A stretch of DNA of 64,000 nt, taken from positions 105,511-169,510 of the forward strand of contig CAWEHK010000021.1 of NCBI GenBank assembly GCA_963808625.1, written 5' to 3'. A program made the position numbers and the translations under genes. The stretch is from an uncultured delta proteobacterium. GTDB lineage: Bacteria > Desulfobacterota > Syntrophobacteria > Syntrophobacterales > Syntrophobacteraceae. The notes beneath the pieces are model-generated. The model ran no database searches. It was not told the origin of the DNA and was given only the letters and a program-made list of their open reading frames with translations. This document shows positions 1 through 64,000 of this stretch, in pieces; position 1 is the first letter of the stretch; each line of letters opens with the position of its first letter.

Positions 1-2
1 TC

Positions 3-329
3 GAGGCGGCGAAAGATAAACAGGGACTGCTCGAAGGCCGGATCATGGACTTGACACAAAAGCTCGGACGTTGTGAGATTATTGAGCCTTCCGTGGAGGA
101 AAACGGGCGCATCACGTTCGGCAGCACGGTTGTCATGGAAGATCTCGAAACCGGAGAAATCACTTCTTACCGACTGGTGGGTCCTTACGAGGCTGATGTT
201 CAGGCCGGGACCATATCGGTGACATCCCCTCTGGGAAAGGCTTTAATCGGCAAAGAAGAGGGTGAAGAGGTGCGGGTCCAGACGCCAAAAGGAATCCGGA
301 ACGTGGAGATTCTTGAGATTCAGCACTGA
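3..329 (+). CDS. greA: Transcription elongation factor GreA (5' truncated by window edge)
   Basis: EAAKDKQGLLEGRI...ITFGSTV...YRLVGPYEAD...ISVTSPLGKALIGK, GreA/GreB C-terminal signature. Confidence 0.93.
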   Translation, partial: EAAKDKQGLLEGRIMDLTQKLGRCEIIEPSVEENGRITFGSTVVMEDLETGEITSYRLVGPYEADVQAGTISVTSPLGKALIGKEEGEEVRVQTPKGIRNVEILEIQH

Positions 330-403
330 GGTCCTCGACCGCTCAGGCTAAAATCAACTTGACACATCGAGCGGTCGAGGAAATATAAAAGATCTTTTTA
401 CCA

Positions 404-477
404 TCCACGAAGGACACGAAGAGACACTAAGAAAATGACAAGAGCTTACTTTCGTGTGTCTTCGTGTCCTTCGTGGA
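404..477. repeat. Palindromic element of inverted 9/10-mer CACGAAG arrays (empty copy 1)
   Basis: tccacgaaggacacgaagagacactaag ... ctttcgtgtgtcttcgtgtccttcgtgga; same arms at 2379-2453 and at 31734/34986. Confidence 0.9.
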
Positions 478-510
478 TAAAGATTAAATTTCATCAGGAG
501 GTGCCATCCT

Positions 511-783
511 TTGGCCAATCACAAGTCAGCTATCAAACGCGCAAAGCAGAGTGAACTGCGCCGAGTTCGCAACCGTTCGCGAAGAACCCGCATGAAACAT
601 GTTATCAAGGGCCTCGAAGAAGCGCTTGCTGCCCGCAATCCCGAAATGGCGGAGAGTCGTTTGCGAGAGGCCGTCTCCGTGATCGACAAAACCGCAGGCA
701 AAGGTGTTATCCACAGAAACCATGCGGCGCGCAAGATCTCACGATTGACCCACAAGGTGAATGCCCTGGTGCCATCCGCTTAA
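511..783 (+). CDS. rpsT: 30S ribosomal protein S20
   Basis: MANHKSAIKR...KGVIHRNHAARKISRL; AGGAGG RBS, TTG start. Confidence 0.98.
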   Translation: MANHKSAIKRAKQSELRRVRNRSRRTRMKHVIKGLEEALAARNPEMAESRLREAVSVIDKTAGKGVIHRNHAARKISRLTHKVNALVPSA

Positions 784-799
784 CCACCGCGCTTCTCTC

Positions 800-1807
800 T
801 CAGAAGTTGTGTTGTTCGCGCCGGCACAAGTCCAGCACGAGTGCCTCCAGGTGCCGTTGAGGGCTCGTGCTCGTGCTCTTGAGGGCGAGGTCCGCCTCGC
901 GGATGGCGCGATGGACCCGGTAGAGCTCTGCTTCCGGGAACAAATCCGCCTGCTGCAGGTAGTTCCGAAGCACTGCGGGGTAGAGGTTTAAACTCCGGCC
1001 TAGTTCCGCCATGGGCATTTTTCGCTTTGCCCCGTCCTTGGCCTGCCACAGAATCCGAATCTGCCTCGCCAGCAGGGCCAAAATTACCAAGGGCTGTTCT
1101 CCGGCAAGGAGCAGCTTCCGCAAAGCCGCGATCGCCTCTTTCGTCTGGCCCTGCCCCACGTATCGCAGAAGTTCAAATACGGTAAAGGACCGCTGCGAAG
1201 AGATCGCCTCTCTCGCATCCTCCAATTCGATTTCTTCACGATCACCGACATAAGCCCCGAGCTTTTCCAATTCGCTCTGAAGGCGATAGAGCTCCACCCC
1301 CACCTGCTCAACCAGAAAAGAGGCCGCCTGCGGCGACAGCACTTTCCGGAGCTGCCGGGCCCTCATTTGCAGCCAACGGGGTGCGTCCCTTTCCGTGGGA
1401 GGACTGAAATGCACCACCTCGCCCACTGCCTCCACCGCAGCCTGAAGCTTCTCCAGGCCTTTTTTCTGGGTGCTGCTGAGGACCAGGCAAGCAGAAGGAA
1501 AGGGATGGGTCAAATAGGATTCGATCGCCCGGAACTGCTCCTTCGGCCACCCTTCAATATGCTGGACCAGGAGCAGCCGTTTGCTCCCAAACATGGGCAT
1601 GGCACTCAATCGCCCCAATACCTCCGGGGCCGGATGCTCCTTCGCCAACAACCGTTCGCCGTTGAACTGCCGGGCCTTGGCCGGGACGATTTTATCGAGC
1701 AAAAGGTCCCACGCTTCCTCCTTCAGCAAATCCCCTTCCCCCAGGAAGAGGTAGACGGGAGCGACGGCACCGGCGTCAAGATGATGGGTGAATTCGTCCG
1801 GATACAC
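800..1807 (-). CDS. holA: DNA polymerase III delta subunit
   Basis: PVYLFLGE, MPMFGSKRLLLV, ELEKL; conserved leuS-lptE-holA order. Confidence 0.92.
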   Translation of the reverse strand: MYPDEFTHHLDAGAVAPVYLFLGEGDLLKEEAWDLLLDKIVPAKARQFNGERLLAKEHPAPEVLGRLSAMPMFGSKRLLLVQHIEGWPKEQFRAIESYLTHPFPSACLVLSSTQKKGLEKLQAAVEAVGEVVHFSPPTERDAPRWLQMRARQLRKVLSPQAASFLVEQVGVELYRLQSELEKLGAYVGDREEIELEDAREAISSQRSFTVFELLRYVGQGQTKEAIAALRKLLLAGEQPLVILALLARQIRILWQAKDGAKRKMPMAELGRSLNLYPAVLRNYLQQADLFPEAELYRVHRAIREADLALKSTSTSPQRHLEALVLDLCRREQHNF

Positions 1808-1808
1808 G

Positions 1809-2327
1809 CTAAAAATTACTCAAAAAGCGGTCATGAATGCGGACCGACATTTCTCTCGCGAGATAATCGAGGGTCGCGCGCCGGTTGTCGAAGCTGATGT
1901 TGGGATCAGCATTCTGGAGGAAGACCTGATGGTAGGTGAACTGGGGGTCCTGCCACAGGACCTTACCGTCCCGTGAGTCCACACAGCGGATCTCGAGGGT
2001 TACATAGAGGCGGCTTTGAATCGTTTCTTCGGCTTCACGGTGAGCGACGGCCGAGGAATAGATGGTGGTGATGCGCCCGCGAAAAACGGCCTCGGCCTGG
2101 TCCACCGGCACCACTTGAAGCTGGCCTTTCGTGATAAACTGCCTCCGCAAAGCACCCGCAAAAATGCTTCCCAGATCGGGTTCGGAGGTGTTGTTCTCAA
2201 AGACCGGGATGGCCACACTGCGCAGACCGGGACGAGGCCCCGGTCCTTCCCCGGAAAAATGATAGCCGCACGAAATGGGAAGGACAGCCAGCATCAGCAG
2301 GAGGATGGCAATGCCCCTGTGCATCAT
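1809..2327 (-). CDS. lptE: LptE-family LPS assembly lipoprotein
   Basis: Lipobox ISCGYHF after a hydrophobic signal, VAIPVFENNT; between leuS and holA. Confidence 0.85.
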   Translation of the reverse strand: MMHRGIAILLLMLAVLPISCGYHFSGEGPGPRPGLRSVAIPVFENNTSEPDLGSIFAGALRRQFITKGQLQVVPVDQAEAVFRGRITTIYSSAVAHREAEETIQSRLYVTLEIRCVDSRDGKVLWQDPQFTYHQVFLQNADPNISFDNRRATLDYLAREMSVRIHDRFLSNF

Positions 2328-2378
2328 CTTCTTATGCTCGTTCGGTTTACGCTTTATCACAGCCGAAATTCTCTCTTT

Positions 2379-2453
2379 TCCACGAAGGACACGAAGAGAC
2401 ACGAAGTAGTTGTCGTTGTCATTCTTTCGTGTCTATTCGTGCTCATTCGTGGA
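2379..2453. repeat. Palindromic element of inverted CACGAAG arrays (empty copy 2)
   Basis: tccacgaaggacacgaagagacacgaag ... ttcgtgtctattcgtgctcattcgtgga. Confidence 0.9.
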
Positions 2454-2474
2454 TGAAGAAGCCGACAGCCTTTT

Positions 2475-4964
2475 TCACACCACGATGTTGACGAGCTTGT
2501 CCGGCACCACCACGATCTTCCTGATCGTCTTGCCGGCAATAAAATCCTGCGTCCGACCATCCTGGAGGGCCGCCTGCTCCACTTGCTCGCGGGTCGCCTC
2601 CGCCGAGACCATGATGCGGCTTCGCAGTTTGCCGTTCACCTGGACTACAATCAGCACTTCTTCAGCCTGCAGGGCTTCTTCGCTCCACTCGGGCCAGGGC
2701 GTCTTCACCACGCTTCCCGAATGTCCCAGAGCCTGCCAGAGCTCTTCCGCGATGTGGGGGACAATGGGCGAGACGAGTAAGATCATGGCCTCGACCGCGG
2801 CTTTCATGACCGGCCAGAAAGGGCCGTCCCGGGAAGGGAGCTCCAGCACCTGGTACATCTGGTTGACCAGTTCCATCACCGCGGCGATAGCGGTATTGAA
2901 GTGAAAGCGGTCGCCAATGTCCTCGGTTACTTTCTTGATGGTCTGATGGGTTTTGCGATGCAGATCGGCCAGGGGTTTTGGAAGCTCGGGGCCGTCCCGA
3001 TAGCTCTTTGCCGCCTGCAGGGGCTCCTGATTTTCCGCCACCAGCCGCCACATTCGAGACAGGAACCGGGAGGCCCCCTCCACGCCCTGATCGCTCCACT
3101 CGAGGTCCTTTTCCGGAGGGGCCGCAAAGAGGCAGAAGAGGCGCACGGTATCGGCGCCGTAAGTCTCAATCATTTCATCCGGATCAACCACATTTCCCTT
3201 GGATTTGCTCATCTTGGCGCCGTCCTTGATGACCATGCCCTGCGTGAGCAAATTCAGGAAGGGTTCGTCGGCATCCAGGTAGCCCAGATCGCGCAGGACC
3301 TTGGTGAAAAACCGGGCATACAGCAGGTGCAGCACGGCGTGCTCGATCCCGCCAATGTATTGATTGACCGGCATCCAGTAAGCGACTTTTCGGCGGTCGA
3401 GGGGGGCCTCATGAGACGAAGCGCAGGCAAAGCGGGCAAAATACCAGGACGATTCGACAAAGGTATCCATGGTGTCCGTTTCGCGCCGTGCCGGACCGCC
3501 GCATTGGGGGCAGGCGGTCTTGACAAAAGGTTCATAGACCGGAAGCGGCGACGCCCCGTTGGGGAGCAATTCCACGTCCGTCGGGAGGACCACGGGAAGG
3601 TCCTGTTCCGGGACCGGCACGACCCCGCAACGGTCGCAATAGATGATGGGAATGGGGGCGCCCCAGTAGCGCTGTCGCGAGATCCCCCAATCGCGAAGGC
3701 GGTACTGGATGGTCTCTTCGCCCTGGTTTCGCGCGGCCAGCGCCGCGGTGATCGCTTCGCGCCCCTGCGCCGAGGTCATCCCGTTGAAGGCGCCGGAATT
3801 GACGAGAACGCCGTCTTCTTCGTTGGCGGCGGCAAGCGGTTCGGCATGGGGTGAGGAGGCTTCGCCCTCGGGTACGATGACCACTTTGATTGGCAAGCCA
3901 TATTTCGTGGCGAATTCGAAGTCGCGCTGGTCGTGGGCCGGAACGGCCATGACCGCCCCGGTCCCATAGGCCATGAGGACAAAATTGGCCACATAGATCG
4001 GCATCTTCTCATTGGTCACCGGGTTGATGCAATAACTCCCGGTGAAGACCCCTTCCTTTTCCAACAGTTCCGCCTCGCGATCGCTGCGCTTGGCCTGCTT
4101 GGCTCTTTCCACAAAACGCCGCACCGCGTCTTCCTGAGGGGTCCCGCGGCAGAGTTTCTCGACCAAGGGGTGCTCGGGAGCCAGGCTCATGAACGTCGCC
4201 CCGAAAAGCGTATCGGCGCGGGTCGTGAACACCGTGATCCGGCCGTCTCCTGATTCCAGAGGAAAGAGGATCTTGCTGCCGTAACTCTTGCCGATCCAGT
4301 TCTGCTGCATGGTCAGCACCCGTTCCGGCCAGCCCGGCAACTTGTACGTGTAATCAAGAAGCTCTTCCACATACGCGGTAATTTTGAAGAACCACTGATC
4401 CATTTCCTTCTGAACGACCGGCTGGTCGCAGCGCCAGCAGACCCCCCCCTCGACCTGCTCGTTGGCGAGCACGGTATGGCAGGTATGACACCAATTGACA
4501 TAGGCACTGCGCCGGTAAGCCAGGCCCTGCTCGTACATCTTCAGAAAAAAAAGCTGCTCCCAGCGATAATAGGACACGTCACAGGTGGCGAATTCCCGCG
4601 ACCAGTCATAGGAAAATCCCAGTTTCTGCAACTGACTGCGCATGTAGTCGATGTTGTCGTAGGTCCATCTGGCCGGATGGGTATTCGCCTTGATCGCGGC
4701 GTTTTCGGCGGGCATGCCGAAGGCATCCCAACCCATCGGGTGCAGGACGTTGTAGCCCCGCATCATCAAAAAGCGGGCCACGACGTCGCCAATCGAGTAG
4801 TTGCGGACGTGTCCCATATGAATGCGGCCGGAGGGATAGGGGAACATCTCGAGCAGGTAATATTTCTCGCGGGCAGGGTCCTCACCGACCCGGAAAAGCT
4901 GCTCTCGTGCCCAGTGATCCTGCCATTTCTTTTCCATGCTTTTTGGTATATAGCGAGCGTCCAT
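2475..4964 (-). CDS. leuS: Leucine--tRNA ligase
   Basis: [30 protein letters not shown]; 829 aa. Confidence 0.99.
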
Positions 4965-5401
4965 AGAACTCCTTAATGGTGGCGCGTCCCCTCACGCCTC
5001 CCGTTTGAACCGTAATGGATGAGAAGTTGCTTATTTTAACCGCGGAGAGCGCAGAGGTCACAGAGAGATTTCGCTCTGAAATTATCGCAATCGTGCAACG
5101 GCATCGCCGCAAGCGAACCAAATACTCTGCCTGACAAAAGCCTCGCGCGGAAGCCTCGAATTTGTAGCACATGCCCCTCCCTTTAGCAATATCGAGGCGA
5201 CGTTGCGTCAGGCATGGGCCGGCAACACGTTCGATTCCGTTGAAGCAGATCGGGGAAGCATCACGTCGGAGGGGTGAGTGTCGGGCGGACTGGAACGCGC
5301 GGGGTGTTGGTGGGCACGATCAAGCTGTGCTCTCCGGAACCGAGCAGGGACTTATGCCGGCAGGTAACGTCCCAATTGAGTAATTCCTTTTGGAGAGCTT
5401 A

Positions 5402-5479
5402 CCATCGACTGCATACCGGCACCGGCCGGTATGCAGTCGATGGCTCTTCTTGTTGGATTCCGGCTTTCGCCGGTATGAG
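5402..5479. repeat. Perfect 19-bp hairpin followed by a REP-like half site
   Basis: ccatcgactgcataccggc-accg-gccggtatgcagtcgatgg; then ggattccggctttcgccggtatgag, related to 60542-60600. Confidence 0.8.
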
Positions 5480-5601
5480 ATTGAGTTAGCGGCGAAATCG
5501 CTTAGATGAGGTAACAGGGCCCTTGAGAAGGGATGCCCGCGAGGGAGGAGAACAATCCCCTCCCTCTTCATTCCAGGTTGGCCGGTGAATCTATTTCATC
5601 G

Positions 5602-6804
5602 TTAACGTCTCGGCTTTTGATAGTACGGCTCGATTGGTATCCACCGGATATAGCCGTAGTCCGAAGTCTCCTTTCCGGAAGCTGTGCCCGCCGTTCCGTA
5701 CATGTCCGTGCCGGTGCGCATTCTCCCGGAGAGCACGCCGAGGAGCGGGGTGCTCTCGGCAGCACCACCACAACTGGCGCTGGAAAAGGCCTGCACGCGA
5801 AAACGTCCGGACGAGGTATGAAGGGTTTTCATCTGGAAGAACTTCTGGTTCCTGGGGCTTTTCAGATTTCCGAGCCAACTCTCATAGGCAGAGTTGGCAC
5901 ACTGGTAAAGGCCTGAGTACTTGACCTCGTTTTCGCTCCAGATGGTGTAAACTACTTTCGTGTAAAGGTTGACGGTGTCATTGGTCAGGTCCTCTTTGCA
6001 CGGCACCAGGGCGAGGTTGTTGAACGCCCACCCATCGGTCTTGGCTGGTCCGCTGGGTTCGGCAAGGAAGTCAAACGTCAGATATTTGGGGCAGGCATCG
6101 TAGGCCGCGTTGGACAGGCTGCAGTTATTGTCGCTGTAGTCTGGGCCGGGGCATTTAGATGGCGAAACTACAGTCGTTGGGCTGGCTTTCAGCCTCATCG
6201 TATTGTTGTCGTCTAATCCCTGGACCGTCCCCACCCAAAAACCGTCAGCAAAGGCGCCCGAGCTGTCGATCACATTGGCGGCGAAACGCCAGGCGCTGTA
6301 TTCCCAGCCACTCGTGGGCGCCGTGGTTACGTCTGTCAACATACTGTCGCTATTGACAATCATGGCAAATCCGCTGAGATGGTTCCAGGAGATTTGCTTG
6401 CGCCCGGTCGGATCGACCGCCCAGCATTTGAGCGCTCCGGTCTCACCCGCGCCAATCGGTCCGGCAACCGCGCGATCATCCAGACCCGAGCCGTCGCTGG
6501 CCCTGAAGACCGCGGGAGTGTTGGCCAAAAGATACATGCCAAAGGGAACCAGAAGGCCCTGACTCAAGGGATTGCTGCGCACATCTTTGATTTCCCAGTA
6601 ACACTGTACCTGAACATTGCTTGCAGCATTGTTGGAGATGATGATGTAGGTCTCGTTACCGTCGTTGGTCTGGATTTTGGGCCAGATCAAGATACTCCCT
6701 TCCTTCGTGGTGTCGGCACGGCCGTTAATCTGGGCCAGGCTCTGAGAACTTCCCACAACCATCAGGAAGGCCATGAAGAGAGTCACAAGCATACACTTTT
6801 TCAT
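5602..6804 (-). CDS. Secreted Cys-rich hypothetical protein (paralog A)
   Basis: GAGGAGG RBS, signal peptide MKKCMLVTLF...SLA; shares motifs with 6957-8051. Confidence 0.85.
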   Translation of the reverse strand: MKKCMLVTLFMAFLMVVGSSQSLAQINGRADTTKEGSILIWPKIQTNDGNETYIIISNNAASNVQVQCYWEIKDVRSNPLSQGLLVPFGMYLLANTPAVFRASDGSGLDDRAVAGPIGAGETGALKCWAVDPTGRKQISWNHLSGFAMIVNSDSMLTDVTTAPTSGWEYSAWRFAANVIDSSGAFADGFWVGTVQGLDDNNTMRLKASPTTVVSPSKCPGPDYSDNNCSLSNAAYDACPKYLTFDFLAEPSGPAKTDGWAFNNLALVPCKEDLTNDTVNLYTKVVYTIWSENEVKYSGLYQCANSAYESWLGNLKSPRNQKFFQMKTLHTSSGRFRVQAFSSASCGGAAESTPLLGVLSGRMRTGTDMYGTAGTASGKETSDYGYIRWIPIEPYYQKPRR

Positions 6805-6956
6805 ATTCTTTACCTCCTCGGTAGAAAGCACCCTGTGGCAGAAAACATCGTCCTGTGTTGCCGATCATCAATTGCGTCCCACATTTTGAAACCCGATTTC
6901 ACCCCGAAACCCATCGAGAGAACGGGTCAGGTCACACCTTTCTGGCATGGTATGAG

Positions 6957-8051
6957 CTAATTCCAGGTAATCGAGACGGCCTCGGAGGTGTATACATCAT
7001 TCGCATCTTTCAAATAAGCCTGACCAGGCCCGATAGCCGTCGGTGCTTCGCCGACATAAGGTCCGGTGGAGGAACCGAACTGTACGGACATGACGCCCAC
7101 CAGCGGCATCCCCACGCTTCCTGCGCACTTGGTGCTGTCTTGCTTGCCATGGATATAGATAGTGCCGCCCGGCGAGGCAAGATTGACGAACGGGTTGCCG
7201 CTGGGAGGGTTGTGCAGCTTGGAGCTGGTCAGAGGTTCGGAGAACCACTGGGTGGCAGAGGTGCCACATCCCACGCATATCCACGTACCCGAACTCGAAT
7301 TTCCATATTCATCACGGGTTTTCATTTCGGTGGAGACGATGTTGTTGGTGTTGCTTGCAAAGTTATCGCCACAAGTAACCAGGGTCAGAACGTTATTGAC
7401 CGTGCCTTTGGGATAGGGGTCCGAACCGCTTGGCGCCTGCTTCATGAAGTTGAACAAGAGCGCCGTCGGGCAGCTATCGTAGTTTCCTGAATCCCCCGAC
7501 AGCTGTAGCTTATACGCAGCGCCAGCATCAGCGCCGGTCGTCGATGAATTGACCGCAAACCGCCAGGCACTGTACTCCCACGCGGCGTTATTCGGTTCGT
7601 AAACGATCGCTTCCCCCGCCAGCCAGTTCCAGGCGATGCCGTTGGTCTCCGCATCGTTTACGGCCCAGCACTTCAAGGTCGCCGACTTGCCCGAGGCGAC
7701 TGCGGGAGGACTGCCCATGGCATTGAGAAAAGACTTACCGACACTTTTGCCGGTAGAAGCCACCCAGGATACCTGCTGGTTGGGCATGAGCGTAAAGACC
7801 CAGGAAGCATCTGAATACGGGAACGCGTAACGGTAGAAGCATTTTACTTTAACGCTCTGGTAGTAATCGTTGCTCAACTTTATGGTCGTGTTCGTGCTGG
7901 TTGCCGAGTTCACCTTGATCAGCGGCCAGACCAGCAGGCTCCCCTTCTTTGCGGTATCGGCGACGGTGCGATCAAGCTGGGCCAGACACGCAGTGCCAAA
8001 TAGCGACACGGCAACGATCGCGATAAAAACAATGAGCATGCACCTTTTCAT
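6957..8051 (-). CDS. Secreted Cys-rich hypothetical protein (paralog B)
   Basis: AAGGAG RBS, signal peptide MKRCMLIVF...CLA; shared KxGSxLxWPxI, LKCWAV, WEYSAWRFA, YDxCP. Confidence 0.85.
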   Translation of the reverse strand: MKRCMLIVFIAIVAVSLFGTACLAQLDRTVADTAKKGSLLVWPLIKVNSATSTNTTIKLSNDYYQSVKVKCFYRYAFPYSDASWVFTLMPNQQVSWVASTGKSVGKSFLNAMGSPPAVASGKSATLKCWAVNDAETNGIAWNWLAGEAIVYEPNNAAWEYSAWRFAVNSSTTGADAGAAYKLQLSGDSGNYDSCPTALLFNFMKQAPSGSDPYPKGTVNNVLTLVTCGDNFASNTNNIVSTEMKTRDEYGNSSSGTWICVGCGTSATQWFSEPLTSSKLHNPPSGNPFVNLASPGGTIYIHGKQDSTKCAGSVGMPLVGVMSVQFGSSTGPYVGEAPTAIGPGQAYLKDANDVYTSEAVSITWN

Positions 8052-8894
8052 ACTCTCTTCTCCTTGGGTTACAGTTGTCCACAGCGACAGCACTTACCTC
8101 CAATCAATCCTGGTGACCCGAATGCATGAAAAGATCCTTTCGCGTCAGCGACTCCTTCACCCCTCCTTTCGGTGCCTGAACAAACACCTCTTGCCCTGAT
8201 CAGGGTTCTCTCCAACATCACCTCGTTTCCGCATCTCTCAGCTGCCTGATACAAAGTACCTTACATAAGAGGGAACCCAGCAAACGGGGTCCCTTCGAAG
8301 CCGCTGATGGGAACCACGGGCCGATTAAAACCGCTTCAACCGGTACCGCAAGGGGCGGAACCCATAATGGTGAAGATTTTTGTCGTCAGGCGTGGGGTTC
8401 GAGGAGTTCTGCCAGGGTGGCAGTCGCTGCACGATGGGGGAGGCAAAGTCGCCAGGAGAGAGGGGGTCGTGCATTCGAACAGAAGAGTCATTCTGTCAAT
8501 CTCTGACAGATCCATAACACCAGCCCTCGACTGCATACAAGCCGAACAAAGAGCGGAACAGGTTAAGCATGTCCTTGGTTGAAAAAAATGTCGCCCCCCG
8601 TCGGGAGACGTTCGAACACGTCGCAACGGCGCACTCCGGCCCTAAGCTGCACCGCTTTTCAGCCGGTTACTCCTGCGTCCTCATTGACCAAAGCCGCTTG
8701 TGCTCAAGATAAAAGAGAAAGCTGTCTTTCAAAAAGCCGGGGACTCTTTTTATAGTTCACGAACCCCTACCACTATCTTGATGTTTTGTCAATATTTAGT
8801 GTGACGGCGTATAGATGTGTGCCCGAAGTCAGTTGGTCATGAAGGAGCACCGATCTGCCGGGTGCGAAGCCTCAGGGGCCTGGTCTGCACCTCT

Positions 8895-9620
8895 TCACCA
8901 GAGCCGGTCCGCATTGATCCGGGGCAAACCGAGCGCGAGGATCTTTGCTGCCGTCCCGGCAATGTCGTAGGGGAGAGAACGGACGGTGAGATGCCGGGAT
9001 TGCGTGTCCCAGATGAGGTACTTGGCACGGTTGTCGCCGTCTCTGGGCTGTCCCACGCTGCCCGCGTTGATCAGATATTTCCAGCCGTCCTCGAGCATAA
9101 ACTCCGCTTTGGCCAGGGGCATGTGCCCAATCCGTTGCCCGTCGAAGGCAACCAGTTCGAGATCGTGAGTATGGCCCACGAAACACAACTCTTGATCAAG
9201 TGATGACAGGACCCTCTTGACCTGCCTGTCCGAGACCTCGAAGAGGTACGTGGTGGCCGACTCGGGAGGGAAGCCGTGAACGAACAGGCAGCGCTCGATG
9301 GTTAGAGCAGGAGCCAGCTGATGGATGTAGGCAATGCTCTCAGGTGAAAGCAGTTCCCGATTGAGCTCGAGCGATCTCCGGGCGTGCCAGTTGAACCAGG
9401 AGCGGCAGGTAGGATCGATGATCCCCTGTTCGTGGTTTCCCCTAATCGAAAGGATGCAGCGTGCGCGAATGAGTTGGAGCACTTCCTCGGGTTCCGGGCC
9501 GTAGCCGATATTGTCGCCAAGGGAGACAATCTGGTCCACCTTGGAGCGATCAATATCCGCCAATACCTCGCGGAAGGCCTCGAGGTTGCTGTGAATATCG
9601 GAAACAATTGCGATGCGCAT
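8895..9620 (-). CDS. Calcineurin-like metallophosphoesterase
   Basis: SDIHSN, LGDNIGYG, GNHE, GHTH, NAGSVGQPRDGD. Confidence 0.95.
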   Translation of the reverse strand: MRIAIVSDIHSNLEAFREVLADIDRSKVDQIVSLGDNIGYGPEPEEVLQLIRARCILSIRGNHEQGIIDPTCRSWFNWHARRSLELNRELLSPESIAYIHQLAPALTIERCLFVHGFPPESATTYLFEVSDRQVKRVLSSLDQELCFVGHTHDLELVAFDGQRIGHMPLAKAEFMLEDGWKYLINAGSVGQPRDGDNRAKYLIWDTQSRHLTVRSLPYDIAGTAAKILALGLPRINADRLW

Positions 9621-9825
9621 GGGGCAATCCTGCATTGAGAAGAGGATTCGATCCCAAATTCTCTATTCCAATTTCTTGAAATGTCATCATCGTAGTATAG
9701 TATTGAAGTGCAACTCTTGCCATCGCGAGATGGCAACCAGGGTGCGCCCTTCTCAGCCGGGCGATGAACTGCAGGCAGTCAGCCATTTCCTTGCTATACT
9801 CGCTAAGGTTAGAAACCTGCTTTCT

Positions 9826-9882
9826 GGAGGAGCGGCACTTTGCCGCAACCTTGACAAAATCGCGCCGAAGAGGCGCACCTAC
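9826..9882. repeat. GTAG-type REP inverted doublet (REPIN-like)
   Basis: ggaggagcggcactttgccgcaa ... tcgcgccgaagaggcgcacctac. Confidence 0.65.
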
Positions 9883-9952
9883 AAAAAGGTGGTGGTTCTG
9901 GCACAAGGAAAGGACCCTGCCTTAATCAGCATAAATCTCTTCCGGGTGAACC

Positions 9953-10513
9953 ATGAAACCTTTAACCCTATTGCTGGCTGGGTGGAAAGCCCGCGCCACC
10001 GGCGGGCGCCCCCGAGAGCCATCTGCAAAAGTCCGAAAGCTAAGGTTTTCCCTGGTTGTTGTGGCAGTCTTTCTCGCGGGTTCGAACACGGTCCATTCCG
10101 GAGCTTTGCCGCCGCCTCCGCTCGTGGTGAGCCCGGCCCAACCGTCTTCCCAGGAACAAGAAAAAGCTTATGACCTGTACCGTCTGGCTCATGCTGTAAA
10201 TGGTCGGCTGAAATGGGACGGATGCCTTGCCCGGAAAGCCTTCCGGCGGGCGAAGAACCTGGTGGATGGTGGCACCTTTGCCCATAAGGATCCTCGAACC
10301 GGCAAGAACCCGGCCTGGGAAATGGTGGTTCAGTGTAAGAAATATCGATATGCAGGGGAGAACCTGGCAAAAGGGGACCAATCGGCGGAAGCGATCCATC
10401 GAGCCCTGATGCAGAGCCCTGCCCACCGTGCCAACATTATCAAACCAGCGTACCGATATCTCGGTGTTGGCTGCTGCCATAATGTATGCGTGCAGCTCTT
10501 TGCCGGGTTTTGA
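9953..10513 (+). CDS. CAP/SCP-domain secreted protein (start uncertain)
   Basis: FAH, YAGENLA, LMQSPAHRANII, YLGVG, VQLF motifs. Confidence 0.88.
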   Translation: MKPLTLLLAGWKARATGGRPREPSAKVRKLRFSLVVVAVFLAGSNTVHSGALPPPPLVVSPAQPSSQEQEKAYDLYRLAHAVNGRLKWDGCLARKAFRRAKNLVDGGTFAHKDPRTGKNPAWEMVVQCKKYRYAGENLAKGDQSAEAIHRALMQSPAHRANIIKPAYRYLGVGCCHNVCVQLFAGF

Positions 10514-11834
10514 GGGTGAGAGCTTACCGCGTACCGGTCGGATTCCTCGAGAGACCCCACCGTCGGCTTGCGCTCCGAAATGTCTTCCAAGATGCCGATG
10601 CCTCCCAGGCATGAGCCGTCATCGGCCTGGATCGGCCCGAAGTCGGCTTTCAGATTGGTGATCTTGCCGCCGGTTATCGAGAGGTAATGGCCTTCATAGC
10701 AGCCTGGGTTTCCGGCGAGGCAGGTCCCCACGGCGGCTTTCATTTTCTTGTTCTTTAAGGAATTCATCAGATTGAAGCCGATCAATTTCTCCCTGCAGGA
10801 CCCCCAAATTTTCAAGATCGTGTCATTGCATGCCGTAATGTTCCCGTTTTGGTCAAAATGTAAGATGCCCAGGGGGGAATTTTCAAAAATCATGCGGTAC
10901 TTTTCTTCCGATTCTCGCAGCTTCTTTTCAGCCTGCTTGCGAATCGAGATGTCCGTTACGGTCCCGATTGCGCCCTTGTAGTTGCCGCTTTCATCCCGGA
11001 GAGGCGAAATGGAAATAATCACTGGAATCTTGCGGCCATCCTTGGCGAGCAGCTCAACTTCACAGGAGGTGTTTTCATCCCGTCTGTTTCTGACTATTTC
11101 CTTTTCGTGCCTGGCCAGGTTCGCCTGACCAAAGAACTCGGCCTCACTGCGTCCGATCAGCTCGTCCCTTGAATAGCCGAGCATCTCGCAGAGCTTGTCA
11201 TTGGCATAAATGATCACGCCGTTTTCATCCTGGACCCCGAGCCCTTCATTCATGGTTTCAACCAACATTCGAAAGCGCTGCTCGCTTTTTTTCAGCGATT
11301 CCTCGGCAAGCTTGCGCTCGGTGATGTCCCGGATGGACTCGATGGCGCCCGTCAGCTTGCCGCTGTTATCATAGAGGGGCGCAGCCTTCCCCCAGAGATA
11401 TGCTCCCCTGCCTCCGTAAAGCATGGGAGCATAGGTTTCGGCGTAAAAATCCCGTCCGTTTCTTTCAACAAAATGGTATCTTTTGCGGGTATCGGCTTCG
11501 CCATGGATTACGAAGTCGATCAAAATCGGTCTGGATTCTCCATAGAACGGAACGGCATAGACGATAATCACCCTTCCCGAGAATATCTCGCTTTGCCACG
11601 CCCGTCATCTCTTCCACGGCATGATTCCAGGCGATGACTCTGCCCTCACAATCAATCACAAACGTGGCGTCGGGGAGGAATTCGATGATGTCGAGAGACT
11701 GCCGGTGGGGGATCAGGAGTTCTTTCCCGGCTTCTCTGATTTGCGCTTCCGAGTGTTGCCAGTTCACTGAGCTTCCGGCAAGTCAGCAGCAATTCATTGA
11801 TCAGATCGTCTCGGGATTGCTTTTGATTTTCCAT
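10330..11834 (-). CDS. Multi-PAS/PAC sensor protein, frameshifted, no output domain seen
   Basis: Pieces 11652-11834, 11465-11767 and 10330-11571 give IIEFLPDATFVID...WN, AIESIRDITERK, DISIRKQAE, IFENSPLGI. Confidence 0.8.
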
Positions 11835-11986
11835 CTTTGAACCCTCAAGTTGAAAACAGCCCAGCTTGAAAATAGTCAGCACGTGCCTTAAGAAGAGGAA
11901 CCTATCCGGATTCGATCGTGCCTTGAGAGTTACTTCAAGTTCGCAGCAAGTAAGCGCAATCTTGGGTTCTTTGTCAAACAGTTTTC

Positions 11987-12196
11987 TTACTTTTCGGGTT
12001 TCTTATGAGGGTCTGACAACTCTGCCTTCAGCTGTTCCAGGTGTGCCAGGCAACGAGTGATCGAGCGGCCGCCGCGGCGCTTGAACTCGGAGCATTGGCT
12101 GCAGTTGAAGCGCTCGCTGAGCAGCTTCCTTAAGATCTGGTCCTGGCAAATCCTCTCCACCACATCGCCTTCTTCTTTTCTCTCATCGGTACCCAT
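11987..12196 (-). CDS. Small hypothetical protein (CxxC)
   Basis: 69-aa ORF with GAGGA upstream, co-directional with neighbours. Confidence 0.5.
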   Translation of the reverse strand: MGTDERKEEGDVVERICQDQILRKLLSERFNCSQCSEFKRRGGRSITRCLAHLEQLKAELSDPHKKPEK

Positions 12197-12254
12197 GGTG
12201 TGGTTCCTCGACTCGAGCCATCAAGGCTGTTTGTATGCCCAAACCAAAAAAGGG

Positions 12255-13639
12255 TCACGTTTCAAAACGGGCGTATGCTTCGCGCAGAATCTCCACAGGG
12301 TGAAAAACCTGGTGAGGGATGAGCTGGTTGAACTGGATGCGGCAGCTCAGGCAGTCGCATACCAGCCGTTCGGGATCGAGCTCCTGGACTTTCGCCATGA
12401 GAGCGATTCCCCATCGCGACCGAAATATCGTGGAAATCTTGCTTGAATCCCATGATGCCGGCAATGCCGCAGCAGTAGGAAGGTCCGTCGATCCTGACGA
12501 GGGTGGCGCCGGGAATGAGGCTGAGCAAATCGAAATAGGGCCGACCGATCTTTTGTTCCCGTAAGTGGCAGGGAGGGTAATAGGCCATGCGCGCCGGCAC
12601 GCGGCCGAAGTTCCGGTCCAACTCCCCTCGGCCGTGCAGGCTCCACAGATATTCTCCCAGGTCGTAGGTGCGCCCGGCAACCTTCATCCTCTTTACCGGC
12701 GTCGATGGAGGAGAAATACCCTTCATCCTTAAACAGGTTCTCGGCGATAGTGTTACCGGGGAAGGACCATTGTCTGCGAACCGTTCGCATACCCGCTCGA
12801 TAATTGGCCCAGCAGCTGCCTCCCCGGCTGATCGAGTCACGATAGGCATCGGTATGACAGGCGCCTTCACCCAGTACGCTTTTCAGCATGAAGCCACAGG
12901 TGGGGCAGGAGCAAAGGATTTCATAGCCGGCATCGACGGCTTCAGCGAGCCGGTCCACGTTGAACTTCGCAAACTCAAAGGTGAGCGGCCCGTCGCCCTC
13001 GATCATGCTTGGCATACCGCAGCATTTCTGCTCGGGCACGTATACTTCGACCCCGTTGCGTTCCAGCACCTCGATCACCGCCCGGGGCGTCTCGGGAAAC
13101 AGGTATTGGCCCGTACATCCAGCGAAATAGGCTATTTTCCTGGTCGCCGCCGGCCGGCGCAGCGGAGCGCCACGCTTTGCCATCCATTGCGGAAAGCTCT
13201 CTTGAGGAAAGACGGGGAGCTTCCGCTCCGCATGAATCCCGGCAAGCTTTTTAAGGGCGCTTCCCGAGAAGGGGCCTTGGAGGAGGATATTGGTCAGACG
13301 AGGATACGCGCCGCACACTCGGGCCACGCGCTCGACGTCTTCAAGCAGTCTGATCGCTGGTTTGAGCCCGTCTCGGCTGACAAAAGCATGCTTGGCCCTC
13401 ATCACGTCAGAGCGGACGTTGGGGCAGGGGCAATGGCCGCAGAAATTGCACAAATCCAGGAGCCGGCGCAACTCTCCGGGCGTCGCTTTCTGTTTCTGCA
13501 CTGCCTCCCGGTCGTAGAGCCGATACAATTGGGGGAAAAACATGCACGGGGTATGTTCCATGAGGTATCTGCAGACATCACACTCCGCGCATCCATCAAT
13601 TACGGCCTGAGCCATCTGTTCCGGGGAATCGCCGGCCAT
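12255..13639 (-). CDS. GlpC-like Fe-S oxidoreductase (4Fe-4S plus CCG domains), frameshifted
   Basis: CAECDVC, CNFCGHCPCP, YFAGC, CCGMP, YYPPCH, CCGIAGIMGFK, CLSCRIQ, HPVEIL across three frames. Confidence 0.85.
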
Positions 13640-13742
13640 CCTTATCGCTCCACCTTCCTGAAAGCCTCTGGCAACACTGCGCTCCCATGCCAGGCAGGAG
13701 CAGGCAGGAGAACAGCCCTTTTGGGCACTGTCCACCCGCAAA

Positions 13743-13812
13743 GCAGGCTGGAAAGCCTGCTCTACCAGCTACACCCACGGCAAAGAGATGTGGGGCAGGC
13801 TTTCCAGCCTGC
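13743..13812. repeat. REP doublet (GCAGGCTGGAAAGCCTGC family)
   Basis: gcaggctggaaagcctgctctac ... gtggggcaggctttccagcctgc; partial copy near 45772. Confidence 0.8.
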
Positions 13813-14122
13813 CGGATTTCCAAACAGGTTCCGAGGGAACCAACTTTCAAGATGATTAAAACAGGAAATAAGAAAGAAGAATATCCCCCTCCGCGAATAG
13901 CGAGAGAGATTGTCCAGGGATGTTTTTGTTCAGCGGTTGAATGTGGCGGTAAAGATGCTTACTTAGAAAGGGACGAGTAGTATTGCCTGAATATTTCTGC
14001 GCCAAGGTTCAGGTTTACAAGAATCATCAAGGTTTGTGGGCTGTTGGCTTTTGCACCCTGGTCATGGGTGTTTCCAACATGATCATTAATCATTGAGTAA
14101 AGATTAGAGAAAAGGAGATTTT

Positions 14123-14717
14123 ATGGCTATCGTTCTTCCCGATCTACCCTACCCCAAAGATGCTTTGGAACCCCACATCAGTTCCAGGACTCTGGAGTTT
14201 CACCACGACAAGCACCACAAAGCGTATGTTGACAATGCCAACAAGTTAATCGAGGGGACGGACCTTGCGAGCGAAACTTCTCGAGGCCATCGTCAAGAAG
14301 ACGGCCGGAGATGCATCCAAAGTCGGGCTTTTCAATAATGCCGCGCAAGTGTGGAACCATTCCTTTTACTGGAAGTGCCTGAAACCGAACGGCGGCGGTC
14401 CCCCGACCGGGGCGATTGCCCAGAAGATTGATGCCGGCTTCGGAAGCTACGCCAAGTTCGTTGAAGAAATGAAAAACGCAGGGATTACTCAATTCGGCAG
14501 CGGTTGGGCCTGGCTGGTTTTGAATGGCAGCCAACTGCAGATTACGAAAACGCCCAACGCCGACACCCCTCTTGCCCATGGGCTCAAGCCCCTTTTGACC
14601 ATCGATGTATGGGAGCATGCTTACTACCTGGACTACCAGAATCGACGGCCCGATTACCTGGCAACCGTTATCGACAAATTGATCAATTGGGATTTTGTTA
14701 ATTCCTGTCTTGGCTGA
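14123..14717 (+). CDS. sodB: Fe superoxide dismutase (one +1 indel near 14277)
   Basis: [45 protein letters not shown]. Confidence 0.95.
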
Positions 14718-14724
14718 GCAGGAG

Positions 14725-14752
14725 TGGTCAGTGGCCAGTGATCAGTGGTCAG
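14725..14752. repeat. 7-mer tandem array (GTGGTCA)
   Basis: gtggtcagtggccagtgatcagtggtca just after the sodB stop. Confidence 0.8.
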
Positions 14753-14853
14753 TAAAGGGGGCCATGATGGTCTCTGGCGCCCGGTTCCATCGTCAGCGCA
14801 TAGTGCCCGATCATGGATGAATGATTGATGTGAGAGACGGGCACCGGAAAAAC

Positions 14854-14880
14854 AAAAAAGGAGGGCTCAAAAAGCCCTCC
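14854..14880 (-). terminator. Rho-independent terminator
   Basis: Minus strand GGAGGGCT-TTTTG-AGCCCTCC followed by a T6 tract. Confidence 0.7.
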
Positions 14881-15005
14881 TACTTCGAAAAGCGTTTATT
14901 CGGCCGAGGCATTTCCGGAACTTTCGCAACCCCACCAGCGCCAATGGTTCAATCCAGGCTCTCACCCAGCCACTCAGCACTCAGCACTCGCACTCTTCTT
15001 TTCCC

Positions 15006-15746
15006 TCATCCCGGGTAGACATTTCCCGTTTCGAGGATGCACCAGCCTTGGGGCGTTTTCCCCAAAAGCAGGTTGACCATCCAGCCATCTTTACAGTGAT
15101 CGCTGATTTCCTGAGGTACTTTCACCTCAACCGGCCCCGACATGATTGTCCCTGAGAGAATCAATCTGCCGGGCTGAACCTCTTCTATAGTGAAATAGTC
15201 ATCCAACTCATCCGTCCAATGGCGTGGAGCATAGTGCTGGGCAAAGTTATAGAGGAGCCGCGCCAGCCGTTCGGCGGCGGGCAGTTCTCTGGTGGCCTCG
15301 GATGCTACTTTATCGCCATTTAGGGCCTCTTCCTTGCCAATATGTCCATGCTCATCCAGCCAATTGACCAGCTTCCTCATCACCGTTCCCGCCGCCTGGA
15401 GGAGGGCCTCGGTAGCCATTACCTTGCGAATCATGAAATAGTTCAAAAAATTGTAAAGAGATGGCGGAATTTTATCCGGCCCGAAAATGGCGCAGAATTC
15501 GAGGTTCTTCTGAAAATAGAGCCGCTCATAAAGAGTGACTTCCGATGACCGGTCAAGGTCATGATGACCGTAACCGTTCAGGCAGTGCTGGAAAAGGTCG
15601 ATAACTTCTTCGTAGCGATGAAAGGTCCGTGGTTTCAAGCGTTTTCGCTGATCTTTAAGAAACCGCTCGAGCACCTCTTCGATGCTTGGCTGAGCAACCG
15701 TTGGAAAATGCAGGACCTTCCCGGTGTCTCTTATCTTGTTAACCAA
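15006..15746 (-). CDS. Hypothetical protein
   Basis: 246-aa ORF with GGAG RBS and protein-like composition. Confidence 0.8.
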   Translation of the reverse strand: MVNKIRDTGKVLHFPTVAQPSIEEVLERFLKDQRKRLKPRTFHRYEEVIDLFQHCLNGYGHHDLDRSSEVTLYERLYFQKNLEFCAIFGPDKIPPSLYNFLNYFMIRKVMATEALLQAAGTVMRKLVNWLDEHGHIGKEEALNGDKVASEATRELPAAERLARLLYNFAQHYAPRHWTDELDDYFTIEEVQPGRLILSGTIMSGPVEVKVPQEISDHCKDGWMVNLLLGKTPQGWCILETGNVYPG

Positions 15747-15881
15747 CCTGAATCTCCATGCCTGTCAAAATGGCGGATCAAGAACCATGCCGGGACTTCA
15801 CCAGCCTCTTCCCCAAATTACCGCTTTCAACCGTCGTTGCGATCCTGCTACACTTTTCACTAGCCACTAGCCACTGCTCCC

Positions 15882-16195
15882 CTAAACCCGGCTACCACAA
15901 TGGGGGCAGTATTGAAAAGTGGCTCCAGGGAATGGTCGCATCGAGCGCACCTGGATTATATTCGGACGCCGGGGCGACGGGCCGAAACCCTGACCTGGGA
16001 AGAGACGGCACCACAGCGGTCACAGATCACCGCCGGCTCCCCTCGCTTTACCGGAAACAGCGGAATGAAAAAGAGGCTCAGGTAGTGATCAATCCGCTTT
16101 AGCCTGGCCTGTGCCAACCCGCAGGCCGGGCAAAGCCGAGGGGTATCGTCGAGAGTCATGGTTTTTGGTTGGACACCCCCGATAAAGAAAAACAT
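15882..16195 (-). CDS. Zinc-ribbon protein (frameshifted 3' end)
   Basis: MFFFIGG, CPACG, LSLFFIPLFPV, CDRCG; shifted tail CARCD...YCPHCGSRV*. Confidence 0.8.
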
Positions 16196-16466
16196 CGAAT
16201 TTCCTCTTTGACGTTCAGGCGCGGCCCCGCTTCCGGTTGCGGTTCCGTCCATGAACGAGCCAAACGTTCAGGCCGATAAGCCTAAATCATCTCTTGCCAA
16301 CCATTCTTTACCACAATTGTGGAGGAAAGGCTATGCGGAAAGAGGGCACGGAAGATGGTAGTGAGCCCTCGCCTGAGTGAGGGATGGCACCGAATTGCGA
16401 ACAGTTCTGCACCATTTCGGTGGGCGCAAAAAGACGACGCCATGACTATCATGCCACTGTCCCATC

Positions 16467-16497
16467 GTAGGGTGGGCACAGCTTTACCGTGCCCACC
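16467..16497. repeat. GTAG-type REP
   Basis: gtagggtgggcac-agctttacc-gtgcccacc downstream of trpA. Confidence 0.7.
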
Positions 16498-16510
16498 AGA
16501 TCTGCTGTCC

Positions 16511-17308
16511 TTAGCGGGTTGCTGATTTCAATGACCGCACCGCCTCTCCCATGCGAAGGACCAGGGCAGGGTCCTCAAGGTGTTCTTCAATGAGTCGTTC
16601 GAAGGCTGAGCCTACCACCGCGCCATCCGCGAGCGCGCCGACTGCTCGAACGTGGTCCGGTGTGGAGATGCCAAACCCGACACAGATTGGTATGTTTTTG
16701 GAGCAAGCACGCAACGATCCGACGACCCCCGATACCTCGTCCAGATTCAAGCCGGCACTGCCGGTCACCCCGGTCATGGAAACCAGGTACAGAAAACCGG
16801 AAGCTTTTTCGGCGATGCCGGCCATCCGTTCGGGCGGTGTCGTGGGTGCCACCAGCCGAATGAGAGCCAATTCGTTTCCGGCCCACGCCGAGGTCATTTC
16901 CGCCGATTCTTCGGGAGGCAGATCCACGACCAGCAGGCCATCCACGTCGACGGCTCGGGCATCGGTGTAGAAACGCTCGACCCCGTAAGCCAGGATGGGA
17001 TTGTAGTAGCTGAAAAGAACGATGGGAATCTGCGTGGTATGGCGGAGCTCCCTTGCCATTTCCAGGACCCTGGTCAGAGTCACGCCAGCTTTCAGGGCTC
17101 GTCCGGAGGATCGCTGGATCACGGGACCGTCTGCGGTGGGGTCGGAAAAGGGCACCCCCAGCTCTAAAATGTCCAGTCCGGCCTCGCACATGGTCTTGAT
17201 GATATCCAGGGAAGTTTCCACGGTCGGGTCGCCGGCGGTGACAAATCCCACCAGGGCCTTTTCGCCTTTCCGACGCATTTCTTCAAACACTTTAGCGATG
17301 CGATTCAT
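16511..17308 (-). CDS. trpA: Tryptophan synthase alpha chain
   Basis: [32 protein letters not shown]. Confidence 0.98.
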
Positions 17309-17323
17309 GCTCGTGCCTCTCCT

Positions 17324-18631
17324 TTAAGACTTCGGGCCAGCGCCCGTTAGACGGCCGGAGACGATCCCCAGGTCCTTGTCTCCTCGCCCCGAAAGACTGA
17401 CAATGATGCTGTATGAGGATGGCCGCTCGGAAGCTTCCAGCAATGCCCGGGCGACGGCATGCGAGCTTTCGAGGGCGGGGATAATCCCCTCGAGGGCGCA
17501 GAGTTCCTGAAACGCGGCGAGCGCCTGGTGATCATCGATGGCCTCATAGCGGACGCGCCCGCAGTCCTTGAGCAGGGCGTGTTCCGGCCCCACCCCGGGA
17601 TAGTCGAGCCCCGCGGAGATGGAATGCGCCTCCTCGATCTGGCCGTCACCATCCTGCAGCACATAGGACTTCGAGCCGTGGAGCACGCCAACGGAACCGG
17701 CGCCCAGCGTGGCGGCGTGTTTTCCGGTGGCGACGCCAAGACCGGCGGCTTCCACGCCCACCATCTCGACCTCATCGTCCAGGAACGGGTAGAAAAGCCC
17801 CATGGCGTTGCTGCCTCCCCCCACACAGGCGATGAGCATATCCGGGAGGCGGTCCGCGACTTCGAGAAACTGCTTCCGGGTTTCATCACCGATGACGCGC
17901 TGGAAGTTTCTGACCATCATCGGGTAGGGATGCGGGCCGGCGACGGAACCGATGACGTAAAAGGTATCCCGCACCGCACCGACCCAATAGCGGATGGCTT
18001 CGCTCATGGCATCCTTGAGGGTGCCGGTGCCCGAGGCGACGGGCACGACCTCGGCTCCCAGCAACTCCATTCTCTGGACGTTGGCGGCCTGGCGCTGAAT
18101 ATCTTCGGTGCCCATGAACACCCGGCACTCCATGCCGAAGAGCGCCGCCACCGTGGCGGTCGCCACGCCATGCTGGCCCGCACCGGTCTCCGCAATGATT
18201 TTTTGCTTTCCCATCCACCTGGCCAGCAGCGCCTGCCCCAGGGTGTTGTTGATTTTATGGGCCCCGGTGTGGGCAAGATCTTCACGCTTGAGGTAAAGGG
18301 ATGCCCCGCCCACTTTCGCGCTCAGCCGCCGGGCGAGGAACAGGGGCGTAGGGCGCCCGGCATAGTGTCGCAGGAGTTCTTGAAGCTCCTGTTGAAACCG
18401 CTCCTGGCCGCCGATCCGCCGGTATGCTTCCTCCAGTTCGAGGAGCGCCGGCATGAGGGTTTCCGCCACGTAGCGCCCGCCATAAGGGCCGAAATGGCCC
18501 ATGGGATCGGGATATGGGGGGAGTGATGAGTGATGAGTGATGAGTGATGAGTGAGGAGTAGCGAGTGCTGAGTGCTGGGTGCTGGGTGCTGAGTGCTGAG
18601 TATTTGGTGCTGCGTGTTGGGGGTGCGTCAT
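17324..18631 (-). CDS. trpB: Tryptophan synthase beta chain with repeat-encoded N-terminal extension
   Basis: [41 protein letters not shown] overlap with trpF. Confidence 0.98.
18521..18602. repeat. 7-mer arrays (GAGTGAT / GAGTGCT) inside the trpB 5' end
   Basis: (gagtgat)4 gagtgag ... gagtgctgagtgctgggtgctgggtgctgagtgctgagt. Confidence 0.9.
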
Positions 18632-19308
18632 TGAAAGATCCTCCTTGGCTTCCTCGAGCAGTCGGTGGATGCAACGGCGCCGAGCAAGCGTTTGACTTTG
18701 TCCATATCTTTTCTCCCGGGCGCCGACTCGACCCCGGAACTCACATCGATGGCGTCCGGTAATGCTTCTTGAAGCGCCAGAGAAACATTCTCCGGGCTGA
18801 GACCTCCCGCCAGGATCACCGGTTGTCTTTCAGAAATGCCCGCGGCACTGCTCCAATCCCAGGCCCGTGCGTTGCCGCCGGGAAGCCTCCCTCCGGCGCA
18901 TTCGACGAGATAGGCCGAGGCGCCATACGAGCCGATGCGCGCGAGAGAGGGCGTGCCATTGACGAAAACAGCTTTAATGACCAGAAGGCCCTGTTCTTGG
19001 AGGTTATTTACCAGCTCAACGGATTCCTGACCGTGCAGTTGCACCGCTCGCAATCCGCATCGTTCGACTTTTGCCATAATCGTGGCGAAGGACTCGTTTA
19101 CGAACACCCCCACACTCCAGGCGGAGGCCGGCAGCGCCCTGATAATCTCTCGGGCCTGCTCATCGCTGACATGCCGGGGACTTTGGGGGTAGAAGACGCA
19201 GCCGATGGCATCAGCTCCCAGCTCCACGCACGCCAGGGCTTCCTCCACCCGCGTGAGGCCGCAGATCTTTACCTGGGGTCTTGGGAACATCTCTTTGGCG
19301 ACGGCCAT
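18628..19308 (-). CDS. trpF: Phosphoribosylanthranilate isomerase
   Basis: VKICGLT, VQLHG, ILAGGL, DVSSGVE; AGGAGG RBS. Confidence 0.97.
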
Positions 19309-19387
19309 GCTTTCAGTCCTCCTGAAAAGAGCCTCCGGCAATCATAAGGGATAATGCAAGAGGCTCTCCCGCTTTGCTTACAAAACA

Positions 19388-19560
19388 ATATTGAATATCG
19401 AATAACGAATTTCGAATCATGAAGTGTTCCTCGTCCCTGCTCTCCTTCGATATTCTGCGGTTCGAAAAGTTCAACTTTTCATGATGTCTTCGGGTGTCCC
19501 GAACGGACATGAGGGACTGCGGTTCAATATTCGATATTCAATATTCGCTGTTCGATATTG
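19388..19560. repeat. Inverted 7-mer arrays (ATATCGA/TCGATAT) with a small inserted element
   Basis: tattgaatatcgaataacgaatttcgaa ... ttcgatattctgcggttc [insert] ctgcggttcaatattcgatattc; relative at 45898-45935. Confidence 0.75.
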
Positions 19561-19629
19561 AACTCTGTGTACAATCTCCCTCGCCTTATCCCTGGAATTC
19601 TTGATCTGTGAACTGAAACAGCCTCCCGA

Positions 19630-20421
19630 TTAGCGTCCCAGAAGACCTCGGAGATGTGCTTCCGGATCTGGCGCTTTCACCAAACTCTCTCCGATCAGGA
19701 AATTCCAGATGCCTGCTGCAAGCAGGCTCTCGATGTCCCGGCGTTCGTGAATGCCGCTTTCGGCCACGGCGACCTGGCCGTCTTGAATCTCCCGGGCCAG
19801 GCGGATGGAAGTCCGGAGATCGGTCTGAAACGAACTGAGGTCGCGGTTGTTGATGCCGATCAGGCGGGCTCCTGCCTGCGTCGCTTCCTCCAACTCACTC
19901 TCCGAATGGACCTCCGTCAGCGCGTCCAGTTGCAGTTCCCGGCAAAGATCGAGAAGCTCTTTCAGCATTTCTCGGGAGAGCGCCCGCACGATCAGCAGCA
20001 CCGCATCCGCCCCCATGGCAACGGTCTCATAAAGCTGATAGGGCAGGATGATGAAGTCTTTCCTGAGTACGGGAAGGGTGACGGCACGCCTCACTCGTTG
20101 CAGATCATCCGGTCTTGCTCGAAAGAAAGCTTGCTCGGTGAGCACGGAAATGGCCGCCGCCCCCGCTCTTTCATAGGATTTTGCCTGGCGCTCCGCATCC
20201 AGATTGATGCGAATATCCCCACGCGAGGGAGAAGCGCGCTTGATCTCGGCGATAATGTTCGCTCCGAAGGGTCCGGGAGCAGCGAGCTTCGCCAAGAACG
20301 GCCGCCGGTCCCTGGCCTGCCCGGCTTCTTCTGCCAGGCGGCTCTCCGGGATCACTCCTCTTGCCTCTTCAACTTCCTGCTTTTTTCTTTCGATAATCTG
20401 GCTGAGAAAGTCCGGTTTCAT
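19630..20421 (-). CDS. trpC: Indole-3-glycerol phosphate synthase
   Basis: IIAEIKRASPS, ISVLTE, LRKDF, GINNRDL, ESGI. Confidence 0.98.
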   Translation of the reverse strand: MKPDFLSQIIERKKQEVEEARGVIPESRLAEEAGQARDRRPFLAKLAAPGPFGANIIAEIKRASPSRGDIRINLDAERQAKSYERAGAAAISVLTEQAFFRARPDDLQRVRRAVTLPVLRKDFIILPYQLYETVAMGADAVLLIVRALSREMLKELLDLCRELQLDALTEVHSESELEEATQAGARLIGINNRDLSSFQTDLRTSIRLAREIQDGQVAVAESGIHERRDIESLLAAGIWNFLIGESLVKAPDPEAHLRGLLGR

Positions 20422-20522
20422 CGTTCCGCTAACCTGGTTTTCTTTCAATTTTTGCTGTTGGAAAATTGTACCCAATTTAAGCGAACCCATCGGTGTTATC
20501 TCCGTAGGCAGTCGTCCCGGTT

Positions 20523-20607
20523 GTCATTTGGAGCGATAGCGAGAAATCTGTTGGGTATGTGTCCATCGTACAGGATTTGTCGTCGCCCGAAGGCTCCTCG
20601 AAATGAC
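20523..20607. repeat. GTCA-type REP doublet
   Basis: gtcatttggagcgatagcgagaaatct ... ggatttgtcgtcgc...ctcctcgaaatgac. Confidence 0.7.
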
Positions 20608-20635
20608 GGGTGAGGCGAACCGCTCAGTCTGGGTC

Positions 20636-20770
20636 GTGGTCAATGGTCAGTGCCCACTTCATTTGCCACCAGCCACCAGCCACTAGGAAGCCACTCGTCA
20701 GCTCGTCACTCGTCACTAACCACTAACCTTCGCCATTGTCAGTCACCTCCTAGCCACTAACCACTGGCCA
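20636..20770. repeat. Mixed 7-mer arrays (GTGGTCA, CCACCAG, TCACTCG, CCACTAA)
   Basis: Seen directly between trpD and trpC. Confidence 0.75.
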
Positions 20771-21779
20771 CTTCATTCGTAAACCGAATCAGCGCCTCCA
20801 GTTTGCCTGCTGCTTTCTTCTCATCGATCGAGGCTTCGGCGAGCCGAATGGCCTGGGGAAAATCTTCCGCAACCCCGGCGGCGATCAGGGCCGCCGCCGC
20901 ATTGATCACCGTGACGTCCCGGCGCGGACCCTTTTCGCCGTCGAGAATGCTTCGGGTAATGTGCGCGTTGACGGTGGGATCGCCCCCTTCGATGTCCTCG
21001 CGCCGGGCCTGTCTTCCCAGAAGTTGCTCCGGCGTGAGATCGAAGGTGCGAATGGCGCCGTCTTTCAGTTCGGAAACCCGCGTCGGGGCGCACACCGAAA
21101 TCTCGTCCAGGCCGTCATGGCCGTGGACGACGAGGGCGCGCCTGGCCCCCAGCAGGCGCAGAGCCTGAGCAAACATCTCGGTCAATTCCGGGGCGTACAC
21201 TCCGAGGAGCTGGCAGTTTGCTCCGGCGGGGTTGGTGAGCGGGCCGAGCATGTTAAAAATGGAACGGATCCCCAGTTCCCGCCTCGGCTTGGCGGCGTGC
21301 CGCATGGCCCCGTGGTAGAGCGGGGCAAAGAGGAACCCGATCCCGATCTCCCGAATGGCCTCCTCGACCAGTTCCGGCGCTACATCGAGGCGCACCCCCA
21401 GAGCTTCGAGCAGATCGGCGCTGCCACACTTGCTGGAAACGGAACGGTTCCCGTGTTTGGCGACGGTCACTCCGCAGCCCGCAACCACCAGCGCTGCCGT
21501 CGTGGAAATGTTGAAAGTAAAGGCGTGGTCCCCTCCGGTGCCGCAGGTGTCGACCACGGTTTGGGCGGTGACCTGGATCCGGGTGGCTTTGCGGCGCATG
21601 GCTCGGGCGGCGCCCGCCAATTCCGAAAAGGTCTCCCCTTTGGTGGCAAGCCCCGCCATCAGGGCCCCGATCTGGGCCTCGGTCGCGTCACCGGACATGA
21701 CCTCGGTCATCACCTCAGCCATTTCCTGCTCATCCAGGTCCTGTTTTCGTACGATTTTCTTGAGGCTATCCTGAATCAT
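20757..21779 (-). CDS. trpD: Anthranilate phosphoribosyltransferase
   Basis: [36 protein letters not shown]. Confidence 0.98.
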
Positions 21780-22369
21780 GATCCATTCTCTCCTCTGCGT
21801 GCTTTGGCACAATCGAGAAAATTCCTTAACAGACGCTTGCCAACGGGGGTCATAATGGATTCCGGGTGGAACTGAATGCCTTCGGTGAAATGTTCCCGAT
21901 GGCGAATGCCCATGATTTCGCCATCTTCCGCTTCGGCGGTAATCGCCAGACAGGTTGGCAAATGCTCCCGCGAAACCGCCAGCGAATGGTAACGCATGGC
22001 CTGAAACGGGCTTTGAATCCCGCGAAAGACCGATTCGCCATCAGCCGTCACGGTGGATACTTTTCCATGCATCAGGAATTTCGCCCCGATCACCTTGCCG
22101 CCAAAGGCCACGGCAATGGCCTGATGGCCGAGACATACGCCCAGGATGGGGACCTGACCGGAGAAAGCGCGAATGGCCTCGACGCAGATGCCGGCATCCT
22201 CCGGGCGGCAGGGGCCGGGAGAGATGACAATGCCTTCCGGTTTTTTCATTTGAATCTCGGCAAGCGAAATCCGGTCGTTCCGGGCGACGTCAACCTCGGC
22301 GCCAAGCATCCGCAGGTACTGCACCAGGTTGTAGGTAAAGGAATCGTAATTATCAATCATGAGAATCAT
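21776..22369 (-). CDS. trpG: Anthranilate synthase component II
   Basis: [29 protein letters not shown]. Confidence 0.97.
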
Positions 22370-22389
22370 GTCATTCCCCCATTGCTGCC

Positions 22390-22700
22390 GCAGCAGCCAG
22401 CAGCCAATAAGCAATAAGCAATAACGAATAACCAATTATCGAATAACGTATCGAGCAATCAAGAGCCACGCCAATAGACAAGCTACTAAAAGAAGAGAGA
22501 TTCTAAAAACCCTCAAAAAGTCGTGGACGTGCAAGAGTCCTTCTTCCCGCATGTTTGGCGGGAATCTCACGTACTGTTTGTTCCCTGAACGCCAGAAGCC
22601 TGTGGGGGGAAGACCGGAGGACCTTTTAGAACCGCACTAAGAGCTGAAAGCTAATAGTTAAGAGCTAAGAGCCAAGAGCTAAGAGCCAAGAGCCAACAGC
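22390..22700. repeat. Nested repeat complex: 7-mer array, TTCTAAAA...TTTTAGAA shell with REP-like core, 7-mer array
   Basis: (gcaataa)-type array; 22501-22631 short inverted ends around cttcccgcatgtttggcgggaatc; (ctaagag)-type array. Confidence 0.7.
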
Positions 22701-24193
22701 TAATCCCCACTCGCGCGATGCACCAGTTCCAGCGCCCTCTGCATCGCCCTCGCTTTGCTCATCGTTTCCAAGCGTTCGCGCTCCGGGTCTGAATCCGCCA
22801 CAATTCCCGCTCCCGCCCTTACCGTGAGCGTTCCATTCTGAATGGTGGCGGTGCGGATGGTAATGGCCAGGTCCATATTGCCGGTGAAAGAGATGTAGCC
22901 CAGAGCTCCTCCGTAAGGGCCTCGCGGTTCCTGCTCGAGTTCGGCGATGATCTCCATCGCCCGGATCTTCGGGGCCCCGCTGAGCGTCCCGGCGGGGAAA
23001 GTCGCCCGCAGCAGGTCGAAGGCGTCACATCCCGAGAGCAAGTCACAGGAAATGTTGGAAACCAGGTGCATCACATGCGAGTAGCGTTCCACGATCATGA
23101 GGTCGGTCACCTGCACCGTTCCGATTTCCGCGACCCGGCCCAGGTCATTTCGCCCAAGATCGACCAGCATCAGGTGTTCGGCTCTTTCTTTGGGGTCTTG
23201 CAGGAGTTCATCGGCAAGCTGGCGGTCCTGTTGTTCGGTCTTTCCGCGCGGCTTGGTGCCGGCAATGGGACGCAGCGTGGCGACCCCGGAATCAAGGCGC
23301 ACCATCGTTTCCGGAGACGAACCGACAAGCACGGTGTTATCCAGGTGCATGAAGTAAAGGTAAGGGGAAGGATTGATGTAGCGCTGCACCCGGTAAAGCC
23401 ACCAGGGGTCGGGCGGGGGCGAGCAGCCGAAGGGCTGGGAAAGCACGGCCTGAATGATATCCCCGGCGGTGATGTAGTCTTTGATCCGGGTGACCTGATC
23501 ACGAAATGCTTCCGGAGCTACCCGGGGTTCAAGCCGGTAGGGTCCTTGCGGCAGCATCCGGGGTTCGGACAGGGGCTGCGCCAAAAGGTCCTGCATACCG
23601 CTGAGTGACCGCAGGGCCTCTTCGTAGGTATCCTCGGGTTCTTTGCCGTTCAGGAAGGCATACGCCACCAGCGTCAGGGTATGGCGGATGTTGTCGAAGA
23701 TGAACAGGCGATCCGGGATGACGAAGTGAGCCAACGGCAGGTCATCGGGATAGCGGTTGGGAATGTCCTCAAAAAAGGACACGAACTCGTAGGCAAAGTA
23801 GCCGACCATTCCTCCCCAGAACCGGGGTAATCCCGGCAAAGAGACCGGCCGGTAGGCTGCCATAACGGACCTCAGGATCGGAAGCGGGTCGCCATGGTGA
23901 GGAATTTCCCGAAGCGGGCCGGCATTTTCCACTTCGACCTTGTCGCGATAGACCCGAATGCTGCTGTGCGCCGAGGCCCCGAGAAAGCTGTACCGTCCCC
24001 AGCGCTCGCCGCCTTCAACGCTTTCCAGGAGGAACACCGGCCCCTTGCCGGAATAGACCTTAGCCAGGGCAGACAGCGGTGTTTCCGTGTCTGCGAGGAT
24101 GTCCATGCAGACCGGAATGACGTTGCCCCGGTCCGCCATGTTCATGAATTCTGCTTTCTCTGGGAACACTCTTAGTCGCATGATCCTCACCAC
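22700..24193 (-). CDS. trpE: Anthranilate synthase component I (start 24193 or 24181)
   Basis: LLESVEGGERWGRYSF, SSPE, PIAGT, EHLMLVDLGRND, FPAGTLSGAPK. Confidence 0.98.
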   Translation of the reverse strand: MVRIMRLRVFPEKAEFMNMADRGNVIPVCMDILADTETPLSALAKVYSGKGPVFLLESVEGGERWGRYSFLGASAHSSIRVYRDKVEVENAGPLREIPHHGDPLPILRSVMAAYRPVSLPGLPRFWGGMVGYFAYEFVSFFEDIPNRYPDDLPLAHFVIPDRLFIFDNIRHTLTLVAYAFLNGKEPEDTYEEALRSLSGMQDLLAQPLSEPRMLPQGPYRLEPRVAPEAFRDQVTRIKDYITAGDIIQAVLSQPFGCSPPPDPWWLYRVQRYINPSPYLYFMHLDNTVLVGSSPETMVRLDSGVATLRPIAGTKPRGKTEQQDRQLADELLQDPKERAEHLMLVDLGRNDLGRVAEIGTVQVTDLMIVERYSHVMHLVSNISCDLLSGCDAFDLLRATFPAGTLSGAPKIRAMEIIAELEQEPRGPYGGALGYISFTGNMDLAITIRTATIQNGTLTVRAGAGIVADSDPERERLETMSKARAMQRALELVHRASGD

Positions 24194-24199
24194 TTCGTT

Positions 24200-25207
24200 T
24201 TAGGAATTAATCGTCGCGAAAATCGGCGCAATTTGCCGGCAAAGGTCCTCGAACTGATCCGGATAGAGGGACTGAGCGCCGTCGCTCAGCGCCTTCTCCG
24301 GCGCGTGATGGACCTCCACCATCAGGCCATGGGCCCCGACCGCAACCGCCGCCCTGCTGAGGGGAATGACCTGGCCGCGCCGCCCGGCGGCATGACTCGG
24401 ATCAACGATGATCGGCAGATGACTCTCTTTCTGAACCACCGGAATCGAGGAGAGGTCCAGGGTGTTGCGGCTGTGATGAGCGAACGTCCTGACGCCTCGC
24501 TCACAGAGGATCACCTGGGCGTTCCCGCCCTCCATGATGTATTCGGCTGCCATGAGCCATTCCTCGATGGTGGCGGACATTCCCCGTTTGAGCATAATCG
24601 GCTTGGCTGCCCGCCCGGCGCGCCTGAGCAGACTAAAATTCTGCATGTTGCGCGTCCCGATCTGAATCACGTCGGCATATTCCTCCACCAGGTCGAACAC
24701 TTCGTGGTCCATGGCTTCGGTGACGACGGGCATACCGGTTTCCTCACGCACCCGGGCAAGAATCTGCAACCCTTCCTCGCCAAGGCCCTGGAAGGCATAG
24801 GGAGAGGTCCTGGGTTTGAAGGCGCCTCCCCTGAAGAGGTGCGCTCCGGCAGCCTTGACATGGCGCGCGATGGTCAGCGCCTGCGCTTCATCCTCGATCG
24901 CACAGGGCCCGGCAATGATGGTGAGATGGCCATTCCCGATCGCCACGGCCCCCACCTGAATCACCGTGTCGTCGGGCTGGGATTCACGGCTGACCAGTTT
25001 GTAGGGATGAGTGACCGGAATGGCCTCCTTGACTCCGGGCATGCTCAAGAACAGATTGGGCTCAACGGGTCCCTGGTTATGCAGGACGCAGATCGCGACC
25101 CGGTGACCTCCCGGAATGGGGCGGGCCATGAACCCTTTGCTTTCAATGGCGGCAACCACCGCGTCAATTTCCGCCGGCGTCGCCTTGTGATCCATTACTA
25201 CCAGCAT
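24200..25207 (-). CDS. aroF: DAHP synthase type I-beta with N-terminal regulatory domain
   Basis: IAGPCAIE, RGGAFKPRTSPY, QIGTRNMQN, LKRG, CERG, DPSH. Confidence 0.95.
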   Translation of the reverse strand: MLVVMDHKATPAEIDAVVAAIESKGFMARPIPGGHRVAICVLHNQGPVEPNLFLSMPGVKEAIPVTHPYKLVSRESQPDDTVIQVGAVAIGNGHLTIIAGPCAIEDEAQALTIARHVKAAGAHLFRGGAFKPRTSPYAFQGLGEEGLQILARVREETGMPVVTEAMDHEVFDLVEEYADVIQIGTRNMQNFSLLRRAGRAAKPIMLKRGMSATIEEWLMAAEYIMEGGNAQVILCERGVRTFAHHSRNTLDLSSIPVVQKESHLPIIVDPSHAAGRRGQVIPLSRAAVAVGAHGLMVEVHHAPEKALSDGAQSLYPDQFEDLCRQIAPIFATINS

Positions 25208-25327
25208 GGTCTTTTCTCCTTTTGCTATCGCTACGAATGCTTGGTGTTATTTGCCAACTCTAAAAAGAGGAATGGCGTTGCCCTTTCATTTCTTTTCCGT
25301 GATCGCGCCCTTTGGAACCGAACGCAC

Positions 25328-25366
25328 AAAAAAAAGGGGATTGCAGGAAGTTCCCACAGTCCCCTT
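25328..25366 (-). terminator. Second attenuator terminator (T2)
   Basis: Minus strand GGGGACTGTGGGA-ACT-TCCTGCAATCCCC plus T8. Confidence 0.8.
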
Positions 25367-25371
25367 GGCAT

Positions 25372-25407
25372 AAAAAAAGGACCGTGAGCCGGTGGCCCAC
25401 GGTCCCT
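25372..25407 (-). terminator. trp attenuator terminator (T1)
   Basis: Minus strand GGACCGTGGGCC-ACC-GGCTCACGGTCC plus T7. Confidence 0.88.
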
Positions 25408-25443
25408 GATTATCGATTCTGCCGATGGTTCAATCAGGCAAGA

Positions 25444-25521
25444 CTACGTTGGCACACCTCCCCTGCCAGTTTTCCACCACCAGCACCAAAAACCCAAATT
25501 TTGTATTGTACAGCAACTCAT
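25444..25521 (-). CDS. trpL: trp operon leader peptide MSCCTIQNLGFWCWWWKTGRGGVPT
   Basis: Read by hand (below the ORF-track cutoff); four TGG codons; directly upstream of the terminators and aroF-trpE. Confidence 0.9.
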   Translation of the reverse strand: MSCCTIQNLGFWCWWWKTGRGGVPT

Positions 25522-25609
25522 TGAAACGATCCCATTTGTAAGAGTTCACCGAATTCATACCCAGGCGCTGCCGCATTGTCAAGCGTTAATTTCGACAGAG
25601 CTGGTGTCG

Positions 25610-25749
25610 AGCTAGTTTCCATCCGGAAACGCGTGTGACTGTAGGGGAGGGGTTTATCCCCTCCCGAAAATCCCCTGCTTCTCGCCAACTTGTGGGCGGG
25701 AATAAATCCCGCCCCTACGAATTATGGGGTTTCCTGATGGACACGAGCT
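25610..25749. mobile_element. MITE-like shell enclosing a REP doublet (copy 1)
   Basis: AGCTAGTTTCCATCCGGAAA ... TTTCCTGATGGACACGAGCT around gtaggggaggggtttatcccctcc / gggcgggaataaatcccgcccctac. Confidence 0.8.
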
Positions 25750-25937
25750 AATTTCGGGTCTGTTTTCTGATGGCCCGATTAGGCTCGTCTTTACATCAAC
25801 CGAGAAGGGAGTGATAAGTTGCAAAAATGTTTCGGGATTTGTGGTAAGATTCTAATGAGCGACAATTTCCGCGGTCTTCCTCTTCGCGGAAGACCGATGG
25901 CAACGGCCCAAGAGGTAGCTTCTCAATAACTTCAGGT

Positions 25938-26129
25938 CCACAAGGAACCATGGAAATGGAAGTCCCAGAAGGAACCAAGGAAGTCCCAGATTATCCTTCC
26001 CACAGGTGCACAAGGGACAGCGGAAATCCCAGGTCGTCCTTCCCACAGGTGCAGGAGGAACAGTGGAAGTCGCACTCGGACCCAAGGAAGTTCCAGATCG
26101 TCATTCCCGCATGCTTCTAGCGGGAATCC
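25938..26129. repeat. Degenerate ~40-bp tandem repeats, GGA-rich, ending in an ATTCCCGC...GCGGGAAT REP
   Basis: ggaagtcccagattatccttcccacaggtgc / ggaaatcccaggtcgtccttcccacaggtgc / ggaagttccagatcgtcattcccgcatgc. Confidence 0.75.
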
Positions 26130-26229
26130 AGAGGTTTCAGATGAGTGCGTGCACCCACATTTATTGAGAAGTTACCTCAAGCGTTCGTAAGCGAAACCTC
26201 GAGTTGCAGACAATACGGAGAGTGCGGTC

Positions 26230-27048
26230 ATGAGAAAGTTCATCGCGGTCTATGTTGATCTCGAAAATGTCGCCGGGATCGTAAATTTGGATAAGTTGCT
26301 TCAAGACATTATCCTGGAAGAGGATAAAGAGGCCCCGGAAGAGTACGTTTTCGCCGTCAAGTTTGCCTGTGGAAACACCAATTCCATCGCCAAATTGCGC
26401 GAGCAATTGATCAACCATAATTTCGATATTCGAGAAGCTCCTCATATTTCCGGCAAGAAAAACCGGGCAGACCTGATTATCAGCCTTGATGCGTTTGAAA
26501 AACTGTATCTGGACAAGCCGTCTATCGACCGCTTTGTTTTTGTCACCAGAGATTCCGATTTCTCTGTCATCATGGACATCTTGAGGAAATATGGCAAAGA
26601 AGTCTGGTTGATTACCCAGGCAGGCGATGCCCAACGGCCAATTTTTACCAGTTGCACCGACAACATTCTTCTTCTGCAACCCCAAAAGCCGGTCCCCAAA
26701 AAGGAAAAGAAGGATGCAAAAGTGGCTGCGGCAGGCCATGGGACGGGAGAAAAGAAACCTGAAAAGGAAGAGGAAGCTGAGAAACCAAAGGATAAGAAGG
26801 CTGAAGAGTTGTTCAAAAGGGTCCTCATCAGCCTCGATCCAAGCGAGGAGCACCTGCTGACCGCTATTGCCAACAAGATGAGGCAACTGGATAAATCCTT
26901 CAAGATCAAGAACACGAGCTATAAGAAAATGACCACTCTGGCAAAGGAATTTGAAAAGAAAGGAGGGTTTCGAACCATCAAAAACAAAGAGGGTCACCTG
27001 ATGATCATTGATTTAGACGTCTCACGAGGCGAAATTTCCGCCCCGTGA
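26230..27048 (+). CDS. NYN (LabA-like PIN-fold) protein with probable C-terminal OST-HTH/LOTUS domain
   Basis: AVYVDLEN, GKKNRAD, VTRDSDFS, LRKYGKEV; Lys/Glu linker, then LDKSF...Y..M..L. Confidence 0.88.
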   Translation: MRKFIAVYVDLENVAGIVNLDKLLQDIILEEDKEAPEEYVFAVKFACGNTNSIAKLREQLINHNFDIREAPHISGKKNRADLIISLDAFEKLYLDKPSIDRFVFVTRDSDFSVIMDILRKYGKEVWLITQAGDAQRPIFTSCTDNILLLQPQKPVPKKEKKDAKVAAAGHGTGEKKPEKEEEAEKPKDKKAEELFKRVLISLDPSEEHLLTAIANKMRQLDKSFKIKNTSYKKMTTLAKEFEKKGGFRTIKNKEGHLMIIDLDVSRGEISAP

Positions 27049-27069
27049 CCAAAAAGCAGCTTCCTCCTT

Positions 27070-27937
27070 TTAAATCAGCACGATCCTCCGCATCACCTCG
27101 CGGAAGAACTCGTTCGACCAGACCGCAAGGGCATCGGGGTCTTTTACAAAAGGTTCCACCTCTCTTCTGGCTTGCTCCAGGTTTACCTTCTCAGCCGCCT
27201 TCTCTGCGAGGGCGAAGAAACCTTCCCTGGTCAATTGTTCACCTTTCCTTGAGGTGTCCGCTCTGGATCATCCTCTGCTCCAGGTGGCCGAGGTGAAGCT
27301 GCGGATGGTATGCCGCATACCAGACCAGGTCGTACCAGTCACGTCCCTTGACCCGGGTCTTCCAGCGCCGGCAAAGCACCGCGTGCATCTTGCCGGCAAA
27401 AAGGTCCGGGAGGGCAAAGGTTTTCACTGAAAACGGGATCGGCTGCAGAAGGAACTTGTTTTCGGTATCGAATCCCGGTGGTGGGTCCGTATCGACCTCG
27501 ATCTTGATCTTCATGACCTGGCCACGGGGTAACTGCCTGGCGACCTTATCGGCTCTCTCTATGGTCAGCAAATGCTTCAAAGTGTCGGCCTTGAGAAACG
27601 CCGATTGGATTGGGCTTTCCGCAGTCTTTTCTCTCCTCGTCACACTGACCTCGAACCCGAACGAACGGATCTCACGTTCCAAGGCGCCGATATACCGGGA
27701 AAGATTGAAATCGGACATAGGCTCGATCAGGGAAAAATCGAGGTCCTCCGAAAAACGGTCCATTCCGTACAGGATCCTCAGTGCGGAACCCCCGTAAAAC
27801 GCAGCCTTCTCGAAGAACTTACTTCGCCAGAGGCCAAGCAAAGCAACCTCCTGCAGGATCTCGCGAAGGGCGTTCACGTAGTCTTCGACGCTTCGACACT
27901 GATAGCGGTCAAGCATGCGAACAATGGCATCATTCAT
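27070..27937 (-). CDS. AbiEii-family nucleotidyltransferase toxin (indel near 27240)
   Basis: AFYGGSALR, RFSEDLDF, IKIEVD, KMHA, KGRDWYD; shifted tail ends RRIVLI*. Confidence 0.9.
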
Positions 27938-28586
27938 GACCGGTCCCCCGCTTGCCAAGCCGACGAACCAAGCCGCACAGCAACCGGAGCTTCCGGGACC
28001 GGTATCGTTCAGCAATGTGAGCGAGGATATTGGCGTCCAGCCTTTCCAGGCCACCCGGATCAATCCGCAAAAGGGTCAACAGGTATTCCTTCATTTCGGC
28101 CTGACTGCGAATGCCCGCACCTCGCTCATCTTGGATCTTGTCAGCCAAAGCCTTTTCAGGAATGGCGATGAGGAAGGAGCGACCTCCCTCGAGTTCCACT
28201 TGATCGATGCCGATCTGATAGGCTCTCATGGGAATCCTGCGGTAGATGAACAGGCCGACAGGAGTTGAAAAACGCCTGCTGCGGCAGCAAGTAACGGATG
28301 TCAAGGCCTCAACGCGCTCCGGGATCAGCCCATGATAGTGCAGAGCAAAATCGAGGGACAGATAGGAAGGTCCGAAGATCATGTTAGCCAGGACCTCCCT
28401 TGAAAAAGGCCGCCGCGAGTATCTCTCACCAAAGACATAGATCCCCTTCTTGACCCTGATGATAGCCTCTTTTCGAAGCAGGTCCGTGATCTTATCGCGC
28501 GGGCGTGCATATTCCCTGAGACCATCCAAAAGGGCCTGGTAATCGAATTCCTCCCCCGCTATCCTCGCTCTCAGTTCTTCAATCAT
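27930..28586 (-). CDS. AbiEi-family antitoxin / transcriptional regulator
   Basis: IIRVKKGIY, PSYLSLDFALHYHGLIPE, PEKALAD; overlaps the AbiEii start. Confidence 0.88.
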   Translation of the reverse strand: MIEELRARIAGEEFDYQALLDGLREYARPRDKITDLLRKEAIIRVKKGIYVFGERYSRRPFSREVLANMIFGPSYLSLDFALHYHGLIPERVEALTSVTCCRSRRFSTPVGLFIYRRIPMRAYQIGIDQVELEGGRSFLIAIPEKALADKIQDERGAGIRSQAEMKEYLLTLLRIDPGGLERLDANILAHIAERYRSRKLRLLCGLVRRLGKRGTGHE

Positions 28587-28642
28587 CTCTTTTCCTGCAG
28601 TGTCGTGGATCATTCTCGTTGACGAAATATGGCATATTTTTC

Positions 28643-28675
28643 CATAGTATGTCGACATTTTTTCGACATACTATG
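28643..28675. promoter_or_regulatory. Perfect 13-bp inverted repeat, candidate AbiEi operator
   Basis: catagtatgtcga-N7-tcgacatactatg about 60 bp upstream of abiEi. Confidence 0.7.
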
Positions 28676-28966
28676 CACATAAGTGAGAGCCCACAGGTGA
28701 TGTGAAATTTCTCATGGTCTTTGCGCCAACCAATAGGATACGAAATCCAAACCGGACCCCCCGCGCCCTTTGGGAATCCAAACCGAGACGGATAACGTCT
28801 TCTGAGAGGCAACGCCGGTCGTGACTGATTGACAAATTTGCCGTTTTGTTTAAAAAGAGGGCGTCCTGCTTGATTGTCTCATTGAATCCCCTGGCACGCG
28901 TGGAGATATCGATGCTCGCACTGGATTAAGCGAGCTTTGCGTGCCCTGAAGTATAAGGAGCCTGGA

Positions 28967-30144
28967 ATGAGCAGAGTGTTGATTATCGGCGCGGGTGGCG
29001 TTGGCGGTGTGGTCGTCCATAAGTGCGCCCAGTTCCCGGAAGTGTTTTCGGAGATTATTCTGGCGAGCCGCACCCTCGAGAAATGCGAAAAGATCAAGAG
29101 CCAACTTACACGGCCCATCCAAACCGCTCAGGTCGACGCCGACAACCCGCGGGAGCTGGTTTCCCTGATGGAAAAGGTTTCGCCGGACCTGGTCATCAAT
29201 GTGGCCCTGCCATACCAGGACCTCACCATCATGGACGCCTGTCTCGAGACCGGGATTCCGTATCTTGACACCGCCTGCTACGAGCCGCCAAACGAGGCCA
29301 AGTATTCGCATACCTGGCAGTGGGCCTATCATGACCGGTTTCAAGATAAAGGTCTGATGGCCGTGCTGGGTTGCGGGTTCGACCCGGGTCAGACCAACAT
29401 CTATATCGCCCATGCCCTGAAGAATTATTTCGATGAGATTCATTTTGTGGACATTGTGGACTGCAACGCGGGACAGCATGGCTTCGCTTTTGCCACCAAC
29501 TTCAATCCTGAAATCAATATCCGGGAAGTTACCGCGCCCGGCAAGTACTATGAAAACGGGCAGTGGCTTGAAACCGATCCTCTCTCGGTCCACAAATCCT
29601 TTGATTTTCCGGAGGTCGGTCCGAAGGAAGTGTACTTGATGTACCATGAAGAACTGGAATCTCTGGTAAAGCACATTCCCGGCATCAAACGCATCCGCTT
29701 CTGGATGACCTTTTCTCAGGAATACCTGACCCATTTGCGGGTGCTCCAGAACGTCGGCATGACGCGCATTGATCCGGTCACTTTTCAAGGCGTCGAGATC
29801 GTGCCGCTCCAATTCTTGAAAGCTCTGCTGCCGGAACCCTCGTCCCTGGGGGCAACCTACGAGGGCAAGACCTGCATCGGCTGCCTGATCGAAGGCGTCA
29901 AGGACGGCAAGCCCAGAAAGTACTTCGTCTACAACATCTGCGATCACCGCGCCTGCTACGAGGAAGTCAAAGCCAATGCCGTGTCTTACACCGCCGGGGT
30001 CCCCCCGTATTGGGCGCGGCCCTGATGCTGAACGGCGCCTGGTCCGGCGCCGGGGTCTTCAATGTGGAACAACTTGATCCCACCCCCTTCATGGCAGAAA
30101 TCGGCAGATACGGATTGCCGTGGACCGAGGTGTTCCTGGAATGA
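28967..30144 (+). CDS. Carboxynorspermidine dehydrogenase (saccharopine dehydrogenase family), indel near 30005
   Basis: IIGAGGVG, NVALPYQD, GFDPG, ATNFNPEIN, HEELESL; ATGA overlap with nspC. Confidence 0.93.
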
Positions 30145-31282
30145 AGATATTCGACCTGACCAACCTTCCCACTCCCTGTTACGTGCTTGATGAACCCTCG
30201 CTGGAACAGAATCTGAGCGTGCTGCGATTCCGTGCAGGAGCGGACGGGCTGCAAGATCATCATGGCGCTGAAGGGCTTTGCCATGTTCAGCGTATTTCCT
30301 CTCATTCGGGAACACCTATACGGAATCGCCGCCAGTTCCCTCCACGAAGCGCGCCTTGGCTATGAGGAATTTGGCCGGGAAGTGCACGTCTTTGCGCCGG
30401 CGTATAAGGAAGCCGAGTTCGAGGAGCTTCTCCGCTACAGCAACCACATCATTTTCAATTCATTTTCCCAATGGAACCGTTTTAAACGCCAATTGGCCGG
30501 GCTGAAAAGCCGCGTGTCCTGCGGGATTCGCGTTAATCCCGAACACTCCGAAGTAAAGGTTGCCCTGTACGACCCATGCGCCCCTTTTTCGAGGCTTGGC
30601 GTCACTCTCGAAAATTTTCAGGAAGACCACCTTGACGGGATCACCGGTTTGCATTTCCATACGCTCTGCGAACTGAATGCCGATTCCCTGGCGCGGACGC
30701 TCCAGGTATTCGAGAAAAAATTCGGCGCGTTCATCGAACGGATGCAATGGGTAAATTTCGGTGGCGGGCACCACATTACCCGCGCGGATTACGATGTGGA
30801 CCTGCTTTGTGAGCTCATTACCGATTTCAAGAAGCGCTACCCGGTGGAGGTCTATCTCGAACCGGGTGAGGCCGTGGTGCTCAATGCCGGGGTCCTCGTG
30901 GCCTCGGTCCTGGATATTATTCACAACCGGATGGACATTGCCATCCTGGACGCTTCCGCGGCGGCCCATACGCCCGACGTCCTGGAAATGCCGTACCAAC
31001 CGGAAATCGAGGGCGCCGGAAAAAGCGGTGAATATCCCCATACCTATCGGCTTGGCGGTCCGACCTGCCTGGCCGGCGATGTTTTCGGTGACTATTCCTT
31101 CCCGGAACCGCTCCGCATCGGTTCGAAGGCTGGTTTTCACCGATATGGCCCATTACACGATGGTCAAGAACAACACCTTCAATGGCGTGGGGCTGCCATC
31201 CATTGCCATCCGGGATGCCCAAAAGCAGATCCGTATCGTGCGGCAATTTGGCTATGAAGACTATCGCAACCGACTCTCCTAG
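30141..31282 (+). CDS. nspC: Carboxynorspermidine decarboxylase (two indels)
   Basis: TPCYVLDE, ALKGF, LYDPC, HFHTLCE, FGGGH, EPGEA, GPTCLAGD, HYTMVKNNTFNG. Confidence 0.93.
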
Positions 31283-31335
31283 CTGACGACCACCTTTCTG
31301 GCCGGCAGGAAGAGCTGAACAGGGAGGAACAAGCG

Positions 31336-31704
31336 ATGCCCATATACGAATACCGATGTCGCCAGTGCGGCAAGAAGAGTGAATTCATCACGTTTCGGAT
31401 TTCTGAAACGGTTACCCCGAACTGCCGCCATTGCGGCGGCGAGCAGATGGATCGCATCCCTTCGCGGGTGCGCGTGCGGCTCTCCGAAGAAACGCGCATG
31501 GAGCGCCTCGCCGACCCGTCGCGCCTGGGCGGGCTGGATGAGAACGATCCCAAGAGCATGGTGCGGTGGATGAAAAAAATGGGCCAGGAGATGGGCGAAG
31601 ATTTCGAGGGCGAGGACATGGACGCCATGATCGAGGAAGCCATGGAAGAAGAGGCCCAGGGCAAATCCGGGGAGAGCGCGAGTCTTCCGGATGACAGTCT
31701 GTAG
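31336..31704 (+). CDS. FmdB-family zinc-ribbon protein
   Basis: MPIYEYRCRQCG...CRHCGG; acidic tail. Confidence 0.9.
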   Translation: MPIYEYRCRQCGKKSEFITFRISETVTPNCRHCGGEQMDRIPSRVRVRLSEETRMERLADPSRLGGLDENDPKSMVRWMKKMGQEMGEDFEGEDMDAMIEEAMEEEAQGKSGESASLPDDSL

Positions 31705-31733
31705 CCAGGCGTTGCGCCATCTTTTTAAAAGCG

Positions 31734-31776
31734 TCCACGAAGTCACACGAAGAGACGACGAAGCCACACCAAGAAA
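31734..31776 (+). repeat. Left arm of CACGAAG palindrome bounding the island
   Basis: tccacgaagtcacacgaagagacgacgaagccacaccaagaaa. Confidence 0.85.
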
Positions 31777-32017
31777 GCATAAAGCAAGGACCTATGGGCA
31801 GGAAGGGACACGGTACGCCTAACGCTGCCGACGACCTTGAAGACAATCCATCTTGACTGCTGCTTTCGGTGCAACATACTAAAATCAATAATCGCCCAAG
31901 GGAAAATACCGTGACAATTGGCTGGAGCATGTCAGGCTACGGCGGTGTCACGGCGCAACATAATGACAAAATCCCTGGCGGCCATCCGCAATTTGTATCC
32001 GGAAGTGGGGTAAACCA

Positions 32018-32182
32018 ATGGTTGTAATGCAAGCGGTATTGAGCCACCTTCGTCAGCGTCTCGCAGAACTTTATGGCCCGCGGCTCAACCGATTGCTTCT
32101 GTTCGGCTCCCGCGCGCGCGGTGATGCTGAGGAGGGGGCGGACCTGGATATCCTGGATGCAGTACTTCGTTCAGCATGGTAG
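32018..32182 (+). pseudogene. Truncated minimal nucleotidyltransferase (MNT) antitoxin
   Basis: Hand translation: LAELYGPRLNRLLLFGSRARGDAEEGADLDIL, then an early stop. Confidence 0.8.
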
Positions 32183-32249
32183 CAGAGGTAGAGGTCCCGA
32201 ATGTGCCAGATGTTTCTGGCTGAAAAACCTTCTATTCCCGGACATTCCT

Positions 32250-32359
32250 AGCTGGTTCTCATCCGGAAAGTGGCGCCTTGTTCTGTAGGAGGGGCTTCCA
32301 GCCCCGATCGCGGCTGGAAGCCCCTCCTACAAAATGGGGTTTCCGGATGGACACTAGCT
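32250..32359. mobile_element. MITE-like shell enclosing a REP doublet (copy 2)
   Basis: 110 bp, five differences from 60970-61079; 20-bp imperfect TIRs. Confidence 0.88.
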
Positions 32360-32443
32360 GTGCTTTGTATTTCATTTTATTCAACAGGTTTTATGAGACT
32401 CTCAGACAGGCCGTGCCGGAATACTTCGAAGCGTTCACTAGCC

Positions 32444-33000
32444 TTAAGGGTGGCAAGGTTTAAGCCGGACAGAATCGATAGGAAACAAGGCTGAGTGGGC
32501 GAGAATTCGTGGCAGCGACAGGTTGGCCTCGTCTTGAGAATCGAGCAATGCCTCGACTATCCATGAAATTTCCTTGGCGTCACGTGGTTCCATGACTCGT
32601 CCACGTAGATAGATTCCCGGTTTCTTGCCCTCCTGCAGAGCCCCTGACTCAAGAAACGTACTGAGATTGTAGCGAACTGAGCGATAGACGAAGTGACGGT
32701 CCCCGAACCGTTCGCGGATCCGGACGTTGACCTGGGAAGCATGAGCCTCGCCCTGCAAACGGAGAAGGCGCCCCGTTGCCTCGGCGACGTGTGCGATGAA
32801 GGGGTAAGCGGCCATGCACATGCCCCAGTTGAGAAGAAATGCGCTGTCTGCATCGGGCCTGTGGCGGAACATCTCCAAAGCCTCGTCGCGGAGCGCCGTG
32901 CAATAGGCCGGTGGCTTGATCCAGACGCGGTTCAGGTAAACGAAGACCTTCCGGACGGTCTCCTTGCCCTGGTGCCTGTCTTGGCAGGTGAGACAATTAC
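32444..33000 (-). pseudogene. BrxA-like protein of type 3 BREX, N-terminus missing
   Basis: LNRVW...LRDEAL...NWGMCMAAYPF...GRLLRLQG...QV..RI.E.FG.R; recognised by motif memory only. Confidence 0.68.
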
Positions 33001-33164
33001 CCTCGAATGCGGGGATGCTCCAACGAGAGAACTTCGGTGCCAGTCTGTTGGCCGTTTTTCCTGGTCGGGAATACAACCGGCCGGCTTTCCGTTTCATTCG
33101 GCCACCGCAGTTCCATCAGACCACCGCGGCGCTTGGTTGTTGTCACGCTGCGATGTAATGACGG

Positions 33165-33774
33165 TCTTTCACTATGCGCATTCACCCCTTCTGCCCTGTG
33201 GAAGATATTGCACAATCACTATGAGGATTTCAGGGTCGGCTATGACGAGCATTGTGAGAAGCAGTATGGGTTCTTTCGGCCGGTGGTGGATGAAGTCGTC
33301 GAGGAATACTTGAGATGTGGAGACTTGCACGAAGGATTCGCCAGAGTCCGCTGCACAAATCCGGATTGCCGGCATGAATACCTTTTGGCGTTTTCATGCA
33401 AGAGCCGCTGGTTCTGCCCCAGCTGCCATTCCAAGAAAACGATTCAGTTCGGGGAGGACGTTCCCAACAATATCCTTTTCCCTGTGCCGCATCGACAGTT
33501 TGTCTTCAGCATCCCGATCATGCTGCGCATCTATTTCAAATACGACCGGAAGCTCCTGACACGGCTTTACCACTGCGCCAACGACAGCCTGCAGAGGTTC
33601 TTCCGTACGGTGCCGGGCCTTGATGACGGCATCCTGGGGATGGTCATGGTGATCCACACCTTCGGGGATTACGCCAGGTTTCATCCCCATCTTCATGCCA
33701 TCGTCACAGACGGGCTTTTTCGACCTGACGGGACCTTTTACTGCCTCCCCAAGACAGAGTTTAAATGTTCATGA
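33165..33774 (+). mobile_element. IS91-family-like HUH transposase fragment
   Basis: YLRCG, GFARVRC, FSCKSRWFCPSC zinc domain, VPHRQFVFSIP, HTFG..FHPHLH; ends before the Tyr-containing C-terminal half. Confidence 0.88.
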
Positions 33775-33890
33775 AAGGATGTTTCACCCCTGATGATGAA
33801 AATTGATACCCCCAAAGTCCAATGATTTCATGGGGGTTATTTTCACGGTAAAGCAAACAACATCGATTTTTGCCCCTGACCACCTGGCAA

Positions 33891-34400
33891 TCAGCGCGCC
33901 GGGCAGGAGAACTCGCCAATCTTGATTAGGATTTCAGTAAACAGCGCTGATCCGATATGAAACCCGGCTTTTTCGCGAAGCTGAATCATTGCTTCATGTA
34001 TTGAGGGCAGATTCCCCTCTTGTTTGTCTCGAAGCAGTATTCCGAGAGTTCCGGTCACCTTCAGGCCAAAGTCTTTCGCTGTCTTGCGGCCCTCTCGTTC
34101 GTCCAATAAGGTCCACTTCGCATTCAGCTGCAGGGCAAGGGCAATGGCCTCTGCCTCGCCCTTATCGAGATCACGTTGAAGCAACCTCACGAGCGCGCCG
34201 TCCATAGCCTCCTGAACCCGAATCCATCCATCCCCGACCGCTGTCCGCATCTCAACCGAACCGGGCAAATCTTCTTGAATGCGCAGTTCTTGCAGCACAG
34301 AAGGCGGAATCGTTATGCTGCCAAATTGACTCCGAAGCAAATCGAGTCTGCCGATGATTGCCAGATTCAGAAGCGGCGAGGTGTTACTCACAGTTGGCAT
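33891..34400 (-). CDS. DUF3368 PIN-like putative toxin
   Basis: VSNTSPL, LDKGEAEAIALA, LLDEREGR, GTLGIL. Confidence 0.9.
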   Translation of the reverse strand: MPTVSNTSPLLNLAIIGRLDLLRSQFGSITIPPSVLQELRIQEDLPGSVEMRTAVGDGWIRVQEAMDGALVRLLQRDLDKGEAEAIALALQLNAKWTLLDEREGRKTAKDFGLKVTGTLGILLRDKQEGNLPSIHEAMIQLREKAGFHIGSALFTEILIKIGEFSCPAR

Positions 34401-34644
34401 AGATTAGATCGTCCGTCAGTTCTTCCTGACCATAATGCCTTGAGATGCCTCGCAGTCCCAACAAGCAGCCAAATTCATATTTGCCCATTGCTGCAAGTTC
34501 TCTGGCCTTACCGAAAGAGAGGGCTCCTTTCGCGTAAAGGGCAATGGCCAGTTCCACCAAAAGCTCCTGAGCCATCTCACCCTCCGGTATGCGGATAGCG
34601 TCGACCACCGAGTCCGGAATGTGCAATTGTAGCGTCATTGTCAC
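34384..34644 (-). CDS. UPF0175-family putative antitoxin
   Basis: LAIALY...LSFGKARELA..KYEF; overlaps the DUF3368 gene. Confidence 0.88.
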   Translation of the reverse strand: MTMTLQLHIPDSVVDAIRIPEGEMAQELLVELAIALYAKGALSFGKARELAAMGKYEFGCLLGLRGISRHYGQEELTDDLIYANCE

Positions 34645-34751
34645 TCCTGCGCTCTATTTTGCCAGTGATTATGAAAGGCATCTTGGGCAAATATAGCGCG
34701 TTTGCCTTCAGCGTTCAATGCGCAACTTGTCCGCTCGTTCCCAAGCTCCAG

Positions 34752-34930
34752 GGCTTAGGGACAAACCAAGATTTATCAAGGGGATCTGCATTTCCACGCA
34801 CATCTTCTTGAGCAGGTTGGTTTTCCCTGAACCACTTCGTCCAACAACCAAGACTATCTTGTAATAGCAGGTATCGGCATGATTAATAGCCGCACTGTAG
34901 GCCAAATCCTTTAAGATATTCTGACTTTCC
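34752..34930 (-). pseudogene. BrxF-like P-loop protein fragment (type 3 BREX)
   Basis: YYKIVLVVGRSGSGKT...IPLINLGLSLS, stopping at REP-like ctcgttcccaagctccag (34734-34751). Confidence 0.7.
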
Positions 34931-34944
34931 ACTATTTGACGGTG

Positions 34945-34986
34945 TTTATTCGTGTGGCTTCGCAATGCTTCGTGTGCCTTCGTGGA
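34945..34986 (-). repeat. Right arm of CACGAAG palindrome bounding the island
   Basis: Reverse complement tccacgaaggcacacgaagcattgcgaagccacacgaataaa aligns with 31734-31776. Confidence 0.85.
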
Positions 34987-34995
34987 TGAAAGCTT

Positions 34996-37293
34996 TTATT
35001 TTGGACGGAGAGTGCTGCGCAGTTCGTCCAGTTCTTCAAGCATGGCCTGGCTGACCTGGTGGGCGCGCGTCAGGGTTTCAAGCAATGCCTGGCGTTCGGT
35101 GCCGTCGCGTATTTCTTTGGTCCGGAAGATCACCCAGATTCACTTGCACCATGTGTGCCCTGAGCTCGAACTCCCCGAGCAAACGACCGGCTTCTTCGTG
35201 CACGATCCGATACAGATAATCTGATTTGAATTTTGTCCTGGTATTCCTGAAAAGCCTGGGTGAGTTCTTTGCCGGCTTCTTTCTTCAAGAGCTTGGTCGC
35301 TTCCTCGACGAGGGTTTCACGCCGTTTTTCAGTGACGAGCAAATCGCTGGGCCTGCCAGGCTTCGAGCCCAGGCTCCCCAGCAGGCGTGTGAAGCTGGCG
35401 AGACCGAGTTTCATCAGGAGGATACCCCGCCCGATGGCCCCCTGATCCACGAAAGCACTGAAATTCGGGGGTGCGATGGTAAGCCTCTCCCGGCAACTCT
35501 CTTCGGCCGATTCGAACGCTGCAAAGTGGTCCTTGTCAAAGAGTCCCGACCCGCCGCGATAATCTTCCAGGGCGGTGGTAAAGAGGGTCCAGAACGCCTC
35601 TGAGGCCAGCCTGAGCCGTTCACAAAGGGCGGCTTCCTCCTGCTTGGCGAAGGCAATCACCTGCAAATTGACTTTTTCCACGAGGTAGCGCGCCAGGGTC
35701 TGCCGGAATTCCTGATACAGACGATGGAACTGCTGGAAGAGCCGCTTGGTGTCGAGTTGATCCGGCTGCTGTTCCAGGTGGATGGGATAGTTTTCCACCG
35801 CTTCCAGGGTTTCTTTGACGATACGACTCTGCGCAAAATCAAAATAGGGGTCCACCGCCCGGTCGATCTCGTCCCGAAGCGAGAGCTGCAGCCCGGAGAT
35901 CGCATTCCTGAGCGTCTCCAGTGAGCCCAGGAGCCGCTCTCCCCTGTCCTTCAGGCCTGCCGCCGCCTGCCGTCGACCCTCGCGGCCCTGATCGAGGAGC
36001 TCCCTCTGCGCCGCGGCCGTGTTCATCACACTGCCGGCAACCATGCCGAGGCGGCTGAGGCCGCTTCCGCAGAGGACCCGAAACCTTTGCCCACAAATCT
36101 CCTGGCTCAACGATTCCCGAAAGGCGTTGAAACCGGTTTCCGTCATTTGCGCCAGCGCCGCTTCTTCCTGCCATAGTTGCAGGTGCCGCCGTTCCCGCTC
36201 GGTCGCCGCATCCTCCAGTTGGGCAATAAGATGGTAGAGGGCCGAGAAGATGAAGAAGCGGGGGTCGCGCACCACCCAGGAGAGTTCGCTTCGGACGCGA
36301 TCCGCCAGGCGTTCCAGATCTTCCTGATGGGGGTGATCATCGAGGTCGGCATTCAGGACGAAGAAGGTCTGGGGAAACATTTTCAGGGTCTTGATAAAGT
36401 CGAGGAGTCGAAAATCGGCTTCCCGCAAACCCGACCGGCTGCTCACGACGTAGAGGATAAAATGGCTCCTGAGCAGATATTGCTGCAACAGAGCAAAATG
36501 AAGCGGGTTGGGTGAATCGATGCCCTGGCAGTCGGCAAGTTCGATGCCTTCTCCCAGCCAGGTGACGGGGTAGTGGAGCTCCATGTCCCGGAGATAAACC
36601 GCCTGTCCCTCGGAACCCACATAATCGCTGGTGCTGCTCCAGGGAATGCTCGTCGAACACGAGCCGATACTTCGTGTCACCAAGAAACTGGTGCACCCGT
36701 CCATAGCCCTCGAGGTAACCCCGCACCAGCATATGACTCGGGTCGAGGTGGCCATCCTTATGCCGCCATTCATCCTGCATCCGCGTCAGCAGGAGCTTGA
36801 GCCGCTCACGATCGTCGGCGTTGCGGAGATCGAGTGAATGATTTTCATCCACCAGTTCGTAATAATGAGGGAGCATCTTCAGGGTGGTATTCAGTTCGTC
36901 CAGGATTTGCGGCCAGGGTTTGAATTCGACCCAGCCTTCGGTTTTACCGTTGGTGATGAGGCGCGTGATGAAAGCGGTGATGATCCCTGCTCCCCGCTTG
37001 AGGAGGTCTCTTCCCACCAGGGCATTGATGAGGGTACTCTTGCCCGATTTGACCGTTCCCACCACGGCAATGCGCAACAGCGGGTCTTCCAGTGAGGATG
37101 TGACCTGGACCAATTGCTCTTGCCACCGGGCGGATGCAGCTTCTTCAACAACCTTGGAGGATTCGATCTCCCGAATGGTTTCTCCAAGGATCGCCACCCG
37201 CTGAGCAATCTTCTTCTTGAATTCACGATATTCGGTCATGGCTCGCCGCCGTCCGGGTTTGGCGGGCGTTTCGCTCTTCTTCTTTCTTGGCAC
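34996..37293 (-). CDS. Bacterial dynamin-like GTPase (frameshifted; start 37293 or 37239)
   Basis: IAVVGTVKSGKSTLINALVG, ELADCQGIDS, long helical stalk; pieces 36337-37293, 35130-36773, tail ends LRPK*. Confidence 0.82.
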
Positions 37294-37366
37294 CCTGAAG
37301 CTCCTTATTCGGAAATAATCTTATGGACTGCCAGAAGGGTCTGAGTAACTATTCTTTGACTCACCG

Positions 37367-38311
37367 TCAGAGACGCAGAAGGGACGCAGAGAATCGAAGA
37401 ATCCATTCCAGAATTTCATTCCTGCTATCCGCATGAAACCAGCGAAATTCCGGGTCTCCCCGGAACCAGGTCAGCTGCCTCTTGGCATACTGACGGGTCG
37501 CCTGCTGCATTTCCGAGACGGCCGAGTCCCAGGAGGAAACGCCTCGCAGGTACGCCGCCATCTGCTTGTAACCCAGCGACTGCATGGGCTTCAGCTCGGG
37601 TCCGTAGCCCCTTGCCAGGAGTTGTCGCACCTCTTCGAGCAGACCCTCGTCGATCATCTGCAGCACGCGACGGTTGATTCGCTCATACAAGACATTGCGC
37701 TCGCGGTATAGGAAAATCTTAATGCTTCGGTAAATCCTCTCGTTGAAACGATGCTGCGCCTGCCGGAGCGAGAGGGGGCTCCCGGTCAGCCGATAGACTT
37801 CCAGTGCCCTCATGATGCGCTGGCGGTCATGAGGATGGATGCGTTGTCCCGCTTCCGGGTCGACCTCGCGCAATTCCTGGTGCAGGCTCGCCAGACCTCG
37901 ATCCTCCAGCTCGCGGAGCAGTTGCTGCTTAAGCTCCGGGTCTCCGGGGGCGTCGGGGCAAATGCCCCTGGTGAGGACCTTCATGTAAAGACCTGTTCCC
38001 CCGACGATGAGCGGGACCTTGCCCCGGTCCTGGAGGGTTTCGATCACCGGCCGTGCGAGCTCGGCATAGCGTGCTGCATCGAGGGGTTCATCCGGGTCGG
38101 CCACATCGAGGAGATGGTGAGGGACGAGCGCGCGCTGTTCGGGAGTGGGCTTGGCCGTGCCGATATCCATGGTGCGGTATACCTGCATGGAGTCGGCATT
38201 GATGATCTCGGTCCCAAGGCGAAGGGCAAGCTCCAGGGCCAGTTCGGTCTTGCCGACTGCCGTTGGTCCTGCGAGGAGGATAAGCGGAGGAGAGTCGTGG
38301 GAGTAGGACAT
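37367..38311 (-). CDS. miaA: tRNA dimethylallyltransferase
   Basis: GPTAVGKT, DSMQVY, DIGTAKP, GGTGLY, YAKRQLTWF. Confidence 0.98.
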   Translation of the reverse strand: MSYSHDSPPLILLAGPTAVGKTELALELALRLGTEIINADSMQVYRTMDIGTAKPTPEQRALVPHHLLDVADPDEPLDAARYAELARPVIETLQDRGKVPLIVGGTGLYMKVLTRGICPDAPGDPELKQQLLRELEDRGLASLHQELREVDPEAGQRIHPHDRQRIMRALEVYRLTGSPLSLRQAQHRFNERIYRSIKIFLYRERNVLYERINRRVLQMIDEGLLEEVRQLLARGYGPELKPMQSLGYKQMAAYLRGVSSWDSAVSEMQQATRQYAKRQLTWFRGDPEFRWFHADSRNEILEWILRFSASLLRL

Positions 38312-38333
38312 TCAATGATTACCTGTTCATCGC

Positions 38334-38406
38334 CCATCAACCATCAACTATCAACTATCAACTATCAACCATCAACCATCAACTATCAACCATCAACCAT
38401 CAACCA
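38334..38406. repeat. 7-mer tandem array (CYATCAA) x10
   Basis: Fills the mutL-miaA gap. Confidence 0.95.
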
Positions 38407-38407
38407 C

Positions 38408-40236
38408 TCACGTTCGATGGAAAAGCCGGGCGATTTCATCATAGGTGAGCTTGAACCAGAGCGGGCGACCGTGCGGGCAGGTGGCGGCAATCTGGGTCCG
38501 GTCCAGAGTCTGAAGCAGGTGGCGCACCTCTTCGATGACCAGCCTCTGGTTCGCCTTAATCGCCCGATGACATGCGGCGGTCTTCGCCAATTCATAGAGG
38601 AGGCTCCACTGGGGGCTATGCACGTCCTCGGAGGCGCTCTCCAACAGGTCGCGAAGCAGGGCTTCCGGCGAGCAGTCGTCAAGGACCGCGGGGACCGAGT
38701 GCACCACAAAGGAATCTCCGCCAAAGGGCTCGATTTCAAAGCCCAGAACCTTGAGATGGCTCAGCCACTGTCGTAACGTCGCCGCTTCGCGGGGCAGGAG
38801 CTCCACCACCACCGACCGGACCAGCCTCTGGGCGGGTTCCCGCGACGATGAGGAAGAGAGCCGGTCGTAGATGATTCGCTCATGGGCCGCATGCTGGTCG
38901 ATCATGATGAGTCCATCCTCGGCTTCGAGCAGGAGGTAACTTTGGGCCAGTTGTCCCAAATAGGGCAGTCGTGAAAAAGATGGCTCCCCGGCCGGAAGCA
39001 AACCCGTGTCGAACGGACTTTGAAGGGGTGCGTCGATGGCCCCGCCGCCGGCTGACGCAAACCGGTCCGCAACCGGTCCCTGTAAGGCATCGATCTGGCG
39101 GGGCACGGTAACGGGATTCCCTTGCGGCGAGGCGCCAAGGCCGCCGGCGATGGGGACCGGTGTCTCGTGGGCATACTGGCTTCTGGGAAAGGAACGGTAT
39201 GACTGCATGGGGGCAAGGCGGTGGAATAGAGTTCCGTCTGCGGAATCGGGGCACCCTCCAGTGTTTGCCGCAAGGTTTCCCGCACCGCTTCCATGATTTC
39301 GCCCGGATTGCGAAAGCGAATTTCGCGCTTGGTCGGATGCACATTCACATCCACGAGAGCGGGCGGGACCTCAACAAAGAGCACGACGACCGGAAATTTC
39401 CCCCTGGCGATGACCGTTTCGTAGGCGCTGAGAATCGCGCGGTTGAGCATCCGGTCCCAGACGGCCCGCCCATTCACATAGGCAAAGAGATGGCCGGGGC
39501 CGGGCCGCTGTAAATCGGGGGTACTCATTAACCCGTGAATCCTGACCAGTTGGCTCTCCCTCGAGAAGGGCTGCAGTTTGGCCATGACACCCGTTCCCAG
39601 GACCTGGCCGGCACGCTCGATCCGGTCTTTTACCTGGGGGAAATCGTACACTTGCCGGTCCTGATGGCTGACCCGGAAATGGACCTCCGGGCAGGCCAGG
39701 GATAGCCGAAGAAACTGGTCGCTGATATGGGAGAACTCGTTGTCGACCGAGCGCAAAAACTTGCGCCGGGCCGGAATATTGTAGAACAGATCGCGCACGG
39801 TGACCGTGGTCCCCGCAGGACAGCCGGTTTCCCGAACCGATTTCAGGACCCCGCCGTCAAGGCGGATGACGACCCCCGACAGCGCCTCGGACTCCCTCGT
39901 CACCAGTTCAAACCGACTGACCGCGGCGATGCTGGGCAGGGCCTCCCCTCTGAAACCCAGCGAGCGGATCGACTGCAGGTCTTCGATGGCCCTGATTTTG
40001 CTCGTGGCATGCCGCTCCAGGGCCAGCAGCGCGTCATCGGGCGACATCCCCGCGCCGTCATCCACCACCCGAATCTCCTTGCGGCCTCCCTGAACCAACG
40101 TCAGAGAGATCTTCCGGCTGCCTGCGTCGATGCTGTTTTCCAGCAACTCCTTGACCACGGCTGCGGGTCTTTCAACGACTTCACCCGCCGCGATCTGGTT
40201 GCAGATGATATCCGGAAGAATGGTGATTTTGGCCAT
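38408..40236 (-). CDS. mutL: DNA mismatch repair protein MutL (indel in linker)
   Basis: IAAGEVVERP, GFRGEAL, DVNVHPTK; C-terminal DQHAAHER, ACH, CPHGRP. Confidence 0.97.
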
Positions 40237-40429
40237 ATGTCGTTCTCCTTGGCAAGCACCATCATTATAGATTGCCCGAGCTTTCTCCACAAGTCCTAAC
40301 CTTCCAAATCTATTGACAGATATGGACCATTCCAGTATGCAGGTGATTAATTCGAGCTCAGTCTGCCGCCCCGCGCTCTCTCGCTCCCGCTGGTCTTCTT
40401 GGAATGAATGAAAAGAGGCGAGACCCAGG

Positions 40430-41873
40430 ATGAACGCTAATCCCTATCAATCGTTGGTGAGCCTTCTCAGTAATGTGCTGGAGGCATACACTACCGCCTT
40501 TTTCGTGTTCGACTCGCGAACGCGACAGCTCCATCTGGTGGCTTCGCAATCCCTCAGCAAATTTGTCCGGGAAACGGTTTCTCTCCCTCTGGAACAGAGC
40601 GGTATTCTCTCGCAGGTTCACAAGATCGGCCAGACGATCCATCTCGACAAGCTCAAGGAAGACTTCCCTGACCCTGCCCACCACGGTGCCCTTTTACCGT
40701 GAAGGGGAAGCGCTCCTCAAAGCGATCTACGCCATGCCCGTGGGCGATGGCGCGGGCGTGCTCTACGTCGACACCAAGTATGGGTGGGGATTCAGCGACA
40801 AACAGCAGAAGTGGATTCAGGAAATCGCCGCGGTCCTTCACCAGCTCCTCCAGCGACAGGAGAGCCAGGCACAGCAGCAGGACAGCGCCGGTATTCTTGC
40901 CTTCTGGTACAAGGTGGATGAAATCGTCCATGCCGGGCAGTCGGTGATCGAATCAAGCAAACGCTTTACTGGTGAGTGCGCGAGACTTCTGAGCAGTGAC
41001 TACGGCTTTATCGCCCTCAAAGAATACGGCCGGCCTCACTACCACCTGCTGGCGGGCACCCCCAATGTCCCTCCGACACTGCTTGAGCAGCGTTTCCTGG
41101 TGAAGCAGGGGCTCGCCGGCTGGGTTTTTCAAAATGACAAGGAGATATCGATCCCCAGGCTGAACCCACAGACCCCGGAGCACTTCCTGTTTACCCCGGC
41201 AGAGGGTCTGCCCCATCATGGCGCCCTCTGGGCACTGCCCGTCCCGATGGCCCTGGGACATACGCTGGCGCTGATTTTCCTGTCGCAGGCTCCCCGTGAA
41301 TGGGACCCGGACAACCAGCGTGCGGTATCCTGCGCCCTGCGTTCGTTTGCGCTCCATCTCGACCAATTCAGTTTGAAAGAGGAGTGCGACCAACTTCACA
41401 CCTATGACCTTTCCACAGGAATTCTCAATGGCATGGCTTTTACCGCCAGAATGGAAGAGCTCCTGGCAACCTCGATGCAGCACAGCACGCCCTTCGCTCT
41501 CGCACTGATGCAGTTCGAACCCTGGCACATGCTGCACACGACCGCATCACCGAAACAAATCCTGCAATTCCAGCGGGAACTGGCTTCGAGCCTGAGTATC
41601 TTGGCCCCGTCGGAGGTTTGCCTGGCGCAAATCGCAGAAAACCGCCTGGGTTTCCTCTTTCCGCACATGTCGTTTCAGGACGCCAAGCCCATCCTTACCC
41701 ATCTGATGGATCGGGGGAAACAGATTCTCGGCAGCTATTTCAAGGGGATGAGAGTGAGATCTTATCTTGGGCTGGTCGGTTATCCCCAGGATGGCACCAG
41801 GATCGAGGAATTATGGCCCCTCGCTTATCGGCGTCTCTATTCCGGACTCCATGTGAAGGCGGTTGATGGTTGA
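40430..41873 (+). CDS. GAF-GAF-degenerate GGDEF-like protein (indel near 40660)
   Basis: GAF-like LHLVASQSLS/GVLYVD, GLAGWVF; C-terminal YDLSTGILN...FALAL...YPQDG. Confidence 0.72.
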
Positions 41874-41939
41874 TGGTTGATAGTTGATGGTTGATAGTTG
41901 ATGGTTGATGGTTGAAGGTTGATAGTTCATGGTTGATGG
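41861..41939. repeat. 7-mer tandem array (GTTGATR) x~11
   Basis: Begins in the last codons of the gene and supplies its stop; reverse complement of the 38334 array. Confidence 0.95.
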
Positions 41940-42054
41940 GTAAGGGGTGATGGTTGACGAAAGTGATTGACCGAACAGGGCATCCTCTATAGACTTTACG
42001 CCCGTTGAAAGAGCGCGGGAACACAGATAAAACGGCGGGGAAGAAGAGCTTCGT

Positions 42055-43077
42055 ATGCTTAATCGTCTATTAGGGTTCCTTTCCAAAGATCTGGCCATGG
42101 ACCTCGGTACGGCCAATACCCTGATCTATCTCAGAGGCAGGGGTGTGGTCCTCAATGAGCCTTCGGTAGTGGCCATCAATCAGGAATCCCACCAGGTCAT
42201 TGCCGTTGGCCAGGAAGCAAGGAATATCATCGGTCGTCACGGGCAGCGGGTCGCCACCATCCGTCCGCTCAAGGATGGCGTGATCGCCGACTTTGAAGTC
42301 ACCAGTATCATGATCAAGTATTTCCTGGCGAAGATTCTGAAGGGCCGTCAGCTCTTTCGTCCCAGGCTGGTCGTGGCCGTGCCGACCGGGATCACTTCGG
42401 TCGAGAAGCGGGCCGTGATCGAGGCTGCCGAGCAGGCGGGAGCGAGGCAGATCCACCTCGTCGAGGAACCCATGGCGGCTGCCATCGGGACCGGTTTGCC
42501 GGTTGATCAACCCTTTGGCAATATGGTTGTTGATATTGGCGGCGGGACCACGGAAGTTGCGGTGATTTCCATGTTTGCGGTGGCCTACAGCGAATCGGTG
42601 CGGGTGGCCGGAGACGAGGCCAACGATGCCATTGTGCGCTACGTCCAGCGCGAGCGCCAGATGATCATCAGCGAGATTCTGGCGGAAAAAGTGAAGATGA
42701 AGATCGGTTCGGCGGCGCCGTTGGTCAGTCCCGAATCCATGAATATCACCGGGAAAGACATTCTCAGCGGCATCCCGAAAACCTTTACGGTAACGGACGA
42801 CGAAATCCGCGAAGCGATCAAGGAGCCGGTCCTGGTGATCGTCGATTCCGTGAAACGCGCGCTCGAAAAGACGCCTCCCGAACTGGCTGCAGATATCCAC
42901 GACAAGGGATTCTGGCTGGCTGGAGGGGGCGCCTTGATCCGAGGGCTCGACCAGTTGCTTACTCAAGTTACCGGTATTAAAGTGCATGTCGCAGACGATC
43001 CCCTTACCTCAGTCGCGCGCGGGGCCGGGATGGTGATCGACCATATGGACTTCTTCCGCCAGGTTTTCATTAACTGA
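42055..43077 (+). CDS. mreB: Rod shape-determining protein MreB-like actin
   Basis: DLGTANT, NEPSVVA, DGVIADF, DIGGGTTE, GGGAL; no mreC follows. Confidence 0.95.
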   Translation: MLNRLLGFLSKDLAMDLGTANTLIYLRGRGVVLNEPSVVAINQESHQVIAVGQEARNIIGRHGQRVATIRPLKDGVIADFEVTSIMIKYFLAKILKGRQLFRPRLVVAVPTGITSVEKRAVIEAAEQAGARQIHLVEEPMAAAIGTGLPVDQPFGNMVVDIGGGTTEVAVISMFAVAYSESVRVAGDEANDAIVRYVQRERQMIISEILAEKVKMKIGSAAPLVSPESMNITGKDILSGIPKTFTVTDDEIREAIKEPVLVIVDSVKRALEKTPPELAADIHDKGFWLAGGGALIRGLDQLLTQVTGIKVHVADDPLTSVARGAGMVIDHMDFFRQVFIN

Positions 43078-43134
43078 GGCAGGGTCGCTTGACCACTGAC
43101 CCCTGACCACTTCTTTACAACCAAGGAGAGCGCC

Positions 43135-43813
43135 ATGTACGTGGGCTGGAATATGAAGACGAACCTGGTCACCGTATCACCTGAGACGTCCATTTTCAGG
43201 GCTCGGGAATTGATGGACGCGCGCAGGATTTCGCAGCTCCCGGTTACGGATGGCCGGGCTCACCTCCTGGGAATTGTGACCGACCGGGACTTGAAGGAGG
43301 CTTGGGCCTCACCCGCAACGACCCTGAGTGTTCACGAACTGACCTACGTGCTCCAGAAGCTGACCGTGGCGAATATCATGACCAAGAAAGTCATTACCGC
43401 GACCCCGGATATGACCATCGAACGGGCCGCACGCCTCATCCACGATCATAAGATCAGCGCCCTGCCGGTGATCAAGGATGATAAACTGGTGGGGATTATC
43501 ACCATCATCGACCTCTTGGAAGTCCTGCTCATGGCCCTCGGTCTGAGCGAAGACAGCAGCCGGCATCTCGCTTCTCGTGCGTGACCGCATCGGCGTCCTG
43601 GCAGAAGTTACAGGCTGGATGCAGCGCTCGGAGATCAACATTCGCAGCGTCATGATCATGCCTCTTCCAAACCATCCCGATATTTGGCAATTGATCCTGC
43701 GCGTATATCTGAAAGATGCCTCCAAAGCCGCCAGTGTCCTGACAGAGGCCGGCTTCAAGGTAATCACCGAATACGTCGAGGACCTCACTGCGTTCCTGCC
43801 CGAGCCCAGCTAG
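43135..43813 (+). CDS. CBS-pair plus ACT protein (AcuB-like), indel near 43562
   Basis: GIVTDRDL, SPATTLSVHEL, LVGIIT; shifted RDRIGVLAEV ACT domain. Confidence 0.88.
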
Positions 43814-43938
43814 AGCCCTGCTCCACGTTCTCGGCATTTGCCGCACGGGACTGATTATGGCGAACTCAAGGCGACCGCAGTGCACCGCGCAATATGGGGT
43901 TGCACTCATTATTTTAATAACTTGCTGATGGCTATTCG

Positions 43939-43982
43939 TTGACCACTGACCACTGACCACTAGTCACTAACCACTAACCACT
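43939..43982. repeat. 7-mer tandem array (TGACCAC/TAACCAC)
   Basis: Further copies at 43090-43111 and, inverted, at 46981-47025. Confidence 0.85.
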
Positions 43983-43994
43983 GTTTTTAAATCC

Positions 43995-44618
43995 ATGGCA
44001 GAACTAATCGATCTGACGAGAAAATTTCAGAACCTGGAAAATCTCATTACCCCTGAACCCCTGGAATGGCGCCGCGGAGATTGGATCAGCGGGCACGCGC
44101 TGATGTGCACCCGGGAAGAATCGAAACGCTTCGAGGCCCATCGGCTCGAGGCTTACCAGGTCAAGGGCCACAAACATATCGGCTTCGTTCCCAACCACTT
44201 CAAACTTGACGGCGGCTGTCATTATACGGTCATGGGTCTCTTTGCCCATCGCCGGGACGAGGCAATGATGCGGCGCGTCTACTACCTTGCGGGGTTAATG
44301 GAAGGTGTGACCAACGTGCCCTCGCCCATCCTCAGAACGGACCTCCTGCGTCGGGTGTACCAGTCCATCATGGAGGAACGCGAGCACCTCGGGGTGGTCT
44401 GGCGCGGACACGTGCGCCACTTTTTGTTGCCGCTGCATACGGATTTCTACAATCCTAATCGTTTCCACCATCATGTTGCCACCGCGGCATCGCTGAAGGA
44501 CCTCTACCGGGAGGTTCGAGGCGAGACCGACGCCCAGTTTGACATTCTCGCTCAACACTATGTCTTCTATCTGCCCGAGAGCTTTCTGAACCGGGGCTTT
44601 ACCTTGGACGGCCAGTGA
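43995..44618 (+). CDS. Hypothetical protein
   Basis: 207-aa ORF co-directional with neighbours. Confidence 0.75.
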   Translation: MAELIDLTRKFQNLENLITPEPLEWRRGDWISGHALMCTREESKRFEAHRLEAYQVKGHKHIGFVPNHFKLDGGCHYTVMGLFAHRRDEAMMRRVYYLAGLMEGVTNVPSPILRTDLLRRVYQSIMEEREHLGVVWRGHVRHFLLPLHTDFYNPNRFHHHVATAASLKDLYREVRGETDAQFDILAQHYVFYLPESFLNRGFTLDGQ

Positions 44619-44663
44619 GCGCCGGACATTTGTCCGCGCGCGAGCAGGCGAGCCGGAGGCGGC

Positions 44664-45657
44664 ATGGCTAACGAGATGGTCATCGGGGTGGATTTGGGGG
44701 GGACGCACATGAGGACCGCCCTGATCGATCTCACGGGGAGCATACTGAGGCGGCGCAAAACCGCCACCGATATTTCCCTTGGCGTTCGGCAAACCACGCA
44801 AAGGTTGATTGCCGAGTGCCGAGCCCAGATGGATGCCGCCCGGCGAGCTTGGCGGCACGGTCATCGGAGTCGGCCTCGGGGTTGCGGGAAAGGTTGATCA
44901 CAAGCGGGGCTGGGTAATCTTTTCTCCCAATCTTCCGGCCATGAGAGATTACCCGTTGGGTCCTGAAGTTGAAAGCAGCCTTGGGGTTCCCGTCCTGATG
45001 GAAAACGATGCCAATGTCTTTGGCATTGGCGAAAGCTGGGTCGGGGCCGGACGAGGGATCACGAACTGGGTTGGGCTCACCCTGGGCACCGGAGTCGGGG
45101 GCTGCCTGATTCTTGACGGCAGACTCTGGAACGGGGATTGCCTGGGATTCGCTGCGGAAATCGGGCACCTGATCGTCCATCCGGAGGGACCTCGATGCGC
45201 CTGCGGTTTAAAGGGGTGTCTGGAAGCTCATGCTTCGGGCAGCGCCTTGCTCCAATTTGTGGCGGATGCCGTAACCACAGGCGCCTTGACCAGAGGGCCG
45301 CTTTATGAGCTCTGGCAGGATGGCAAACTGAGTGCCAGGGAGATCTACCAATGCTCAGTGGCCGGCGAGGCGGTGGCGCAAAAGGCGTTTGCCCGCATGG
45401 GATGGGCCTTGGGCCTGGCTCTTGCGAATCTCTTCACGGTCCTCGGTATTCGCACGGCGATTCTCGGCGGCGGCGTCAGCGCGGGGTGGGACCAGTTTAT
45501 CGAGCCGCTGCGGAAGAGCCTTGCCGAGCATTCCAGCATGCTGGTGGTGGCCGACGCGGAGATCCGGAAAAGCGCCCTGGGGGATGATGCCGCCCTGCTG
45601 GGAGCAGCGCGGCTGGCATGGCAGTGCCGTTCGAGGGACCGCATTAGTATGCGATAG
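44664..45657 (+). CDS. ROK-family sugar kinase (indel near 44840)
   Basis: GVDLGGT, ENDAN, TLGTGVGG, EIGH, CACGLKGCLE. Confidence 0.92.
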
Positions 45658-45971
45658 GTTCCCAGATGCAACATCTCGGTCCTTGTTTCTCAGCCTATCT
45701 TCTGGCATTTGGCATGGCAGTTGGTTTTTCTGTCCGGTTCAGTTTCAAGAGTTCCGCTGGGTATTAGTTTTGGGCAGGCTTTCCAGCGCCTTTAGGAATT
45801 TGGCATGCGCTGGAAATGACTCATATGGCTGGAATTTTAAAGTACCTTTGTCGTTTAGTGCCCGCTACAAATCTTCAAGCTGGATTTCCCGCAGGCCTTC
45901 GACATTCTGCGGTTCCTTGTTCGATATTCGATAGATATTCAGCTAAGTAAAAGACACTCCCGAGTGCTCCG

Positions 45972-46986
<1,015 letters not shown>

Positions 46987-47057
46987 TCAGTGGTCAGCGG
47001 GTCAGTGGTCAGTGGCTTAGTGGTTAATCGGCTAGCAGCCTGCTAGCGTGTCTCGAG

Positions 47058-49243
47058 TCAACTCCCTATGAGGCGCTCACGAAGCAGCGTGAAACGCTTC
47101 TGGATCTGGTTGTTACGCACCGCAATGGCGAGCGCTTTCTTGCTCCCCACGATCACCGCCAGCTTTCTCGCTCGGGTCATAGCGGTATAGAACAAGTTGC
47201 GCTGCAGCATCATATAATGTTGCGTCGACAACGGAAAGACCACCGCGGGATATTCGCTCCCCTGAGCCTTATGGACCGTGACCGCATAAGCCAGCATCAG
47301 TTCCTCCAGCTCCGAAAAATCATAGGTCACGATCCGTCCGTCCACCTCCACTCCGACTTCCTGGTTTTCCATATCGATTTTCCGGATGCGTCCGAGGTCC
47401 CCGTTAAAAACATCCTTGTCATAATTGTTGCGAATTTGCATGACCTTGTCGCCGATCCGAAAAACATAGCCGCCTCTTTCCAGGGATGCCCCCCGTGGGT
47501 TCAAGGCGTTCTGCAGTTCCTGGTTCAGGTTCCGGGCGCCGATTATCCCTCGATTCATCGGGGTGAGCACCTGGATGTCCTCGATCGGATCCAAACCAAA
47601 CCGCGCCGGAATGCGGTCCCTGCACAGCTTCAATATAATCTCTGAAACTCCTTCCGGCTCTTCTTTTTCAATGAAATAGAAATCCTGAGGAGCTTCCGGG
47701 TCCGTCCGCAGGCGCGGGAACTTCCCCTCTCGCACCAGATGGGCATTGATCACGATCTGGCTCTGTTGTGCCTGCCGGAAGATTTCGGTGAGCCGCGCCA
47801 CCGGAAATTTCCTGGAACTGATCGTATCCAGGAGCACGTTTCCGGGACCCACGGCGGGCAGTTGGTCCACGTCGCCAACCAGCACCAGAGTCGCATGGCT
47901 CGGGATGGCTTTGAGGAGGTGATGCATGAGGAGAATATCCAGCATCGAGGCTTCATCGACAATCACCAGGTCCGCCGTTAAGCGGCCGCTGCTCGTTGCG
48001 CTGAAATCCTCCCAGGTGCGGGCTGTACTCGAGCAGCCGATGGAGCGTGCTGGCCGGATAGCGCGTGGCTTCGCTCAAACGTTTGGCGGCCCGCCCCGTA
48101 GGCGCGGCCAGGCAGATGCGCGCATCCATCTGGCGAAAAACGGCCAGGACCGCGCGAATCGAGCGTGGTCTTTCCAGTCCCTGGCCCGCCGGTGATGATC
48201 AGGACCTTTTCCGTCAACGCCTGCCTTACCGCCTGTTCTTGCAGGGGGGCGAGTTTGAAGGGCAGCTTCTGGCGCAACCAGGTGATGGCCTTCTCGGGGT
48301 CCAGTTTGGTCTGGAAGGGAAGAAACGCTGCCAGGTGCATCAGGCGCTTCGCCACCTGCGTCTCGGCGAGATGGTAGCCGCGCAGGTACACGGCCTCGCT
48401 ATCGCCAAAGGTCTCCCCCGTTTCCGACGGCAGTTTCTCGATGATCAGACGTTGCTCCGCAGCCTGGCGCACGAGGGCTTGCTCCAGGATGTTTCGGGGG
48501 ATTTCCAGGAGCTTTTGACATTGCTCCAGAAGCCACTCTCGAGGAACACAGACATGTCCTTCTTCCGTGGCCTGGTACACCACGTAGGTCACGCCCCCTT
48601 CCGCCCGCTGCGGCGAATCCAGAGGGATGCCCAGGCGCTGGGCAATCTGGTCTGCGGTAAGAAAGCCGATCCCGGACACGTCCATGGCCAGACGATAGGG
48701 GTTTTCCTTGACGACTTCGAGTGACGCTTTGCCGTAGTGTTTGAAAATTCGCGTGGCGAAAGCTGCACTGACGCCATGGCCGCGGAGGAAGATCATGAGC
48801 TCCCGGATGTCTTTCTGGTCCTCCCAGGCTTTGCGAATCTGGTCGAGGCGATACGCGCCGATGCCATCGACCTCGAGCAGACGCTCCGGGTTGCGGTCAA
48901 TAACTTCGAGGGTGCTCGTCCCAAACCGGCTGACGATGCGCTTGGCCATAACCGGCCCGATGCCTTTGATCAGCCCGGACCCCAGATATTTCCCGATGCC
49001 CTGCACGGAATCGGGCGCCGCCGTCTCATACCGGTCCGCCTTGAACTGTTCGCCAAAGCGGGCGTGGAATCCCCAGGAACCCTCCATGCGCAGCACTTCA
49101 CCAGGAGTCACGGAGACAAAATTGCCCACGACACTGACCGGCTCTCTGCGGCCGGGGACCTTAACCTTGATGACACTGTAGCCGTTTTCTTCGTTCGTAA
49201 AGGTAATCCGTTCAACTGAACCTTGAATAATCTCGGCCATCAT
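47058..49243 (-). CDS. recD2: RecD2 helicase (indels near 48160 and 47990)
   Basis: GIGPVMA, NPYRL, GGPGTGKTT, VDEASM, GDVDQL, HKAQGSEY, YTAMTRA. Confidence 0.95.
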
Positions 49244-49485
49244 CCCCTTCCAGGTGCAGCGCTCTTCCCGCCGGAAATCGGTCTCCATGACCTTATCTGG
49301 AGAGCGAATTCTACCATTTATGCTCGGAGAATAGCCATGAATATAATTTTGACAATTGGCGGGGGCATGTTAATATGGTTCAGGATTTCCGACAGAGAAA
49401 TGGAAAGAGAGTACGTTTTCGAGACTGGAAGATTCCATGCCGGTAAGAGGCTTTTTCAACTCTATCCGAGGGGAGAGGGCGCCCG

Positions 49486-49719
49486 ATGTCGCTTTACATC
49501 AAGACTGAAGATTATCGCAAACATGGGATCAGCAAGTACTCAGATCTTGCGCTCATCCGCACCCTGGTGCAGGAGGAGCTCAAGATGGATCGGGTTTTTG
49601 TTTCGTTCGTGAACCGACACGAATACATCCGCGTTGATTTTCTGCAGCCGCGGCCGGCGCGCCGCCCCCGGAGGCGTCAGCAGCAGAAGAAAGAACTGGT
49701 TGAATCCCAGCAGGCTTGA
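49486..49719 (+). CDS. Small basic hypothetical protein
   Basis: GGAGAGG RBS, 77 aa, followed by a terminator. Confidence 0.75.
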   Translation: MSLYIKTEDYRKHGISKYSDLALIRTLVQEELKMDRVFVSFVNRHEYIRVDFLQPRPARRPRRRQQQKKELVESQQA

Positions 49720-49724
49720 AAAGC

Positions 49725-49752
49725 AGGGCGCCTTTCGGCGCCCTTTCTTTTT
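49725..49752 (+). terminator. Rho-independent terminator
   Basis: agggcgcc-tttc-ggcgccct plus ttcttttt. Confidence 0.8.
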
Positions 49753-49874
49753 GGAAAAAGCTTCGTGCCGCTCAAACAAACCACAACATCATCCGAACCC
49801 GCCCCAACCCCTGAAAACCATACCCCATAGACGGCGCATCGGCGTGCGGCAGCGTCTCATCAAAGACTTCAGCA

Positions 49875-50849
49875 TCACACCTCGATCAGGCTCTCCTGCA
49901 GCAGATCGATATCGGCAATCTCTTCTTCCAGATAGGCCTTGAGCTTCTTTTTCAGGCGGCTCTCGAGCTGGCGGACGCGTTCGCGGCTGATGCCGAACCG
50001 GTCGCCGATTTCCTGGAGGGTCATCGGTTCATCGGTGAGCAGGCGCTGGTCAAAGATGACCGCTTCCTTGCCCTTCAATTGCTCGCGAAAGAGCATCAAT
50101 TTATCATGGAGAATGGCCTTCGCCTCCCGATCTGCAAGTTGGTCGTCCACCGGCAGGTCATCCGAGGGGAGGAAGGATTTGTGAGTGTCTTCCGAATCTT
50201 CTTTCAGGGGGCTATCGAGAGAAATCTCCCAACTGTTGAGCCGTTGGTCCATTTCGATAATTTCCGACTCCTTGACGTCCAGCCGATGGCTCAACAACTT
50301 TGGAGAAGCTTCAATCCCCTGCGCTTCCAGGCGTTCCTTCTCTTTTCGCAGATTAAAAAAGAGCTTGCGCTGGGCCTGGGTGGTGCCGATCTTCACCAAT
50401 TTCCAGTTATCCATAACGAATTTGATAACGTAGGCTTTGATCCAGAACGAAGCGTAATAGGAGAACTTGTAGCCCCGGTAGGGATCGAACTTCTTTGCCG
50501 CCTGCATCAGCCCGACATTCCCCTCCTGGATCAGGTCCATGAGGTTCTGCATCCAATAGCGCTGGAAATCCATGGCGATCTTCACCACCAGCCTCAGATT
50601 GGCGGTAATGAGCCGGTAGCCCGCTTCCGTGTCATGCTTTTCGCGGTATCGTATCGCCAGTTCGCGCTCTTCTTCGCGACTCAGCAGGGGATACCTCTTG
50701 ATCTCGTCCAGGTAGAGGCGAAAGGGGTCCAACGACACCAGGTGGGGCCGCTCCGGTGGGGCGACGACCGGGATTGGTGCCTCCTGCCCGTCCCCCTCGA
50801 AGGCCCTTTCTTCTTCCTCAAGATCATTCGTCTCAGGACTGATACTCAT
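49875..50849 (-). CDS. rpoH: RNA polymerase sigma-32-type factor
   Basis: NLRLVVKIA, DLIQEGN, RpoH box TQAQRKLFFNLR, ISRERVRQ. Confidence 0.93.
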   Translation of the reverse strand: MSISPETNDLEEEERAFEGDGQEAPIPVVAPPERPHLVSLDPFRLYLDEIKRYPLLSREEERELAIRYREKHDTEAGYRLITANLRLVVKIAMDFQRYWMQNLMDLIQEGNVGLMQAAKKFDPYRGYKFSYYASFWIKAYVIKFVMDNWKLVKIGTTQAQRKLFFNLRKEKERLEAQGIEASPKLLSHRLDVKESEIIEMDQRLNSWEISLDSPLKEDSEDTHKSFLPSDDLPVDDQLADREAKAILHDKLMLFREQLKGKEAVIFDQRLLTDEPMTLQEIGDRFGISRERVRQLESRLKKKLKAYLEEEIADIDLLQESLIEV

Positions 50850-51100
50850 AACAAAATTTGACCTCACTCAGTGGGCGAACCACGCATGGCCGAGAACATC
50901 TCTTATGGCATTCCGCAGCAGCCGGTGCCGCCTCCAATTTGGAGTTCGCTGAATAACAAATACTATTATACCCGCCGGAGCAATACAAGATCAAAACGGG
51001 AAAGTTTCTTGAGCCACGATACAGAAAGTCGTTGCCTTTTCGGCGTCGATTGAATATAGGGGAAGCAAAGTTTGAAAAGAAGGGGCTGTTATTTTTATCA

Positions 51101-52249
51101 ATGTCCAAGACCTCATCAGCAGACACGACTAAACTCAGCGTACCAGAACATATTGCCAGTTTGGTTCCGTATCCACCCGGAAAACCTTTGGAGGAACTGG
51201 AACGCGAATACGGTATTAGCGGCTCGATCAAGCTGGCCAGCAACGAAAATCCACTGGGACCTTCCCCGCTGGCGGTTGCCGCCATGGGCAAAGCCCTCAA
51301 CGGCCTCCATCGCTATCCCGACGGCAGTGGTTATTATTTGCGCAAGCGGCTGAGCGAGAAGTTCCTGCTGCCGTTTGACGGCATCGTTCTGGGCAATGGC
51401 TCCAACGAGATCATCGAACTTGTCATCCGCACGTTTCTGGTGTCGCAGGACGAGGTCATTCTGCCGGCGCCTTCCTTCCTGGTCTATCAGTTGGCAGTCC
51501 AGACGATGGGGGCAAAAGCGGTGGCAATCCCCCTCAAGGATTTCACCATCGATCTGGCACGAACCATCGAAGCCGTCACCCCGCGCACGAAACTCATTTT
51601 CATCAACAACCCGAACAATCCCACCGGAACCATCGTCAGGAAGGCGGCTTTTGATTCCTTCCTGGAGGCCATCCCGCCGCATATTATCGTGGTGCTGGAC
51701 GAGGCCTACATTGAATTTGTCAAGGACGGGGACACTCCCCGTGGATTTGACTATGTCCACCGGCCCGGCCCCCATGTCGTCGTCGCCAGGACCTTCAGCA
51801 AAGCCCATGGACTGGCCGGGCTGCGGATCGGCTACGGGGTGATGGAACCCGCCGTGGCGGACTATCTGCACCGGGTGAGGCAGCCGTTTAATACCGGCAC
51901 GCTCGCTCAGGTCGCGGCACTGGCAGCCCTCGATGATGAGGAGTTCCTGCGCAGGACCCAGAAAACGGTCGCCGAAGGGTTGGATTTCCTCTACCGCGAA
52001 ATCGGACGATTGGGCTTGAACACCGTGCCGACTCAGGCCAATTTCTTCCTCATTGAAGTCCCGGCCGACGCCAAGATCATTTTCGAAGCGATGCTGCGCC
52101 AGGGGGTCATCGTGCGCGCCATGAATTCCTACGGGATGCCAAACTATATTCGCGTCAATGCCGGTTTGCCCGAAGAAAACGAGAGGTTCATAAGGGCTCT
52201 TGGCCGTACCCTCCAGGAGCTGCCGGAGTCGCCTTGCCCGACGCCATGA
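51101..52249 (+). CDS. hisC: Histidinol-phosphate aminotransferase
   Basis: KLASNENPLG, YPD, GNGSNE, NPNNPTG, DEAY, RTFSK..GLAGLRIG. Confidence 0.96.
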   Translation: MSKTSSADTTKLSVPEHIASLVPYPPGKPLEELEREYGISGSIKLASNENPLGPSPLAVAAMGKALNGLHRYPDGSGYYLRKRLSEKFLLPFDGIVLGNGSNEIIELVIRTFLVSQDEVILPAPSFLVYQLAVQTMGAKAVAIPLKDFTIDLARTIEAVTPRTKLIFINNPNNPTGTIVRKAAFDSFLEAIPPHIIVVLDEAYIEFVKDGDTPRGFDYVHRPGPHVVVARTFSKAHGLAGLRIGYGVMEPAVADYLHRVRQPFNTGTLAQVAALAALDDEEFLRRTQKTVAEGLDFLYREIGRLGLNTVPTQANFFLIEVPADAKIIFEAMLRQGVIVRAMNSYGMPNYIRVNAGLPEENERFIRALGRTLQELPESPCPTP

Positions 52250-52933
52250 TTGTTGCCATCGATGGCCCGGCGGGGGCCGGTAAAAGCACGGTGTGCAAGC
52301 TGCTGGCCGAACGCCTCGGGTACACCTATCTCGACACCGGGGCCATGTACCGGGCGGTGGCGTGGGCCGCCACGGCAGAGCACCTGAACCTTGACGATGA
52401 AGGCGAAATCGCCGGGCGTCTCACCTTGCTGCCTCTTCGCTTCGTGATCGAAAACGGCGCTCTGAGCATCTATTATGGGGAAAGAAGATTGGACGACGAG
52501 CTTCGCCCGCCGGAGATAACCGCACGCGCTTCCCGAATTTCTCAACTCAAGTGTGTCCGAGACTTTCTGACCCGCTGCCCAGCGGCAGTTGGGCGAAAGG
52601 GGCCGCATCGTGGCGGAAGGCCGTGATATGACGACGGTGGTGTTCCCGGATGCGGCGATCAGGGTTTTCCTGACCGCGGACCTCAAGGCGCGAACGGAAA
52701 GACGCCTCCTCGAGTATCGCAGCAAAGGCATCCGCTCGGATCGCGCCACTCTGGAAGCGCAGATCAGGGCCCGGGATGAGGCTGATGAGCAGCGCGCACT
52801 CGCCCCGCTGCGCCCGGTTCCGGGCGTTTGCGTCGTGGATACTTCCCGGATGAACATTGCTGAGGTTGTGACCCATCTGCTGGCCATGATCCTTCCGGCA
52901 ACTGCAGGGCAAGACCCATCAATCCAGGCTTGA
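52246..52933 (+). CDS. cmk: Cytidylate kinase (indel near 52579)
   Basis: AIDGPAGAGKS, YLDTGAMYR, EGRDMTTVVFPDA. Confidence 0.95.
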
Positions 52934-53032
52934 GCGATAATTTTCGGATTGTTGTTAGCATCATATTTTGTTAGCATTACGCTCTAATCAAATTGGCAGG
53001 GGCCAAAATCGGACAAGGGGGTAACTAATTCA

Positions 53033-54826
53033 ATGGTTGACAAAGATGAAATGAAACAGGAAGAGATGGTTCCAGTGCCGGCATCGGAACCGTCGCAAGC
53101 AGACGAAGGTGCATTTGAAGCTGATCTTGAAGACGTCGACTCGATGCAGGTTCTTTACGATCAGAGCTTTCAAAATATCCAGGAGGGGGAGGTTATCCGC
53201 GGGCGGATCGTCCAGGTCAGTGATGACTTTGTGATGGTAGACATTGGTTACAAGTCGGAAGGCCAGATCTCGGTTACGGAGTTCAGGGACGAACAAGGCG
53301 ACATACAGGCTTTGGTCGGCGATGAAGTTGATGTGCTGCTGGAATACCATGACGATGAAGATGGTACGATTCATCTTTCCAAGGAAAAAGCGGCAAAAAT
53401 CAAGATCTGGGATGATATCAGCAGGATTTACAACGATGACGGCATCATCGAGGGCAAGGTCGTATCCAAGGTCAAAGGGGGGCTTGCTGTCGATATCGGA
53501 GTGCAGGCCTTTCTCCCGGGTTCCCAGGTCGATCTGCGACCAATCCGCAACCTCGAATCACTCCTGGGTCAGGTCTTCCCCTTCAAGGTCCTGAAGTACA
53601 ACAAAAAGCGCCGCAACGTCGTGCTTTCGCGGCGGGCGATCCTGGAGAAGGAACGCGAGCACCTGAAATATCAGACCCTGGCCAACCTCGAGGACAACAA
53701 GGTGGTCGAGGGGATCGTCAAGAACATTACCGATTACGGCGTGTTTGTGGATCTCGGGGGCATTGACGGGCTGCTGCACATCACCGATATGAGCTGGGGC
53801 CGTGTCGGGCATCCTTCCGAACTGTTCCAGATGGGGGATAACATCAAGGTCATGGTGCTCAGCTTCGACCGCGAGAACGAACGGGTTTCGCTGGGGTTGA
53901 AGCAGCTGGTGGCTGATCCCTGGACGAAGGCCCAGGAAAAGTACCCGGTAGGGACCCAGGTGAAGGGTCGCGTGGTCAGTCTTACGGACTACGGGGCATT
54001 CGTGGAAATCGAAGAGGGCGTAGAAGGGCTCATTCACGTTTCCGAAATGTCGTGGACCAAGAAGATTCGCCACCCCTCGAAGGTGCTCAGTGTCGGCGAC
54101 GAAGTCGAAGCCGTGGTGCTCAGCATCAACCCCGACAACAAGCGCATCTCACTCGGCATGAAACAGCTCGAACCCAATCCCTGGGACATCATTGCTCATA
54201 AGTACCCCGTGGGCACAACCATTGCCGGAAAAATCAAGAACATTACGGATTTCGGGGTATTCATCGGCATTGATGAAGGGATCGACGGGCTGGTTCACAT
54301 TTCCGACATTTCGTGGACGAAGCGCATCAAACACCCGTCGGAAGTCTACAAGAAGAACCAGGAAGTCCAGGCCATCGTCCTTAACATTGACCGGGAAAAT
54401 GAACGCTTTTCGCTGGGGATCAAGCAACTGGAACCGGACCCCTGGGAGAGTATCCCGCAGCGCTATCCGCTGGGTGCCGTCATCGCCGGCCCGGTGACCA
54501 ATGTGACGGATTTTGGGCTCTTCGTCGAGCTTGAGGAAGGCATCGAAGGCCTGGTGCATGTTTCTGAAATCAGCAAGGAAAAAATCAAGTCGCCGGTGGG
54601 GCAATACAAAACCGGCGACCGCGTCAACGCCAAAGTGATCAATATTTCTCCCAAGGATCGCAAGATCGGACTCTCCATCAAGAAGGTGCAGGAACAGGAA
54701 GAACGCACCAACTATGAAGAGTATGTCGACAGCGCCAAGGCGGCGACTTCGAACCTCGGGGAATTGTTAAAAGAAGAGATGGAGGCCCGGGCAACCAATG
54801 CCGTGCCTGCGGACAAGGCTCAATAG
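53033..54826 (+). CDS. rpsA: 30S ribosomal protein S1
   Basis: Six S1 repeats (DIGYKSEG, AFLPGSQVD, DGLLHITDMSW). Confidence 0.99.
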   Translation: MVDKDEMKQEEMVPVPASEPSQADEGAFEADLEDVDSMQVLYDQSFQNIQEGEVIRGRIVQVSDDFVMVDIGYKSEGQISVTEFRDEQGDIQALVGDEVDVLLEYHDDEDGTIHLSKEKAAKIKIWDDISRIYNDDGIIEGKVVSKVKGGLAVDIGVQAFLPGSQVDLRPIRNLESLLGQVFPFKVLKYNKKRRNVVLSRRAILEKEREHLKYQTLANLEDNKVVEGIVKNITDYGVFVDLGGIDGLLHITDMSWGRVGHPSELFQMGDNIKVMVLSFDRENERVSLGLKQLVADPWTKAQEKYPVGTQVKGRVVSLTDYGAFVEIEEGVEGLIHVSEMSWTKKIRHPSKVLSVGDEVEAVVLSINPDNKRISLGMKQLEPNPWDIIAHKYPVGTTIAGKIKNITDFGVFIGIDEGIDGLVHISDISWTKRIKHPSEVYKKNQEVQAIVLNIDRENERFSLGIKQLEPDPWESIPQRYPLGAVIAGPVTNVTDFGLFVELEEGIEGLVHVSEISKEKIKSPVGQYKTGDRVNAKVINISPKDRKIGLSIKKVQEQEERTNYEEYVDSAKAATSNLGELLKEEMEARATNAVPADKAQ

Positions 54827-54909
54827 GCAATCGCCCGCCCATCTTGCGAAAGTGCTCACCCGGCTCATGCTGACTTGCGTAAGCCGGGTGATTAGTTTTG
54901 GAAACGCTT

Positions 54910-55779
54910 ATGAGACGCTTCTTTTTGTTCCTGATCTCGGTGTTCCTGGTGGTCTTCATCGGCTTTCTGGTGTGGCTGGTGATCCCCGAACAGTTTTTCG
55001 CCAGCCCCAACCGAATTGGGGTCATAGAAGTGCGTGGTGTGATCGATAATGTTCAGGATTCCCTGAAAGCGATCAAAGAATTTCGCAAAGACCCGAACGT
55101 CAAATGCATCCTGGTACGCATCGAGTCCCCGGGCGGCGGCATCGGCGCCTCGCAGGAGCTTTACCGGGAGATCCGGCGAACTATCGAGGAGAAGCCCGTG
55201 GTGGCCTCGCTCGGGGGGATTGCCGCCTCGGGGGGCTATTATGCCGCGTCGGCTGCCAACCGCATTGTTGCCAACCCGGGCACGATTACGGGAAGCATCG
55301 GAGTGATCAGCTACTTCCCCAACCTTCGGGAGCTTCTCGACAAACTCGGCATCAGCGCGACGATCATCAAAAGCGGTCGCTTCAAGGATACCGGTAATCC
55401 GGACCGGGAAATGACGCAGGAAGAGAAAGACCTCCTGCAGGCAACCATGGATCAAGCCCACCGCCAGTTCATTCGAGATGTTGCACGCGGGCGCAATCTG
55501 TCGGAAGAAAAGGTCCGTGACGTTGCCGACGGCCGGATTATCATGGGAGAAACCGCGCAACAACTGGGACTGGTGGATGAACTGGGGAATTTTGAGGATG
55601 CCGTGAAGGCCGCAGCCGTATTGGGCATGATTGAGGGAGACCCCGATCTCATTTATGCAAAGAAAAAGCGACGCTCGCTGCTGGATTTTCTCATCGGCAG
55701 TGAAATGAGCGAGCAAATCGCCGGCTATGTGAACGGTTCCGTGAACTTCTTGCGTTATCAGGCGCCCTATTTGCCGTAA
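54910..55779 (+). CDS. sppA: Signal peptide peptidase SppA (36K type)
   Basis: IESPGG, AASGGYY, TGSIGVI, GLVDELG. Confidence 0.95.
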   Translation: MRRFFLFLISVFLVVFIGFLVWLVIPEQFFASPNRIGVIEVRGVIDNVQDSLKAIKEFRKDPNVKCILVRIESPGGGIGASQELYREIRRTIEEKPVVASLGGIAASGGYYAASAANRIVANPGTITGSIGVISYFPNLRELLDKLGISATIIKSGRFKDTGNPDREMTQEEKDLLQATMDQAHRQFIRDVARGRNLSEEKVRDVADGRIIMGETAQQLGLVDELGNFEDAVKAAAVLGMIEGDPDLIYAKKKRRSLLDFLIGSEMSEQIAGYVNGSVNFLRYQAPYLP

Positions 55780-56290
55780 GACTTCCCCAGGAAGGACCTC
55801 TGGGATTATGGCATGGTGAGGACACTCGTGTTTCTCCCCCCTGGTTATGCCTGCTGGAGGAAAATCAACAGGCCGGTGATGCGCGGTGGTTCAATAAGTT
55901 TTTGTGCTACGACTCAACGCTGATTACTCCGTACCATTCTTGTTGCCGCTTTTGGTCTGCCCTTCCTGCATGAGAACTCCCCCGCCAGGGGCTGACCAGT
56001 GGATGCCCGGCGAGCATGGCCGGTAATGTCTGAAAAGGTCGGCAGCCCCATCATATAGCACTAAAGTTGTATTGTGTCCGCGCGCTTGCTGTCTTATCTT
56101 TGTGTGTGTAAATGCTGAGGGTCCGGGTGGCGTAAGCGATTTATGGTGTATCTGTGTGCTGACGGCCTTGACTGTGAGCATTGGGTGCAGCAGAAGAAGC
56201 CAGCTAAACAAAACATTCTTTCGTACCTGGCCCTGACAGTGGCCGTGCGCCGAGAGAAACGCAAACATCAAAGGAAAGGAAGGGGTCGCG

Positions 56291-56854
56291 ATGAAGAACA
56301 ACAAGTTGTTGAAGGCTTTTACAGTGACTTTGTGTCTTGTGTTGGCATTGGCTTTTTCCTGCACTGAGTCTTTTGCCATAACCAAGGGTGAAATGAACGC
56401 CAGTGTCAAGGCGGCTCTGGACCGCTTCAAGAAGGAAGTGAAGGGGGCTCCGGAATACCTGAAGGCTGCCAAGGGCGTGCTGATTATGCCCAACATCACC
56501 AAAGCCGGGTTTATCGTGGGGGCTCAATACGGCACCGGGGCCCTCCAGGTTGGCGGCAAGACCCTCGCCTACTACAGCCTCGCGGGAGGTTCCCTGGGAT
56601 TTCAGGCGGGTGCCGAGAAATACGACATGGTCATTCTGTTCATGACCAATGAAGCCCTGAAGAAATTTCGTGACAGCAAAGGCTGGGAAGCGGGTGTCGA
56701 TGCGGAAGTGACCCTGGTTACCGTCGGCGCCGATGCCACGGTAGAGACCTTGCGCAGCCAGTCGCCCGTCGTTGGTTTCGTGTTTGACCAGAAAGGTTTG
56801 ATGGGCGGTGTGTCCATCAAGGGCGCAAAGTTTACCAGAACCAACCTGAAATGA
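56291..56854 (+). CDS. Secreted YSC84/SYLF-related lipid-binding protein
   Basis: AKGVLIMP..KAGFIVGAQYGTG, GSLGFQAG, GLMGGVSIKG. Confidence 0.85.
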   Translation: MKNNKLLKAFTVTLCLVLALAFSCTESFAITKGEMNASVKAALDRFKKEVKGAPEYLKAAKGVLIMPNITKAGFIVGAQYGTGALQVGGKTLAYYSLAGGSLGFQAGAEKYDMVILFMTNEALKKFRDSKGWEAGVDAEVTLVTVGADATVETLRSQSPVVGFVFDQKGLMGGVSIKGAKFTRTNLK

Positions 56855-57095
56855 TCTGTGGATGCATGTGGGGAGCATCTGGGCCTCGCTGACGAAGATG
56901 CGCCCGCGCTGCCTCGGGAACGAAGCTTGAGGCGGCAAGGGCGCGTGGTTGCAACTGACATCGGGGTTCAGGACCCTGTACCGTGCGTCGAGCATGGCTG
57001 GACAAGGCTGGCAGCGAAGTCAGCGCCGCAATTCCGCGCGCAGCATCAGCGCGGAACATACCGGATTACGACTGCTTAAGACGGGAGGGTGAGTA

Positions 57096-58568
57096 ATGAA
57101 AAGAAAGGCAGCGTGCAGACCGTGTCTGATCGGTTTCCTCATTCTGCTCATGGCGGCCCCCCCGGAGCCTTCGGGCAGGCTTCCGGGACCGCCGGGACTT
57201 TCAGCCAGGAGGAATTGGATCAGATGCTGGCGCCTATCGCCTTGTACCCTGATTCTCTGCTGGCTAACCTCTTGGTGGCGGCGACCTATCCTCTCGAAGT
57301 GGTGGAAGCAGAGCGTTGGGTAAAGGCCAACCAGAACCTCAAGGGAGACCAACTCAACGACGCCCTCGACAAAACCACCTGGGACCTCAGTGTGAAAGCA
57401 CTGGTGCCCTTTCCCACGTCCTTGCCATGATGAGTGAAAAACTGGACTGGACGCAGAAACTGGGTGATGCTTTCCTGGCTCAGCAAGCGGACGTCATGGA
57501 CACCATCCAGAAACTGCGCGGCAAGGCGCGGGATCAGGGCAACCTCCAGGATACTCCGGAGCAGAAGGTCATCGTTCAGGGAGATGCGATCGAGATCCAA
57601 CCCGCCAACCCTTCGGTCATCTACGTGCCGACCTATAACCCGACCGTGGTCTATGGGCTCGTGGTGGTATCCGTCGTACCCTCCCTACTATTACCACCCG
57701 GTGGGGGCAACGGTTGCCGCCGGAGTGCTTGGTTTTGCCTCGGGGGTTGCGGTTGGGGCGGCCTGGAACTCGGGTTGGGGAAGATGGAACTGGGGTGGGC
57801 GTGACATGAACGTCAATGTCAACCGCAACGTCAACATCAATCGCAACAATCTCAATGTATCCAATTTTCAGAGTTCAAAGTGGCAGCATGATTCCACGCA
57901 TCGGAAAGGGGTCGCCTATCGCGACCAGGCCACCCGGGACCGCTTCGGTCAGAAGGGGGTAGGTTCTGCGGATGCCAGGCGCGATTTTCGAGGGCATTCC
58001 CAGGATGGCAAAGGCAGGGGGCAGGGAGATCTTGGCCGACCGGGCGGGGGGCAACTTGCCGACCGACGTCCTTCAGAGAGACCCGGGGCAGGGGCCGGTA
58101 GCCGACCCGATGCGGCGTCAACCCGGCAAGCCCTTAAGTCTCAGAGGCCCGAAGGGGGAGCCGGGAACAAACTCGGTGGTGGTGACTCTCCCCTGAAAGG
58201 ATCCGGTGCTGGGAAAGCCCGCATGGAAGGCGGAGCGCGACCCGGCAAAGAGGCGTCCCTCAAAGGCGGCAGGGAGCGTCCGGGCGGAGGAGGTGGCGCT
58301 TTTCAAGGGATGGGAAGTGGCCCAGAAACCAAAAGGGTCGCTGATCGTGGTCATGCGAGCCGTCAGCAGTCTGCCGCGTCGGTGCGCGGCCAGGGCGGCG
58401 GTGGCAATCGTGCTGCCGTGAGTGGCGGCGGAGGCCGTGCCGGAGGTGGCGGGGGCCATGCCGTTAGCGGAGGCCGTGCGGGGGGTGGTGGAGGCCATGC
58501 CCGTGGCGGTGGCGGGCGGAGGCGGAGGTCGTGGCGGCGGAGGTGGCGGCGGAGGGCGCCGCCGCTAG
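57096..58568 (+). CDS. DUF3300 protein with Gly/Arg-rich tail (several indels)
   Basis: LDQMLAPIALYPD.LL, WDLSVKAL, WTQKLGDAFL, YVPTYNP, WQH...HR.GV.Y. Confidence 0.88.
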
Positions 58569-58657
58569 CGACAAGCCGGTTTTTTGAGCGGGCTCGCTGA
58601 TCGCGCCCGGGAATGGGAACGCCCTTGAAATATCCTGGTTTGAAGGAGGTGTGGACC

Positions 58658-59674
58658 ATGTTTCTATCGCTACGACAGATGGTGAACCATTCGATGTTGC
58701 GTTTTGCATTGGCCGCCTTGATTGCCATCCCCCTGACCTTGACTGCCTTCTGCCTTGACGTCTTCGCGGTGGAGAAGGCGAAAAAAAGTGTTCAGGAGAC
58801 CTTCGCTTCTCCGGAAGAAGCCGCCAAAGTCCTGGGGGCAGCGATAAGTGCCGATGATGTGAACCGCTTGCTGGCCATTTTAGGACCTGGAGGCGCGCCG
58901 CTGATTTCCTCCGGCGATGACGTTGCCGATCGCGAGGGACGCGAAAAATTTTCCCGCATGTACGAGGAAAAGAACGCGGTCGTGAGGGAAGGCGAAAATA
59001 AGGCCGTTCTCGAGGTGGGAAACGACGCCTGGCCGCTCCCGATACCCGTGGTAAAGGAAGGGGAAAAGTGGCGTTTCGATACGCGGCAGGGTGCAGAGGA
59101 AATCATTGACCGACGCATTGGAAGAAACGAATTGAGTGCCATCCAGGTCTGCCTGGCTTTCGTTGACGCTCAGCGGGAGTATGCGATCAAAGATCGGGAT
59201 GGCGACGGCCTGCTCGAGTATGCTCAGAGGTTTATCAGTGAACCGGGAAAGAAAAACGGTCTCTACTGGGCATCGCAGGACGGGGAGGAGGCGAGTCCCT
59301 TCGGGCCGTTGGCCGCCCAGGCTGTGAAGGAAGGCTACACCGGAAAGAAGTCAGGAGCGAAGCCGTCTCCTTACCACGGTTATTTTTACAAAATCCTGAA
59401 GGCTCAGGGCAAGAATGCCCCCGGCGGGGCTTACAGCTACGTGGTCAAAGACAAAATGATCGGAGGCTTTGCTCTGGTTGCCTACCCGGCCGGTTATGGA
59501 ACATCAGGAATTATGACCTTTATCGTGAACCATGACGGGACGGTCTATGAAAAGGACCTTGGCAAGAACACCGAAGCCGTTGGTCAGGCCATGACCGGTT
59601 TCGACCCTGATGACACGTGGCGGAAACTGGAGAGCAAAGACCTGGAGGTCCTGTCGCCAGGCAGTGGAACCTAG
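58658..59674 (+). CDS. DUF2950 protein
   Basis: FASPEEAA, WPLPIP, RRIGRNE, GLYW, PYHGY, YEKDLG; usual partner of DUF3300. Confidence 0.9.
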   Translation: MFLSLRQMVNHSMLRFALAALIAIPLTLTAFCLDVFAVEKAKKSVQETFASPEEAAKVLGAAISADDVNRLLAILGPGGAPLISSGDDVADREGREKFSRMYEEKNAVVREGENKAVLEVGNDAWPLPIPVVKEGEKWRFDTRQGAEEIIDRRIGRNELSAIQVCLAFVDAQREYAIKDRDGDGLLEYAQRFISEPGKKNGLYWASQDGEEASPFGPLAAQAVKEGYTGKKSGAKPSPYHGYFYKILKAQGKNAPGGAYSYVVKDKMIGGFALVAYPAGYGTSGIMTFIVNHDGTVYEKDLGKNTEAVGQAMTGFDPDDTWRKLESKDLEVLSPGSGT

Positions 59675-59822
59675 ACCGAGAGGTGAGTGCCTGTGAATGG
59701 CCGGTCGCGAAACGGTCCAAAACACCGGCAGAATCGTGAAGGGTGAAATTCCCCCATGCGTCGTTTGGTAAAGGGAGGTGGGGGATTTAAGGTCAATCCA
59801 ACTTTAAAGGAGGAGTAACGGT

Positions 59823-60206
59823 ATGAAACGAAAGGTAATTTTACTGGTGCTTGTGGCCGTATTGGCGTTGCCCGGCCTGGCAAGAGCGGTGACGGAAGAG
59901 GAATTCAAAGTCAAGACCACCCAGGATCTCATCAAATTGTGTACGGTTTCCGCCGACGATCCGCATCGCGACAAAGCCATCCACTTCTGCCACGGCTACC
60001 TCGTCGGGGCTTACGACTACCATGTAGCCGAGAACTCCGGGCCTGGCGGCAAAATGGGATTCTGTTTTCCCGATCCTCCACCAACGCGCAACACCGCAAT
60101 CAGCATGTTTGTCGAGTGGGCCAAGGCCCATCCGCAGTACCTGGGCGAAAAACCCGTGGAGACGGAGTTTCGGTTTCTGGCCGAGACTTGGCCGTGCAAG
60201 AAATAA
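59823..60206 (+). CDS. Rap1a-like secreted immunity-family protein
   Basis: Signal peptide, DLIKLC, FCHGYLVG, FC.P, W...HP, terminal WPC. Confidence 0.78.
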   Translation: MKRKVILLVLVAVLALPGLARAVTEEEFKVKTTQDLIKLCTVSADDPHRDKAIHFCHGYLVGAYDYHVAENSGPGGKMGFCFPDPPPTRNTAISMFVEWAKAHPQYLGEKPVETEFRFLAETWPCKK

Positions 60207-60233
60207 CCTGGAGCATGAGATAAGGAGCGAACC

Positions 60234-60506
60234 ATGATGAAGATCATGATGATAGCGATTTTAGTATTCAGCCTCGCGCTTGCTGGATGCGCGGGGATGT
60301 CGCAAACCGAACAGCGGACTCTGAGTGGTGGTGCCATGGGGGCCGCCGGAGGTGCCATAATTGGGGCCATGGCCGGCAATGCAGGTCTCGGAGCAGTCAT
60401 TGGCGGTGCTGCCGGGGCGGGTGGAGGTTTTCTCTACGGCAGGCATCAAGAAGCGGTGCAGGCGGCCCACCAGCAAGGCTACCAGCAGGGCCGACAGGGC
60501 AACTAA
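60234..60506 (+). CDS. Glycine-zipper lipoprotein
   Basis: LAGC lipobox, GAAGGAIIG...GAVIGGAAG. Confidence 0.88.
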   Translation: MMKIMMIAILVFSLALAGCAGMSQTEQRTLSGGAMGAAGGAIIGAMAGNAGLGAVIGGAAGAGGGFLYGRHQEAVQAAHQQGYQQGRQGN

Positions 60507-60541
60507 TAAAGATACACAAGAATTAGTGTGCGGATTAGATC

Positions 60542-60600
60542 GTCATTCCGGCGAAAGCCGTTATCCAGGCAGAGTTCTGGATTCCGGTTTTCACCGGAAT
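60542..60600. repeat. GTCA-type REP doublet
   Basis: gtcattccggcgaaagccgttatcc ... ggattccggttttcaccggaat. Confidence 0.75.
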
Positions 60601-60642
60601 CTTCCATGCAATGGACTTGCGCCCCGTTCAATGGCAGTGAAA

Positions 60643-60658
60643 TTGGCATACAACTTGC
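60643..60658 (+). promoter_or_regulatory. Candidate sigma-54 -24/-12 promoter
   Basis: TTGGCATACAACTTGC (GG-N10-GC) about 70 bp upstream of 60731. Confidence 0.5.
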
Positions 60659-60730
60659 CAAAAACATAGAATCTATAATTACTCTTTTCAGCCCTTAATC
60701 CAAAGTCTATTAAATCTTCGAGACTAACTC

Positions 60731-60970
60731 ATGGATATCCAAAGTCTGCTTATTTTTCTGGCAATCGGCGCCGTCGCCGGCTGGCTCGCCGGGCAGTTCA
60801 TGCGCGGCGGCGGCTTCGGCCTGCTGGGCAACATCGTCGTCGGCATCGTCGGCGGGTTCCTGTTCGGCCTGCTGGGCATCGCCGCCGGTGGGCTGCTTGG
60901 CTCCCTGATCACGGCCGTCGTTGGCGCCGTGGTGCTGCTCTTTGTCGTGGGTTTGATCAAGCGGGCCTGA
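60731..60970 (+). CDS. GlsB/YeaQ/YmgE stress-response membrane protein
   Basis: IGAVAGWLA, GLLGNIVVGIVG, AVVGAVVLL. Confidence 0.92.
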   Translation: MDIQSLLIFLAIGAVAGWLAGQFMRGGGFGLLGNIVVGIVGGFLFGLLGIAAGGLLGSLITAVVGAVVLLFVVGLIKRA

Positions 60971-61079
60971 GCTGGTTCTCATCCGGAAAGTGGAGCCTTG
61001 TTCAGTAGGAGGGGCTTCCAGCCCCGATCTCGGCTGGAAGCCCCTCCTGCAAAATGGGGTTTCCGGATGGACACGAGCT
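60970..61079. mobile_element. MITE-like shell enclosing a REP doublet (copy 3)
   Basis: Near-identical to 32250-32359; abuts the stop codon of the upstream gene. Confidence 0.88.
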
Positions 61080-61171
61080 ACCAAAAAACAAACCGATTAG
61101 CGCTATTGTTCAGCCAGATGAAGCCAAGGTTGGTTTATGCCGAAACATGCCGAAGCAAAACTCCTCAACCT

Positions 61172-61255
61172 GTCATTCCCGCAGGGTTTTTAAGCGGGAA
61201 TCCAACTTTCAAAGGGTCAAAACGTGGATTCCCGACAGAAGCTTCCGGGAATGAC
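61172..61255. repeat. GTCA-type REP doublet
   Basis: gtcattcccgc...gcgggaatcc ... ggattcccg...cgggaatgac. Confidence 0.8.
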
Positions 61256-61397
61256 GGTTGATTACATGCATGGCTGAAGGTCGACGCCAATCGGGAAAAA
61301 CAATGGCTTACAGGGTGGGTTGAGGAACGAAACCCAGCGATCCGAGGCGAAACCAACCAGGGGATCTGAAGGGTTATGTCTATATGAGGACTGAATC

Positions 61398-62606
61398 ATG
61401 ATCACCAAGCTTGCCCGAGCAACGAAAACGGTTGTTTTCTGTTTGTCCCTGCTGACGTTGTGCTTCGCTCAGACGGCGCCAGGCTGTGGCCCGCCGTCAG
61501 CGATCAGAGAGGCGGCTCCCGAGGAAATCCGTACCTTCTTCAAAGGCAAGGGACTGCAAGTGCTGACCTTTCTGGGTTATTCCGGCGCCGGGTACGAGAA
61601 TATGGAGTTGATGATTGAACAGGCCACGCGGATTCTCGAGCAGTTTGATCCCGAAAAGACCATGGTGAACATTGGCGCCACGCCCGAAGGGATTGGCGCC
61701 GTCTATGAGGTGGCGAAGCGCAAAGGTTTCACCACCGCAGGCATCGTCTCGACCCAGGCGAAGGCCGCCAATGTCACCCGTCTCCCTGCGTTGACATCGT
61801 GTTCTACGTGCGCGACACCACCTGGGGCGGGTTCCTTCCCGGCACCGAAACCCTGTCCCCTACCTCGACAGCAATGGTGGAAAACAGTGATGTGGTGATC
61901 GCGATTGGCGGCGGCGAAGTGGCCAGGGACGAGCTGACGGCGGCAAAGCGCTCGGGCAAACGGGTGCAGTTCATCCCCGCCGACATGAATCACCGGATAG
62001 CGCTGGAGAAGGCCCTGAAGAAAGGGCAACCCGCGCCCACCGACTTCCGGGGGGCGGCGGCGACCGCTGCCCTGGCGGCCCAGCCCGGTTTTGACTGTGC
62101 CAAGACCGACGGCGCCGTCGAGGCACTGATCTGCAGGGACGCCGAACTCGCGGCGCTCGACCGTAAACTGGCGGAGGTCTACGAGGCGGCCATGAAGCGG
62201 GTAACCCAGGAGAGGTACGAGGACCCGAGTCCCCTTCAGCGCGCCTGGGTCAAGCGCCGCAACGATTGTGGTAAAGCAGACGACGTGCGCGGGTGCGTGA
62301 GCACCGAGTACCGACGCCGGATCGCGGAGCTGCAGATCCAGTACGGCCACTTGATGGCGCCGTCGCCGGTTTCCTACCACTGCGGCGATATGACCCTCAC
62401 CGCCGTCTTCTACCGGGAAACGAACCCGCCGGCGGTGGTGCTGACGCCGATGGGGCGGCACGAGGGCGCCGATCAGGCCATCGCCTTCCTCGAGCCCCTC
62501 CGGCAGCGGAGCCAGATACGAGGGCGGCAACGTCATGTTCTGGGAGCGCCATGGCGCGGCGCGGCTGACCTGGTTCGGCCAGGAAGTTGCCTGCCGAGTC
62601 CGCTGA
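61398..62606 (+). CDS. Secreted SLOG-like domain joined to LprI-like and MliC-like domains (two indels)
   Basis: GATPEGIG, SDVVIAIGGG...EL; then FDCAK...ICRD.ELAALD, QRAW...RN.C; shifted SGSGARY...FW. Confidence 0.68.
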
Positions 62607-62984
62607 AGTGCCATTTCTTCCCGGGTCTCTTCGAAGCTCTCGATATCCTGGGGGACCACTTTGGCTTCGCCATTCTGAGTTTAGGATCAACCGCTCCCCG
62701 CTGCTTGTACCGAGCCCTGACTATTTCCGCAGCATGGGCCTTCAATCAACTTGAAAAAATTCAAAAGCTTCAATTTCACGCGGAGACACAGCGCGGGGTG
62801 GCCGCAACCAAAATTGGGTCGGGATACTAACGATACCAACAGGTTCTAAAGAAAATCTTGTCAAAAAAACAAGAAACTCGGCATTAGTATCACTGGGGTA
62901 CTTGTGCCTCAACGGGCGATCCGGTTAACTCTGTCCAAAAAGGGTGTTACATAAACTCACTGGATATTGGGATGACCGGTAAAG

Positions 62985-63275
62985 TCAACTCCTCTGGCGG
63001 AGCGAACGGAAGAGGGCCCGGGCGGATAAGACGGCGAGGGCCGGCCAGATCACAAGAAGGTCGACCCGGATATTCGCCTCCGGGGTCCGGACCTGGACCG
63101 CCCACTCCCAGAAAGCTAGAGCGCCCACGTGACGGCGGCTGCGAGGAGCGGTCCGGGGACGGCGGCTCGCGCCGAGGGCCGTGAACCGCAGGGCGAGGTG
63201 CCCCACCAGGAAGAGGGCGGCCACCGCCAGGATGCTGAGCGGTTTTGCCACCAAGAGCGAGGCGAGGAACTCCAT
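62985..63275 (-). CDS. Small membrane protein (probable indel)
   Basis: Hydrophobic segments and ANIRVDLLVIWP. Confidence 0.55.
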   Translation of the reverse strand: MEFLASLLVAKPLSILAVAALFLVGHLALRFTALGASRRPRTAPRSRRHVGALAFWEWAVQVRTPEANIRVDLLVIWPALAVLSARALFRSLRQRS

Positions 63276-63479
63276 CGTGATTCTCCTGAGCCTTGGATGT
63301 CCGCCGCCGAGGACAACGGCGTTCGGGACCTCGTATCGTTCGTTGCCGATGCGAATCAAATTCAGGTCCCCCTCGCGCGTGGCCCTGAACTTGCCCGGGT
63401 ACGCCTCGCTGGTGTCGGCGCCGGTAACCTAACGGCGTGCATTCCTGCTCCTTTTCGGGGCGCTTCGCTTCTTCGCCGC

Positions 63480-63758
63480 CTATCTTCCCTTCAGACAGGA
63501 CTTCAAATCACGATAAAAATTTTCATGTGGATTCCTCATAATCGTACAATCTTCTCCAAGCATGCGATAGGACAACAAATACAAGGTGCTCTGAATCTTG
63601 CGTTTTATGGACGAAGACCCCCCTCAAGTCGCCTTTTTTCTCCCGAGGCGATCGATCGATCCTGGATAATCTTCCTGATTTCATTGTCTAATTCCAACTT
63701 TTGCTGCTTTAAATTTCTTGACGGTCTTGGCGAAGGAATGGGATTGAAAGACTCTCAT
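63480..63758 (-). pseudogene. RelE/ParE-like toxin, multiply frameshifted
   Basis: Hand translation: MRVFQSHSFAKTVKK...LDNEIRKI...KKGDL.GVFVHK...LLSY...PHENFYRDLK. Confidence 0.72.
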
Positions 63759-63766
63759 TGTGACCT

Positions 63767-63986
63767 TCAGTCAAATTCATACGGTGATTTTTCGCCCTGA
63801 TCGAGCTCCGCAAGCCCAATCAAAATCTCTTTGATGAGATCGTAGGTGAGGTCCGGGTTTTCCTCCGCGCACTTCCCAACCCTCGCCCAATGCTCGATCT
63901 GGCCTGTCAATGAGCGGTGGTCGATTTTACTGAATTTCTTGGCTTCATTGAGCAATTCCGTCTGAAATCCTTACTGCGGTCGGCAT
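63767..63986 (-). CDS. ParD-like antitoxin (indel near 63955)
   Basis: MPTAVRIS...RSLTGQIEHWARVGKCAEENPDL. Confidence 0.85.
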
Positions 63987-64000
63987 CTTGCACCCTCCGT

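Follow-up and report, generated by a model that had tools for sequence, protein, structure and literature searches.

Organisation of the locus

The locus lies in a 64-kb window (the whole stretch of DNA that was analysed, 64,000 nt), at the junction between an FmdB-family zinc-ribbon gene and a dynamin-like gene. Two inverted arms at this junction enclose gene fragments and small repeats, with the following features:

31336–31704, plus strand: FmdB-family zinc-ribbon gene, left anchor (PF09723, TIGR02605), kept in relatives
31734–31776, plus strand: left arm, three CACGAA-type units of the 10-base-period subfamily; orthologous arm in G007, G002, G006 and G005, decayed in G004
31777–32017: unassigned DNA with two short frames lacking a Pfam match; unmatched in a search of 121 other genomes from the class
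32018–32156, plus strand: MNT gene, 5′ part (PF01909, E 3e-6); the frame continues to 32182
32155–32247, minus strand: DUF1016-like gene, internal fragment (78% DNA match to G004:C34; PF17761 E 0.004, below cut-off)
32249–32360: 110-bp MITE; its terminal inverted repeats of 20 nt enclose a 27-nt hairpin
32392–32973, minus strand: BREX type 3 brxA, 3′ part, about 47 first codons gone (PADLOC BrxA E 8e-42)
32974–33182: unassigned DNA between brxA and the transposase, no Pfam match above noise; one metagenome contig covers 32963–33134
33183–33765, plus strand: IS91-family transposase, 5′ part (PF14319, PF04986; NF033538 below cut-off)
33761–33856: 93-bp dispersed element truncating the transposase; three other copies in the genome, 93–98% identical
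33891–34400, minus strand: DUF3368 gene, intact (PF11848, PADLOC PDC-S70)
34384–34644, minus strand: UPF0175 gene, intact, likely antitoxin (PF03683)
34726–34751: half of a REP-like dispersed hairpin of the GTTCCCAAGCT family; a whole copy fills the same palindrome in G002
34752–34932, minus strand: BREX type 3 brxF, 5′ part (PADLOC BrxF E 1.5e-10; NF033453 below cut-off)
34945–34986, minus strand: right arm, the inverse of the left arm; orthologous arm in G007 and G002
34996–37293, minus strand: dynamin-like gene, right anchor (PF00350)

The arms pair as segments of 19 nt (31734–31752 with 34968–34986, 95% complementary) and 18 nt (31759–31776 with 34945–34962, 89% complementary). Their distances to the flanking stop codons (at 31704 and 34996) are 30 and 10 positions, and the preliminary description had correctly presented them as near-exact inverses at these distances bracketing the cargo. 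Both are evidently halves of one old hairpin element without a gene. The dynamin-like gene is split by 1-bp insertions near 35237 and 36622, as compared with both G007 and G002; these are likely assembly errors.

The labels given to the cargo in the same description (MNT, BrxA, IS91, DUF3368, UPF0175 and BrxF) agree with the profile matches; the DUF1016-like fragment at 32155–32247 had been overlooked. The toxin–antitoxin pair is the only whole unit among six, the other five being fragments. The DUF3368 product is presumably a PIN-type toxin. Homologous UPF0175–DUF3368 pairs occur in two of the 121 other genomes (G043 and G051); the possibility that the arms travel with this pair was rejected, no arm being seen by eye in the G043 flanks. 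The BREX and toxin–antitoxin pieces are unique in the genome, the MITE has about 20 more near-full copies there (81–100% identical) and the IS91 fragment shows 84–86% DNA identity to copies in G002, G003 and G007. A metagenome contig matches 31957–32156, the MNT region, and then diverges. As had been proposed, breakpoints coincide with repeats: brxF homology ends at 34752 at the REP half, and transposase homology stops at 33758–33765, the fragment ending at 33765 at the 93-bp element.

The lack of tRNA, integrase and attC noted earlier also holds. There is no tRNA in the 64-kb window, no match to PF00589 (30 in the genome) or to integron integrase TIGR02249 on contig C21 and no attC boxes (RYYYAAC ... 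GTTRRRY) at the arm ends; two integron-integrase-like TIGR02249 matches over the cut-off lie on contigs C51 and C15. No Rfam match was found within 31000–35600, and no arm-like words between the cargo genes. The cargo ends show no target-site duplication. A composite transposon or MITE-bounded unit was rejected, because the arms predate the cargo and the longest word shared at the cargo ends is 5 nt.

A probable BREX type 3 remnant

BREX type 3 loci have brxF at the start and brxA at the end. This arrangement was found in eight of nine fetched BREX-3 loci, the ninth stopping at the contig end, and the order and orientation are the same here: the brxF and brxA pieces lie on one strand and match both ends of the G010:C10 BREX locus. 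The brxF fragment has 81% DNA and 83% protein identity to G010:C10 brxF; the brxA fragment has 82–83% DNA identity to brxA of G003:C81 and G010:C10. BrxF of BREX type 3 is described in PMC10164562. Unlike a type 3 locus, the present one lacks brxC, the methylase, the helicase and pglZ. A search of the genome gave no match to brxC, and pglZ and the helicase are matched on other contigs only; 3.2 kb leaves no room for the BREX methylase.

The start of brxF and the end of brxA correspond to the termini of a single BREX type 3 locus, so the operon has likely lost at least about 13 kb by deletion. Judged by their gene content, the BREX pieces are a remnant rather than a working system. The most plausible interpretation of the cargo is a single collapsed BREX-3 operon with debris, not a cassette array; the toxin–antitoxin pair, the IS91 piece and the small repeats are evidently debris nested in it. 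A scan of the genome collection with the brxF fragment returned eight loci, one a true brxF, and no arms there. Arms travelling with BREX were also considered and rejected, none being present in the nine fetched loci, in G003:C81 or in G010:C10.

The junction in related genomes

Kilobase-sized cargo occupies the junction in three of eight genus genomes and lies between these arms only in the studied genome. G007 has both arms, 240 bp arm to arm, with an NTS-like repeat inside as a passenger; G002 has both arms, 120 bp, with a REP inside; the arm interiors amount to only 70–160 bp. In G005 and G006 the junction holds an empty, decayed hairpin copy, and in G004 a decayed left arm and a new neighbour. 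With orthologous arms at the same junction in relatives, the arms must be older than the cargo. A 2.2-kb cargo is present in G003, a genome without any 10-period arms, and a 3.7-kb cargo in G001, adjacent to just a 9-period hairpin; therefore, these arms are not needed for uptake at this junction. In family-level relatives, all six loci with both anchors seen (one scanned) have an rluA-type gene there.

The empty palindrome that the preliminary description expected in relatives is thus represented by the short alleles of G007 and G002 and the empty decayed copies of G005 and G006. The finding that it held to speak against its proposal, cargo without arms in relatives, applies in part: G001 and G003 carry other cargo without these arms.

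Sequencing runs were also searched; none contains this strain, the best covering 0.14 of the stretch, and the cargo junctions rest on the assembly. A contig of run X4 is 94% identical over 31385–31753 and has right-arm-like sequence in its remaining 163 letters (with just 28 letters there). Two further joints between arms in metagenome contigs, with sides of 20 letters, probably represent other copies. No contig spanning the G007 allele was found among four runs.

The arm family and its predicted nuclease

The genome contains 230 occurrences of the strict arm word, compared with none in one block-shuffled copy; thus, the motif is not due to chance. Genome-wide, 182 of 252 arms have a partner at most 260 nt away, forming dispersed intergenic inverted doublets. 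The family has 22–58 exact copies per genome in seven of the eight genus genomes, in both main clades (two-gene-region tree, root weakly placed), and one match in 73 other genomes of the family. The window itself contains two gene-less members:

404–478: empty hairpin, 9-base period, fold z −10.3; present at the same junction in G007
2379–2453: empty hairpin, mixed period, fold z −7.1; arm at the same junction in G002

Their assignment to the same family as the split palindrome stands, both being hairpins of the arm word, though the periods differ from the 10-base period of the split arms. G002 carries 74-bp copies at junctions without any in G000, with no target duplication seen by eye. The 53 single 10-period arms of the genome do not routinely follow stop codons, a possibility that was rejected: in the 100 nt outward of the arm, 12 show a stop, 15 show a start and 26 show neither. 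A promoter and terminator scan (four and four sites versus 2.3 and 3.5 in shuffles) was uninformative.

The co-occurring nuclease or recombinase family suggested for a search has a candidate. A GxxExxY gene lies between the same arms at one conserved site in five genus genomes (G000, with the gene at C8:266481–266858, G001, G002, G006 and G007), and is flanked by arms in one genome of another genus (variant arms) and in one metagenome contig. At E ≤ 1e-35 it was not found in G004 and G005, which have arms and fragmented assemblies. The product matches PF13366/TIGR04256, with D70, E80 and K82 invariant in six of six sequences; its best fold matches are among PD-(D/E)XK nucleases, none at E ≤ 0.001, and a PDB sequence search gave no matches. 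To our knowledge, no function has been assigned to the widespread GxxExxY proteins. The arm family is likely served by this small predicted nuclease gene. Because both share one clade, the co-occurrence of arms and gene counts as one event. The gene starts close to the arm within its own cassette, as does brxF, whose presumed start is 13 nt inside the right arm.

Turnover and contents of arm junctions

The arms keep about 90% identity among orthologous copies. The 40 nt inside orthologous arms are still homologous in 4 of 24 cases versus 73 of 150 arm-less intergenic controls (Fisher p 0.004), in a test that left out the split-palindrome site and is biased toward this result: arm words were masked, so that short spacers are penalised, controls may hold promoters and the G007 and G002 comparisons overlap. 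In a spacer-identity comparison whose design favoured the controls, the paired test of outer against inner sequence was not significant (p 0.12 and 0.38). Cargo change or a synteny break was seen at 15 of 40 arm junctions versus 10 of 63 controls (p 0.018); cargo change alone was not enriched (6/31 versus 6/59, p 0.33).

Among single 10-period arms, 5 of 11 neighbours 0.3–6 kb apart face each other, with 2.75 expected from shuffled strands (P 0.09). Seven facing pairs within 12 kb occur in the genome: one holds the nuclease gene, one is the split-palindrome site and five hold mostly ordinary genes (crude gene caller, labels by eye). The proposal that arm pairs enclose toxin–antitoxin or defence genes genome-wide is not borne out by these contents. 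At a second site, G001:C8, a 3.0-kb arm-bounded block with a Gp49/HTH_37 toxin–antitoxin pair has an empty copy in G002. The proximal arm is retained there and everything inward differs among six genomes; G001, G004 and G002 do not share a far flank, which indicates rearrangement, not a clean slot. One of six filled pairs from metagenomes holds DUF433–DUF5615, its partner arm being weak.

Origin of the locus

The reading preferred here, at a probability of roughly 0.5, is that the hairpin centre is a break-prone, fast-turnover slot that took in a BREX-3 operon by ordinary recombination or break repair, the operon later collapsing to a 3.2-kb cargo. Several relatives have the hairpin at the junction around a short centre. 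Its copies would have moved as units from one gene junction to another, with the cognate predicted nuclease acting in trans; cutting or nicking of an arm, by this nuclease or by host hairpin nucleases, could then lead to replacement of the centre while the arms stay. In the studied lineage the incoming DNA may have included a 14–18 kb BREX-3 operon. The homology breakpoints suggest that the toxin–antitoxin pair, the IS91 and the small repeats entered this operon, and that the genes from brxC to pglZ were lost through deletions whose endpoints lie at those repeats. Uptake was neither defence-specific nor cassette-by-cassette, and the locus was possibly filled after cutting by the cognate predicted nuclease.

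Several known systems are comparable. Ssn GIY-YIG nucleases are encoded by a small single-domain gene flanked by its own hairpin repeat, which has many gene-less copies, and a link to recombination close to these repeats has been suggested (PMC11893778). The arms likewise have a small nuclease-fold gene between them in five genus genomes; however, the protein is a predicted nuclease of PD-(D/E)XK type (PF13366), the arms carry three short tandem units and enclose a spacer of variable length, and the arm word is unlike the NTS motif. REPINs are inverted doublets, likely mobile, of which many copies are served by one RAYT enzyme gene; singlets arise by decay or insertion, and other repeats nest in them (PMC3116915). 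The arm family also forms dispersed inverted doublets, but the candidate enzyme gene between arms matches PF13366/TIGR04256 rather than an HUH tyrosine transposase, the arm itself is not palindromic and spacer length varies widely (47–121 bp elements in G002).

A tentative alternative, of real weight though doubtful, is that the junction of convergent genes is an ordinary transfer hotspot, where foreign DNA landed passively in the unconstrained centre of a hairpin that already existed; the arms would survive by hugging the stop codons and may end or protect transcripts. Hotspots that lack an integrase and recombine at flanking core genes are common; they have conserved flanking genes, varied content and rapid gene turnover (PMC5635113); insertion into REPINs has been proposed as a route to separated halves (PMC3116915). 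The cargo in three of the eight genus genomes, only one of them with it between these arms, the rluA-type gene of family-level relatives and the absent enrichment of cargo change at arms all fit such a landing. The hotspots as described in PMC5635113 have no conserved hairpin, whereas here the breakpoints lie between arms retained in one lineage. Homology is lost faster inside arms than in other intergenic DNA, synteny breaks are more frequent at arms, brxF starts just inside the arm as the nuclease gene does in its own cassette and the second site keeps its proximal arm around differing content. These observations argue against a passive landing.

Integrons and integrase-less attC clusters hold accessory toxin–antitoxin and defence genes at one site, and their enzyme may act in trans. 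The corresponding reading of the present locus, put forward in the preliminary description, in which the palindrome centre is a dedicated site for adding or swapping such genes with an enzyme in trans, is improbable. Empty and filled alleles do exist, the Gp49/HTH_37 block and the DUF433–DUF5615 pair are of the expected kind and the two TIGR02249 matches could be called on; however, the cargo reads best as one collapsed BREX-3 operon with debris, in which a single unit of six is whole. The locus has no attC, no site or arm between genes and no array of whole one-gene cassettes; most facing pairs hold ordinary genes, the second site was rearranged and BREX-3 loci elsewhere lack the arms.

Chance pairing of unrelated single arms, or mis-assembly inserting foreign pieces, is very hard to credit: single arms are numerous and their neighbours face each other somewhat often, 1-bp errors occur in the assembly and sequencing runs cover 0.14 of the stretch at most, but both arms with their outer flanks stand 120–240 bp apart at the junction in G002 and G007, the cargo is cut at homology breakpoints and repeats, not by single frameshifts, and its BREX and toxin–antitoxin pieces are unique in the genome.

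Implications

A bolder and rather unlikely reading is that GxxExxY nucleases and tandem-unit arms make up an undescribed spacer-exchange system. Cutting would occur in trans and the arms would act as portable recombination handles, so that anything from a 25-bp spacer to an entire defence operon of 15 kb might be swapped at fixed junctions without an integrase or transposase. The locus would then preserve the remains of the largest capture of this kind. The genus has one cognate gene and about 50 arms per genome, and its orthologous alleles are empty, repeat-filled or operon-filled, a combination that offers a defined substrate and enzyme. If cutting at the arms does not drive spacer replacement, the locus would be an ordinary defence-island remnant that lies in a dispersed hairpin by chance; if it does, some of the integrase-free transfer hotspots would be accounted for.

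Arm-bounded segment and its cargo

The segment at 31734–34986 of the window is located between a FmdB-like gene (stop at 31704) and a dynamin-like gene (stop at 34996) and has inverted arms at both ends. Arms are short tandem-unit repeats with a 10- or 9-base period; a facing inverted pair constitutes a hairpin. The near-exact inversion claimed in the preliminary description is borne out, and the cargo pieces it listed (an MNT fragment, a MITE/REPIN, brxA-, IS91- and brxF-like fragments and an intact UPF0175–DUF3368 pair) were confirmed with Pfam, PADLOC and NCBIfam; a DUF1016-like fragment had been missed. It was also correct that integrase, tRNA and attC are absent: no tRNA, Rfam family or attC box was found at or around the segment, nor an integrase on this contig.

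Features of the segment (window coordinates)
31734–31752 and 34968–34986, inverted: outer arm portions, 19 nt, 95%
31759–31776 and 34945–34962, inverted: inner arm portions, 18 nt, 89%
32155–32247: DUF1016-like fragment
32973–32392, same strand as brxF: end of brxA, 82% identity to one end of the G010:C10 locus of another genome
34932–34752, same strand as brxA: start of brxF, 81% identity to the other end of that locus

The G010:C10 locus is itself a shortened BREX-3. brxF is first and brxA last in eight of nine fetched brxA loci, 14–18 kb apart, the ninth stopping at a contig end; judged by homology, the two pieces are most simply read as one operon with an internal deletion. Homology ends at a half REP (brxF), a 93-bp dispersed element (IS91 piece) and the MITE (DUF1016 piece), a pattern that would fit elements inserting into one another, with later deletions at the repeats. 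The assembly contains scattered 1-bp insertions, but the fragment status rests on these breakpoints and not on single frameshifts. The cargo ends lack a target duplication longer than 5 nt, and arms are absent from all BREX homologues examined.

The 93-bp element (33761–33856) has other copies at G000:C52:25400, C3:36686 and C15:68073 in the genome of the window (G000); at least two of these three lie at the centre of NTS/SRM-like hairpins, and it may be a small element targeting such repeats. A second BREX-3 remnant (G000:C19:99400–104500) has an apparently whole brxA, pglZ split by IS91-like transposase pieces (labelled by eye) and two adjoining GxxExxY genes. Two partial integron-integrase-like matches exceed the TIGR02249 cut-off (G000:C51:2310–3002 and C15:72461–73135). 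In the window, 1-bp insertions at 31126, 35237 and 36622 relative to both G007 and G002, likely assembly errors, split the carboxynorspermidine-decarboxylase-like and dynamin-like genes; an AbiEii/AbiEi-like pair and an NYN-domain gene (26230–28658) lie 3 kb left of the segment, outside any arms found.

The junction in related genomes

Empty alleles, in which the preliminary description had looked for support, occur among the other genomes of the genus (G001–G007).

Alleles of the junction
G007: both arms, 240 bp apart, NTS-like repeat between
G002: both arms, 120 bp apart, REP hairpin between
G005, G006: empty copy, right arm decayed
G004: left arm decayed, then a different gene
G001: three ordinary genes (methylmalonyl-CoA decarboxylase-like, DUF2092, DUF6515), 9-period hairpin adjoining
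G003: two unassigned genes, 42% GC, no arms

The arms and outer flanks of G007 and G002 are alignable with those of G000. The short and empty alleles show that both arms belong to a single split element that predates the cargo; cargo in relatives lacking this arm pair shows that DNA can enter the junction in the absence of the split element as well. A contig from metagenome run X4 that matches the left anchor and its arm at 94% identity and has right-arm-like letters within 163 nt (only 28 letters support this side) is likely a further short allele. An rluA-type gene lies between the anchors in all six family-level loci with both anchors seen (one scanned) and seems to have gone from the junction before the hairpin arrived. 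Nothing close to this gene (L014:1856–2791, with the five further family-level loci) occurs in G000, where the best match reaches 31%.

Arm family and cognate gene

Of the 252 arms in G000, 182 are partnered at a distance of up to 260 nt; the other 70 are single, and 53 of these are of the 10-base-period type, as at the segment. The exact 10-period word has 22–58 copies per genome in seven of the eight genus genomes; a word search found none in G003, and 73 other family genomes contain one occurrence. Metagenome contigs yielded 132 distinct arms at 123 loci: 89 formed short hairpins, 25 lay at contig ends, 11 were single and seven gave filled readings. The latter represent six distinct pairs, enclosing a GxxExxY gene, a DUF433–DUF5615 pair (partner arm weak), metabolic or repair genes (two), a gene without family and no ORF. 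Behind many of the single 10-period arms lie tandem arrays with a 7-base unit that belong to other families, giving mixed arm pairs, sometimes in tandem (G000:C34:28975–29200, C33:141172–141400, C48:31700–31960 and others). REP-like, NTS-like and 9-period-arm repeats are recurrently nested at palindrome centres (L022:1090–1135, L021:1180–1245, L120:2866–3168).

Such repeats are linked with GxxExxY genes. A candidate for the co-occurring nuclease that the preliminary description proposed to seek was found: on G000:C8, an arm pair brackets a 125-aa GxxExxY gene (PF13366, TIGR04256), and the cassette occupies the same junction in G001, G002, G006 and G007 (73–77% identity), making five genus genomes; it was not found in G003, G004 or G005 at E ≤ 1e-35. 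Another genus has a 66% identical gene bracketed by variant arms. A D70–E80–K82 motif is invariant in all six sequences. The structure model (pLDDT 81, from a six-sequence alignment) resembles Cas4, restriction-like and lambda-exonuclease folds with a best E of 0.0011, no match in the fold search reaching E ≤ 0.001.

Contents of arm pairs

The suggested enrichment of toxin–antitoxin and defence genes between paired arms did not emerge: seven facing pairs within 12 kb in G000 comprise the nuclease cassette, the present segment and five with mostly ordinary genes, as judged from a crude gene caller and labels assigned by eye. The number of facing pairs does not clearly exceed a strand-shuffled null (5 versus 2.75 expected, P = 0.09).

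Junctions were compared in 55 regions around arm sites chosen among the exact matches in G007 and G002, leaving out two G007 sites close to contig ends, and at 12 short pairs from additional genomes. Excluding the segment itself, cargo changes of ≥500 bp affected 6/31 arm and 6/59 arm-less junctions (p = 0.33); cargo change or synteny break affected 15/40 and 10/63 (p = 0.018). The 40 nt inside orthologous arms were homologous in 4/24 comparisons versus 73/150 controls (p = 0.004), the comparisons being non-independent and arm-word masking working against short spacers; those on the outer side were homologous in 11/15. Comparisons were dropped where the 40 nt met the partner arm or coding DNA. 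In G002, 74-bp copies with related spacers occupy junctions lacking a copy in G000, with no duplication seen.

At a second site, 3′ of an oxidoreductase gene (G000:C52:55263), six genomes retain the proximal arm but differ in what lies inside it; the far flank varies as well.

Alleles of the second site
G002: empty
G001: 3.0 kb to a second arm; Gp49/HTH_37 pair, PEP-CTERM and PilZ pieces
G004: 1.6 kb to a second arm
G000, G007: other genes, no second arm seen
G006: gene directly behind the arm

Taken together, these tests indicate that arms persist while the inside turns over, and that arriving DNA is not restricted to defence genes. At L078:3030–3190 (G007:C334), an arm lies exactly at the truncation point of a DUF5615-like gene; the G000 counterpart has this gene and a further toxin–antitoxin-like pair (labels by eye).

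Proposed mechanism and relation to known systems

With a probability of about 0.5, the segment is a break-prone spacer whose centre was replaced by repair or recombination. The hairpin family would have spread and been cut, likely by its cognate GxxExxY nuclease, or been processed by host hairpin nucleases; repair or recombination would swap the hairpin centre, and the BREX operon would be one such replacement, decayed afterwards. The comparisons directly establish the split element, its short alleles, the cognate cassette and the identities and breakpoints of the cargo; hairpin mobility, any cutting, and how large the original insertion was and how it arrived are what we infer. Palindromes are reported to be break hotspots (PMC4245961, PMC3315005).

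A passive landing of foreign DNA, requiring no cutting, is a less probable alternative, consistent with the G001 and G003 junctions. A dedicated spacer-exchange system, in which the cognate nuclease would cut arm pairs in trans and the arms would act as recombination handles for swapping the DNA between them, seems unlikely. The integron-like capture site for toxin–antitoxin and defence genes put forward in the preliminary description is highly improbable: its defining tests failed, there being no attC and, by an arm-word scan, no arm word inside the cargo.

The closest systems to the proposed break-prone arm–nuclease family in working are Ssn–SRM (PMC11893778) and REPIN–RAYT (PMC3116915), but their enzymes belong to other families and their repeats are built differently, so the arm system is a member of neither. 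The literature searched, mostly outside subscription journals, yielded among the hits listed no paper describing GxxExxY-associated arms. The behaviour of the FmdB–dynamin junction resembles that of an integrase-free hotspot (PMC5635113), and the segment contributes an orthologous series of one junction, from empty to operon-filled.
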